Below, in pieces: positions 1 through 64,000 of a DNA stretch of 64,000 bases (position 1 is the stretch's first letter; each line of letters begins with the position of its first letter). The notes under the pieces were generated by a model. It made no database searches. It was not told where the DNA came from and was given only the letters and a program-made list of their open reading frames with translations. A program made the position numbers and the translations under genes. This stretch comes from Adineta vaga (Eukaryota > Animalia > Rotifera). The DNA is taken from positions 8,370,001 to 8,434,000 of the forward strand of contig CP075496.1 of assembly GCA_021613535.1 (NCBI GenBank), written 5' to 3'.

Positions 1-5
1 TTTAG

Positions 6-496
6 TTCGTTTTATGAATGATACGAAAAAAACAAATTTACATTCACTTTGGGACTCTGGAATAATAAAATATCATATGAAAAATGATTTTCAATCGAAT
101 GTAAATAATTATTATGAATATATCTATAAATTAATGATACGTGAGTCAAAACCTAATGATGATGATGATAATCAAACTCAACAATGGGTTAAAGAAAGTT
201 TGAATTATGTTTGCAATGATATTTATTTCGATGATCGTAATAGAACTTTGAATACAGATGGAACATATAATTTAAATAGAAATTATTACATACGAAGTAG
301 AGCAATTATTGAAAAACGTCTTGCTCAGGGCGGACGTCGACTTGGTGCACTTCTCAATCGAATCGAACAAAATCGAGCAACGCCGATGACATCCAAAACT
401 TCATTAACTCTTGTTCCAAATATTTTAATCAGTGTCACATGTGTTGTTACAATTTTGATTGTAATTTTTAGTGATTTTTCTATGCATTCAATGTAG
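6..496 (+). CDS. S1/P1 nuclease, last exon (5' part outside window), with C-terminal hydrophobic anchor
   Basis: Follows a tttag acceptor at 1-5. Motifs NLHSLWDSGII (Zn-binding H..WD), QWVKESL and RLAQGGRRLGALLN are typical of the S1/P1 C-terminal half. Ends in hydrophobic ILISVTCVVTILIVIF. Confidence 0.85.
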
Positions 497-794
497 AAAT
501 AAGAATCGATCGTAATTTCTTTGTCGACAAGAAGAATAAATATATTTTACTAAATAATTCATTTAGATTCTTAATGAAAATTAGCAACAATTTTTCTATC
601 TATACATAGAAACAGAACTTATCAATTACTAGTTTTGTTAATCGATGCAGACATACCATCTAGATAATTTAACATTTCTGAATAATCGAAAGGGCATCTT
701 GCAATGCCTGGATATCAGAATAACATATCAATATATAATTAACAAGTCTATTTCTAATCTAAGAAGCAATTCTTTATTTTAAAATCGTGTATTT

Positions 795-1395
795 TCAGGT
801 TTTGTTCTCAATTCGAATTCTTTTAAACGTTTTTTACTTCGTTGATGAATTACATGAATAAAAGCGAGTATATAAATGCCAAGGAATAGAAAAATACTGA
901 CATAAGTTAAAACAATCAATATTAAAGCACCACGCATAACAATCGTTTGACAAAAAAGTCTTGTTGATTCAAAATTAACTTGATTATCATTAGAATAAGC
1001 ATGATAAACACGTATTTGAATAAGAATAAAAAAGATGAATGTAATCGAACCAAATATAAAACTAATAAGACCTAAATAATATTTACATATAGATTATAGT
1101 ATATTGATCAAAATATATCCAACCTACCAACAAGAAGTCGAGGTATTTTTCCAGCTGTATCACTTTGTTGATTATTTACTGAAGTAAGCATTTTAAGAAA
1201 ACGATAAGCAATACCTAAGAAAAATAATGTAAAGATTCCACCAATAGCCATAAGTAAAGGAAGATCAGGTGCAAGTGAACATTGATGACTAGCATTTTGA
1301 CCATCTTTTACAACATAATGAAATCCAATGGAAAGTTGAATTATAGGAATAATAAAGGTGATAATGACACAAATAATAATAATGACACGAATCAT
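795..1395 (-). CDS. Four-TM membrane protein, TMEM272-like
   Basis: Exons ~1395-1128 and 1071-795 (GT-AG intron 1072-1127). Pattern: TM1, then 'QLSIGFHY..QCSLAPDLPLLMAIGG', TM2, TM3 ending 'RVY', 'FCQTIV', TM4. Start codon uncertain. Confidence 0.6.
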
Positions 1396-1466
1396 TTTAT
1401 TAATTAAAATTGTCTGTGTTTTATTACAACAGTTCAATGAACAAAACCTGGTGAAAATGTACAGAG

Positions 1467-2445
1467 TCAACTATGTGTGACAATATGAGTAGTAAGAATG
1501 AGAGTATAATGACAAAAACAATTGTTATCGGTGAGACACATACATGGACGATATGATGTGAATCTTAATGAACAAAGATGAGGAGGTGATAATGGATGAT
1601 AATTATATCTATCCAGTTTATCGTTTTTTTGTTCACGACGTTTTCGTCGTCGTCCTTTTAACAATGATGGTAATGTTAATGAACCACATGGATATCCCGA
1701 AAAAAGACGAACATGTGCATGTCTTAAGATATTAAAGGTTCGACGTATATTAGATGATTCAAGTAATCTTAATAATGTATCATATTCACTTCGATCTACT
1801 AGTTCACTTTTCACTTGTTTTTCTTCGATAAAATAGTTTTTATCAAGTTTTTCTAACATAGAAATAATATTAGCAAATGAAAACTTGGAAGATGTGGAAT
1901 AATCATGAAATGCTAATTGACCATTGATATCAAGTTGAGCAGAAAGATTCGGATAGTGTTGGAGAATTGTAGAAACAAGATCTGTTCGTTCATTTTCATT
2001 GTTCCAATCACTATTAATGATTAATACGGAATGACTTTGTCCTTCAACTCCTCCACCACCAATACCGATACCATCTTGACAAAATGCTTCACCAAACAAA
2101 GCACTAATCATTCGTGCTTGTTTTTCATCACCATATATCTTGAAAAGAAAAGAAATTAAGATTATTATTCGATGAAGAATTTATTCTACTCACTTCTACG
2201 AACATATTTGGTTCTAAACCCCATTGAGCTGTTTGAGAAAAACCAGAACGAAGAACAATTTTATGTTCAGGAACTAATTTTGTTAATGCTTTGATTTGTT
2301 GTTTATTATCTGTTCTTTCGTCTGAATTAATCAATGTATTAATAAGCAAATTGTGTAAATAACGACACTGTTCAAATGCACGTTGACCAACTTGGTTACC
2401 GGGTACGGAAGCAATTTGTACTAAGAACGTCGATGTTGACGTCAT
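1467..2445 (-). CDS. Hypothetical protein (two exons)
   Basis: ORFs 2128-2445 and 1467-2111 join in frame across a 55-bp GTGAG..CAAG intron (2139-2193), giving ...NMFVE|IYGDEKQARMISALFGEAFCQDGIG. The C-terminus is uncertain. Confidence 0.6.
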
Positions 2446-2642
2446 TGATCCTTTGAATTGACGATTTATCTTTTCCTATTCTCTCTTTACATACTTATAT
2501 ATATATATATATCGACCACAAGTCTATCACGCATAAAGCACGTGACAAGGATATAGTTCGATTGTTTTCTATTCGTTTTATTGACGTAGTAGATGGGTAA
2601 AAAAAAGGCAAATATATAAGCACTATGCAGTAAATATTTTCT

Positions 2643-3362
2643 TTACAATTCTTTATGTTTATGAGAAGAATAATTAACAAGGAGTGTTTGTCCAACAGCG
2701 CATGTTATACAAACACCGAGAATATCCATAACAACTTGAATAATTGGACCTGCATGTGCAGGGTCAACATGTATAATACGTTGTAAAATGACTGGAAGAA
2801 GTGTTCCAAGTAAAATTGATGTTGTTACAATACAGAATAATGCAATGCCAATCGTTAATGATGGTAAAATTGCACCACGTTCTTCGATCCATACACGAAT
2901 AAAACCAACTGATGTAACTAATAGACCAATAATAAGAGCCGAAAATGTTTCTCGTATAAGAAGTGGTCGAACAGGAAATGATCGAGATTTTGCTAAACGA
3001 CGAATAACTAAAACAGCGGCTTGATTGCCAGCATTACCACCAGCACCAACAAGCATTGTTAAATACATTGTTATTAAAATATGACGAGAAATTAGATCAG
3101 AAAATGATTGTAGGATGAATGATGAGCCAGATTGAAGAATTAATAAAAATGATAGAAGACAAACTCGCGACCAAAGAGAACTTTCTCCTTCGCCTTCTTC
3201 TTCTTCTTCTTCTTGTTTTTTAGAAGATTTTTCTTTTTCATTGGTATCGTCCAAACGACGACGAACATGTGCAACGAATGTTTTTAAATCTTCAGATGAT
3301 AATGCAGAAAATTGTTCATCGAATGTATCGATGATTTTTAATGAACGATGACGTTGTGTCAT
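2643..3362 (-). CDS. MgtE-family Mg2+/divalent cation transporter, single membrane domain, intronless
   Basis: MLVGAGGNAGNQA and DPAHAGPIIQVVMDILG match the MgtE GGNxGxQ and DPA..GP....D motifs. Five hydrophobic segments, no CBS domains. Confidence 0.85.
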   Translation of the reverse strand: MTQRHRSLKIIDTFDEQFSALSSEDLKTFVAHVRRRLDDTNEKEKSSKKQEEEEEEGEGESSLWSRVCLLSFLLILQSGSSFILQSFSDLISRHILITMYLTMLVGAGGNAGNQAAVLVIRRLAKSRSFPVRPLLIRETFSALIIGLLVTSVGFIRVWIEERGAILPSLTIGIALFCIVTTSILLGTLLPVILQRIIHVDPAHAGPIIQVVMDILGVCITCAVGQTLLVNYSSHKHKEL

Positions 3363-4445
3363 ATTCGATAAATAAAAATCTAAAACTTTTCAATATCAAA
3401 CAGAATAACATAGTTTAGAATAGTTATGACAACGTGCATTCTTATATGATAAGGAACGTATATAAAACGTTATTATCATAGAAAGAATACATAATGATTT
3501 GTTGTTTTTCTTTTTCTCATCCTTCTGCGCATCATAATATATTTGTATTTATCTACATTCGATGTGAAGGAAAAAAAAAGAATAATGAGGAATACATACA
3601 ACTATTAAACGGTTTTGTTTGGGATAAAAAAATCATGACTCATCGTTTTTTTATCTCGTGCTCGACCTTATTTTGTTGTCATTTCGAATTTATAAAATCG
3701 ACGAATAGAAAGAGAATGATGAAGTTTTGAATATTTTTATCATCATCATTATTCAAGTGTTTGAAATTGTTAAATAAGAATGGATCATATTTCGAAGAAC
3801 AACTTGAGATAGTTTTGATTGTTAACTGCAAATAAATATGTCCTTCATGCAAAATACTTTCTTTCACTGGAAAAAATTTCATTTTCTTCATGTCTTATTT
3901 GTCTGCCAATTGCTCATAACGTAATCTATTAAAAATTACAATCTATCAAATCGTACAAATGAATAATATCATTGACTTCTATCGAACAAAAGAATACTTA
4001 GTATTCACAGTTAATTGATAAACGCATTATGTGCTTAATTAATACTTTTAGAATCGTAATTGTTACAAGCAGTATGGGAAATAGTACAGCCGGAAATGTG
4101 AACATAATGTTTGTCATTTATTCGGATTCTTATCCATGAAATACTATTTAAAGAAACGATAATTGAATCTATTCACACTCTTATTTCTTGCGATCAATTG
4201 AATCTATGATACACCTACATCAGTGAGCAAAACAATATGTTATATGAGACGTCTAGAATTCGTTCCGTGCTTTATATTGATGATGACGATTATGATAATA
4301 ATAATGATGACGACGAACAGGTATAAGATATTAATCCGATCTTCAATGAAACGAACGATCAATACTATTCTAAAGAACAATTAGTAGTATAAGAAGAAAG
4401 CCATCACATCAGATCGAGAAATCATACATTGATTAGGAAAAAGAA

Positions 4446-5881
4446 ATGAACTATACTGCTCGTCATAGTTACACTAATTACAGGACATCAACGAGAGTAC
4501 CTGTAAGATAAGTATTGAATTTAATTTTTTAATTTTTTATAACGAAACTTTCGTCATTCTTTAGTTTAAAACAATCTCAGGTGAAGTATCTCATCTAAAA
4601 ACATTACTAACTCAATCAAGTCTTGCACCATTAGTAACTTTTGATGAACATGGTGATATACCACTTCGTGAAATAAATTCATCCATTTCTCCGATTTCTA
4701 ACTATCCGGTTTCATCCAATGTTCCTGTCCATTATTGTTGTGGTTTATGTATATGGAATCGATTTCGAAGAGATTTTTGTCGACTTTTTATTCAATTTTT
4801 ATTTTCACAATTAGGTTTATTTGTTCTTGTGTGCTTTTATATTATTCTCGGTGGTATGCTCTTTTCTACAATTGAATCAAGATATGAATTACGTAAAAAT
4901 GAACAAATTAAAATTAAACATTTACATGGGATACATAATATTCGTCTTATTGCTACAGAAGAATTTAATTGGATGTTAAATGCATCATTCGAATTACGTT
5001 ATGCACTTTGGCGTGGTATGATATCACGATTAGATGTATATGACGATTATCGTTGGCGTGTCTATGTTCATAGTGAAAGATTCGATCGATTAATTCATGA
5101 TGAACTTGCTCGAATGCAAGCTGATGAAGAAAAACTAGCAGATAAACAAGATACACCATCAGATGCATCCTATAATCAGAAATGGACATTTTCAACAGCA
5201 ATGTTATATTCTGCGACAGTTATAACAACAGTTGGATATGGTAATATTACACCAAAATCAATGTTAGGCAAATTATTTACATGTTTCTATGCAATGCTTG
5301 GAATACCTATAACGATTATGTATTTAACTAATACAAGTGATTTACTTGTTTTTCTTTTTATTAAATATTATTCAGCAATGTATAATTTCTTTCATCGTAT
5401 AATCAAACGATATCGTCAATGGAGATTACGTCGACAAAGAAGAATATGTGTACAGGTGAGAAGTAAAAGTTTATCTTGTTATTTTGATATAATTTTGAAA
5501 AAAAATTTTGTTATATTTTAGACAGATGATGAAGCAGCAATACATCATGTTCCAGTTTGGATAGCATTCAGCGTGCTAGTTTTATATTTAATTGCTGGTG
5601 CTATTCTATTTTCTCATTGGGAAGGATGGTCATATGTTGATGGTGCTTACTTTTCATTTATTACGTTTACAACCATTGGTCTAGGTGATTTAGTCCCTGG
5701 AAAAGGAACATTAACTGAGAATAAAAATGGGAAATCTATTTTTTGTGCGCTCTATCTTATATTTGGTCTCGCTTTCACAGCGATGTGCTTCAAATTGATA
5801 CAAGATGATTTATTTACCTTTAAACAAAGACTTTTTACACGATTGGGTAATATTACCTATCGAAATCAATATATTCATTAG
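4446..5881 (+). CDS. Two-pore-domain potassium channel (K2P/TWK family)
   Basis: Exons ~4446-4502, 4565-5455, 5522-5881. Pore loops TTVGYGNITP and TTIGLGDLVP; WTFSTAMLY and EGWSYVDGAYFSF motifs. Confidence 0.92.
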
Positions 5882-6595
5882 AATCATAGTCGACCATATG
5901 AAATGTAAATACCTCAGAATAGCACGTGACATTTTTTCATTTTCTTTGCATTATTTTGTACTCATTCGTTTATTTGCGTTGAAAAAATAGAAAAAAATGG
6001 ACCTTGATACCCATTTTTCTTTTTCTATTGTTTTTTTTTATCACATTCATACACGTCATTTTACACCATATTGTGTGTTTGAAAGTGAAAAAGGTAAGTC
6101 ATATAACTATTCAAATATTTTAGACAGTTCATTAAGGATGAATATCTGTACTGTTATTTTACCGAATATCCAGTTATTTATATGAGGACGAGGAGTTAAT
6201 CAACAGACAGAAGATTTGATTGATTGTTATTTGCTCTTTAGTTTAAAGCGAATAGATCTATTGTTTGAGAGCGACATCCAACATATTCGCTACAATCTCA
6301 ATCTCAATCAAACATTGCAATCGCTGACTTCTGATTTGTTCAATATAGGAAGCTAATATTATACTTCCAAAATCATGACCTCATATCATATAGGTCCTAA
6401 TTTATGTTTAAGAATTACAATAACTGTGATTGCTAGCTGGAAAAATTAATATTGCGTTTGAAAATGTAGTTATAAGATAAGAATTTCTTTGTTTCTTTTT
6501 GCATTTATAAGAAAAAAAAAGATTGAATTTCAATGATTATCGTACTATACATATATTATTTCATTTTAGTATAATAGTAGTTCGAAAATAGAATT

Positions 6596-7981
6596 ATGGC
6601 TTCAAGACGTGTTTTAATCTTGGATGATTGTCAAATTCAATCGATTATTCATGAACATTCATGGTCAGATCTGATCGACGATGATGATGATATTGATTTA
6701 TATATTTTAACTAGTACTGGTGCATTATCTGAAAAAGATAAAGCTTGTTCACGTGTTCGTGCTTACAAAGAAATTGATCATCCAACAACAGATGGTACTC
6801 TTGAATTATGGTCATATGAAATGCATAAAAAACATTCATTTACACATGTTTATACAAAAAATGAAGATTTAATTATGCGTGCAGCTCATGTTCGTTCATT
6901 ACTCAATATTAAAACTGGCTTATTAGCAGAAACAATAGGAGCTTATCGTGAAAAAGTTGAAATGAAAAGAATTGCATCAGAAGGCGGTTTTCCAGTTCCA
7001 CCATTTGCTCGTTTATATGCACCAGCTGATCTAATTGCATTTATAGAAAAACAAGGGTATCCAGTTGTTGTCAAACCTACTCTTGGCTGTGCAACATCTG
7101 GTCTTAGTTTAATCAAATCTCCTGAAGAATTAGAAACATTTCTTTCGAAAAAATTATTTACATGCATTGATACTGATCAACGAATGGATTTAGTTGGAGA
7201 ATTTATGGTTGAAGGATATATGAAAGGACATATGTTTCATGTCGATGGTGTGGCAAAAGACGGTGAAATTATTTATGTATGGCCATTTAGTTATCTTCAT
7301 ACATGTCTTGGATTTTCTCAAGAAGGTACAGCTTATGGTAATTCTTCAATTCCAAAATCACATCCTCTTTATGATCGTTTATGTAAAACTGCACAACGTT
7401 TACTTAATATTTTACCATCTCCAATTGATGGCTTAGTATTTCATTTGGAATTATATGAAAATCTTGATCCAAATCGTCGACCTGATGATGATTTTATACT
7501 TTGTGAAATTGCTGCACGTGCGCCTGGTGCTTCTATTACTCATTTAATTGATTTATTATCATTTGAAGAAGATAATATACAACAATCATTTGCTCGATTA
7601 GATTTTTGTGTAAGCGTTTCATTATCAATTCCTAAATTGAAAGAACAAGATGAAAACAAAGTTGTTACGGATCTTATCATACCACGTAAACCAGGTAAAC
7701 TTATGTATATACCACGTGAATGTCCAATTCATAATCTTAAATATATACCAGTCGCAGATATCGATAAACCGACAGTTTATGAAAAATATGATGTCAACGG
7801 TTTGAATTCTGTTTGTCGATTTATAGCAGAAACAAAAAGTATGGAAGAGGGACAAGCATTAGTCGAAAAAGGTTTGGAATGGTTTGATAGTGTATTCATT
7901 AATACACCACTTGATGAACCATGTACAGTAGCATTAATTAAAGAACTACATCGTTATTTTCATAGGAAAATTTTTAATTAA
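6596..7981 (+). CDS. ATP-grasp ligase, NikS/L-amino-acid-ligase-like, intronless
   Basis: 461 aa. YREKVEMK, GYPVVVKPTLGCATSG, VEGYMKGHMFHVDG, FHLELY and CEIAARAPG are ATP-grasp motifs. Confidence 0.85.
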   Translation: MASRRVLILDDCQIQSIIHEHSWSDLIDDDDDIDLYILTSTGALSEKDKACSRVRAYKEIDHPTTDGTLELWSYEMHKKHSFTHVYTKNEDLIMRAAHVRSLLNIKTGLLAETIGAYREKVEMKRIASEGGFPVPPFARLYAPADLIAFIEKQGYPVVVKPTLGCATSGLSLIKSPEELETFLSKKLFTCIDTDQRMDLVGEFMVEGYMKGHMFHVDGVAKDGEIIYVWPFSYLHTCLGFSQEGTAYGNSSIPKSHPLYDRLCKTAQRLLNILPSPIDGLVFHLELYENLDPNRRPDDDFILCEIAARAPGASITHLIDLLSFEEDNIQQSFARLDFCVSVSLSIPKLKEQDENKVVTDLIIPRKPGKLMYIPRECPIHNLKYIPVADIDKPTVYEKYDVNGLNSVCRFIAETKSMEEGQALVEKGLEWFDSVFINTPLDEPCTVALIKELHRYFHRKIFN

Positions 7982-8403
7982 TATATCTTTGTCTTTTGTT
8001 ACGTTTGCTTATTTATGAATTGTTTTAGTCTGCTATTATTATTCTATTCCTGCTTGATATCATGAGTAAATCAATAAAAAAAAACGTTTAGTCAGACTAT
8101 GCTACTTTCATAGTAACTTATTTATTTAATATAATATTCTCAATCAAACTAAATTGTATGACTTGAAAAGTATTTTTAGAATACTGTTCTAATATTTAAG
8201 ATTGATTATTAGCTAAAAAAAAAGAAAAATGGAAAGTATACCGTTGTGTGCTGCCATCATTGTAATTTATCGTTCTATTCGTCATTTTCATTTCTGCTTT
8301 TCACAAGCAATGCGAGCGAGCGAAAGAGAGCAGAATAAGGAGAGAAATGAGAAATGACGGAGAGTAGTTGATCTTGCCAAAATTTCTCAAGGATATAGTA
8401 TAA

Positions 8404-11400
8404 ATGTCACTCTATCACCTTCAACTACTTATTCAAAAATCCGCTCGTTATGCTTGGCGTCGTCGAATATGTCGTTGTTGTCCTAAAATTCTATTCGAGC
8501 TGTTTATTCCCATTATTTGTATTCTTGTTCTATGTTTACTTCGTTGGATGCATACACCTTCATCTAAAACAAGTCTTCAACCAACTCGTATTCAATTTAC
8601 ACCTACATCTATCATTTCTCAACAAGATTCTTTTCAAATCTTAAATTATACATCCGTTTATCGATGTCCATCATCAAGTATAACAGTTGCGATTACATCA
8701 GAACAAATATTTAAACGTTTTACACGTTTATGTCCACGTAGTCATTTTATTCTATCATCGCAACAAATGGATGGATATCTTCTGCTGAATAATTCTATCG
8801 AAAGACATGATGTCAGTTATCGTTGTTTATATAACAAACAACATTGGTGTTGGAAAACAAATCTTTTGAATAAACAGTTAGATTCTCTTCAAATTCAGCA
8901 TCCATCAATATCACTATGTTCACATTTAGATACACAAGGATATAGTTTGCTATTAAAATCTTATCTTGCCATTGAATCTCTTTTAAAACCACCGTTAAGA
9001 AAGCAACAATTCTTTGTCTATACATGGCCATGTCCATCGTATATTGCTGATGCAATGTTCACTGATTTTCCTCGTTTTACATTCACTATTATATTGATTC
9101 TTATTGATGGTTGTATTTTATTTAGTTTTAATTTTCTTTTTCATGAATTAATTAAAGAAAAATCTCAAGGTATAACTGAACTTCTTCGTTTACTTTCTGT
9201 TCAACCAATATTCAATAGTCTTGCTTGGTTCTTACGCATTTTTATTCTTCAACTATTGACAAATGTGATTTTAATATGCATATTAAAAGTTTCATTTGAT
9301 GGAGGAATTTATCTAGCGTATGTATCGATCTGGTTAATTATTCCCACTTTTCTCTTCTGGACAATTCAAGTTCTTTCACGATCAATATTTATCGCTCATA
9401 TTTTTAACAATGTATTAAAAGCATCACTTTGGTCATGGTTCGTTTATTTTATTTCATTTTGGTTAGCACTTTCATCATCAGTACAATTGCCAATACTTCT
9501 TCGTTTAATAGCTTCGATTTGGTTACCATTCTACTCAATAAAACGAATTTTTGTTGTTTTGATTCAAATTAATACTGATCTTGGTCGTCATACATATTTA
9601 ATAAATGAAATTATTTATATTTGGTTATCGATGATTATTGGCAGTCTACTATTTTGGCTTCTCGCCTTTTATTTCGAACAAATCCGACCAGGTAAATATG
9701 GAATAGCACGTTCATGGTCATGGCCTTTGGATTATATTCGTAAAAAACAAATTCGACGTAATAGTTCAGATATACAGATGGTAGAAATATCATCTAATCA
9801 ACAAACAACTGTTCGAATCAATAATTTAACGAAAAGTTATGGTCGAATTGGTGGTGAACAACAAATAGCTGTTGATCATATCTCATTTACATTAGAAAAA
9901 TCGACAATACACGGTTTAATTGGTCATAATGGTGCCGGCAAAACAACAACTATGGAAATGATCTGTGGTTTATTATCTTGTGATCGTGGTACAATTGAAA
10001 TTCATAATAAAAATCTTTTGGAAAATTTACATGAACTTCAATCATGTATTGGTTATTGTCCTCAACAAGATATGCTTTTTTCATATTTAACTGTACGAGA
10101 ACAATTAGAATTCTATGCTCGAGTACGATCAAACAGCAATTCAATTGATCATAATCAAATTGAAGAATTACTTGCAATGATGAATATGGATAAATTTAAT
10201 CAACAATTATGTCATACATTATCAGGTGGTATGCAACGAAAACTATCGATTCTTTGTGCATTTGTTGGTCAAGCAAACATCATAATTTTAGGTGAAATTA
10301 AGTCAATTCATATGAAACTATATGGTTAATGTTTACTTTTTTGTTGTTTAGATGAACCATCATCTTCATTGGACCCTGTTGCTCGTCGAACACTATGGAA
10401 TTGGCTTCGAGAACATAAAATAAATCGAACACTATTAATATCATCTCATCTATTGGATGAAGTTGAAGAACTTTGTGATTCAGTTATTATTCTTGATTCG
10501 GGAAAAATTCGAGCACAAGGAACTATTCTTGAACTTAAACAACAATATGGACCATCAGGTGATCGACTTCATTTAGATATTCTACCAGATTATATTCCAA
10601 AAGAATGGATCATTGATGAAACTAAACATTGTATACAAATACCAAATCGAAAACAATTAATTGAAGTACTTGAAAAATTAGAAAAAGAGAACATTCATTA
10701 TTCTCTAATGAATACTACACTTGATGATATTTTTCTTAAATTAACTTCATCATCAGAATTATTATCACAAGGTAACTAATTTCTTTAAAGATTTAATTTA
10801 TCTACATACATATATATCATTAGATGAAAGTACAAATCAATCTCAAATTGATGTATTATTTACTACTCGAACAAATACCCATTCTATTGATCTATGGTAT
10901 CAACAAATTCTTGGTATATTAATTCGACGAAGTCAAATATTTCTTCGACGAGCTCGTCTATTGCCCATTGTGATATTTCTTTATCTTCTTTATGCTCTTG
11001 CACCACTTTATTTACCATCATTTACTTCTTCATCATCAGAACGAATTCGTTACATTGTATCTTCTTCTTCTACTCAATACATAGATAAATTGAATTTGAA
11101 AAGTTTTGATATGAAAATAGTTTCGTCATCACAAAAATTTCAAAAATATTTACAAGGTAATTTGATTCTTGAATAGAATTAATTAGTTCTTTGTTTTCTG
11201 TTTTCGAAAATGGTATTTAGATCTTCCAACCTGGCAATCGAATTCTCATCATCGAAAAATTTCAATCGGTATTCGAATAAATTCTTTCAATCAAATGGAA
11301 TGTTATGTTCCATCACCTGTTCTATCAAATATCATATCATCATGTTTACCAATATTTTCAATATTTTCCAATCGAACGATATCACCGTTACAGTTAATTG

Positions 11401-13194
11401 GTCGAGGAAAAGAAACTTCTTCATTATTATCATCTCCTAATCTATCTACATCACAACATGATTCACCGTTTTTTTGTTTCTATACACTTTCACCATCAAT
11501 GCATTTCTCCATTTTCTTATTATCTTTAATTTTAATTGTCTGTGCAGCGTTTATCATTGAAGATTATGCCTCAGGTCTTCATTCTTACTCACTAGTTCAT
11601 GGTCTTCGTTCACCCATTCATTGGCTCATTATATTTCTCAGTGATTTGATTTTATGTCTATTCTGGTTAATAATACTTATTTTAATAGCTCGTTTCGTTC
11701 ATTCATCAACATTTAATGGAAAATTCTTTGCATTAACACCATTATTTTTTCTCGTTAATCTTCCATTTGTTTATCTTCTTGCCAAACTCTTCAAAGCACC
11801 TGTATTAGGTGCAACTGTGATCATCTTCATTCTTCAATTAGCACATGTTTTAAATACATTGAAAACGTTTATTGAACTTTTTCGTGGTTATCCTCTACTA
11901 TCATCTTTAGTACATATATTACGATGGTTACTTTTACTTCTCTTTCCAAATGTCAATGTATTTATATTAATAGTAGCAGTACTTAGAAAATCGTATTGTC
12001 AAATCGATGAATCAATATTAGGACAGTCGGGTGATGAATTTTCACATGAACGTTATCCAAATAAGATTTTTATTCATACATTAATTTTTCTTACACAATT
12101 CGTGATCTATTTTATTTTACTTATTATTATTGATGTTGGTAAACGAAGAATTCCTAAATGTAAAAAGCAAAATAGAATCGAACTTCATGAAGAAGGAGAA
12201 GATGATAATGATGATATCATAGAAGAAAGATATCGAGTAGAATCAATGAAAGATGAAATTAAACAAAATCAAGCACTTATTCTGGAAAATCTCACAAAAT
12301 TTTATCGAACTACAACAATTCCAGCTGTAAATCGATTAACATTTGCAATACCACATGGACAATGTTTCGGTTTGTTAGGATTCAATGGAAGTGGTATGTA
12401 TTTTTCTCATCAATCAACATTGAACTGTAATAATAAACTGTATTTTTTGAATTATAGGTAAAACTACAACATTTCGTATGCTAGTTGGTGAATTAGATCC
12501 AAATTATGGTCATATTTATCGAAATCAACATGAATCAATCGGTTATTGTCCCCAAAATGATATTAAATTTTCAGCATTAAGTGTCATAGAATCTATTAAT
12601 TATATTTCTCGTCTTCATGGACTTCAACCATCCACATTAAATAACCTAGTATTAACTCAATTTCAACTCGAAAAATATCGACATCAATTAGTCGCAAATT
12701 TAAGTGGTGGTACTAGACGTCGTCTTCATCTAGCCCTATGTTTAATTGGATCACCAACACTTTTATTACTTGACGAACCGACGGCTAAAGTTGATCCTGT
12801 TTTACGTAGTCATATTCGTCTTATATTACAACACCGTCCAATCGATACATCCATTATATTTGCTTCACATTCGATGCTTGAATGTGAACAATTGTGTGAT
12901 CGATTAACTATTCTTGTTCGTGGTCATGCACGATGTCTCGGTTCACTTGAACATCTGAAAACAAAATATGGTACTAACTATCGTATACGATTAACATTAC
13001 GTCAATCATCATTAGATATACCATCACTTGTCTATATCGATAATAGTAATGAATACTTATATCCTAAAGGAAGTTTAGCACAATTATTTAAAATATTAGA
13101 AGAACTTGTTCAACAGAATCAAATAGCCGCTAACTATACAGTAGAATTAACATCATTAGAACATATTTTCTTAACATTTCAACATTCGATTTGA
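8404..13194 (+). CDS. ABC transporter subfamily A (full transporter)
   Basis: Five exons (~8404-10291, 10352-10771, 10824-11156, 11221-12393, 12459-13194). NBD1: GHNGAGKTT, LSGGMQRKL, DEP. NBD2: GFNGSGKTT, LSGGTRRRL, LDEPT. ABCA hallmarks KEKSQG, RPGKYG...W, GYCPQ, SLEHIFL. Confidence 0.92.
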
Positions 13195-13486
13195 AGACAA
13201 GAATCTAGTCAATTTTTATTTATGCAAATATAAATGCTATAGATACATACATGTATGCAAGCTTTACTTTTTTAGTGATAGAAATTCAATTGCTGAATAT
13301 TTTATATTTGTTTTTATATATTTCGAATAAATAACTGTCGCGAACTTTAGTACGAACTTGAGTTTTTTTCTTTCAAGAGTACCTATTTATCTGTGATAGA
13401 GACATGAATAAATATCAAGGTGTGCGTGCATCTATTTTGATAATTTTATAGTTTTAAATAAAGATAACTTTTGACAGCCTTTCAAT

Positions 13487-14464
13487 ATGTGTTTCTTACT
13501 TGTTTTCATACTTTGTATTTACATATCCTATCGCGTATATCAACGTGTTTTCCCATCACCAAATATCAATCCAACTGGTAAATATGTATTAATTAGTGGT
13601 TGTGATACTGGTTTTGGTCATGGATTAGCATTAGAATTAGATAAACAAGGTTTCAATGTTCTTGCTGGTATCTACAATCCAAATAATGAAGAAACACTAA
13701 CAAAACTTCTCTCGCCGCGTGCTACTGTATTTAAATTAGATATAACTAAACAAGAAGATATTGATGCTGCTTATGAACTGATAAGTAATAAAACAAAAGT
13801 ACTACATGGATTAGTAAATAATGCGGGTGTTGGTGCTTGTGGATATATTGATTGGGTAACCGTAGATTCGATGCGTAAAGTAATGGATGTCAATTTTTTT
13901 GGACATGTAGCTATGACAAAAAAGTTTTTACCATTACTTGTGGCAAAACGTGATTCACGTGTAGTGAATATTTGTTCAGTTGCTGGTTATTTAGCTGCTC
14001 CAGGAATGGTTGCATATGCTACATCAAAATATGCTTTAGAAGCATTTTCTGACTGTCTTCGACGAGAAATGTCTGTATGGAATCTACGTGTTAGTATTAT
14101 CGAACCAGGTTTTATGAAAACACCAATTGTTGAAGGACATGATGCATTCTTACGTACATTATGGAATGGATTAACACATGATGTTCAAGATCGATGGGGT
14201 GAACAACATTTAGTCAAACAAATGGAAGAAATTTCAAATAATTTTCTAATAAAATATGCTGAGAATCCGAAAAAAGTTGTTAATGTACTAAAACATGCTG
14301 TTATGAATACACAACCATGTATTCGTTATCGACCTGGATGGCAATCAAGTATATTGATGTTTGCATTATCGCGAGGTCCAGCTTGGTTAGCTGATATTAT
14401 TATTGAAAAATTAAACACAGCTGCGGTTAATCCATCTGGTCTATGTACTCAATTACAAGATTAA
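13487..14464 (+). CDS. Short-chain dehydrogenase/reductase, RDH/17beta-HSD6-like (copy 1), intronless
   Basis: N-terminal hydrophobic anchor, SGCDTGFG, LVNNAG, catalytic YATSK, IEPG. Confidence 0.92.
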   Translation: MCFLLVFILCIYISYRVYQRVFPSPNINPTGKYVLISGCDTGFGHGLALELDKQGFNVLAGIYNPNNEETLTKLLSPRATVFKLDITKQEDIDAAYELISNKTKVLHGLVNNAGVGACGYIDWVTVDSMRKVMDVNFFGHVAMTKKFLPLLVAKRDSRVVNICSVAGYLAAPGMVAYATSKYALEAFSDCLRREMSVWNLRVSIIEPGFMKTPIVEGHDAFLRTLWNGLTHDVQDRWGEQHLVKQMEEISNNFLIKYAENPKKVVNVLKHAVMNTQPCIRYRPGWQSSILMFALSRGPAWLADIIIEKLNTAAVNPSGLCTQLQD

Positions 14465-14768
14465 ATTGAATTATTAAATTTCATTTGATTATCGATAGAA
14501 AAAGATTCTTATGTTGCCTTCTGTCGAATAAATAAAAAAAAAATGAAAATGAAAAACGATCTCATAATAGTTCATCAATAGAGTCATAAGAGCGACATCC
14601 TTCATCGAATCACATCCGATTTGTTCATTGTATTTGTCCAATCAAGGAAACATATTCTTTTTTCCTGTTGATCAATTGTCTTTTTTTCTCTTGACATTCT
14701 TCAGACGAAGAAAATCATCCATTGTTGTAGAAAGTAGAACAACAAAGAAATTCTTTTTTAAACAAACT

Positions 14769-15774
14769 ATGGCCGATCTATTTGACTTGAACCTGATTTC
14801 AAATCGAGATACATCGAAATCTCGACGTACTTATTCTCAAAGAAATGTTTCTTCACTTCAACTTGAACTAACGAAAAATCGTAAAATGATCAATATGAAA
14901 ACAGCAAAAACAACGATACTCAATCGAACACTTAGTTTCAAACCAATGTCAGAAACAAGGTTTGAATTCTGTCGTTCCTTTTTTTTTAAAGTCATTGTTT
15001 TATTTCTTCAAAATTTAGTTCATCATTAGCAAATGTTGAAAATACACCGATGAAAAAACTTTCATCCGAACTGAATAAATCTTCGACAACACAAGAAATC
15101 ATTGAAGAAACACCGATTAAGAATGATGATGTTGAAAATACAATTGTTTCATCCGATAAAATGATGCGTGATATTCAACGATTATCTCTTCGTCTTCGTT
15201 CAACTATTCCATGTAAGAATTTATATTTCATTGCAAATTCTAGCAACTATTCATTATTGAACAAAGTCTATGATTGACAATGAACTACATGTTTTTTTTT
15301 CTTCTAATTTCTGTTTTAGTACTCGATATTCATGTTTCTAGTAGTCAATCGACAAAACCAGCTACTCTTCATTTGTCTCAAGTAGTTAATCGTGTATCAC
15401 GCTTAATTATGTATTGAGACATTTTGTTAGAGAAGCACAAAAATATCCACTCAAACTTAATGAAATACAAATATCCACTGAACCTGTTTCATCATCCCAA
15501 TCACATGAAAGTATGTTTTATTTTCGTTTAATACATCTTCACAAATCATTGTACATTCGAAGAAGGTCGACGTCGTCTTTTTGTCGACTCTCCAAAACAG
15601 AATACTACAAATTCGATTTCCGAAAATCAACCACCACCACCATCGACAACACCACGAAAAGCCAGTGGTGTTATAAAACAATTATTTGCTTCACCTTCTT
15701 CATCATTCAAACGAACTACATCTTCATCGAATACAAACATTATTATTCATGATAAACGTCAAAAACTTTTCTAA
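14769..15774 (+). CDS. Hypothetical Ser/Thr-rich protein (multi-exon)
   Basis: MADLFDLNLISNRD... continues through short GT-AG introns (~14959-15018, ~15213-15320, ~15511-15563) to ...HDKRQKLF*. No recognisable domain. Confidence 0.5.
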
Positions 15775-15873
15775 TTCATTTATTGTTATTCTCTTTCTTA
15801 TTTTGTTTTATCTTATACGATTAGATATGTAAATAGAATCAATTATCTTGTCTCTTTTGTTTCTAGATGACTG

Positions 15874-16939
15874 ATGGATACACGTTATCGAGCATTATAT
15901 GGCTCGTTATTATTCGTGTTTTTTATTGTTTGGATTTTATTATTACCTGAACAAATAAATCAATCATATCCACGAATACAACGTTCTATTCCACCAGCTA
16001 AACAGTTTGATTATGTCTTAGAACCTGGTGATGATGTCTGCTCAAACGAAAGAACATTATTGTTAATTGTTTATGTTCATTCAGCAATAGAAAATCGTCA
16101 TCGTCGAGAATCTATTCGTGCAACATGGGCATCACGTTCAACATTTGGAAGACATATACGAGTTTTATTTATGTTAGGTTCAAGTCATAATTCTGAATTG
16201 ATGAAACAAGCTCAGTTTGAATTTGATACATATCGTGATATTGTTCAACAAACATTTATTGATGCTTACCGTAATCTAACATATAAAGGTAATATTAAGA
16301 GAAATCCTTACGTCTATATACATTTTGTATCGATGTTAAATTATTCTAGGAATAATGGCATTAAATTGGATATCACAACACTGTAATCAAGTACGATATG
16401 TATTGAAAACAGATGATGATATGTTAATAAATATGTTTTCTATTTTAAATCATTTATATACTTTAACATATGTTTATCCGAGTGAAACATGGCATTATAC
16501 AATAGCATGTCTTATGTGGAAACGAATGCGTGTTACACGTGATCCATCATCAAAATGGTTTGTTTCATCTGATGAATATCCATACGAACATTTTGCATCG
16601 TATTGTTCTGGTTCCGCTTATTTTATTACTCAAGATTTAATTCAACCACTTTTTCGAACAACTCGTTCAATCCCATTCTTTTGGATTGATGATTATTACA
16701 TAACCGGTCTTTTACCACGTGGCATTCACTCATCAATTCATGTTAATTATTTGTATATAAACTCTCTTTTTGTTGTCAATGTTGATCTAGTTGAACAACG
16801 TTTTCTATCACCCTTTGGTCTTTCCTCATTAGCATTTGCCCATATGCCTTTATCAGTCAATCGTCTTCTACATATTTGGGAATATCTTATGACAAATAGT
16901 CAATCAGCTCAGAAATATCTCAATCGAACTTCTATCTAG
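15874..16939 (+). CDS. Beta-1,3-galactosyltransferase family (GT31), type II membrane
   Basis: N-terminal TM, RRESIRATW, DIVQQTFIDAYRNLTYK, KTDDD, YCSGSAY, IDDYYITG. Intron ~16289-16350. Confidence 0.92.
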
Positions 16940-17385
16940 TCATTACGAATTATCATTTTTCTTTTTATTGTCAACGTATATCTTTTATAGTTTTATTCTT
17001 TTTCGTTTATTTTAAATACAAATAATTAGATAAACAACGAACGTCTATCAATTTTTCAACGTGTCTGCCGATCATCTTGCTACTTTTTCAAATTGTAATC
17101 GAATGGTTAAAACAGAATCTTTCATATTAACAAATCTAACATTATGACAAACAAGATGTTTCTTCTATTTCGTATTAAATCTTACTTAACTTGCTAATTT
17201 CAAGAGCAAAAGGAAAGCTATGAAATATTTGTTAAATCAGTTCATTATGAATCCTATTTCGATGAATTGATCTATCTAAAATATAAAATAAGACAATGTT
17301 TTTCTTACTTATTAGTAATGATCATAATTTTTGAATTGCACATGATTTCTTTTGTTTGACACACAACAAGAGTTGATAGTGCGTA

Positions 17386-17463
17386 TTGTATATTACAGTC
17401 CAAAGAGACGTGAAATATGTTTAAGTCATGATACGTGATCAAACATGTGACTGTAATATACAA
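17386..17463. repeat. Perfect 15-bp inverted repeat with 48-bp spacer
   Basis: ttgtatattacagtc (17386-17400) and gactgtaatatacaa (17449-17463) are exact reverse complements. Confidence 0.8.
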
Positions 17464-18373
17464 AGGGTAATAAGTAAGAAAAGTTATTATCTATAAGGTA
17501 TTGTCTTATTTCGAATAATACATTTTTCTTACCTTTTGTGTAGATATTCTTTTTATAGCTCAACAATAAAACAAATTAGAATAATGTCAACAAAAACAAA
17601 ATACACCTAGCAGTATTATTGCTTAAAATTTGTTCGTACATATTATTATTACATTAAATTTGGTTTTAATAAAATACAAATGTTCATGACTTTCTTACAT
17701 AAATCAGTAAACATCATTAGTTTTTCTTTTTCGAAAGAACTTATCAAAATCAGATTCTCATAGATCAAAAAAGCTAAAACAAAAATAATCTCGCGTCTAA
17801 CTTATAAAAAGAATTTTTAATCCATTGTTGGTATTTCATTTTATGTCTATTATCAGAACAGTTTTCTTTCGATGATTCTAATTACGAATAATTTGTTGCA
17901 TACGATATCATCATCCGTAGTTGAGTTGAACACGGTAATAATCACGATAGAATAGTTTCATCATATCTACATACATTGTGATCATTTACATGAAGTTTCG
18001 AAGTATAGTTAAATTAAAACATAATTCATCAATATTGCTGTTTTTGAATATATCGAACGGTTTGAAAATTCTCCTTGGAAAAAAGAATTTGTCTGATATA
18101 GATAACGCTGTAATTCCATGATAAAGAAAAATCGAAGTATAATAGAAATCTCCTCGAATGACAGAAATACTAATTTTTTTGCAATCGAAAGAAAAATGCA
18201 CTGAAACCCCATTTTCTTTTGTTAATTCAAATGGTATATAGTACGTAATACATCAATTGAAGACAATAGAGTGCATAATTACATTTCAAAATAACGACTA
18301 TCAAAATATGAGTAACATGTAATCAGCAATAATATTAACAAATGTCGTCAAATCATTATATTGGCCATTGTTT

Positions 18374-18636
18374 TGACGTCAATAGAATAAAAATAACGTC
18401 AAAAGGTTTAGCTTTAGCCTTGACTTAAAACAATAGCTATGCATGACTTGCCGTTAGATCACATACCCAATAAGGATGGTGTGATCGAAAAAGAAAACAA
18501 AAGAAGATGATTTCTACTACACCTATTCATCTTCTTATGACGTTAATATTTCTCGAAACTTCATAAACCAATTCGTATTATCTTCACGCTTCGAAAGAGT
18601 ATATAAGGCGAAAGTTTCTCTGCATTAAACCATCAT
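18374..18636 (+). promoter_or_regulatory. Putative promoter with CRE, CCAAT, heat-shock element and TATA box
   Basis: TGACGTCA at 18374-18381; CCAAT near 18468 and 18568; TTCtcGAAacTTC at 18550-18562; TATATAAG at 18600; TCATT initiator-like motif ~30 bp further on; ATG at 18693. Confidence 0.55.
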
Positions 18637-18692
18637 TCGATCATATCTTATCCTTCTTCAATCCTATCATCAAATCAACGATTCAAATAACT

Positions 18693-19680
18693 ATGGCACG
18701 ATCAATTTTGGTTATGTGCATTGTGCTTTCAGCCTTTGTACACATGAATTTAGCTAATACATCGAATACAGTTGGTACACACATTCAAAATGGTGTTTCA
18801 CAAATGTTGGAAACAACTGGAAATCAGATTGATGGTCTCAAAGGAGCATTGAACACAAAAATTAGTGGCATTGCTGATGAAGTTAAACTCACACAAGTAA
18901 CAGCACTTGTTGGTAATCTTAAAAGCGCACTTGGAACACTTCTTTCAAATCTCCAAGGTGTTGCTACTGAAGCTATTTCGGCCGCTGTTGAAACCATTCA
19001 AAATGCTCTTGATGGACTTAAAGGCGTAGTTTCTAATATTGTCACTACCTTAGGCACTCTTATTTCAGCACTTACCGCTGTTGTTCAAAGTCTTCTTACT
19101 GCTGTTGGTGCAATCTTAAATTTACTTGGTAATATTCTTGGTGGTCTTGTTGACGCCCTCACCAGAACATTAGGCGGACTTTCTGTAAGTAAAACGAAGT
19201 TTTCTCTTTCTCATTCATAATATTTATATTTATTAATTATTATATAGAATACACTCGAACAACTCACTACCGCTCTTGTCCGATGGACTCGAAACTCCTC
19301 TTCACACTGCATTAACAACCATCGATGGCGCAGTTGGAACAATCATCGATTTTCTTGAAAATAATGTTATTGCAAAACTCAATACGTTAGACCAAACTGT
19401 TTCTGGCCTTTCAAACACAGTACTTCTTTTACTAGCACAAATCCAACATTTATTAAACGCTATTGTCAACAGTGTTCTCATGACACTCAGCCAAGCGTTA
19501 GTATCGATCCAACAAACTCTTGCCCAAGTTATGGACCACCTTCTTGAAACATTGACTGGTACACTCACCTCACTTCTTGGATGTACAGACTGTCTTGCTC
19601 GAAGCATCACTGGTGGAACTGGTCTTCTTGGTGGAACTGGTCTTCTCGGTCGACGTCGACGAAGTGCCGTCCGATACTAG
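18693..19680 (+). CDS. Secreted Leu/Thr/Gly/Ala-rich amphipathic helical protein of unknown family
   Basis: Signal peptide MARSILVMCIVLSAFVHMNLA. Exon 1 18693-19184, intron 19185-19247, exon 2 to 19680 with an apparent 1-nt frameshift near 19275. Ends GCTDC...GGTGLLGGTGLLGRRRRSAVRY. Confidence 0.75.
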
Positions 19681-20880
19681 ATGTTTCGGAAAGAATCCCA
19701 TCAATCGATCTTACAGCTAAATATGTGACTTCAACTTTATTTTTTTATAATCTTTCCTTATTCAAGCTATCATATTTCTGTACTTTAAAAAAAATTCTTT
19801 GAAATTAATTTCTCAATAAACAAGCGAACATTAAAAAAACTACTTTAATAGTGTGATATACAATGCAGAAAAGACTTTTTTTGCATATGATGATGAAAAT
19901 AATGATGTTCAAAGTCAAAGAATAACTCAAACGTGACAAAATCTTTTTTCAATAAAATCATCTCAATATATGTTTTTTTCTGCAAAAGGATGACTGAATC
20001 TATGCTCTTTTCAATAAACTATTAGCACAAGTCATCTTGTATTTTACATACAATATTTAGTCGTATTGTGAATTCTTTTTTTTCTACTAAAACTTCGTTC
20101 GACCGAAACCTGCCAGAATTCCATTATTCAATCTACTTATTGACTTGTAACAGACATATATTGGTTTTATTTAGTGTTAACGCATGCATGACGAAATATT
20201 ATCTGTAGTTTTGTTCTTTTTTAGACGAACGAGTAACCGAAGTTTTTTAACTCGTGTTATTTTGTTTTTTTTGTGATTATTTGGTACAATGTAGTTTGCA
20301 TCACATTATTTTTCTTCATTTTACGCGTCATTTATAAACCAAAAAAAAATAGTATGAATCATTCATCAATACTGCAACACAGCAAGTTTACGGAATTGGT
20401 AATGCTCCTTATCTAGTGCTACGTAAGAAAGATACGAACAGTATATTTCGATCCTATATGTTCATACCCGTTTCAATGATACTTGCTAGATACATTTTTA
20501 TGATATACAAGAGAAATCCTCGTCGATTTTTCATTCAATCATGAATCAGGCTAGACAAAAATGTATTTACAAGTAGCCAATCAAATCCGTTTGATGTCTC
20601 ATAAATCTTATTAAAGTAATAAAGATGGATCTAAATGTAACGAACCGATCGAAAAACAGCTGAAACGAAAATCTCAATTGTCTTTAGTAGTCTTTCAATT
20701 TCTAGAAATGTTCAAGTTTTCAATGTCACATCTCATAATTTAAATAATTTTCATGCTATTGATCAATTGTGAGTATTTATTAGAAAATTACGTAAAATAC
20801 TAACGATAATCATTCAAATTTTACTCTGTCGCAAGAAAATTGACTTTACAAATTAATAATTGCTAATGCTATATGAATAG

Positions 20881-23797
20881 TTAGGGACAAAGAGCTTTCG
20901 AACGACGAATGATAACACGAGTATCAATTGGAAATGAGAGATGATCACCAAGTTTCAGTGAATTTTGTTGTTGATCATGTTCATATACCAAAGGAACAGA
21001 ATTATGATGATCTTGCGCACTGATAACAACATCATAGTTCTCATTGCCAATGCTTAAATCAATAGAAAACCCTTGATATTTTATACCATGAAAAGCAAGT
21101 TTTTTTGCTTGGCTCGGCAGATGACCACGAGGTTGAAATTCTAATTGTTCTAAAGATAAACGAATACCACCATAACCGAATAGTACTGCCTGTAAAAATC
21201 CACCAGCACCTGTGATAAAATTTACTGCACCAACACCAGATCGAGCTTCTGTCCATACCTATTACAGAGAATAACAAGAATAAAACACGAAGGATATGAG
21301 AACTATGCAAAACTAACATTAAATGGCGGTCGAACATAGGTTTCATAGGAACGACGAAATAATTGTTGAGCTTTTTCAAAATCACCTAATTCAAGAAATC
21401 CAATGGAATGCATTGACCATGTCATAGCTGGTCCATCATCACGTGTCAAATGTTCATATGCTAAGAGATCATTTCGTCTTACTTCCTTACTCATTGGCCA
21501 CATCAATGGAAATCCTAATAGGACAACATCTGCTTGTTTGATCGTTGTATTTTCTAAATAAAATAAAAAACAAAGAAATAGATTTCTTTTGTGAGATTTA
21601 TTCTAATCAATTTATTTACTTAAATCAAAGTTTTCATATTCGAGATGATTGTTAGTTGAATTATCAAATGGGAAATGTAAATTAGATGCAATGTCCAGCC
21701 ATGTTTGAGGTAGATTCTTATCTGTGATACAACTAACATGATCAGCTAATCGAATAGAAAGTGATGCAACTGCATTAGTAAATACAGAATTATTTTTGAA
21801 TGGTTGAGCATCTTCATCAGGTGGTAAAACAGCTTGAGAAAAGCAATAAAGAAAAAAATCCAATTTATTATCAAATGGAAACTTACTCAATATTTCATAT
21901 TGTTTTTTCTCATTATTATAGATCGCTCTTGAACTCCAAAATCGAGCTGTTTCATAAATAAGTTCACCACCTAATTCATTCATTAACCACTGACGATTGC
22001 CTGTCACTGCAATATATTGTCTTGCTGCAAATGCAATATCACCTGTAATATGCATTTGATAGAGACGAACTTCTGGACAACAATCAGGTGTAACATCAAC
22101 ACCTGTTCTTGCACTTTCCCATGGAAATCTTACATAAAATAAATACATAATCACAAAATTAAGAATGCATTAAATACCTCCATCCTTCATAACCAAATAG
22201 CTTAGCATTATCAGAAGCAGAATCACGTAAAGCGATTCGATACGATAATATTTCTTTGGCTAATCTAAAGCAAATAATTAAACAAAACAATCCAATTCTT
22301 CTCTACAATGTTTGCATACTAACGTTGGATAGAAAAGAAGTACTGATGGAAACATCCATGTTTCTGTATCCCAAAATGAATGACCACCATAATCTTCGCC
22401 CAAAAGACCACCACGTGACAGACTACCTGGACTTAAACCATAGAATTGTTTATGTTCACTTTGAGTCGCTAATGGTGGAAGAGAACTTAGAATATAATAA
22501 AAAGCTGAATTAATTTGTCGTTGTAATTCGTCATCTCCAGTAACATGTATATGTCCATTAGACCAAACATCATTCCATCGAGATACATGTGATGATAATA
22601 CGGTATTGGGTTGTCGTTCTTCTGTTGCTATTGATAATATAATCATACTTATTTGTTTTTAAATTTACAAAGTTATAATTACCCAAATCAAAACTTCGCT
22701 TAGCTCGTGATTGATTCTCATCGATAGAAGTGACGAAAAGATATGTTCGAGTTGTTTCATCTTTATCAATTTCTAATCCATCGACAGGTATTGGTGTATA
22801 ATAAACAAATACAGACAATGGTTCGTTTTGAAATTGATTATTTTCTACTTGACGTGTTTTACCGGATAAAAGACTACAGAATATATACAGTCAAAATAGA
22901 TTTTAATCCATTACATACCACTTACATATATTCTTGTTCCCGATGTTCCACTTCTTTAAAATCAATATCAATACTTGTAAGTTGTTCAGCTACATCAATA
23001 GGTACATGAATATTCTTTCCTGAAAGAAATTTTTATCTTTAAATTAATCGAGAGTTTTAATAGAACCTGTAGATTTCAATCGAGTAAGTACGACATGAGC
23101 TAGTAATAATTCGGTATATTCTTGAGAAGCAAAAAGACATCGTTCAATTCGTATTTCATCATTTTCAAGTGTTTCAGTAAATGTTCCTAAGAATAGCATA
23201 AGAGAATGGAAAGAATTATTTTAATACAGAATACAAAACATCGTACCAGATGAAACATTCAACGTATATAAAGCTGAAGATGGATCTATTTGAAATTGCC
23301 AATTAAGTGTACTTGGAATTCGTGCACGATGACTGGTACCTTATATGAAAAAAAATTATAGAAGGAAAACAAAGTCACAAATAAAGATATTAAACAAACC
23401 ATTATCACCATTGTAAAGACCGTTCATATAGATAAAATCACTGAATACTACGGTAGCGATATGACCATTTCCAATATATGGTAGTATACGAAAATCGAGT
23501 GACGAACCATTCGAAGGTAATCTATATGTATATTATTATATTGAACCATATTTATTAAAAAAATTATGCTTACGTATTTGTACTAAATGTTGTAACAGAA
23601 TTAGAATGATCAATCGGAGCTGTTCGAATAAGAATTAATACTGTTGAAATCAATAAGAGAAAAAATAACATGATGATAGATACAATGATAAGTCGTATTT
23701 TGATGCTGTTGTTTTTATGCTCATAACGAGGATTAACATATAAATTATCTGTAAATAGTAATCCTTGAAGAGACTCACACTCATTATTCAACGACAT
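20881..23797 (-). CDS. PGGHG: Glycoside hydrolase family 65, PGGHG/acid trehalase-like, with N-terminal TM
   Basis: Multi-exon. YGLSPGSL, GHSFWDTETWMFP, FPWESARTG, HITGDIAFA, VLPPDE, IKQADVVLLGFP, DGPAMTWSMH, NFITGAGGFLQAVLFGYGG; ends ...SKALCP*. Confidence 0.85.
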
Positions 23798-24861
23798 TTG
23801 TATACAATCAGAATAATAATATTGTTTTCTAAATCCGTTGATCTTGTAAGAAAATTAATCCTATACCATCGTGTGGTTTAAGTAAGTGATAGATGAAATA
23901 CATAAACACATGATGGATATAACGAACAGAAAAATACTTTTTCTTGTCTATTCTTATTAGAGAATACATAGAACGTATCTCTTCTTGTCGTATACGACTG
24001 TTGTAGAGATTTTTTTCTTCCAAACTTATAAGCTATGTGTTACTGTATCAATAGATTTTCCATATGTGATATTACTTTGTTTGCTTAGATATCGAGCAAC
24101 TGTGCAGAATACATACAAGAGTTTTAATGTAAGAAAGTGGATATAAGAATTGAACAGTATTCAACATTCAAATGAGTTGATCGTCATGAAATTATTTTCC
24201 ATTTTGAAAAAATAGAGTTTTTGTAGTTTAGAAACTCGTACTCAAGAGGAAAATCGATATATACATACGATTGCATATGTATTCCCATCTGATCACAAAT
24301 CATTTTTATGATAGAGAAGCATTTTAGTACACCAAAAAGAGATATTCATCAATCACAGCCTTTCTGATTATCTATCATCTTAATTTCTATTTATGAAACA
24401 AGATATAGATAACCAGATTTCTATTAGATTGTTTTACATATTCAACAAGAGAAAATATTCTCCTTGAGTTATAGAACAAAGATGATTGAATTCTGTGTAT
24501 GTTTTTTTCTACCTTCATTTCCTTGTCGTTCTGAAGATAGATAAATGATTTCTCTTGAATTACTATTCCGTCTTTCTTTTTCATGCCAATTATCTTGATG
24601 TAATCAACAATGTTCTACTACAGAACATTCATCCTGGAAAGAGAACAGTTCGCTCTTTCTCAACTGTATCACTTAGTTTCAAGCTTTGTACGAGAATACA
24701 ATTATAGAATCTCATCGTCAACAGATTTTATTCGAAACACCAGAAAATTTTATTGGAATGAAAGAAAAAGATCAATAAACAGGAAAAATGTATCTGATTA
24801 AATTATAACAATGGTAAAGATTAACTAATGAGACATAAATATTTGTAATAATAATATACTA

Positions 24862-26135
24862 TTAACCCTTGCACATTTTTTCGCAAGTTAAATCACCAAA
24901 AAATGGTATTAATTTCATCTTTTGAACTTTTCGTACAGATGAAATCATATCATCTATTGCATAGGTTTTATTGGGCCCATACGGTGATTTCATAATCGAA
25001 TCATGAATTGATTGCCGTCGTGAAGCTTGATGACCAAATCTCCACTCGGATGTTGCACTAATCATATGATAAAAAACAGCATTACTGTTATTAAATGGTG
25101 AAAAGAAAATTTCTGGTCCACATTTATCACATGGAGAAAAATTGCTTTTAATCCATTGAATATCATTATCAATTGAACCCCAAAAAAGATTTGTATCACG
25201 TCCGAGGAAAATTGTTTCTTTCATCCATGAAAATGATGCATTTTCATATTTTAAAAAATATTCAATTGTTTTACCACCGGAATCATAAGCTTGACCGTGA
25301 CGCAGCGTTTGTGATACATCAAAATTATCAATTGTATCGTATAATTGTGGTGCTAAACAAATAAATCCAATCCAACAGAAACGTGCAAATAATGCTGGAT
25401 GTTTTCGACAAACAATATCACGAGAATTTAATAATGTTGTCGAATCAAATGGACTTAATGGAAAAACATCACCATCCAGTAGAAGAATAGCAGTATTATT
25501 GCCAAGATAACGTTTTGCTCGTTGATCAATAGCCCAATTTACTACATTGGTATTTCATCGGATCCACCAGCGTTAGGTTTGTGTTTTTCAGTTGGAAAAC
25601 TATGCAGTTCAGCTTTATGAACCATAGCAACATTATGCATTTCTGCTGATAAAGATCCATCAACAAATAATTCAATAGCAACTAAATCTGTAGCAAGTTT
25701 TCGAATAAGATATAATTGTAGATCAGCTAGAACATGATGTTGAGTATGAAAAAGAAAGACAGCCAAAGTACTTGTTACACCATTATTACTATAAAGACGT
25801 GAAGTTGAAGGAGGTCTTTCGACTAGTAATAATGCTGGATCTAGAGTAGTTGGCCGAGCTGTGGATGCAGTAGTAGTAGTTGATGGAATATGTTTAATAA
25901 TAGTTGTCATATTCATCAAATAATATGAAGTATTAGCAATGATGGTAGTATTAGAAATAGCCATAAACAAATTGATGATTCGACTTCGATTAAAAATTTG
26001 ATAAAATACTTGAAAGGTATTTCGGAATTCATTACGATTGATTTGAAATAGTACATAATAAAATATAAAAGTAAATAATAATAATAATGCTGTTAATTTC
26101 AGATAACTATGACTACTGCCTTCCATCTGAAACAT
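24862..26135 (-). CDS. Putative GT-A-fold glycosyltransferase, type II membrane, intronless, with one frameshift near 25557
   Basis: N-terminal TM plus Thr-rich stem. Adding one base at 'tcc gat ga aat acc' gives a continuous frame ..NTNVVNWAID..ILLLDGDVFPL..FCWIGFICL..YDSGGKTIEYF..MKETIFLG that joins both ORF-track ORFs. DGD is a DxD motif. Confidence 0.65.
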
Positions 26136-29100
26136 AATGGGTTAAAAAAGAATAATTTTACCAAACTAGTTTAATCATCATGTTATTAATTATTCTCTCT
26201 AATAATCAATTTGATTCTAGACTATTTTAGAAGCATTTTTTTAAATTATTTTATTAAATTATTCTAAAAAATTAAGATACTGATAGAAAAATTTTACTAG
26301 AGTACATACCGATCGCATCGATGTTGTGATTTTATGCAAGACATACAATACCTGAGCAAATAAGAACTGCCAAAAACGCGTGAAATCGCTAAGAAAGTTC
26401 TGTCCGTTTTTATGTCAACCACAGTCTCCGTTTGTCAACCAAAAACATCGCAAATAAATATTCATAAAAAAGAGAGATTTTTCTCACTGTTCAGAATGTG
26501 ATCGTGGTTGGGTGAAAGTTTTAGAAGAAAATGACTGTTTACCCGCACACAAACGCTCAACATGAGGCGTGAGAACTCCTATTAACGAAAACTTTTCATG
26601 TTTGCGTGCAAAAACTGAAATATTAGTGTTTACACGGCCATTTATTTCCATAAACGCGTAGACAATCAAAAGTATCACTTTTCGAGCGTGAACACGCGTT
26701 TTCCCAAATTCTTGTCTGTTTGGGTACTAATGCTTTGGAACATGACAAAAATCTAACATAACAAATTCTAACTATAACATATTTGTTGTACAATAAAATG
26801 GCCGATAGATTTTCGTTTGAAGTATTTAGATGCATTGCATCACCAAAGAGAATCTGCTGTGAAAAATCGCGAAGCAAGTGATGCATACTTAATCGTTCTA
26901 AAGATCATTTAATCATAAAGATGCCATTTTTCATGTACGGAAAAAAACTATCGCAAATCATCGCATCAAAGCCATAGAAAATAAAAAAAATAGCGATAAT
27001 TTCAATGCGAACTGTTCTCTATATTATAGATTAAGAGTAGACAAGCATAGGTTCACGAACTCCATTTAAATGGACTAAAGAACTGTTCAAACAGTTCTTT
27101 TTAATAAACAGAACAATGTTACTCACCACCCGAAAGTATTATTTTTCGGCTTTTGAAATTGGTCGGATGTCGACTAGGTAGTGGCTTGAGTTTTGATTGA
27201 TCCGTTGTCTCTATATGAAGTAAACCATATTTCTTTGACTACGATGTTTGTCTCACTTCGTATAAACCATCAAGATGCCGTATAGAGTTCAATTTTTTTC
27301 AATAGCTGATCAGTTCTGAACTAGAACTGAGCTTTGTCGATCCCTATAATAGATTGCTCTTATCATTATTTGTTTTATGTTGAATCTATCTATGATATTT
27401 TGTATGTTTTTTTAGACAGAATAAGTTGTTCTTTCACTACTATCTTATATTGACAATGAGCTTACTACAGAGGAAAGAAAAGATTGAACTATGTGTATTT
27501 ATTCTTCCATAATATTTATATTGATATATTTTATATTGTCTCACGTTCAGTATTACGGTGTATTCTATGCTAGAGAATGATGGTGTTAAAAGCCAACAAA
27601 TTTTCTGTTGTCTTTTTGGAAAATAGATAATAGTTAATATTAACAATATGTAAGATTTTACAAAGAAAGCAAATCAGTAATTACGAGAATAGTATTTCTG
27701 ATATTAATTAAAAATCCTAACTTGAATCATGTATGATTTCGGTACGAAATACTTCTGTAAGTTTACTAAACGAGATTGAAGTAAAACTGATCATTTTTTT
27801 AAACAATTTTTATCGTAATTATGCGTGGCTAAGTCCAATTTTTGTCGTGATAGAAAACGTGTGCTGTAACGTTCGTCAATCAGTCGTCGGGATGTCAATG
27901 ATATTCCTCTTGTATTCTCATTAACTATATTGTGTTTATTAATCACCTTGGTCTTCTCCTCTATTTCTATGTTTTTTTTCATGCTCGTATAGATACAAAT
28001 GAAATACTGTAAGATTATGATGAACATCATCTTTTCGTTACACTTTTCTAGCTAATTCTACAATTAATTCCATCTAAAAACATATATTGTTCATTCCTTA
28101 CCCTTTCTTTTTGTTTCAATATAAGATAGTTATAATATTCTCTTGTAGTCAGGTCTACTAACGATATGATCGAACTAGAAAAGTTTTGAGTAAATGAAAT
28201 GTCAAACTGTTGATCCTCAATTTCTTTTCAGATGTTTGCTTATCATCATAAACTATTTCTCAATGTCTATTTCAATACATTTGTAATAACACATATGAAT
28301 CATTATTTTGAAATAGGAAGATTATTTTTAAAATGAGAAAACTATAACTACATAGATCGAATTCTTTATTCAATTGTTAAACTTACAAGTCATGTCTATT
28401 TTTCATAAACAATCTTATTCAATTGCATTTTGTCTTTGATTGTTTTCAAATAGTATCTGAGTAACTTTCTGAGGTTATAAAGGAAAAAATTCTATCATAG
28501 TTATCGTATATAGGCAAACAAAATGTGTAATATGAGCAAAAAAGAGTAAAGTATATTACTTTTTTCTTTTTAAATATATGAAATATAGAGAGAAAAAAAC
28601 GAGTTTACTAGAAAATATATACATTAGAATAATATATATCTGTGTGTGTGTGTTCTCTTGTCACTTTTTTAAAGCTCATTATTTTAAAGTCAGAGAAAAG
28701 AAAAGGACATTTGTATATCATGAAATTAGAGTACGCTTCATATTACAGACGAATGCAACTCATCAAAATAATGATATTTTTTTATTTTTCTTTGTTAAAA
28801 TATTTGATGTTTATAAACTAAAGAAAAATGGAATCAATTAAAGATCACTTCACAAACGTCAATCTTACTTCATAAAAACGGCGATGCTTTCATTTTATAA
28901 TTTGTTATTAAGTATTTCAAAGCTGTACACTCTTTATAAGATGTCACATCCACTGATGTTGATCTTTCAAATAAACGGTATATACAAACTTTGTGTTTTT
29001 TTCAAAAGATATTCATGATAAAGATAGTCTTGTTTACTATTGTTATTTTCTATAACAGTTTTTCAAATTGATACTTAAAAATAAATTGTTTTTTTTTTAA

Positions 29101-29394
29101 ATTAAAACAGCATATTGTTTATTCTGCGTAACAAGTAAGGAAACAATATGTAAAGAGAGTAGAAATTTATGTTGTTATGTATTAATAGCGATGATTGAAC
29201 TATGAATCTGAACGTTATACGACAAAAATTAGATATAAAATACATTCTTTTTATTGTCGGAGTAGACGTGTTAACTATAAAAATAGAGACTAGTTGTTTT
29301 TTATCATCAATGTTTACTGATATTAATATACTTACGAAAGATAACGAATGATATTTTACAGTACTTTCATCTGTCTGTTTCAAATACAGAAAGA

Positions 29395-30369
29395 ATGTTG
29401 ATATACATCATATTCATTTTTACCATTGTTATCAGTTATAAAATCTGTCAATACTATTTTCTATCACCAAATATCAATCCAACTGGTAAATATGTATTAA
29501 TTAGTGGTTGTGATACTGGTTTTGGTCATGGATTAGCATTAGAATTAGATAAACAAGGTTTCAATGTTCTTGCTGGTATCTACAATCCAAATAATGAAGA
29601 AACACTAACAAAACTTCTCTCGTCACGTGCTATTGTATTTAAATTAGATATAACTAAACAAGAAGATATTAATGATGCTTATGAACTGATAAGTAATAAA
29701 ACAAAAGTATTGCATGGATTAGTGAATAATGCTGGAATCGGTTATGGTGGACTTATTGATTGGATTACGTTAGAATCTATGCGTAAAATGATGGATGTCA
29801 ATTTTTTTGGACATGTAGCTATGACGAAAAAGTTTTTATCATTACTCATTGCTAAACGTGATTCACGTGTAGTGAATATTTGTTCTGTTGGTGGTTATTT
29901 AGCAACATCTGGAATGGCTTCATATTGTTCTTCAAAGTTTGCTTTAGAAGCATTTTCTGATTGTCTTCGACGAGAAATGTCTGTATGGAATCTACGTGTT
30001 AGTATTATCGAACCAGGTTCTATGCAAACACCCATGACTGATGGACTCTTGAATTATGTAGATAATTTATGGAATGAATTATCAACTGATGTTAAACAAC
30101 GATGGGGCGAAGACTTCTATAAATATTCAGTCCAACATTTTGTTTCTCATGGTTTAATGAAACGAGCAGAAAATCCTAAGAAAGTTATTAATGCACTTAA
30201 ACATGCTGTAATGAATACTAAACCATGGACACGCTATCGTCCAGGATTACAATCACCTTTATTTTTTCCATTATCATTAGGACCAACATGGTTAGTGGAT
30301 CCAATTTTAGCCATAGCATTACGTTCACCTAATCCACCAACTGGTCTACGTTATCAAATGCAAAATTAA
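29395..30369 (+). CDS. Short-chain dehydrogenase/reductase, RDH/17beta-HSD6-like (copy 2), intronless
   Basis: SGCDTGFG, LVNNAG, YCSSK, IEPG. Paralogue of 13487-14464. Confidence 0.92.
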   Translation: MLIYIIFIFTIVISYKICQYYFLSPNINPTGKYVLISGCDTGFGHGLALELDKQGFNVLAGIYNPNNEETLTKLLSSRAIVFKLDITKQEDINDAYELISNKTKVLHGLVNNAGIGYGGLIDWITLESMRKMMDVNFFGHVAMTKKFLSLLIAKRDSRVVNICSVGGYLATSGMASYCSSKFALEAFSDCLRREMSVWNLRVSIIEPGSMQTPMTDGLLNYVDNLWNELSTDVKQRWGEDFYKYSVQHFVSHGLMKRAENPKKVINALKHAVMNTKPWTRYRPGLQSPLFFPLSLGPTWLVDPILAIALRSPNPPTGLRYQMQN

Positions 30370-31006
30370 TTTCAAATAATTTGAATGTAAAGCAAAAAGA
30401 GAAAAATTTGTCATATTTTCTAAGTAATAGAACGTTTGTTAAATTAAAATAGAGAATAATAGAAAACGATTCTAATCTTATGCATCGTCAGAAAAGACTT
30501 ATTCAATATATAATGTTTAAAAATCCAATTTGTTTTTTGAAACATAACACGTAAAATCTGTGATCTTTAGTTAAATCAATCATTGATACAACTTGTAACA
30601 TCATCATCATCATCAACATCAACATCATCAATATAATTCATGGATATAAGATTCTCTTTTACATTGGTTTAAATTAAATCCTCGATTTAACAATGCAAAT
30701 AAGACAATATATATATACTCTTTCGTTTTTGTCATCCGAACATCTTCGTCATTTGTTAGAGGATTTATAAATATGCATCATCGTGTTCAATTAAACGAAT
30801 CTCTTCGTTCTTTTTTTCTTCATCATCATTATCTTCTTCTTCTTCTTCTTCTTCTTCCTTATCGTTTCTCATCGTTTCGATTCATTCAATTTGACTGAAT
30901 AAATAAAGACGACATGATGTTCGTGATGTAATCCATTGACATAGTAGCATAAGAGATTAAAGATGTATATACGAAATCGATGAACGAATCAAGTTGAGTC
31001 AGAACT

Positions 31007-34000
31007 ATGATGAACTCATCATCAGCAACAAATTCATCTCTTTCATCCTTTTCTGATGAATGTGAAACTACTTTACCAGAAACGTCAGCACCACCGTCCA
31101 CTCAACCTTTGTCTACAATTAATACGTAAGTCTTCCTATATGTTAATTAAATAGTTAGAAATTATTCAAAAATCAAGGGCAATCAATGAGTGTGTAAGTG
31201 GAAAGAGACCTGTTCATAAAGTTGAACCCGTATTCAATACTGAAGCAACGAAAATACGTGTATTTCTTGAAGATGGATCTCTGGGTGAATATTTATTTGA
31301 AGAATTAACAACAGCAGAAGTAATTGAACATTAGTTGAATCTGTGAAATAATTATCTAATGTTTTCTTTCCAAAATTCTCTCTAGGAATTAGTCGAAAAA
31401 ATGGCTTTACGTCATAGTCTTGGTTCTGATATGCGTCGATATCGATTAACATTGAGTGAAGCAAAAGATGTGTCTTGGCGATCCATTCGATATATTCGAC
31501 CTCAACAAAAATTAAAAGAAGTATTATATCATTGAACTAAATTTGTTTTTCTAATATCCTATACAATTATTATTCTCATAGGTTGCTCAATGGTCGTGTA
31601 TAGTTACTACAACAATTTGTACATTACGTGTTGTTATTGTTCCTTCACAAACTGAAATCTTAGCAGATACAGAACCGATAACATTTACTTATTTATATCG
31701 ACAAGTAAATGACATAGACAATCATTATTTATTTTGTAACTTATGTCTTGTCTTTAAAGTGTATCAATGATTTCGTTCGAGAACGAGCTGGTAGTGAAAT
31801 AAATGTTGATATTGCTGTACAATTAATAGCACTTCTTATTCTTGATGAATCCTTATGTACTGGTATTCGAACGAATGTACTTGTCAAGTATGTTTCATTA
31901 TTTATTTTATTTTTAATCGATGAATTAACAAAGACTAAAAGATAGACGATCTTGGTTATTAAAACAATTACTACCACGTTCATTACTTGATCAATTTTCA
32001 TTAAAACAATTAATTAATCGTGTACGAAATCATCTTCAAAATACTCATGATGCTACTCAAATGAGTGTAGCAAGACAATTTGTAACGATATTCTCAGAAA
32101 ATACACGATCGTTTGCAGGAAAATTATTTCCTGTAAAATTTCCAGTAAGAATCAATTTGTTGTTGTACATAATTGGATTTGGATTTCTAATATCATTAGG
32201 ATAAACATCGAGATTCAATATTACTTGTTGGACCACGACATCCAGTAGCCATTCTTGATCAAGCCAGACGAGTTAGTTCACCTGTAAGTTCTAGAATTGA
32301 TTCAAAATTTCTGGAAGACTAATTCAAGAAAATATAGAAACATAACAAGAGAGCTTACAATTTTCTATTGAATCATGATACTTAGTTTTTACGTAATTAA
32401 ACTGAACATATATTCTATCATTATGGATGTTACTCTAGGTTATTACATTAGTTTCTGCTTGGTCACATCTTTCTCGTGTTATTGTCAAACAATATCGAAA
32501 TGGTGTAGCTGTTCGTTTAATAACCATTCCTCGAACAACTACAACACTCGATGATATATCTCTTCTTCAACAAGAAATTTCTTTTCTAATTCATACAAAT
32601 CTACTCAATGATTTAATGACATTCATTGAAGGTTATTCACAATTAGAATCCTCAAATTTTCCACTAGCAATTGAACGTATATCACATATAAGTAAATCAC
32701 CATCATCAATAATAAATAAATCTCAAACAACAAAATCATCAAATGAGAGTCCAACTGACTCATCATGTCGATCACCATTTGTACAACGAATATTAAATAA
32801 TAAGAAACATCATCGAACGTATACATTAAGAAGACAAAAACAGACGCCACCAGATAGTCCATCTTTATTTGAAATAACACGACAATTTTTTACACGAAAT
32901 CCTACGAAAACTACTGATCTTGATGAACAAGAAACGATTTCAAATGTTCCTAATCGTACAACACTTGTTACATGGCGATCAATAGCTGATACTCACACAA
33001 CGACACCACCACCTCCACCTGTTCTTTATCGAACGGTTATCGATGTGAAACAAAGAGGTAGAAATTCATTGCACAATAATCAGAGATTTATCATCAAATT
33101 TTCTATTTAAAGGACAAAACGTATCGATTAGTGACGATGATGATGATGATGATGAAGCACCTGATATAATTGGTATGTATTTTATCTTTGAATATTTTGA
33201 AAAAGATTTGTTTCAGTTTTTACTCGAAATTGTTCTTTCTTTTTTGTTCTTCGGCTTAATCAAATTTACTTGGTCGATACTATGTATAACCTTTACTAAT
33301 AAATATTTGAATTTGATTCAAATAGAATTCAATAGACATCTATACAACTATTTGAAAAAGTATATTTATTTATTTCTTTTTTCTTTATTAGATCTGACAA
33401 CATCGTATGGCTATTATGGTTGTCTTAGTTTTCCTATTCGACCACCATCACCATTTGCTGATGGTCTTGTTTGGTCACAAATGACAGATCAACGTAATGA
33501 AGTCGAAAGAGAAGAAGAAGGAGAAGAAGAAGAAGATACGAATGGAATTGTTGTGTGGTCACCCTCAACAAAACAATTATCTGTTCATTATAATACTAAT
33601 AATAATAACAATAATATTCCCTCGCCTTCACCCACATCATCAGGTATCGGTGGTACATGGAAACGTACATTAGATAGAATTTTAAAACGTACGAAATTAC
33701 GAAAAGGTAATGTAAAATACTTATTGAAAAATTAAACTCATTCTTTCAATATTGATAGATCCAGTCATGCATGTCTATGATTTCGATATGAATGATGATT
33801 CAATGATATCGCGTCATCCAAACAAACATGTTCATTGGATTGATGATAATGATGCTATATTACAAGCTTGTCATCGTTTTGTTGAACATTTAAAAGTCTT
33901 TGTACAAAATGTTATTCATGATACAAATGAAGAAATTCATTTAAAAAATTGTCAACTATCATTGGATGAATTACAGATGTTAACAGATTGTTCTGAATTA

Positions 34001-34114
34001 AAACGAGCATTCGAAAAAACAATTCAATTAGCAAGAAAACATCAAAAAAATGAACTTCTTCAACAACAAACATTTCTAGCAAAATTAATCTCTCGTACTG
34101 TTCTCTCTTCTTGA
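31007..34114 (+). CDS. Divergent FERM-domain protein (FRMPD/FAK-type FERM) with C-terminal helical region
   Basis: Many small exons. KIRVFLEDGS (F1-like), 'CTLRVVIVP..TFTYLYRQ|CINDFVRE..DIAVQLIALLI' (F2-like), 'MTFIEGY' (end of F3), then low-complexity sequence and a helical C-terminal exon. Exon boundaries approximate. Confidence 0.5.
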
Positions 34115-34298
34115 TTCTCTGCATACAATAATAATAATAAAAAAAACTGTGTATATAGGTTACTCTTTATTTTTTCGCTTTGATAAAAAAGAAACGAGTC
34201 AGGGAGAGAAAGAGCAAGGTCATAAAGCGGTCATTCTGATTCTATATACATTGATCATCAGTTCGCATATGATCAGTGTGTAGAAAGGGAGAAAAGAA

Positions 34299-35596
34299 AT
34301 GGATGCACAATGGCATATTCGACAACAACTTGAGCTTCTATCTTCGCCAACAACAGTGCAATATCATAGAATAGATACATATTCATCGGTTGTTGAGAGT
34401 GTTCGACGTATAAGACGGATTTTATCTGGTGATCGTCAAAAAGGTTTGTCTATTCTTGAGATGTTCTCAGAAAAAAATCTGCATTTCTTTTTCAGAGAAT
34501 GAAAATTTGATACGTGCATGTTGTTCAAATGATATTGAAACAGTAAAATGGTTACTAGATAGTAATGAAATCGATTCAAACGATTTGAGAAAAGGTATTA
34601 ATCGATCAGCATTGCATGAAGCTGCTTTACATGAAGATGGTCGATCACTCGTCCGTCTTCTATGCCTACATGGAGCTGATCCGAAACAACGTGATTCATT
34701 AGGTTAGTTTCATTTTGAAAACAGATTCATTGATTTATTTATTCTTCATTTCAGGTCGCACACCACTACATTATGCAGCTAGCTATGGTCATTTAGGTAT
34801 TCTAATCGAACTAATTAACTTTACACAAGCACGAGTGTCATCATTGACAGATATGGAAGGTCGTTGTCCATTAATGTATGCTTGTGGTGAAGGTCATTTG
34901 TCAATTTGTCAATGGTTAATTGAATATGATGAAACTGACCATCATCGACAAGATGATCATGGTCGTTCATGTCTTACTTATGCAGCTCGTAATGGACATG
35001 TAAGAGTTGTTGAATGGTTACTTTCAATTTCATCACTTGAACCAACAAAGACTGGTTGGTATCCAATTCATTTTGCTTGTTCAGCTGGTCATTTTGAAGT
35101 TGTCAAAATTCTTTTACAATACGATAAATATAATGGACAAGTTCTAACGAATTCTGGCCATTCAGCATTATTCATGGCAATGCATTCAGAAGCAAATAGT
35201 ATTAAAATGGTGAAATATTTACTTGATTATCATTTATCTATTCAATTAACAACACAAGATATTGAAGATTTAAATTGTGATAAATCTTTAATTGTTTTAC
35301 TTGCTCAACGTCGTCATTCACTTAATTATTTATTTAAACTTCTTGAACGCATCGATTATTTCCTACCACTTTTTCATCTTCTTCTATTAAGTGAACATTC
35401 ATTTACTTCTGAAGAATTACTTTCAATATCTCATCAAGATTATCAATCATTTATTCGTTATCGATTACGAAATCCATTAAGATTAAAACAAATTCTTCGT
35501 TGTAAAATACGAAAATCAATTGATAGAAGTAATAAAATCGATTTATTAGAAATTAATCAAAGTTTAAAAAAATTCATTCGTTTTGAATATTTGTAA
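34299..35596 (+). CDS. Ankyrin repeat and SOCS-box protein (ASB-like)
   Basis: Three exons. Repeats SALHEAA, GRTPLHYAASYGH, PLMYACGEGH, YPIHFACSAGH; C-terminal PLRLKQILRCKIRK...LKKFI SOCS box. Confidence 0.85.
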
Positions 35597-35599
35597 AAA

Positions 35600-38584
35600 T
35601 TATTTGTTAATGAATAAACTGCATTGCAATTGTGCCAATAATATATTACGAACATTTGGATCAAGATTTGTAATCTTATTTGCTACTTCATCACATGCAC
35701 CTGACATACGTTCATTGAAAAATTGATATAACTCATCTTTAATCGTTTCTGGAGCATGAGTAATACGAAGACCTGTGGCAGCAGCATCTAATAATAATGG
35801 ATAATCATCCATAAAAACAGTTTTCACACCCCATTGATAATCAAGTCGTGCTTTTGCTGATTGACATCGGGCAACGAGACCAACAAACGACACCGGTGGT
35901 TCAACTAGGAATGGATGATTAATAATATCAGAAAGTTGAACTTGAATTTGAGCTAATTGTGATGTTGATACAGGTTGTCGAATATAGATAATCACTGATA
36001 AGGTTGATCCATCATAAGTGTAGCCATTTGTTGTTCCATCTTGACCATTGATCAATTCATTGAATGGTTCATATAAAATAGGAACATCATTGATGCGAAC
36101 ACTTGTAGCAGGAAATATACCTCGAAGTTGAATTTCATAAGAACGTTGAGTTGGAAATGAAGCAAAAGAACCTGTTGCAGGCGAAATAGCTGAGAAAAGA
36201 GAAAAAGATATTGTTAATTCATTATATAAAATGAACTTACTGAATTCTAAAGTATTGTTCGATACAGCATAATCAAAACGAGTAATGACACTTGTTTTAC
36301 GTGAAGGATCTTGATATGCTGTTGTTATTCCATCATCGTCATAAACAGATCCTCGTCCTTTCGATGAACCACCGATTAATGTATACAAAAGTAAAGCTTG
36401 TGGAATTTGTTGTGCACGTCCAATTCGATCTCGACTTGATCGTGGTTCAGGTAAAAGTGGAATAATTGAACCAGCTTGAGCATAAACTGGCATTTCATCA
36501 ATAGTAAAAGATTTCGTTGAAGATCCTGTAATAGAAACATCACCTGTAAAAAAATTAACCCATTCAAAATTAGGTGGAAACCAAATAGGCCAGTTTTCGA
36601 CAAGGCCCGAATTAGGATTAACAGGTTGACTAATAGGTGATACAAAATATTTGGACCAAAGAAATATTGATTTGAATATGTATAAGCTTCATCATATTCT
36701 GGATAATTATAATAAACAGGTAGAACGACAGATAAACCAGAATCATATGTACGTCTAGCAGCTGTATAAATATAAGGTATAAGTGCTTGACGTAATCGAG
36801 TAAATCGTGCTAAATTATTTTGATAGATCCATGGAAATGTCCAAAGTCGTCGATCATTATTAGCATTTTTAGTACAATGTGTTCGAAACATGGGTGAAAA
36901 TGCACCCCATTGAACCCATCGAGTATATAATTCAGGATCAGGCTCTTGTGTATGTCCGCCAAGATCATGACTCCAAAATCCATAACCAACATTAGCTGCT
37001 GTAGCTGTGAAACGTGGCTGAAATGAAAGTGTATCCCATGATGGTACTACATCACCAGAGAAACCAACTTGATAACGATGATTACCAAGACCACCCCATC
37101 GATGAAGAAGTGCTGGACGATTTTTTCCAAAATATGGATCCGTAAAAAAGACATGATTAAGCCAAAATGTCGGATTTGTATAAGGTATATCATTCATCCA
37201 ACCTTCTTCACCTTGTTGCCAATCTAACCACCATAGATCAATACCAGCTTGTTGAAGTGCATGAAGAACAATATTTGCCCATGATGAAGTAAATTTTTTA
37301 TCAGTCACATTAAATGGTACATAATGTTTTGTTGTAGGATCAATGCCCATTGCTTCTGCCATTTCTTGATATTTTTCTTCCCATGATTGAATACCTAGAT
37401 AAAATTGTACGTCAATTAAATGACTGATATAAAAGAAATTCGTTATTACCTGATGCAGGATGAACATTTAAAGTATTTTTCAAACCTAATTGTTTGCACC
37501 ATTGAAGAAATTTTTGATGATTTGGAAATAAATGTTCATCAAATGTATATCCTGACCAGCCAATCGTTTGTCCGGCTTGATCTTTTGTACCATTGGATGC
37601 TAATTTATAAAATGTAATATGCCAATCCATATCAGTTACAAGTACATCTAATGGTATATCATGTTGAATATATTCTGTAATAACTTGTCTTTCTTCATAT
37701 TCAGCATATGCCCAATAACGACTGAAAAATACACCAAAAATATAACGTGGTGGAAGTGGAATTGAACCAGCCAGACGAGTAAATTCATATAAAGCTTGAG
37801 AATAAGCTCGTCCATGACCAAATAAATATAAATCTTGTTGTGCTTGTGATGAATAAAAACATGCTGATGGACTTTCAAAACAACATCCCCGAAGTTCACA
37901 TTCATGTTGATCAGTATTATTGGATGAACCACAAGTTCGACGTTCATTTACAGGTATTACTTGACAAAGAGATGGATCAGGTGGTGAATATTGTTTATTG
38001 ATAATCCATGGCCATTGTGGATCATTATCTAATTGTGGTTGATGTGTATCATCGACGAGAGCATAACCACGACGAGAAATAACACCATAAGTACAATGTA
38101 AATCATTACGAGGTTGATTTCGACAATCTAATTCTAATTTTGAATCACGATTTCCATCTAATGTACGTAATGTTCCGAGAAGATTACCATTATATTCTTC
38201 ATTCGGTATAGCATTCCATACAACAGTTTCTCCTTTAGCAGCATTAACTTTAACAGTTACACGAATATTATGTTGACTGAATGTTGTTATACTATTTCGT
38301 AAATATTCTAATGAAATATAATTAGTATTGATTCGTAAATGAGTATCATTTCGTGTTACATTATAAACTGGTGGAGTTGGCTGAATTTGACGAGATTGTA
38401 CTAGCCATGTTTTACCATCAACAAATTCTTTTGTTGGTGACCATTCTAAACGAATAAGACGTGTTGATAAGATCGTAAATCGAGCTTGACCTTCGTAGAC
38501 TATTGCTGAAGGATCTGCTAATAAAGTTTCACCAAATGTTGCTGTAGTCAACACTGACAACCATAAGATAAATAACACCACCAT
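35600..38584 (-). CDS. Secreted glycoside hydrolase family 31 (bacterial-type alpha-glucosidase/xylosidase) with internal trefoil domain; 1-nt frameshift near 36645
   Basis: Signal peptide. ARFTILSTRLIRLEWS, GNLLGTLRTLD, SRYWAY, DMDWH, WWLDWQQG (nucleophile), HRYQVGFSGD, WSHDLGGH, YDDDG. Introns near 37396-37449 and 36191-36240. Confidence 0.9.
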
Positions 38585-39074
38585 TCCTATTTAAGACAAA
38601 GGAGAGAAATGTTACCTTGAAATGATTCTCTACAGATGATAAGTTGCTCCTTTTATCAAGCAGCCCAGAATAAGTAAGTAAAAATAATATTTACTAGATC
38701 GCACACGTTTTTTTCTCATATCTCTTCATACTCTATAAGTAAAGCTTATCAATTTCTAATAAAAGACTGAACAGATATATTATTATCTGACGATGATTTC
38801 ATTGACTATAGATTTTTTATCAATACAAAATGTATCATATATATTTTCTCTCTCCTCATGTTTCATTCATCCACTGATAGACAGAAGATGATGAAATTAA
38901 GAAAGAAAAGTAAAAACTGAACGTTATATAACTCGAAAGAAACAATTATGATTGTTTTACTTATATATGTAAAGGACGAAAATGTTCTATTGAATAAATC
39001 AAAATATAAGAATTAGAAACAAGAACAAATATTCGTGTAGAATAATAGATGGTAGTAGTTTACTATGTGTTTTC

Positions 39075-39568
39075 TTATCGTCGTGATCGTTGTTTTCCAC
39101 ATGTTGTTGGTACCTTTTTTGCTTTTGTGACTTTACCTGTCGCCTTCTTTATCTTTGTCTGTTTTGGTTTTCGTGTTTTCGGTTTCGAAACATACTTTGT
39201 TTCTTCTCCTGAATCACTTGATTCATCATAATGAAGATTATTATGTGGTAGTGTATATGTTCCACAGCCCTCTGGTGACGAATAGTACGTCGATCCATCG
39301 CTATTCTGATAATAGTACGAACCATCGTTGTTGCTGTAATGATATGAACCTGAAATATATGTAAAAAGCGAAGAATATATAGAATGATCCTATCCTTCAT
39401 TTGCGTGAACGTTCGATCGTCAATTTAAATAATTTCTCTTAACTTTAAAAAGTGTTTTTGTTAGAGAAACACACCTCCTCTAGCTGCTCCTTCACCTCGA
39501 TAGTCGTATCGATTACCATACTGATTGACACCTCGCTGCCAATAGTACGAATTATATTCCCAAGACAT
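39075..39568 (-). CDS. 122-aa Tyr/Asn/Ser/Gly-rich protein of fungal-type YHYSNxDGSYYY family with Lys-rich tail (absent from ORF track)
   Basis: Exon 1 39568-39475, GT..CAG intron 39474-39350, exon 2 39349-39075. MSWEYNSYYWQRGVNQYGNRYDYRGEGAARGGSYHYSNNDGSYYYQNSDGSTYYSSPEGCGTYTLP...KPKTRKPKQTKIKKATGKVTKAKKVPTTCGKQRSRR. Confidence 0.75.
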
Positions 39569-40149
39569 GAAGTTCGATGTTTCAACGAAAGATAAACGTT
39601 TTATATCTTTTCTGACAAAAATAAAATATCTATAATAGAAACGAAACTTTTTAAACTATAGGCAGACAGAGTAAATACATCACTTTGATATGTTTTATTT
39701 GCTTTTCGAGGTATGTTCGACGTAGAAGAGCAACATAAAAGAAAAGAGAAAGACATGATGAAATACATAGGAAACTGCATTTTTTCCCAGTGAAGAATAT
39801 AGACGATTAACCAAACAATATACATATCAATGATAAGATTGACGTTAAATTTTCATGAAAAACCGTATCAATCAATATGCTTTTGTCAGTATTCTTTGAA
39901 AATTGTCAAGTAAAATCGAACATTCATTCGAACTGGAATGACATGTTACTGGATTTGATATATTCAATGTACTACGGTAATAACAAGGAACTTTATCAAC
40001 ATGCAACCTCTGTATCATTGCCTTTACAGAGTAGATCTGTCTGGGAAGTTCTTTTTTAACTTCGGATAGATGCAATCAAAATTAATTTTAATTATCTTTC
40101 GTCAATAGCAAAGACAACATATAAGTCTATTTATTTGATTATTTTCAAA

Positions 40150-40550
40150 TTAACAAACTCGAGCTGAATAAGATGGATGGAAAGTAGTACCACCAATATT
40201 ATAACAAAGTGATCGTGGACCATTTGATTCTTGTGTAAAGATATCACCCCATTTATTAACGAGACGTTGATTTTCACAACGAACTTTCATCCATGCAACA
40301 CCATCTGGGAATTCCATTTCACGTGTTTTACCAGCATAGATATTTCCACTAGCTAATGTTAATGGACCTAAACTATCTTTGATTTCAATAAAACATCGAG
40401 CAACATATGCACCATTTGATGTTATACTGATTTTGATACCATGTGATCCAATAACTATAAAAAAAATATTCGTCTTCTTTTCCTATCAATTTAAATTTGA
40501 ATTACAATAAACTTACCGAGAAGAGCAAGAAGAGCTACTAATTTCAACAT
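40150..40550 (-). CDS. 112-aa secreted protein: stand-alone cholesterol-dependent cytolysin domain-4-like fold (absent from ORF track)
   Basis: Exon 1 40550-40517, 62-bp GTAAGT..ATAG intron, exon 2 40454-40150. MLKLVALLALLVIGSHG-IKISITSNGAYVARCFIE...KVRCENQRLVNKWGDIF...LCYNIGGTTFHPSYSARVC. GAYVA and GTTxxP motifs are at the expected ends. Confidence 0.75.
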
Positions 40551-41532
40551 TTTCTTTGTCGGAATCTTTTGGTCTGATCAAATTGTTTTCTTAAAGTTTT
40601 TTAGCAATATATAACCAACGGATGCCGGCAAACATCACGCCATTCTCATTTCATCATCTGTTATATTTCTCATTTCTATATACATTCTCATACTCTCTCT
40701 CCCACTGATATGTTTTGACGAAATCAATAAGATAAGAAAAAAAACAATTGAGTATCACTAAACTTATCGATCATTGATTGAATATCTCTATAGAATAAAA
40801 TGAAAATAGATTTATCCCGTTCTAGAACATGTCATTGGAATAGACTAAAATTGGAGTAAATGTATCCATCAGAGCATCCATATTGCGAAGCAAATGCACT
40901 GGTCATGGTAAAGAAGATGGAGATAATAATGTAGAAACAGTCAATAGCGTTAGTTTTAAAGAGAGTTTTATAGGTGCAAGTAATTATATATAAAGTGATG
41001 AAGACATTTCTAGATACGATAGAGCAGTTTATGGAAAATAAGTGTATATAGTTTACATATTTATAAACAAAAAACAACAAGTATGGTTGAGCAAAGATCA
41101 GGCACTGGTGGAACAGAGACTGTATGGGTAAACGTGCACAATCTTTGTATACAATGTTCATTTATCTCCGAAAATATCCGTGAACGAAAATGACGTCAAC
41201 AGATGGCGTCAGGTTTGCGCTAAAACAATTGTTAAAAGTTCGACAAACAGAAGAACGATTTAAATTCGTATCATGATTCTTTCAAATATATACTTAACAG
41301 TTTATCAAATGAAAACAAGTGGATATACATATACGCTTGTAACTTCTAAAGAGAACAAGAAAGACTAACCATATTTTTCTTTTGCGTTCGTTATCTTGAA
41401 ACGAATAAACAGTAACACATCGATTTAACTATTCGTATATACAAACAGAGAAAAAAACGAATCGTGCTAAGACTATATATGAGAGATAATCATCTCAAAT
41501 ACTCGAACAATTAAAGTATATTATTGAAACCA

Positions 41533-44188
41533 ATGTCCACGTTAAATGCACCACGTTTTTCGATCTCACCATATTTTGCTGCATATGATCCAGCGAAACC
41601 TGCACCAGTAATTACAAAAACTGTTGAACGAATCTTATCTGATGCAGGCACGTTTTTATCTAACAAGAAATCAATAACAAACATATAGATATATATATAT
41701 ATATCATTGACTATCATTTAGGTTCATTTGGTATTTATCAAATATCTGTTTTCCTTGTTCTTGGTCTTCTTGCTGTTGTACCATCTATGGTCTCCATTTC
41801 CTATGATCTTAATGTTGGTACACCTGATCATCGTTGTCGTCTATCAAAAAATGACACATATGAGGATATACATGAAAATCATGAACGACTTCTCAAATAT
41901 TTACCATCAAAAACAATAGATTATGGTAAAAAATGTACGATGTTTATAAATAATTCTTCATTAATTAGAAAATCTTGCAATGATGGTTGGGTATTTGACA
42001 TGAAAAAATATGGTACAACACTTTCTACAGAATTAGAACTTGTTTGTGATCGATTTCATTTACGAGCGTTAACACAAAATGTTTATTCAGCCGGTACAGC
42101 TGGATCAATCTTTACCGGTCTTCTATCTGATCGATGGGGTCGTCGAAAAACTATTTATTTACTTGTTATCCTTTTAATTTTTGCATTAAATACAATGCAG
42201 CTATCGTTGTATTCTCACACACATAAACTTCTTATTTTTACAATTTGTCGATTTTTTCAAGGATTTGGCACAACATTTCATTCTGTGTCACTTGTTCTTC
42301 TTTTGGAATTAACTGGACCAAAACGACGTGTTTTAGCTGCTAATACACTAGCGTATTCATTTGCATTAGGTCAAATTATCTTAGCTATTACTTCTAAACA
42401 ATTAAAAGATTATAAATTAACATATTGGGCATTAAATTTATATGTTTTACCATTTATATTTATTTATATTCTTATACCTGAATCACCACGATGGCTCATT
42501 CGACAAGGACGTGTAAGAGAAGCAAGAAAAGTTCTAGAAAGAATACTATTTATCAATCGTCGGCCAATTCATGATCGATTAAAACTATTTTATTCAGATT
42601 TACCAGCCGATGTTGTTGCTGCAAGAGAAGCTGAACGAAAAATTCCAACTTATTTAAATGTCTTAAAACGACTTTGTCGCTCGAAATTAATGAGAAAACG
42701 ATGTTTACTTCTTATCGGTGTTTGGGCTGTAGCTCTTTCCGTTTATATAGGTATGTAGACTATCTCAAAGAATATAAAGCATCATTTGTTTTTGGATTAT
42801 AAAACTTGTTCATATAGAATTAAGTAAAATACATTCAGATAATTTTCTTTTCAAAATCCGTCCTTAGTCGAATAAATCATCATAAACAACTCTATCCTTC
42901 ACGGTTATTAATGATCAAAGAACCTTGGTCACACCATAACCTTAATTGATAAAATAGCATCATTTACAAACTTTCGTCTTCGGTTTTTTTTCTCGTAAAA
43001 ACGATTTTTTGTACATCCGTTAACGATTAAATTAATCTTTTTTTACCGGTATTTGTATGCAATACTTTTCGTCAAGGTATTTTTGTTTATTTATCACGTC
43101 TCGAAAAATATGTCTTGTCATTTCATAAGACATAACCAATCCAAGTTTGAGTGATATAATCTTAACCACATTAATGCGTTTTTTTTGTTCTTATCAAAAA
43201 ATAGCTGTCAATCATTGAAAGTGCACTCAAAATAAATGTATATGTTTCTGAAACCACAAAATACTATCAAAAGAGTTCGATCTTGAAAATACAACTTGAT
43301 TGTTAATGCTTCCGAGCGAATTAAATTTTCTGGAAATGAAATATTCATATAATTGAATGTTTTTCTTTGTCAAGGTATCAGTGGTGCATTACCGGCACTA
43401 ATGAATCGACCTCATGAATTAGTTATAGCCGGTGCTTTTAGTGAAATGATTGGCCTCGGTGTTTGTCATGCACTTGCATCACATGTTGAACGACGTCGTC
43501 TTCTTATTGTATGTTTTATTACTACAGCATTAGCTTCAGCTCTTGTGCCAGTTACTCGTGATACTCAACCTAGCGGTAATCATTTATTCTTTTTTTGTTA
43601 TTTTATCCAGTTTATATAACCAATCTTTTTATTTCGTTAGTCAGTATTTCATTTGCTCTTTTGGCAAAATTAACAGCATCGTCAAGTCAATTATTAATTG
43701 TTGTCTATACAACTGAAACGTATCCGACAGCTCTTCGTTCTACTGGTGTTGGCCTATCAGCATGTATAGCACGTCTTGTAGCAATGATTGGTCCACAACT
43801 ATCGGCTACTCAATATTCACTATGGTTTCCATTGCCATATGTTGTCTATTCAATTGCATCATGTCTAGCAGCTTTAGCTGCCTCGTTACCCCATATACAT
43901 TCACCATGTAAATTACCTGAAACAGTTCATGAGGTAGAAAAACAGCATGTACAAGTAACATTTGCTGGTTCTTTGTCACCACAAAAAATCAAACGACGAA
44001 GACCTTCATCAGCGTTAATTAAAGAATTAGGTGCATCAAAACCCAATCCATCACCATCAGATATATTTTTTATTCCAACATCTTCTGCTCTACGACGACA
44101 TTCAACTGTTGTTAGTCTAGCTCATCAAACAAATCGAACTTCTCGTCTTCCAACAATTACTGATATCAATGAAGATGAAGTTTGTTGA
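41533..44188 (+). CDS. SLC22/organic cation transporter family (MFS)
   Basis: GSFGIYQ, PDHRC, CNDGWVF, TELELVCDR, LSDRWGRRK, PESPRWL, ETYPTALRSTGVG. Exons ~41533-41647, 41722-42750, 43375-43576, 43641-44188. Confidence 0.9.
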
Positions 44189-45522
44189 TTGATTTATGTT
44201 GTTTTCTAAGAATAATAATCATATGCTTATATATCTTTGTTTAGGATGAAAATAGATCAAATGAGCAACAATTAACAGTTACAGTATCACGTATAAGTTC
44301 ATTACCAAATCAATTATTTTCACTTCGAAAAAATAGTAGGAGTAGTACTTGTATTGTTCCAATTCATCAAATGTAAATTTCCGTTGAATTTATTAAATAA
44401 TTTAGTCCTTTTATCTACAGATAAAAATTACAATATTTTCCTTTGATTTACTATTAGAAATTCAGAAAATTAATAACTTATCGATATAATTTTCTTTCTT
44501 ATTAAATCGTTTGATCCAATCAAAGAAAGAAAAACGAAACTTAGTTATGATATTTATTTTATAAAGACGTCTATAGAGAAACGCATACAGTTTCATATAT
44601 GTCATTTATTAAAACCAAGGACAAAACGAAAAAATCCGTCAAGGAAAATTGAATCGATTTGCTGCTTTTTTTACTTGTTAATGTTCATCATCAATATCAT
44701 TTTATGTTAATTGATCGAGACAAAGAAAATTATACACAATCAGTTCATTTTTACATATTTATACATTGATAGTTTTATATCTCATAATTCGAAGAAAAAT
44801 ATTCAAAAAGAAACATTATCACTGCCTATAATCAAAAATATTTCAAATAGATCAATATTTTCATTTATCAACGTATATAACCGACAATAGTCTTGTTTTT
44901 CTCTTGATATTATCTACCAAGAAAAATCATTGATAGTTTTCTTTTCAATATGAAAATTCTCGATTGAATGAATGTGAAGATGATGCAATCATCTTTAAGG
45001 ACAGACAGTAGTTATCCATATTTCTTTACTCTCTAACCGACGGTATATGAAATGATAATGATGAAAATCATTTTTTAATTTATACATATATATGTTGTTT
45101 ATCTATTTATCATATCAGTGGTTTTTTTACATGTATATATATATATCAAAAGTCAAAAAACAAAATAGTCAGTGACAAACGACCTTGAGTCAATAAATGT
45201 TTGTTTATATCATCAAAGAACGAATGAAGGAACGAAAAAAGAAAACTGCGGAGAGAAGCATCGATGCATGACATAAATACAAATGCATGTAACGGCAGCT
45301 CTCTGTTTTTTTTGCTTCACTAGTGGATATATATGTTTATGTGAAATACGAAGGTGAAGTTTTTTGAGTGATATATCACCATTCTAATATTTTATTCGGC
45401 ATATATTACAAAAATCTATTCAGTCAATTCATACCTGTATATGTGTTTACGACGGCTATTCACATAGGAAAAAGCAAAGCAATAGAAAGGGCAAACTACA
45501 TATTCGATAACAAAACTAAAAA

Positions 45523-48500
45523 ATGGCCACAACAACGAATATAAGTGCTGAAAATACCGATATCAGTGGCGATAATAAAAATGTAAATGAGGGTAATATT
45601 AATGATTTAGCATATGTGGGAAAAAAAGACACATCATCATCGGAACAATCAGTTACCATCAACGATCCAGTAAAAGTAACGATTACAGTTGTACAAGCCA
45701 ATAGTGATGATAAGACACAAGCACAATCATCATCAACAGCTACAAGTAATAGTAATGATTTGGCAAATCTAGGAAAAGCTGATGGATCATCATCGTCTCA
45801 ATCGATTACTATCAATGATCCTGTGAAAGTAACTATTACAGTAACACAAGCTGCTTCTGGAGATAAAAAATCAGAACAAACGAAAGCATCAACAGTGCCA
45901 TCAGTAGCTGAAGTAACAACAACACAAACGACAACAACAACAACTGTAGAAGAAGTATCTGATCCAATAACAATATCAAAAAAATCAGATAAACCTGCTA
46001 GTGAAGAAACAACATCAACACCAGCACCAATTGTCACAGAACCTGCTACAGACGCGGAGAAAAAGAATGAAACAACAACAACAAGTAGTGTATCAATTGA
46101 AGAAGTCAAAGAATCGACACCTGCCGATGAAAATAAAAAAACAGAGGAAAAAACAACAACATCAGCTGACACTTCGGTTGACGAGAAAAAAGAACCTGAA
46201 GCAATGCTAGCTACCCCGGCTCCACCTGCTGAAGAGATCAATAAAGAAGAAACAAAGACTGAAACCACCACAGAAGAAAAGAAAGACGAAGCACCTGCAC
46301 AGCTTCTCCGGCTCCACCTGCTGAAGAGATCAAAAAAGAAGAAACAAAGACTGAAACCACCACAGAAGAGAAGAAAGACGAAGCACCTGTACTAGCTTCT
46401 CCGGCTCCACCTGCTGAAGAGACCAAGAAAGAAGAAACAAAGACTGAAACCACCACAGAAGAAAAGAAAGACGAAGCACCTCTACTAGCTTCTGCGGCAC
46501 CTCCTGCTGAAGAGATCAAAAAAGAAGAAACAAAGACTGAAACTACTACTGAAGAAAAGAAAGACGAAGCACCTGTACTAGCTTCTCCGGCACCGCCTGC
46601 TGAAGAGATCAAGAAAGAAGAAACAAAGACTGAAACTACTACTGAAGAGAAGAAAGACGAAGCACCTGTACTAGCTTCTCCGGCACCTCCTGCTGAAGAG
46701 ATCAAAAAAGAAGAAACAAAGACTGAAACTACTACTGAAGAGAAGAAAGACGAAGCACCTGTACTAGCTTCTCCGGCTCCACCTGCTGAAGAGATCAAGA
46801 AAGAAGAAACAAAGACTGAAACCACCACAGAAGAGAAGAAAGACGAAGCACCTGTACTAGCTTCTCCGGCTCCACCTGCTGAAGAGATCAAGAAAGAAGA
46901 AACAAAGACTGAAACCACCACAGAAGAGAAGAAAGACGAAGCACCTGTACTAGCTTCTCCGGCTTCACCTGCTGAAGAGATCAAGAAAGAAGAAACAAAG
47001 ACTGAAACCACCACAGAAGAGAAGAAAGACGAAGCACCTGTACTAGCTTCTCCGGCTCCACCTGCTGAAGAGATCAAGAAAGAAGAAACAAAGACTGAAA
47101 CTACCACAGAAGAGAAGAAAGAATCACCATCTGACGCTTCAAACAAAACTGGAGAGGCCACGGCCGCAAGTTCTTCTCCCGAACAGAAGAAAGAAGAAGT
47201 ATCTCAAGCAACTTCTTCTGCGCCAGCCACTCAGGAAGCTCAAAAAACAGAAGAAACAACAAGTGTTACTTCTACCGAAACCAAAACAGAATCCGAACCT
47301 GCATTAGCTTCTTCCGCACCCGATACAAAAGAATCTAAACCATCGGGAGAATCTACAGCTACTACTGACGATTCTAAGAAGGAAGAAACCCCACAGTTAC
47401 AAGCTGCTCCAGCTTCTGAGAAAAAGGAAAGCGATCAGAAGGATGTTGACTTTCCAATAGTGAAAGACAGTTCGAAAAATCTCACTGACTTTCAACGTAA
47501 AAAAGCTGAATACTTTTTCAATATTAATTTAGGTATGTTATTGTATATTTGCAACGAAGTGATTACTAATTACTGAAAATATTTTCTCAATTTGTTTTAG
47601 ATATTGAAAATAAAAAACACGTAACATGGGATGAAGTTGAATTTTATTTATTGGTAAGAGAATAATTAAAAACAATTTCATAAATATTTCTATTGGTTGG
47701 ATTGTTCTATTAGTTTCATGTCACAGCGTCGGGAAAAGAGGGTGCTGATGGTGGTGAATTAGAAAAACGATTAAGTCGAGCTGCACGTGCTCTTTGGGAA
47801 CATATTCACGATCAAGTACCATCATCTGATGGAAATCGTGATAAAGTAACATCAGAACAATTTCTTGATACATGGGCTAGCCTCATTGATTACATTATTA
47901 AACATGGTAAAATACCACCTTTAGTTCAAGATTTAGTCGATCTTGGTTTCGAGTTATACTCAGAAAAAGATGGTGATGATAAATCACCATCAATTCCTGC
48001 ATCATCATTTGAACGATTATTTCAAAAGATGAATCTTGGTCCTCCTTATGCTTCAATGGCACATAAATTTCTCACAGAAGTATGATATATTAATTTTCTT
48101 GTTTCATATTTATATTTGTCTTCTTTTTCAATTTAGAACGGTACAAAACCATTAGATGCCGACAAAGTTAATTCTATTGTTCGAGCAGTGATTACATCGT
48201 CTGATGATGGACATAATTCACACTTTCTCTTACCTGGCTTCTTCAAAACGATTACAAATAAACCTCAAGAGAAAGACACGAAAGAACAAACACCATCGGC
48301 AGATAAAGGTATTTTGATTTTATGTGTTATATATCCGAAAGAGATATAGGACATTTTTATGATAGTTGTTTTTTGACTTGTTAGTATATAAGAGAGAGAG
48401 AGAGAAAGATTCTAATGAAGAAATAAGAAAAATAATTACCAAATGCAATTAATTCTTGTATTTTTTATGTTGATTTTATATTTCTAATAACTTCTACTAT

Positions 48501-50329
48501 TGATAATTTTCATATAGATGCAAGCGGTAAAGAAACACCAAAACCTGCTCAACCAGAACAAGCTGGCGATGCAAAACAACAAGATAAATCATCACCACAA
48601 CCTGATGCGTCTAGTGGACAACATGAACAACAAAAATCAGACAAACCACAGACACCAAGTGGACCACCTCAAACTCCAACTGGTTCCCAACAATCAGGTA
48701 AACCACCATCTTCAGGTGGACCATCACGACCACCTCCATCACCACCTGGCTCACAACAACCAGGAAAACCATCATCTCCAGGTGGACCATCACGACCACC
48801 TCCATCACCACCTGGCACACAACAACCAGGTAGACCATCACAACCGATTATTCCATCGGGTTATCAACAACAACAACAACAACAACAACAACCACAACCA
48901 GGCGCACAATTATCCTCACACAACAGAAAGCATTTATTCAACAACAAGATGATAATATCCGTCGTCTTCTAAGCTATTATCGTCTGGACGATCGTGATGT
49001 TGTCGAAGTAGATGATGGCCCATTACATCGTTTCCTTCTTGTTCATCCCGAACGACCTTTACCACCTTATGTTCAACAAAATAAACAATTACTACAACAA
49101 TTACAAAGTTTGATGAAATAATATTATTTAAACTATAAAAAATATCTACCTCTTATGTTATAGATCCAACCATTCTCTCGCCACCTCCTCTTTCATCTGC
49201 ACAACAGAATAGACCATCAACTGAACAGAACAGACCACCAGCTGAACAAAGCAGAACATCTGCAACAACAACAACAACGACAGCTTCACAGGATACTGGT
49301 CGAGAAACACCTTCAGATGATGGCAAACCAAAGGTTACATTAGAGGAACGTTTAGCTAATGGTGAAGCTCAAAAGGGTCCAACAATACCAATACGTAATT
49401 TGCAACAATCAGCCAATGAACCACCAACAGCTATACGTCAAGTATATCCACCATTAACTGAAGCACAACTTCAAGAACAACGACGACGAGAACAAATTGT
49501 AGCAAATCCACCAGCTACAGCATATCAAGCATCTACAGTAACACCTTCATCAACTCAAGATAATCAAAAACAACCTGAAGAACAGAAAGATAAACAAGAA
49601 GATCAAAAGAAACAAGAAGATCAAAAGAAACAAGAAGATCAAAAGAAACAAGAAGATCAAAAGAAACCAGAAGATCAGACAAAGTCAGAAGATCAAAAGA
49701 AATCAGAAGAAACAACATCAACTGTTGTAACATCTTCTTCACAAGATGAAAAACAAGAAAACAAAGAAATAACTAAGGAAGATGAAGAAAAAATTGTAGA
49801 AAGTGTTTTAAAACAAATGACACCTATTGTTGAACAACTCGTTGCAGCTGAAGTACGACGTACATTATTACGTGGTCAAGGTGTTCAAGATGATGAAAAT
49901 GATTTCATTCCATTCCCATTCATGTTTGGCGGTGGACCTATGCCACCACCAGTAAGTAAACATTTATTCATATGAAATAGTTAAGACACTTTTCTTATCT
50001 TTGAACAATCTGTATAGGGAGCTAACTTTGCTGGCGGTCCAGGAGCTGCTGCATTCATTCCTCCCGAATTACTCATGTCAATGATGAGTGATTTCGCACG
50101 AGGAGGAGCTGGCGGAGACATGCCAGATTTCTCATCTAATCCACCTCCACGCGGTCCAGGTGGTGCACCAGTAGGTATAGGAGGTTTGTTTCTTGAATTG
50201 TTTACATCCTAATATATATATATATATATATTATTCTTATTCTTAGGCTTTATGATGTTCGCCGATGACACTCAAACGATGAGTGGGCAATCAAATAATC
50301 TACCACCACATTCCGGATCTCGTCAATAA
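45523..50329 (+). CDS. Large disordered protein with acidic tandem repeats and a sarcoplasmic-calcium-binding-protein/calexcitin-like EF-hand domain
   Basis: Long first exon (45523-47532, frameshift ~46300), then LTDFQRKKAEYFFNINLDIENKKHVTWDE, VTSEQFLDTW, DLGFELY, AHKFLTENG..LD (SCP-like). Pro/Gln-rich exons follow (second frameshift ~48920), ending ..HSGSRQ*. Confidence 0.7.
46198..47121 (+). repeat. Coding tandem repeat, 93-bp unit (31 aa APVLASPAPPAEEIKKEETKTETTTEEKKDE), about 10 copies
   Basis: Unit gcacctgtactagcttctccggctccacctgctgaagagatc...aaagacgaa recurs every 93 bp; one unit near 46300 is a base short. Confidence 0.95.
49590..49702 (+). repeat. Coding 18-bp tandem repeat (QEDQKK) about 6 copies
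   Basis: aacaagaagatcaaaaga repeated, degenerating to PEDQTK and SEDQKK. Confidence 0.85.
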
Positions 50330-51548
50330 CTTATTTTTTTATTAGCATTTCATGTCATCTCTTTTCATTTTTTAAAAATTTTTCATTATAAATAAATACG
50401 TCTAGCGTTTTCCTAACCAGGCAAGACTGAAACGCTGCCGTGAGTTGTTATATATATATATATACAGCAGTACATTGTCATTTTTCAGAATTAAGTCTAT
50501 TGATTTTTAATTTTCTATTGCATGCAATGTGTCAGTTGCACAGCTACTTGTCATTGTATTTTTACAAGTGTATTTGTTTGATGGCAAGGATTTATGAAGA
50601 TACATAGAGGCGAACAAATATTCTTTGTTCAGTGACATTGAAGATCAGTGAGCTAATTCAGATGTATTACCTTGTCAAAACACATTTGCCTATTATCAAA
50701 AAAAGAAATTATTATGGCGATAATTCAAGGTATTATCACTCAATATGTTATCAAACAAATTTGTTATTATGACAATGGCAAGACTTGTTTATACAAATAT
50801 ATAACTTATCCTTATATATGAAGAAATGTTTCGACAAATAAACTTTTATCAACATATCCAATGATCTAAGTTGTACTATTATTGAAATCTAAAGACAGTC
50901 CTTGATTTTCGTCTACTATGATGAGATCTACAATTTGAACAAAGTTTTCATTTGTCATAATAATAGTCAGCGATGATTTTTCCTAAATACTACTAGTAGT
51001 ATTAATTTCTATTAAAATGAAGCAACAATACTGAATTTTCGATAATAATTCATCAAGCGCACATGTAGTTAAAAAGTCAATTGCTATAAAAATGTGTTAA
51101 TTACTGTCAATAGTTCGCTTTGGTCTGACTTTTATTTATATATTTGATACTTTAGCACTAACATTATGAATGCACCTATTGGTAACGATTCATTCCTTAT
51201 CAATCATATTCATCACTGCATCGATCAGTTCTTGTTTTGATTGCATTGAAACCTGTTACTATCGAAATTAAATGCCTATTTGAAGTATTGATGAATAAAA
51301 AATGATAGGAAATGGTCTCGTCAAACTTTGAGTACTGAATCGAAGTAAAATCAAGATCGGCAATCTTGCTTAAAGTTTTTCATTCGTTCTTGTTTTCATG
51401 TATTTTATAACGAAACAAAAGGACTATTTTCTATTACTATCGTTCTTCTTTCAATTGTCTTTTACTGTTATTCAATTAGGATAACAATGATCAAGAGAAA
51501 AGAAAATTCATTTTTCATACTAAATAGTCAACATAATCCAGTCATTCA

Positions 51549-51947
51549 TTATGATGATTCAATAGATTCGAGTATTTTAATTGGTGCATTTGGATTAACT
51601 GAAGCAATATGATCATTATGCACATCAAATCTCCACTCAGTTACTGGACATGTTACACCATCAAATGGTTGTTCCAATGAAAATGACTGTTCTTCTGTTT
51701 GAATATCTAATCGAGTAAGAATTTTACGACAAGTAAATGTAGCTTCAGGTGTTGGTTGATAATCTCGTTCGGGTATATAAGCTCGACCACCAGAATCAAG
51801 TTTTACCGAAATTGTTTCTTCATATTGATGATTTGAACCTGCTGAATAATGTATTGTGCATAATACTTGCTTATCTGTTTTATTCAATATAACTCCAGCA
51901 TAAACATGTTGTGGTGCTACACATGAAACGGATGAAGTAAAAGACAT
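51549..51947 (-). CDS. Hypothetical 132-aa beta-rich protein, intronless
   Basis: Clean ORF with normal codon usage, an aaacaATG context and a TATA-like run upstream (~52040). No signal peptide; no family recognised. Confidence 0.7.
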   Translation of the reverse strand: MSFTSSVSCVAPQHVYAGVILNKTDKQVLCTIHYSAGSNHQYEETISVKLDSGGRAYIPERDYQPTPEATFTCRKILTRLDIQTEEQSFSLEQPFDGVTCPVTEWRFDVHNDHIASVNPNAPIKILESIESS

Positions 51948-52487
51948 TGTTTATATTTTTTGTTTTTCGTTCGTTAATTTCACTTCAGATACTATGAAAT
52001 ATGTCTGAAGTTATATCAGATACATTCATCAATGAATATATATAACTTTCTACCCACCCGAAAGACAACAACAACAGCAATGATGAATAAGAGAAAAAAA
52101 CGAAGTATTATTAATACATTTCACGATAAAGTAATGAATAGTCATGAAAATTGGTTTCTTTTCTTTCTTTCTTTCATTCTTTCTCTACTTTCTTAAAGAA
52201 TCTGTATCGTACGTGTTGACTTTGAAATAACATCGATTCTGACATTATGAATAAAAAGAAGAAAACGAATCTTATTATATTAATTATAACTATTATCTTA
52301 TTCTTATGTGATATAAATAATAATCATTGTTCTTTTTTTTTATCTCGCATATATTTAATTTAATACGAGATTAAGAATACTAAAAAAAAATCTTCATATG
52401 TATTAGGAATGCGAGTAATATGAGTGACGTTGATGGTGATGATGATAATGATGAATATACAAAAAAAAGCAAATGTCGAATGAGTGC

Positions 52488-54145
52488 TTATTGTGTACGA
52501 ATTTGATAATCGCCATTTTGCGTGATGTATCGAACCCATGGTAATGCTTGATAACCACTTTTTTCAATGATTTTTAAGTATCGAACCTGTATTTTTGATG
52601 TAAGAAAGAAAAACAAGTGATGAATCATCGAGTAATAAAACAAGTTTATTTACCTGAATCCCTGATGTTGTAAAATAAGGTATTTCAAATTTGACTTGTA
52701 TCGGTGGTTTTGCTTCTAGATCTTCACTTTGAACACTTGGTAATTGAAAATGAGCACGCATTAAGAATTCTTTTCCGCCCTAGATAATGAAAAGAATCAA
52801 TTTAGAAATGTCAATATAAAATTGAAACATACTGGAAAGGATTTAATTGACCAAACCATAGAATTTTTCTCAGGAACATATTTAACAGTTCCACATGTAG
52901 TTTTAAATCGTCCTGTATCGGCATCAGATGGAACAGGAATGATTATTTCAACATTATTCGCTGTTGAACGGCGTTTAAATTGAGATTTCGCTTTGACCAT
53001 ATATTCTACACGTGAATGAGAATGTTTTTCAATAGCTGATTCAATCCAAATTAACGGTTTAACCTAAAAAAACAAAAGACTCGAAATTATCTGTTTTGTT
53101 TTCATTGTCAAAATACTTACTTGAGTATTAAGTCGATAGGACATCAATTCAAATTCACCATCGGGAGGGACAAATGAAATCGTACGATCATTTTCAAAGC
53201 GAGATAAACGAACACATTGATGAAATTTTACATCTTCTAATTCGATTCCTTTGTTTTTTGTTCCTGAAAAATTGAACATAAATTTAGAATGAATATGAGG
53301 TTAAGATAAACATACGGCCAGTCGTTTCAAAGAGAACTTTATCATTAAGACCTAGACGTAATTCCGGCATGCCACTAAGATAAACACGCATTTTGATTGC
53401 TCCATTAATTTCAGAACGAAGAACATTTCCATTTGAACTAACCTACAAACAATTAAGAAAATATATTTTCTTTCTGAAAGATAAAAATATTTACCAAAAG
53501 ATTAACAGATTCAATAACATCGAGAAAAACTTCATTTTTACGATATTTTAATCCATCTGATCGCCAACTGACTGTTTGTGTTAATGCCGGTGGTGGACGA
53601 ACTTCTTCAAGTTTATGTCCTTCTTGTGTTATATATTCTTGAAGAATTTTTGAGTCAGTCGACTGTGGAAAACCAAAATCCATTAATTCATCGAGTAGTT
53701 CATAGACAATGACAAAATTATCTCGAATAGATTCTTCTTCTAATTCTTTAAAATATTCACAGAAGACACGAACACATTTATAGAGAAATGATAAAACCAT
53801 AATAACATTAGCATTAATCTTCGTAGTACACACAACTAGAATTATCGAAATAAATAAATAAACAAAAATAACAACAACAAATAATACAAACGATAAACGT
53901 TATTGTATTTAATATAAACAAAGGCAACATCGCCATGTTGAAAGATTGGTGACAATTGAGACTCATCTTCTTTCTCTAATAATAATTGCATGAATTTTTC
54001 AATAACATTCATCTCAATATCACCACGATAATTTCGAGATATGAGCACCTAAATAGAATAAAATCTATCAATGATAATAATAATAGAATTAAATTAAACT
54101 TACTTTGCCCTTCATATCTAGTATATATATAGCTGATGCCGACAT
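52488..54145 (-). CDS. AP1M1: AP-1 adaptor complex mu-1 subunit
   Basis: MSASAIYILDMKGK|VLISRNYRGD, LEEESIRDNFVIVYELLDELMDFGFPQ, YRKNEVFLDVIE, DVKFHQCVRLSRFENDRTISFVPPDGEFELMSYRL, YQALPWVRYITQNGDYQIRTQ*. Confidence 0.97.
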
Positions 54146-54798
54146 TGTCTAGAGGATGTTTTTAGTAGATTGAAATTGAGAATTGATATGTATCGAAAAG
54201 AAGATAACAGAAAGAAATAAAGGGATAAGGATTTTTTTTCTACGTTGGTTCTTTTATCTTAATTCAATCCGTTGATTTATAAAATGTAGTCAATTCTTAG
54301 TCATCAACAATTGCCATTATCCAATCCGAATAAAGTGTATGACAGATGGCAGACAAAGACAAAAATATTTTATTTATGGTAAAGGATTCCTTCTTTGTTT
54401 TCAATTAATCAATGTATTCGAGTGATAGTATCGAATATCTTTGCTATATGTTCCATAACTTTTTCTTTCATCTATCAATATCGCTCAATATATTTGTGAC
54501 AACATTCTTTTCGTTATGCGTTGATATATAATTTCAGTGAGTTTCGATTACATTTTTTAAACTAAAAAAAGATAATCTTAAAAACCTGTAAGCGGATTAT
54601 ATATAGTTACGAGATGGCACAGGAAAAAGAGAATTCAAGGTTGTTTTCAATATTTCTTGACTTCGCTTGTACGTGTCTCTCTGTAGTTAGCAGTTGAAAG
54701 AAGAGAAAAAAAGAAAAACACAATTACTCTCGCGTCGCACGACATCTGAAAAGAATAAAAAACAAATAGAATCTTTTAACAACATCAAAACAACTCAA

Positions 54799-55779
54799 AT
54801 GACTTCTTATGATATTGAACGTCAGGAGAAACTGAAGAAAGAATTCGACAATGTTTATCAAGAACATAATCGTCTACAACAAGATCTAAATTCTGATCTG
54901 AGTCCAAAATATCAACCTCTCTTAAATTCCATTGATAAATGGGAAGAAGATGCCATAAGAAAAATCCAGAAAACAGCTGAAAATGCTCGTCATGATGTTA
55001 GAAAGTTTTTAAAAGAAGCTAATCAACAACTAGAATATATTTTAAACAATACGGTAACGGAAAAATTACGTGAAACAATACAACAAGAAAATAAATTGAA
55101 TGAAATAAATATCGATCAATGGTTAGTTTATTTATCTGAAATTCGTAAACAATGTGAAAATATTTCTTCTTCAATCGAATTTTCATACAAGAATGCTATT
55201 CAATTAATTAAAATAAGACGATCATTCCCTTTGAAAACATTTCAAGCAATCAATGTGCATCATAAACAATTTAATTTCGTAAATATTCGTGGTCGTCCTA
55301 TTATTCATCAACATGAACACGTTATTAGTTCAATTCGTCCTTCAACTATCGTTAGTCAAAATAAATATACGACTGGTACACATTATTTTCGTTTTCGTAT
55401 TGAAAGAAATACTAAAGAACTCTTTTTCGGAATTATAAGCGAAAAGGATGATGAAAAGTTAAAACAAAATCGTCATCCTATTGAATCAATTCATGGTTGG
55501 TGGAATATTGATCGTCGTGTTATTGCTGGTCGAAAAGACGAATTTGTTTCTACTTTGGATATATATAATGGTGATGAAGTCGTATTAATTTTGAATTGTA
55601 ATGCACGAGAAATATTTCTGGAATATCCATCGATGAATAAATTAAATGCAATTAAGATGATTGATGATATACGTGTATGTTCACCTCCTTGGAAATTATT
55701 AATTGAAATAGGCAAACCAGGCAAATGTTTACTTAGTTTGATTGAATGGGGTTTAACTGCTCGTAGAACCGATGATTAG
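54799..55779 (+). CDS. Coiled-coil plus B30.2/SPRY-like protein (TRIM-like without RING/B-box), intronless
   Basis: IDKWEEDAIRKIQKTAENAR coiled coil; YTTGTHYFRFRIE, LFFGII, IHGW, NGDEVVLILNC SPRY-like strands. First ATG at 54799. Confidence 0.7.
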   Translation: MTSYDIERQEKLKKEFDNVYQEHNRLQQDLNSDLSPKYQPLLNSIDKWEEDAIRKIQKTAENARHDVRKFLKEANQQLEYILNNTVTEKLRETIQQENKLNEINIDQWLVYLSEIRKQCENISSSIEFSYKNAIQLIKIRRSFPLKTFQAINVHHKQFNFVNIRGRPIIHQHEHVISSIRPSTIVSQNKYTTGTHYFRFRIERNTKELFFGIISEKDDEKLKQNRHPIESIHGWWNIDRRVIAGRKDEFVSTLDIYNGDEVVLILNCNAREIFLEYPSMNKLNAIKMIDDIRVCSPPWKLLIEIGKPGKCLLSLIEWGLTARRTDD

Positions 55780-56043
55780 AACAATATTTATATAGCTGCA
55801 GCTATATTTTTATCGCAGTCAGTAGACTGTAACATCATTTTTCTAAACTGCTGCATGCTGAATTAGTTGTTATCTTTATAAGATATTTAACAATAAACTG
55901 AGAGAATGATTTAATATATGTATATATGAAAAAAATCGGACTATTATACGTATAGTCTAAGGCATATTGAAAAAAAGCAAAACAATTAATGACTAGAATT
56001 ATGTTAATTCAAGTCCACACGCATATATATATAATATATACAT

Positions 56044-57383
56044 TCACATTGAGCACTCCATTAGATCGGCGAGTGCATTATCCAATACTTGTCGAGCATA
56101 ATCACCTAGAAAATATATGATATATTTCTAATATATGAAAATATTGAGTAGATGTTTTCATACTAGGCATTTGAGATGAAGGTAGAAACGGTGAACCTAT
56201 AGACATATTTATAACAGGTGATGAAAGAATCGATAAATGATGTATTGGACGAATTACAGAAGTCATTGTGATAGAGTCTAAATTCAGTCATCGATTAGTT
56301 TAATAGCGTTCTATGCATACAAACCTTGCTGTGGAGTAACAGGAAAGTGATCTTGTCGGGAATTCTTCGTCGAATTAGTTGAAGTTCGCAATGGAATTGG
56401 TGAACAATCAGGTGTGACAGGTTTTAGATGTGAATAGAAATGACTTTCGTGATTTCGTTGTTGACTCGGACTGGATGAACGTTGTTCATGCTACAATTAA
56501 CTCACGCATTGTTTAGTCAAATATTCAATTGAAATGATCATTTACTTCGAATATAGATGATCGTCGAGGTTGAACTACAGGTACTGTATCATCGAGTAGA
56601 TCATCTTCATCGGAAAATAATTTTCGTCGTATTTGAGAAAGATTCAATGAGGAATTAGAAACAGTCACAGTTGGCTCATCAAGCTCACTGTTTGACGCAA
56701 AACTTTGAATTAAAGAATCAAGATCAGCTGCTGGTGGAAGTGAAAGACGTGTTTGACAACCCACTAAACATATAAAAACACGTTAATTGATGATACACTC
56801 AATTATGGTTACTATGTCGAGTATTTCGAGTTTGATTTAATAAAGAACTTGAAGTCGATGATGAACTACTTGTCCATGATTGATTTTTCCTTTTCGGAAT
56901 ATTATTTAATAGAACAGGAGTTGGCAAATCCAGTTGTGTTTGACAAAAATCATCTGTCGCTCGTTGATATCGATCACGTCTATCTTCATTTCTTCAAATA
57001 TAAGAAAAAATTCACTAGAATATATACTTAGCAGAAGAAAACCATACAGAAGTGAAGTATCGATTTGAACGACGTGTTCACTCAACTGATGTGGATTGAT
57101 CTGTGCTCGACGTTCAATTGAAAGAATGTCAGGTGCAAAAGTATTATTTTCTCCCTTGAAAAGGATAGAAAATAAAAGGATATTGATTTGATGAGAAAAC
57201 TTTGGATAATCGGAAACTTACTTCATTAAAAATACTGAAACTAGCCAATCTCTGCCTTAAATGTACTGATGTTGGAGGATCAAATGGATTCGAAACTAAA
57301 CGATAATCAGGTGTTTTTTGTTCTTGAGAATAATATGCATCATTTCGTAACATAGATTTAGATGTTGACAATGAATCTTTCAT
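56044..57383 (-). CDS. BORA: Protein aurora borealis (Aurora-A activator)
   Basis: Multi-exon. TP..SNPFD, S.SIF, 'AQINPHQ', GCQTRLSLPP, IRRKLF, SP/TP-rich tail, C-terminal ARQVLDNALADL. Confidence 0.7.
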
Positions 57384-57697
57384 TATTTTCTCTTGGACAA
57401 TTGCTTTTTTTGTCTATTCTCTTCCACCATAAATATCTTTCTTGTCATCTACTGGACTCGTTGGCATTCATCTAGCATAACGACAGTTAAATGGCGGTAA
57501 AGGTATGTACACCAACTCCATCTGTACAATGAATAAAGAATAAAGAAAAGAATCGATTATATGCATCCGTATAATGTAAAAAATCGTTTATTAGTTTATT
57601 TCTTGTTATTAGTTTATCAAAATACGATACAAAAAAACCTTATAACAATCGTTTGAATATATCTGGCAATAAAAGTTCACTATATGTATGAAAATTA

Positions 57698-60600
57698 TCA
57701 TGAAGGTTGTATTTTTTTCGATGTCTTATTATTACTAGATGGTACTGTGGAAAGTAATTTTCGCTGTTGTGCTAATAATCCTTCCAAATGTTGTACTCGT
57801 TTACCAGCAGTTTCATATTGAACACGTAAAGCATGAACTTGTTCGTCTTTTTTCGTAACCGCTTGTTTAATTCTTAGATATAACAAAAAAGAAACAATAT
57901 GACATTAGAATGAAAATATGTCAATTACTTTTCTTGAATAGTTTCTAATTCTTTTTCTTGTCTCTGTTGCAATGCTTGAAGTTCTTCTTTTTTCTTCTCT
58001 AATTCTAATTGTTGTCGAGCACGTAATTCTGCAATTTCACCTTTTATTCGACGATTTTCTTCGTCAGTTAAAACAAGTCGATCAGCAAATTCTTGTCGTA
58101 TAATTTCTGATAAACGTTCACGTTCTTGTTGTAAACTTTCAGTAATCTAAAAGATTGGAAAAGAAAATACTTAAATTAACCCATTTCCAATCAAAGTAAT
58201 TTTTATACTTTTTTAATATCATTGATTTCTGTTTCTTTTTGTCTGAGTATAACTTGTAATCGTTCTTTATCTCCTATGGAAAAGAAAGTAAATCAAAATT
58301 TTAAAAAAAAATTATACAAACTAAATTTACCTTCAAGCTCAGTTAATTGTGCTTTAATTTGATTATAACGTTCTTTTGTTTGTTTTTCAGAATTTTCTAA
58401 TTCACGAAATTCAGCTTCATATTTATCACGAATACGTCTTAAATATTGAAAATAACATCTTTCAAAATTTAACCTGATATCTAGAGAATTTTACTTGACA
58501 CGATTGTCTGCCGTACGTTCTGCTTCTTCTTTTGTCGATGTTGTTTCAGATTCAAATTGAGTAATAATTTTCTCAATTTCTTTATCTCTTTCATGTTTCA
58601 TTTGTTCTCGTAGTTGACGTTCTTTATTGGCAAATAATGTTTCTTGTTGTTTCATATAATTCTCTTCCCAATTTTGTTTTTCTATTGTTAATTTTTCTTT
58701 TAATGCTTGAATTTCATTCGTATGTCGATGTTCTTGTTCCAAACGTATCGATTCATATTCATGTTTACTTGATTCAACCACATTTCGATGGTTTTCTTCT
58801 ATATCACGACGAAGTCTAGATGAAAAACATGATTTCAACTTGAATAACATAAGAATCTATATTCACTTGTCAATATCTGCTCGTTGTTTAGCTGCTAATT
58901 CTGCTTGTCGATTTTTTTCTTCTTCAATTTCTGCATAGAGTCGACGTCTTTGTTCATTGTATGATTTCTCTTCATCACGTAGAGATTTTTCGTATTTTTC
59001 TCGTGCTATATCTCGTTCACGAGCAATGGCTACTTCTTTTTCTCGTTCTAATTGATCACGTAATTCTTCTGTCATTCGAATGTAACGTTGTGCAGCACGT
59101 TCATCAGCTGCTAATAATTCAGCATCGTGAATAGCTTTCATTTTGGATAATTCATTTTTATGATTACTAATTAATTTTTGAATTTCAGGTTCTAATCCAC
59201 GAACAGTTAATTCTTTGATTTTCTTTGTTTTTTCTTCAATCCAACGTTCACGGCGTAATTTTTCAGCAGCTTCGTGAACCTCTTTCAATTTTTGCATTTC
59301 TTGTTGTTGAGATTCTTCAAGACGTCGCGTTTGTTCATGATATTTTCTATCAATTGTTTTCAATTCATTTACTAACTGTTCGCATCGATCAGATAATTTT
59401 CTTTTATCGTCCATTAGCTAAAATAAAAACTTCAAATCCTCTCAAGACTTTTAATATAAACTAAGTTGTGTATCTGATAGAAAAAAAATGATTTATGACA
59501 AATGACTAATGAAAATTATCGAAACATCGTACCTGATCTATGAAAGTCAAATGACGTTGAATAGTTGCTTCGTATTCATCTTTTTGTATTCGTAAATAAT
59601 GTTCAAAATCTCGTTCAGTTTCGCTTCCAACTCGATCATTCAGTTCATGTTGATAACCCTGTGATAATTCTTAAGACTATTTCAAATTATCTCGTTATAT
59701 TATCTTACTATTCTTTGTCGGATAATGGTCGGTTGACGTTGATTTGTTTCGTGTTCTAATCTTGATTGTTTAATATTTTCAGTACGATCGCGAAAAAATC
59801 GACTACTGCTATTTGTATAATCATCTTCATGACGCATTCTTGAATGAGCATCGACTGTTAATGAATTATATTGTGTTCCTCTCTGAAGATCATTCAAATA
59901 CGACTGAAGTATGTTTTCATTTGCTTCTTACTTTTGCTCGTTGTTCGCCAGTTGATAATGCTCGGTTATGAGGTATAGAAACAGATTGTAGTATTTTAAC
60001 TGGTTGTTGTCGAGGAATTGATTGAGAAGAAATACTGGAACGTGTTGTTCTAGGTGATGATGAGCGACGAGTTCTCGATTTTTGAGAATGAACACTTGCA
60101 ACAATAACATCATATTGATTAGGTTTATCACGATTTGATTGAGTAGAATCAATGGGATGTGAACTTTGAAAAGAAAATTCATCAATAATGGGTGGTGGTA
60201 CCGATGCTAATGGATCAATAAGATAGACTAAATAACAAAGAGATTTAGAACCTATCTGTCATTATTTCGTAGGACTATGATCATACTTGAATCATCATGT
60301 AATGGTGGTTGTACAGGAAATTGTTCGACTACTTCTAATTTTTTCAGTTCTTCATAGACATCATCTAACGTTACCTTTGATGTTAATGTTGATGTCGATG
60401 ATGAAGTAACTGAACTAGCTGATCTAATTTTCTACAAAAATAAATGTCCTTTTTTTCTATTCTAAATTAGATATATGATCTAACTTCATCAGCATGATGA
60501 AATGATGGAAGTGGTGATTGTATAGGTGTTCGACGATTTCTTGCTGTGCTACTAGCTGATGATCGACGACTATTATTAGAACTAATATTGTTGTTATTTT

Positions 60601-61917
60601 CTTCACGTTGCGTCTCCTATGTATAGAATTTAAGTTTAGAATAGTAAGAAAAGATAATTTACCTTAGCTAATAATATTCGTGGTTGTTGTTTTTCGAATG
60701 ATTGTTCTAAAGGTTTGTCTTCTTCGATTTCTATATGTTTTTCATTTTGATAGGATTGGTGAAAACCTAAGGATGGTCTTTCTACTTTGATTTCGTTTGT
60801 TGGTGTTGATAATAGATCTATATTTACAGATTCTAGAGGTGACATTGGCTGTTCATGTCGATTATCAATTGATTGAAAGAAATTTGTTCCGGTAACAGTT
60901 CCATTAAGACTATCTCGTGACATACCCATTGGTCCCACATTTCGAGTTTGATGTTGTGAAGGTTCAGAAGAATTAATTTGTTCAAGTTGATCAATCCATC
61001 GACGTGTTTCATCCCAATCATCTTCTTCATCGTCAGATTTTCCTTGAACAGATTTTTGTGCACTTTGATCAGTAAAGAAAGCATCCACTTGATGATGATG
61101 TGGACTTAGAACATGGAAAACACTTGATGCTGTTGAAGATCGTGATAACTAAATCAATAGAGGAAATTATCATATTTTTAAGATTCCTACGACAATTCTT
61201 TCTCGTGAAATAATAGTAAAGTATGGTTTGAAACCATATAATATCCTTGAATGAAGCATTATCTGATGAAAGACAAATATTTTTTTAACCATCGAATTTC
61301 ATTCTTATACAGAAATTTTAACGGCGTTCAATGTATTTTATCTTCTGTCTAGATACTTAGCTTCCCATAATGTTAAGAAATAAAGTTTATTGAGAGTGAT
61401 GTTCGATGAAAGATTTTTTATATCTGATTAAATGGAGCATACACTGATGATTTACAAGCTATCTAATGATATATTTCGTATTTTCAAGGTTAAAGGTGAT
61501 CGACATGTTATAATTCATTGTTAGATATCATACCTTCTCATCATTAACTGGTGGGGATGTTAATAATAAAGATCGTTGTCCACTATTACTAAGTCGTCTG
61601 AAAGATTATAACAAAAGATATTTCTTTCAACAGATAAATGAATAAAAAAAACCAAACTTTTACCTCTGTCTGGCACTACTTAAACTAACACTAGAACTAA
61701 TACTTGATTTCCGTTCCTTTGCACTATCTAAAATAATTACAAATAGTCATTTCTGTATAAAATATACATTCAATATATTACTTTCTCGTGAAGGTGTCGT
61801 TGGTTGTTTTACTTGAGAATTATTTTTTGCACTTGATGGACGCGAAGAAATCGGTCCTGGTTGAATTGAATTACCTTTTATTGATAAATCAAAAGCGATA
61901 GATGGTTGATTATCCAT
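57698..61917 (-). CDS. CEP131: Centrosomal protein CEP131 (AZI1)
   Basis: Many exons. YEATIQRHLTFIDQL, EKLRRERWIEEKTKKIKELTVRGLEPEIQKLI, RDKEIEKII, RVQHLEGLLAQQRK. Start at MDNQPSIAFDLSIKG is inferred. Confidence 0.88.
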
Positions 61918-62240
61918 AATACTTTGCTTTCTCTTTTAAAACCAGATTGCTGTCTAAAGCACTTCTACCATGAAGAAATTCTTTATTTTCAATAAAACTA
62001 AGCAATAGACTTCGTCTCTGATTCATAGATGTCAGAAGAATTCCTTTGGAGGTATATAAATATCATTCGATTGGTTAAACAATGAAATGAATTAAACTGA
62101 AAAGAAAATCAAAGTGATAAAAAAAACTGTTCATTCATTACTATTTACTAGTCGATCGACCTTTTTCTTCCGGTGATGTTAGTAATATTGATCTAAGTCA
62201 ATTGATTGTTTTGTTTTGTTTTGTTTTATTTTATTTCGAA

Positions 62241-63809
62241 ATGTCAGATAACGGTTAGTAGAAATTAACTTTTTTCTTAAATAAAAAAAATTCTTTGAAT
62301 AGTTGAAACAACTTTATCTACTGAGGATAAAATTGAAAAAGAGATTAAATCAGATGTTTCGTCATCTACTACAAATGGGTAAGAAAATGAACAAAAATGA
62401 ACTATAATTAATTATTAATTCACAGAGAAGTAACTCCATCCACATCTGTTCGTTTATTTGGTCAATTTAAACAAAATGGTTTTGGTTTTAACAGTTTATC
62501 ATCATCATCATCATCAACAACACCATCAACACCATCAACATTTGGTCAGATAGGATTCACGGATAAAACAGATGACAAAAATTCATCATCAACATATTTT
62601 ACAAATACACTTTCAAAAATCTCATCGACAATAACCAGTGGGTTTGGTTCTTCATCAACGCCTTTAGCTGCATCACTCGCTTCGCTTGGTGCAAAGTATA
62701 ATAAAAACGAATACATCAACAATATATCTAATCTACTTTGATTTTCTCTTTTAGTAAAGCATTATTCGGTGGTGCAAGTGGTACAACTCCAAGTTCATTT
62801 ACAGATCTAAAAGCCTTGTCAGCAAATCCATTGGAAAGTAAAGTTTTTATTTGAAAAAGAAACAATCGTCTATGCAATAATCTTTCAGGTAAAACAAATA
62901 CTGAAGAAAAAGATGATGAAAAAGAAGATGAAGAAGAAAATAAAGTTTCATTATTGGAAACAGTTGCTGAATATGAAGCTAAACGTGCATCAACACATCC
63001 AGCGACGACCATTCAAGGTGATACATCAACTGGAGAAGAAAATGAAATGACCAAGTTCCAAGTTAGAAATCTTTGTATCCCTTTAATTTTATATATAAAT
63101 AGGATCGATTTCAATGTTTAGATGGCTGGTAAATTGTTTATGTATAATGCTGAACAACAGCAATTTGTCGAACGTGGTTATGGTATTTTGAAAATTAATG
63201 AAAGTCATGATTCAGTTGATTGGGATCGATTACAAGCTCGATTAAGTAAAATTATTCTATGAAGATAGAAATTTTACTAATGATTTCTTTTGTTTAGTTA
63301 TGAGACTTGATAAATCATTTCGTGTCATTCTTAATTCACCTATTTTTCCCAAAATGACAGTTGAACGAGCAACGGATCGTTCCATACGATTTGGTGCTCA
63401 AGATGAATCACAATTACGAGTATTTATTATTAAAGTAAACGATTTACTTTCTTCTTTACCTAAAATCAAAAAACTTTCATATTTTTTCAAAAAGGCATCA
63501 GCAAATGATTGTAGTAATTTCTGTCGAGAATTACAACTACGTGTTCAAATGCTTGAACAACAACAAGCATCAACACCAACATCAATTACGAATACACCTG
63601 TATGTAAATTTAATTCTTTTTCTCCTTGTCTATCTTCATAATTTTCTTTAGATAAAAAGTAGTAATACAAGTACTTCATCAGATGTCGTTGCTCTCGATG
63701 ATACTTCACCAAAACAAAATTCATCCATTAGTAATCGTAAACGATCTCATTCAAAAAGCGATTCAGATACATCTGAAACGACTAATGATATTTCAAAAAA
63801 ATCAAAGTA
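62241..63809 (+). CDS. RANBP3: Ran-binding-domain protein, RANBP3-like (3' end uncertain or outside window)
   Basis: FG/LFG-containing Ser-rich N-terminus. SLLETVAEYE..TGEENE, KLFMY..FVERGYGILKINE, ARLIMRLDKSFRVILNSPIFPKM = RanBD1. Confidence 0.78.
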
Positions 63810-64000
63810 AGTACATATTACTACGCATGTCTTGAAAATAATTTTCATGCCTTGATGAAAACTGCTATTTTATAAATTGTAATAAACATCAATGATCAAG
63901 GAAATGTTTCTTCAGACGCTGAGATTTTACTTTTCGTTGTTATCTGTTCGAAATCCTTGATACATACAAATATCGATACTATCTGTCTATGGTAAAGATA

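Follow-up and report, generated by a model that had tools for sequence, protein, structure and literature searches.

A small gene of the bdelloid rotifer Adineta vaga encodes, as a protein on its own, a homologue of the part of the cholesterol-dependent cytolysins (CDCs) with which these toxins bind membranes. It lies on the minus strand at positions 40150 to 40550 of the window, by which we mean the whole 64,000-nucleotide stretch of DNA analysed here. Judged by its predicted fold and by a profile of intermediate relatives, the protein is a homologue of CDC domain 4 that falls below the Pfam threshold. A first-pass annotation of the bare sequence had proposed this kinship, and the evidence set out below upholds it; the same annotation had seen in the gene a bacterial toxin domesticated and remodelled by the rotifer, and that part gives way to a different picture, of a conserved bdelloid protein drawn from a wide family of free, tandem and fused modules.

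Gene structure, transcript and neighbourhood

The gene opens with an ATG at 40550 and its stop codon ends at 40150 (minus strand, as for all parts of the gene below). Its first coding exon (40517..40550, 34 nt) supplies 11 codons and one base of a predicted signal peptide; a GT..AG intron of 62 nt, in phase 1, falls inside the hydrophobic leader (40455..40516); and the second coding exon (40150..40454) contributes the end of the leader, a 95-residue domain and the stop. The resulting product of 112 residues consists of a hydrophobic leader of 17 residues, its cleavage after residue 17 being a by-eye reading of the sequence, and of the domain itself, and is predicted to be secreted. The split leader, the length of the domain, the three motifs quoted in the first-pass annotation and the four cysteines (15, 54, 78 and 95) are all borne out. 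So is the attribution to an animal, for the spliced product is P0108 (UJR32217.1), a 'hypothetical protein' of Adineta vaga, identical at 95 of 95 domain residues.

This is a real, spliced, two-exon gene. The joint 40454/40517 is present in contigs of four (X3, X6, X10 and X12, under four study codes) of eight runs that are RNA by guess only, none being on record as RNA, and the spliced transcript that had been anticipated is thereby observed. The contig of X15 is continuous through intron and flanks, without the joint, that of X11 enters the intron, and those of X1 and X13 end before it; the flanks of the gene are uncovered in X1, X3 and X6, and contig depth is unsuited to ranking expression. 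One spliced contig of 417 nt covers both exons and therefore represents a transcript without room for pore domains, whose absence had been claimed earlier. The 5' untranslated part (40551..40572) is bounded by contig ends, at 40572 in X3 and 40570 in X6, which cannot fix the start of transcription. The 3' part (40070..40149), set by a contig end of X1 at 40070, contains AATAAA at 40135-40130 and a single poly(A)-like loose end at 40086 (X6).

A metagenomic relative (L001) also carries an intron, at the same codon position, and its dN/dS against the window gene is 0.21, so the rotifer gene is not a product of chance. Synonymous sites differ by about 0.34 between the two, and upstream blocks of 14 nt and 8 nt are identical in both (40617-40647 of the window, minus strand; 31-62 of L001), which likely marks a promoter element.

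The gene, which has a spliceosomal intron, sits in an animal genome and has GH31, ankyrin, MFS/sugar transporter and adaptin genes as neighbours; it lies between the GH31 glycosidase, which has an internal trefoil domain (35600-38590, minus strand), and the MFS transporter, and no second copy occurs within the window. Elsewhere in the window are a GH65 glycosidase (20881-22658, minus), a pair of similar short-chain dehydrogenase genes separated by 16 kb (13475-14464 and 29287-30369, both plus) and a leader-bearing Leu/Thr/Gly-rich helical-repeat protein with a basic motif at its end and a sub-threshold Pfam match (18567-19680, plus). A weak ATP-grasp match (E 4e-5) falls in an uninterrupted frame of 466 residues (6581-7981, plus), which may be another foreign gene. 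A long Glu/Lys/Thr/Pro-rich frame with about 14 near-perfect 25-residue repeats and no Pfam match stands at 45520-47576 (plus), AT skew is strong at 46-50 kb, and two further coding-looking open frames have no Pfam match (51549-51950 and 24862-26141, both minus).

Fold, binding tip and disulfides

Single-sequence methods do not reach the cytolysins. Pfam returned no family for the protein at E <= 10, and Thiol_cytolys_C (PF17440, gathering cut-off 23 bits), put forward at the outset as a check, failed to match either the protein or any of the ten orthologues that make up alignment A1; a PDB sequence search with the single protein found no match, and a profile of A1 reaches a cytolysin at E 0.85 only. 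With a profile of 30 relatives that include no full CDC (alignment A2), 26 of 29 matches among PDB sequences are CDC sequences, the best at E 4.8e-9 and with the motifs in register. The AlphaFold model made from the same 30 relatives (pLDDT 95) predicts eight strands across the mature domain (P0001; 40153..40437). In Foldseek, another check suggested beforehand, this predicted model gave 32 matches at E <= 0.001, all those listed being CDCs, with a best E of 6.5e-7 and TM scores by query of 0.70-0.77. A wide structural search (VIA) aligned all 95 of its 95 residues with domain 4 of pneumolysin (Z 13.8, rmsd 2.0, 20% identity); CDCs span Z 13.3-13.8 there, and the next fold reaches 8.9. A model from the ten orthologues alone (pLDDT 73) places CDCs at Foldseek ranks 1-31 and, in the wide search, at Z 10.4-10.8 against 7.6 for the next fold.

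Profile alignment to suilysin and listeriolysin sets the equivalents of the loops L2, L3, undecapeptide and L1 at the domain's tip. Loop L2 (residues 7-12, 40402..40419) carries G-A-Y-V and, like L3 (residues 31-36, 40330..40347), is supported by conservation as well as by alignment. In the L1 equivalent (residues 82-88, 40174..40194), Thr85-Phe86 (40180-40185) occupies the site of the Thr-Leu cholesterol motif of CDCs. The CDC undecapeptide is quoted as ECTGLAWEWWR (PMC11416283, accessible in part). Its rotifer equivalent (residues 55-63, 40249..40275) is two residues shorter, has no Thr-Gly and one aligned Trp, and is polar and basic, with a mean hydropathy of -1.3 against -0.27 in other family domains; a polar Gln-Arg-Leu-Val is a feature of the bdelloid loop. 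The alignments thus sustain the earlier claim that the undecapeptide is altered and Thr-Leu changed to Thr-Phe, though not the equation of the middle-motif cysteine with that of the undecapeptide, because Cys54 is a strand residue lying 3-5 residues before that position.

The four cysteines are likely to form two disulfides, Cys15-Cys54 (40393-40395 and 40276-40278, spanning 40276..40395) and Cys78-Cys95 (40204-40206 and 40153-40155, spanning 40153..40206), because the members of each pair co-occur across the family, and the stabilisation foreseen by the first-pass annotation is to that extent supported. Cys15 and Cys54 are both present in six other domains, singly in three and four, and both absent from 82, and the Didymodactylos orthologue P0011 has lost the two together. 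For Cys78 and the C-terminal cysteine the corresponding counts are 58, 6, 1 and 20, the pair being present in 58 of 85 scorable domains.

Orthologues on named records come from six bdelloid species (Adineta vaga, A. ricciae, A. steineri, Rotaria magnacalcarata, R. socialis and Didymodactylos carnosus), share 56-100% identity and form a clade with support of 100/100. Residue 86 is Phe in 10 of 13 orthologue rows and Tyr in the other three. Of the 28 positions in the four tip loops, whose CDC counterparts touch the membrane, 17 are invariant among 17 orthologues; of the 67 remaining positions 6 are, and the loops at the opposite end keep 1 of 21. These counts are to be read with the knowledge that tip positions were picked after the alignment had been seen, that the orthologues are related and that a structural role may account for some of the invariant Gly and Pro. 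On this comparison of sequences the gene is conserved across bdelloids, and the surface that appears to be under selection is the binding tip.

A wide family and the origin of the rotifer gene

Searched against 1.84 billion representatives, the orthologue profile gave 89 matches, of which at least 41 fit PF17440 at E <= 0.01 and 21 reach its cut-off; only four carry pore domains. Forty-seven of the 89 are no longer than 150 residues (fragments among them), and 20 of the 42 longer ones hold two or more copies of the domain. Partners in fusions include papain-like and astacin-like proteases, ricin-B, B-lectin, tectonin, PASTA and TPR domains and a Tc B-like protein. One set of fusions (P0065, P0055, P0014, P0020, P0062) places the module in a Tc B-like (SpvB/TcdB) protein, an FAD oxidase and papain-like or astacin-like proteases, the proteases having three to five tandem copies; identification of P0055 as a cholesterol oxidase was dropped, the Pfam match being weak (E 0.0013) and without support from PDB sequences. 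Three matches that resemble Ig-repeat false positives (P0034, P0076 and P0040, the last a probable false fusion match) were excluded, and with eight near-duplicate ids also removed the count of other domains fell from 106 to 97.

Across these 97 domains, positions 85-86 read Thr-Leu in 50 and Thr-Phe in 12, hence Thr followed by Leu or Phe in 62; Phe stands at position 86 in 27, and the Thr-Gly of the undecapeptide is kept in only 19. Streptomyces niveiscabiei has a free protein of this kind with a leader (WP_409124008.1), and hydrophobic leaders occur on seven more (P0043, P0048, P0053, P0063, P0052, P0027, P0044), some of which may come from other eukaryotes. Clostridium plasmids encode further members such as WP_003377876.1: two plasmids, of C. 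novyi and C. botulinum (W01, NZ_CP029459.1, and W02, NC_015418.1; loci L002 and L003), have 12 and 8 profile matches, in arrays of small, diverged 'hypothetical' genes, four of which in L003 have the C2 toxin genes no more than 7 kb away. None of the eight plasmid copies examined keeps Thr-Leu or Thr-Phe, their L1 motif being degenerate; the motif is therefore apparently dispensable for the fold, and its retention in rotifers suggests use.

Rotifers themselves have other members (A. steineri P0022, Didymodactylos P0079 and P0093, Brachionus calyciflorus P0050). A feature search with P0022 returned as its top cluster (score 0.91) 112 mostly Mucoromycota proteins of about 118 residues, 89% of them eukaryotic; these are probably free domain-4-like proteins in fungi, a lead from that search. 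Its structure search gave PF17440 clusters, including clusters of lipase, F5/8 and PF17440, and also M4 peptidase clusters. The profile at E <= 1e-5 found nothing in 401 sampled genomes of one phylum (that of G001), a set without a positive control, phages gave no match to the family, and the one match from a single-protein scan of bacterial genomes, among the matches listed, was to the leader only and is a false lead. On these sequences the free state and the altered motifs are traits of the family, which is wide, patchy and little studied, and we found no tested function for any of its members.

That breadth leaves the idea of a toxin domesticated and remodelled within rotifers unsupported in its original form, since the features thought peculiar to the rotifer protein are common to free modules outside the group (Thr-Phe in 12 of 97 domains, and the Streptomyces niveiscabiei protein). 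A toxin cut down within rotifers is probably not the origin of the gene, because the free state, Thr-Phe, the shortened loop and both cysteine pairs are already found among the modules of the family. The distribution of the family makes it reasonably likely that an already free bacterial module was transferred. Such a transfer would be old, predating the split of Didymodactylos from Adineta and Rotaria. The bdelloid proteins form a separate clade that in our trees is not sister to any full CDC; trees on 100 columns give no supported bacterial sister, most relatives having no taxon on record, and a quick tree of 143 rows sets the orthologues near CDC-like proteins, which a tree of 56 rows does not. 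The domain is too short for the donor or the number of acquisitions to be named, and old eukaryotic descent of the gene is also conceivable.

Function and comparison with known systems

We tentatively favour, at somewhat less than an even chance, a role for the protein as a secreted, non-lytic binder of sterol-containing membranes. Exported through its leader, it would dock tip-first, Thr85-Phe86 with Ala10 and Val12 reading the sterol while Arg58 and Lys62 meet the head groups; binding would be shallow, reversible and weak, because the Trp-rich insertion loop is here short and polar, and no pores would form. In the gut or in secretions it may settle, as a soluble tag, on the membranes of foreign eukaryotes (food cells, fungal spores, hyphae) and so mark them to be cleared or digested. 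Fusions of the module to proteases, lectin domains and a Tc B-like protein are as expected of a targeting module. The gene is not named in the accessible part of a study of infected bdelloids (PMC11258130); its supplements (15 of the 16 readable files, the main expression table excepted) gave no relevant match to cytolysin terms or the locus number, and one supplement file each of PMC12220480 and PMC10809525 held nothing on it.

The perfringolysin work bears on this reading from both sides. Seven interface positions have been randomised in that toxin (PMC9057304, in part). Of these, Ala401, Val403 and Thr490 are identical in the rotifer protein and Leu491 is Phe; Glu458, Thr460 and Arg468 are different or missing. 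The match of Ala401 and Val403 to the G-A-Y-V motif is taken from spacing. In a second study, mostly of haemolysis by the full-length toxin, the WVVTRAF variant indicates that Phe491 still allows cholesterol to be bound specifically, ergosterol is bound by CDCs less strongly than cholesterol, and Thr460 of the undecapeptide is indispensable even when the motif is altered (PMC11416283). The active Phe491 variant had compensating changes (PMC11416283, in part), which the rotifer protein does not have. Counting against a sterol ligand are the missing counterpart of Thr460, a loop whose polarity exceeds that of the other family domains, and the loss of cholesterol binding in the leafhopper RdCDC9 described below.

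The same polar loop lends itself to another ligand. In the main rival account, which we consider somewhat unlikely, the ligand at the tip is a glycan or something else polar on a surface, and the protein is a small, secreted, lectin-like factor directed at microbial walls, at food particles or at mucus of the animal itself. It is the main rival because the tip is polar and aromatic and the family keeps lectin company: Tyr11, Trp63 and Phe/Tyr86 are invariant or nearly so together with Asn56, Gln57, Arg58 and His87, ricin-B, B-lectin and tectonin domains appear in fusions with relatives, and tandem arrays occur. Mixtures of aromatic and polar residues are common in sugar-binding sites, and among the fold matches are pneumolysin entries titled as sugar or mannose complexes (4zgh, 4qqq). 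Against it, conservation of motifs is highest in the two loops through which CDCs recognise sterol, with Thr and Leu or Phe in 62 of 97 other domains, and no lectin is among the top fold matches. Alternatively the sterol might be the rotifer's own, the protein acting as a carrier or membrane coat in sterol traffic, egg coats or desiccation, an account we regard as distinctly improbable. Bdelloids have many sterol C24-methyltransferase genes (PMC10692144, in part), so their sterols may differ from cholesterol. A single conserved orthologue group with a dN/dS of 0.21 and an invariant tip fits a fixed ligand of self better than an arms race. Domain 4, however, has a surface site and is not known to have a pocket, and E. 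coli is not known to contain sterols. Rearing of cultures on E. coli alone (PMC11258130, in part) argues against any need to scavenge sterol from the diet.

Two further proposals were made at first sight of the sequence. The protein is very unlikely to be the targeting subunit of a two-part pore-former that draws its pore subunit (CDC domains 1-3 or MACPF) from a gene elsewhere. Such systems with a separate lipid-binding subunit do exist, as in pleurotolysin A/B, and the OlyA/PlyB entry appears among the structural matches, at Z 6.1 only. A partner would bind away from the tip, and yet faces and loops there are the least conserved (1 of 21 invariant); moreover, none of the 39 long frames scanned with Pfam, of 52 long frames listed in the window, has MACPF or Thiol_cytolysin, and on the two Clostridium plasmid stretches no annotated cytolysin or MACPF lies near the free copies. 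A decoy that covers accessible sterol or caps the oligomers of bacterial cytolysins is, in our estimation, highly improbable. Isolated, engineered domain 4 does bind sterol without forming pores (PMC9057304, PMC11416283, both in part), but a polar insertion loop that binds weakly would be at a disadvantage against a Trp-rich one. Free copies occur in bacteria and, by the feature search only, in the mostly Mucoromycota cluster, and the family is therefore not an animal invention for defence.

Returning to the favoured binding of sterol membranes, a bolder and on balance unlikely extension holds that domain 4 is a single application of a portable module, a 'eukaryotic membrane address', and that the Thr-Phe tip of rotifers tells ergosterol from their own sterol. 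Bacteria, fungi and rotifers would on that account employ the module free, in tandem or fused to enzymes, bdelloids having fixed a disulfide-locked free copy; were it true, the animal would be secreting a pattern-recognition protein aimed at fungal membranes, and nature would have supplied a probe selective for sterols.

Set beside known systems, the rotifer protein is not a cytolysin toxin: domains 1-3 (PF01289) and the undecapeptide are absent, and Thr-Leu is replaced by Thr85-Phe86. A search for longer forms, weak in itself, found two proteins, neither of them close or named as rotifer. With domain 4 of CDCs (pneumolysin 5cr8, listeriolysin O 4cdb, perfringolysin O 1pfo; PF17440) it shares the eight-strand sandwich over all 95 residues, and its G-T-T-x of L1 and G-A-Y-V of L2 are in register; unlike them, it is about 14 residues shorter (95 against pneumolysin 361-469), its loop is without the undecapeptide cysteine and two of the three tryptophans, and it has four cysteines in two likely disulfides and a eukaryotic leader with an intron. 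Its free, tandem and fused relatives resemble it in size, shortened loop, the pair of Cys78 and C-terminal cysteine and, often, a leader, whereas the bdelloid loop is more polar and the second cysteine pair is fixed in bdelloids.

The nearest animal precedent is found in leafhoppers. Their RdCDC1-9 are described (PMC13670155) as genes of bacterial origin in an animal genome, with introns and leaders, encoding proteins of 490-680 residues that keep the cytolysin body, are nested among Gram-positive CDCs and evolve fast. Some copies have lost Thr-Leu, cholesterol binding and toxicity, and RdCDC9, with L1 and undecapeptide altered, has lost cholesterol binding altogether (PMC13670155, in part). 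The rotifer gene is likewise a CDC-related gene with intron and leader in an animal genome, and differs in encoding the binding domain alone and in being well conserved. Perfringolysin domain 4 probes and ribosome-display variants offer an engineered parallel, a non-lytic, isolated domain in which an aromatic residue at 491 is tolerated in some contexts (PMC9057304, PMC11416283, both in part); they keep the Trp-rich undecapeptide and Thr460, whereas the rotifer protein is natural and without both.

In the full-text literature, a body that takes in few subscription journals, no description of free domain-4-like proteins or of the rotifer gene was found. Foreign genes are common in bdelloids, and animal domestication of a CDC is already published for leafhoppers, which tempers the significance of one more case. 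For rotifers, the gene nonetheless provides a small, conserved, unannotated and predicted secreted protein that is easy to express and is a candidate immune or feeding factor. Domain 4 has hitherto been regarded as what aims a toxin and, in engineered form, as a probe for cholesterol. Free copies that occur as a natural family, with varied tips and stabilising disulfides, supply proteins with which to ask what sets sterol specificity and whether the older job of the domain was general targeting. From its sequence, this undescribed rotifer gene would encode the binding end of a CDC as a free, predicted secreted protein and belong, as a single branch, to a family that is broad and unstudied.
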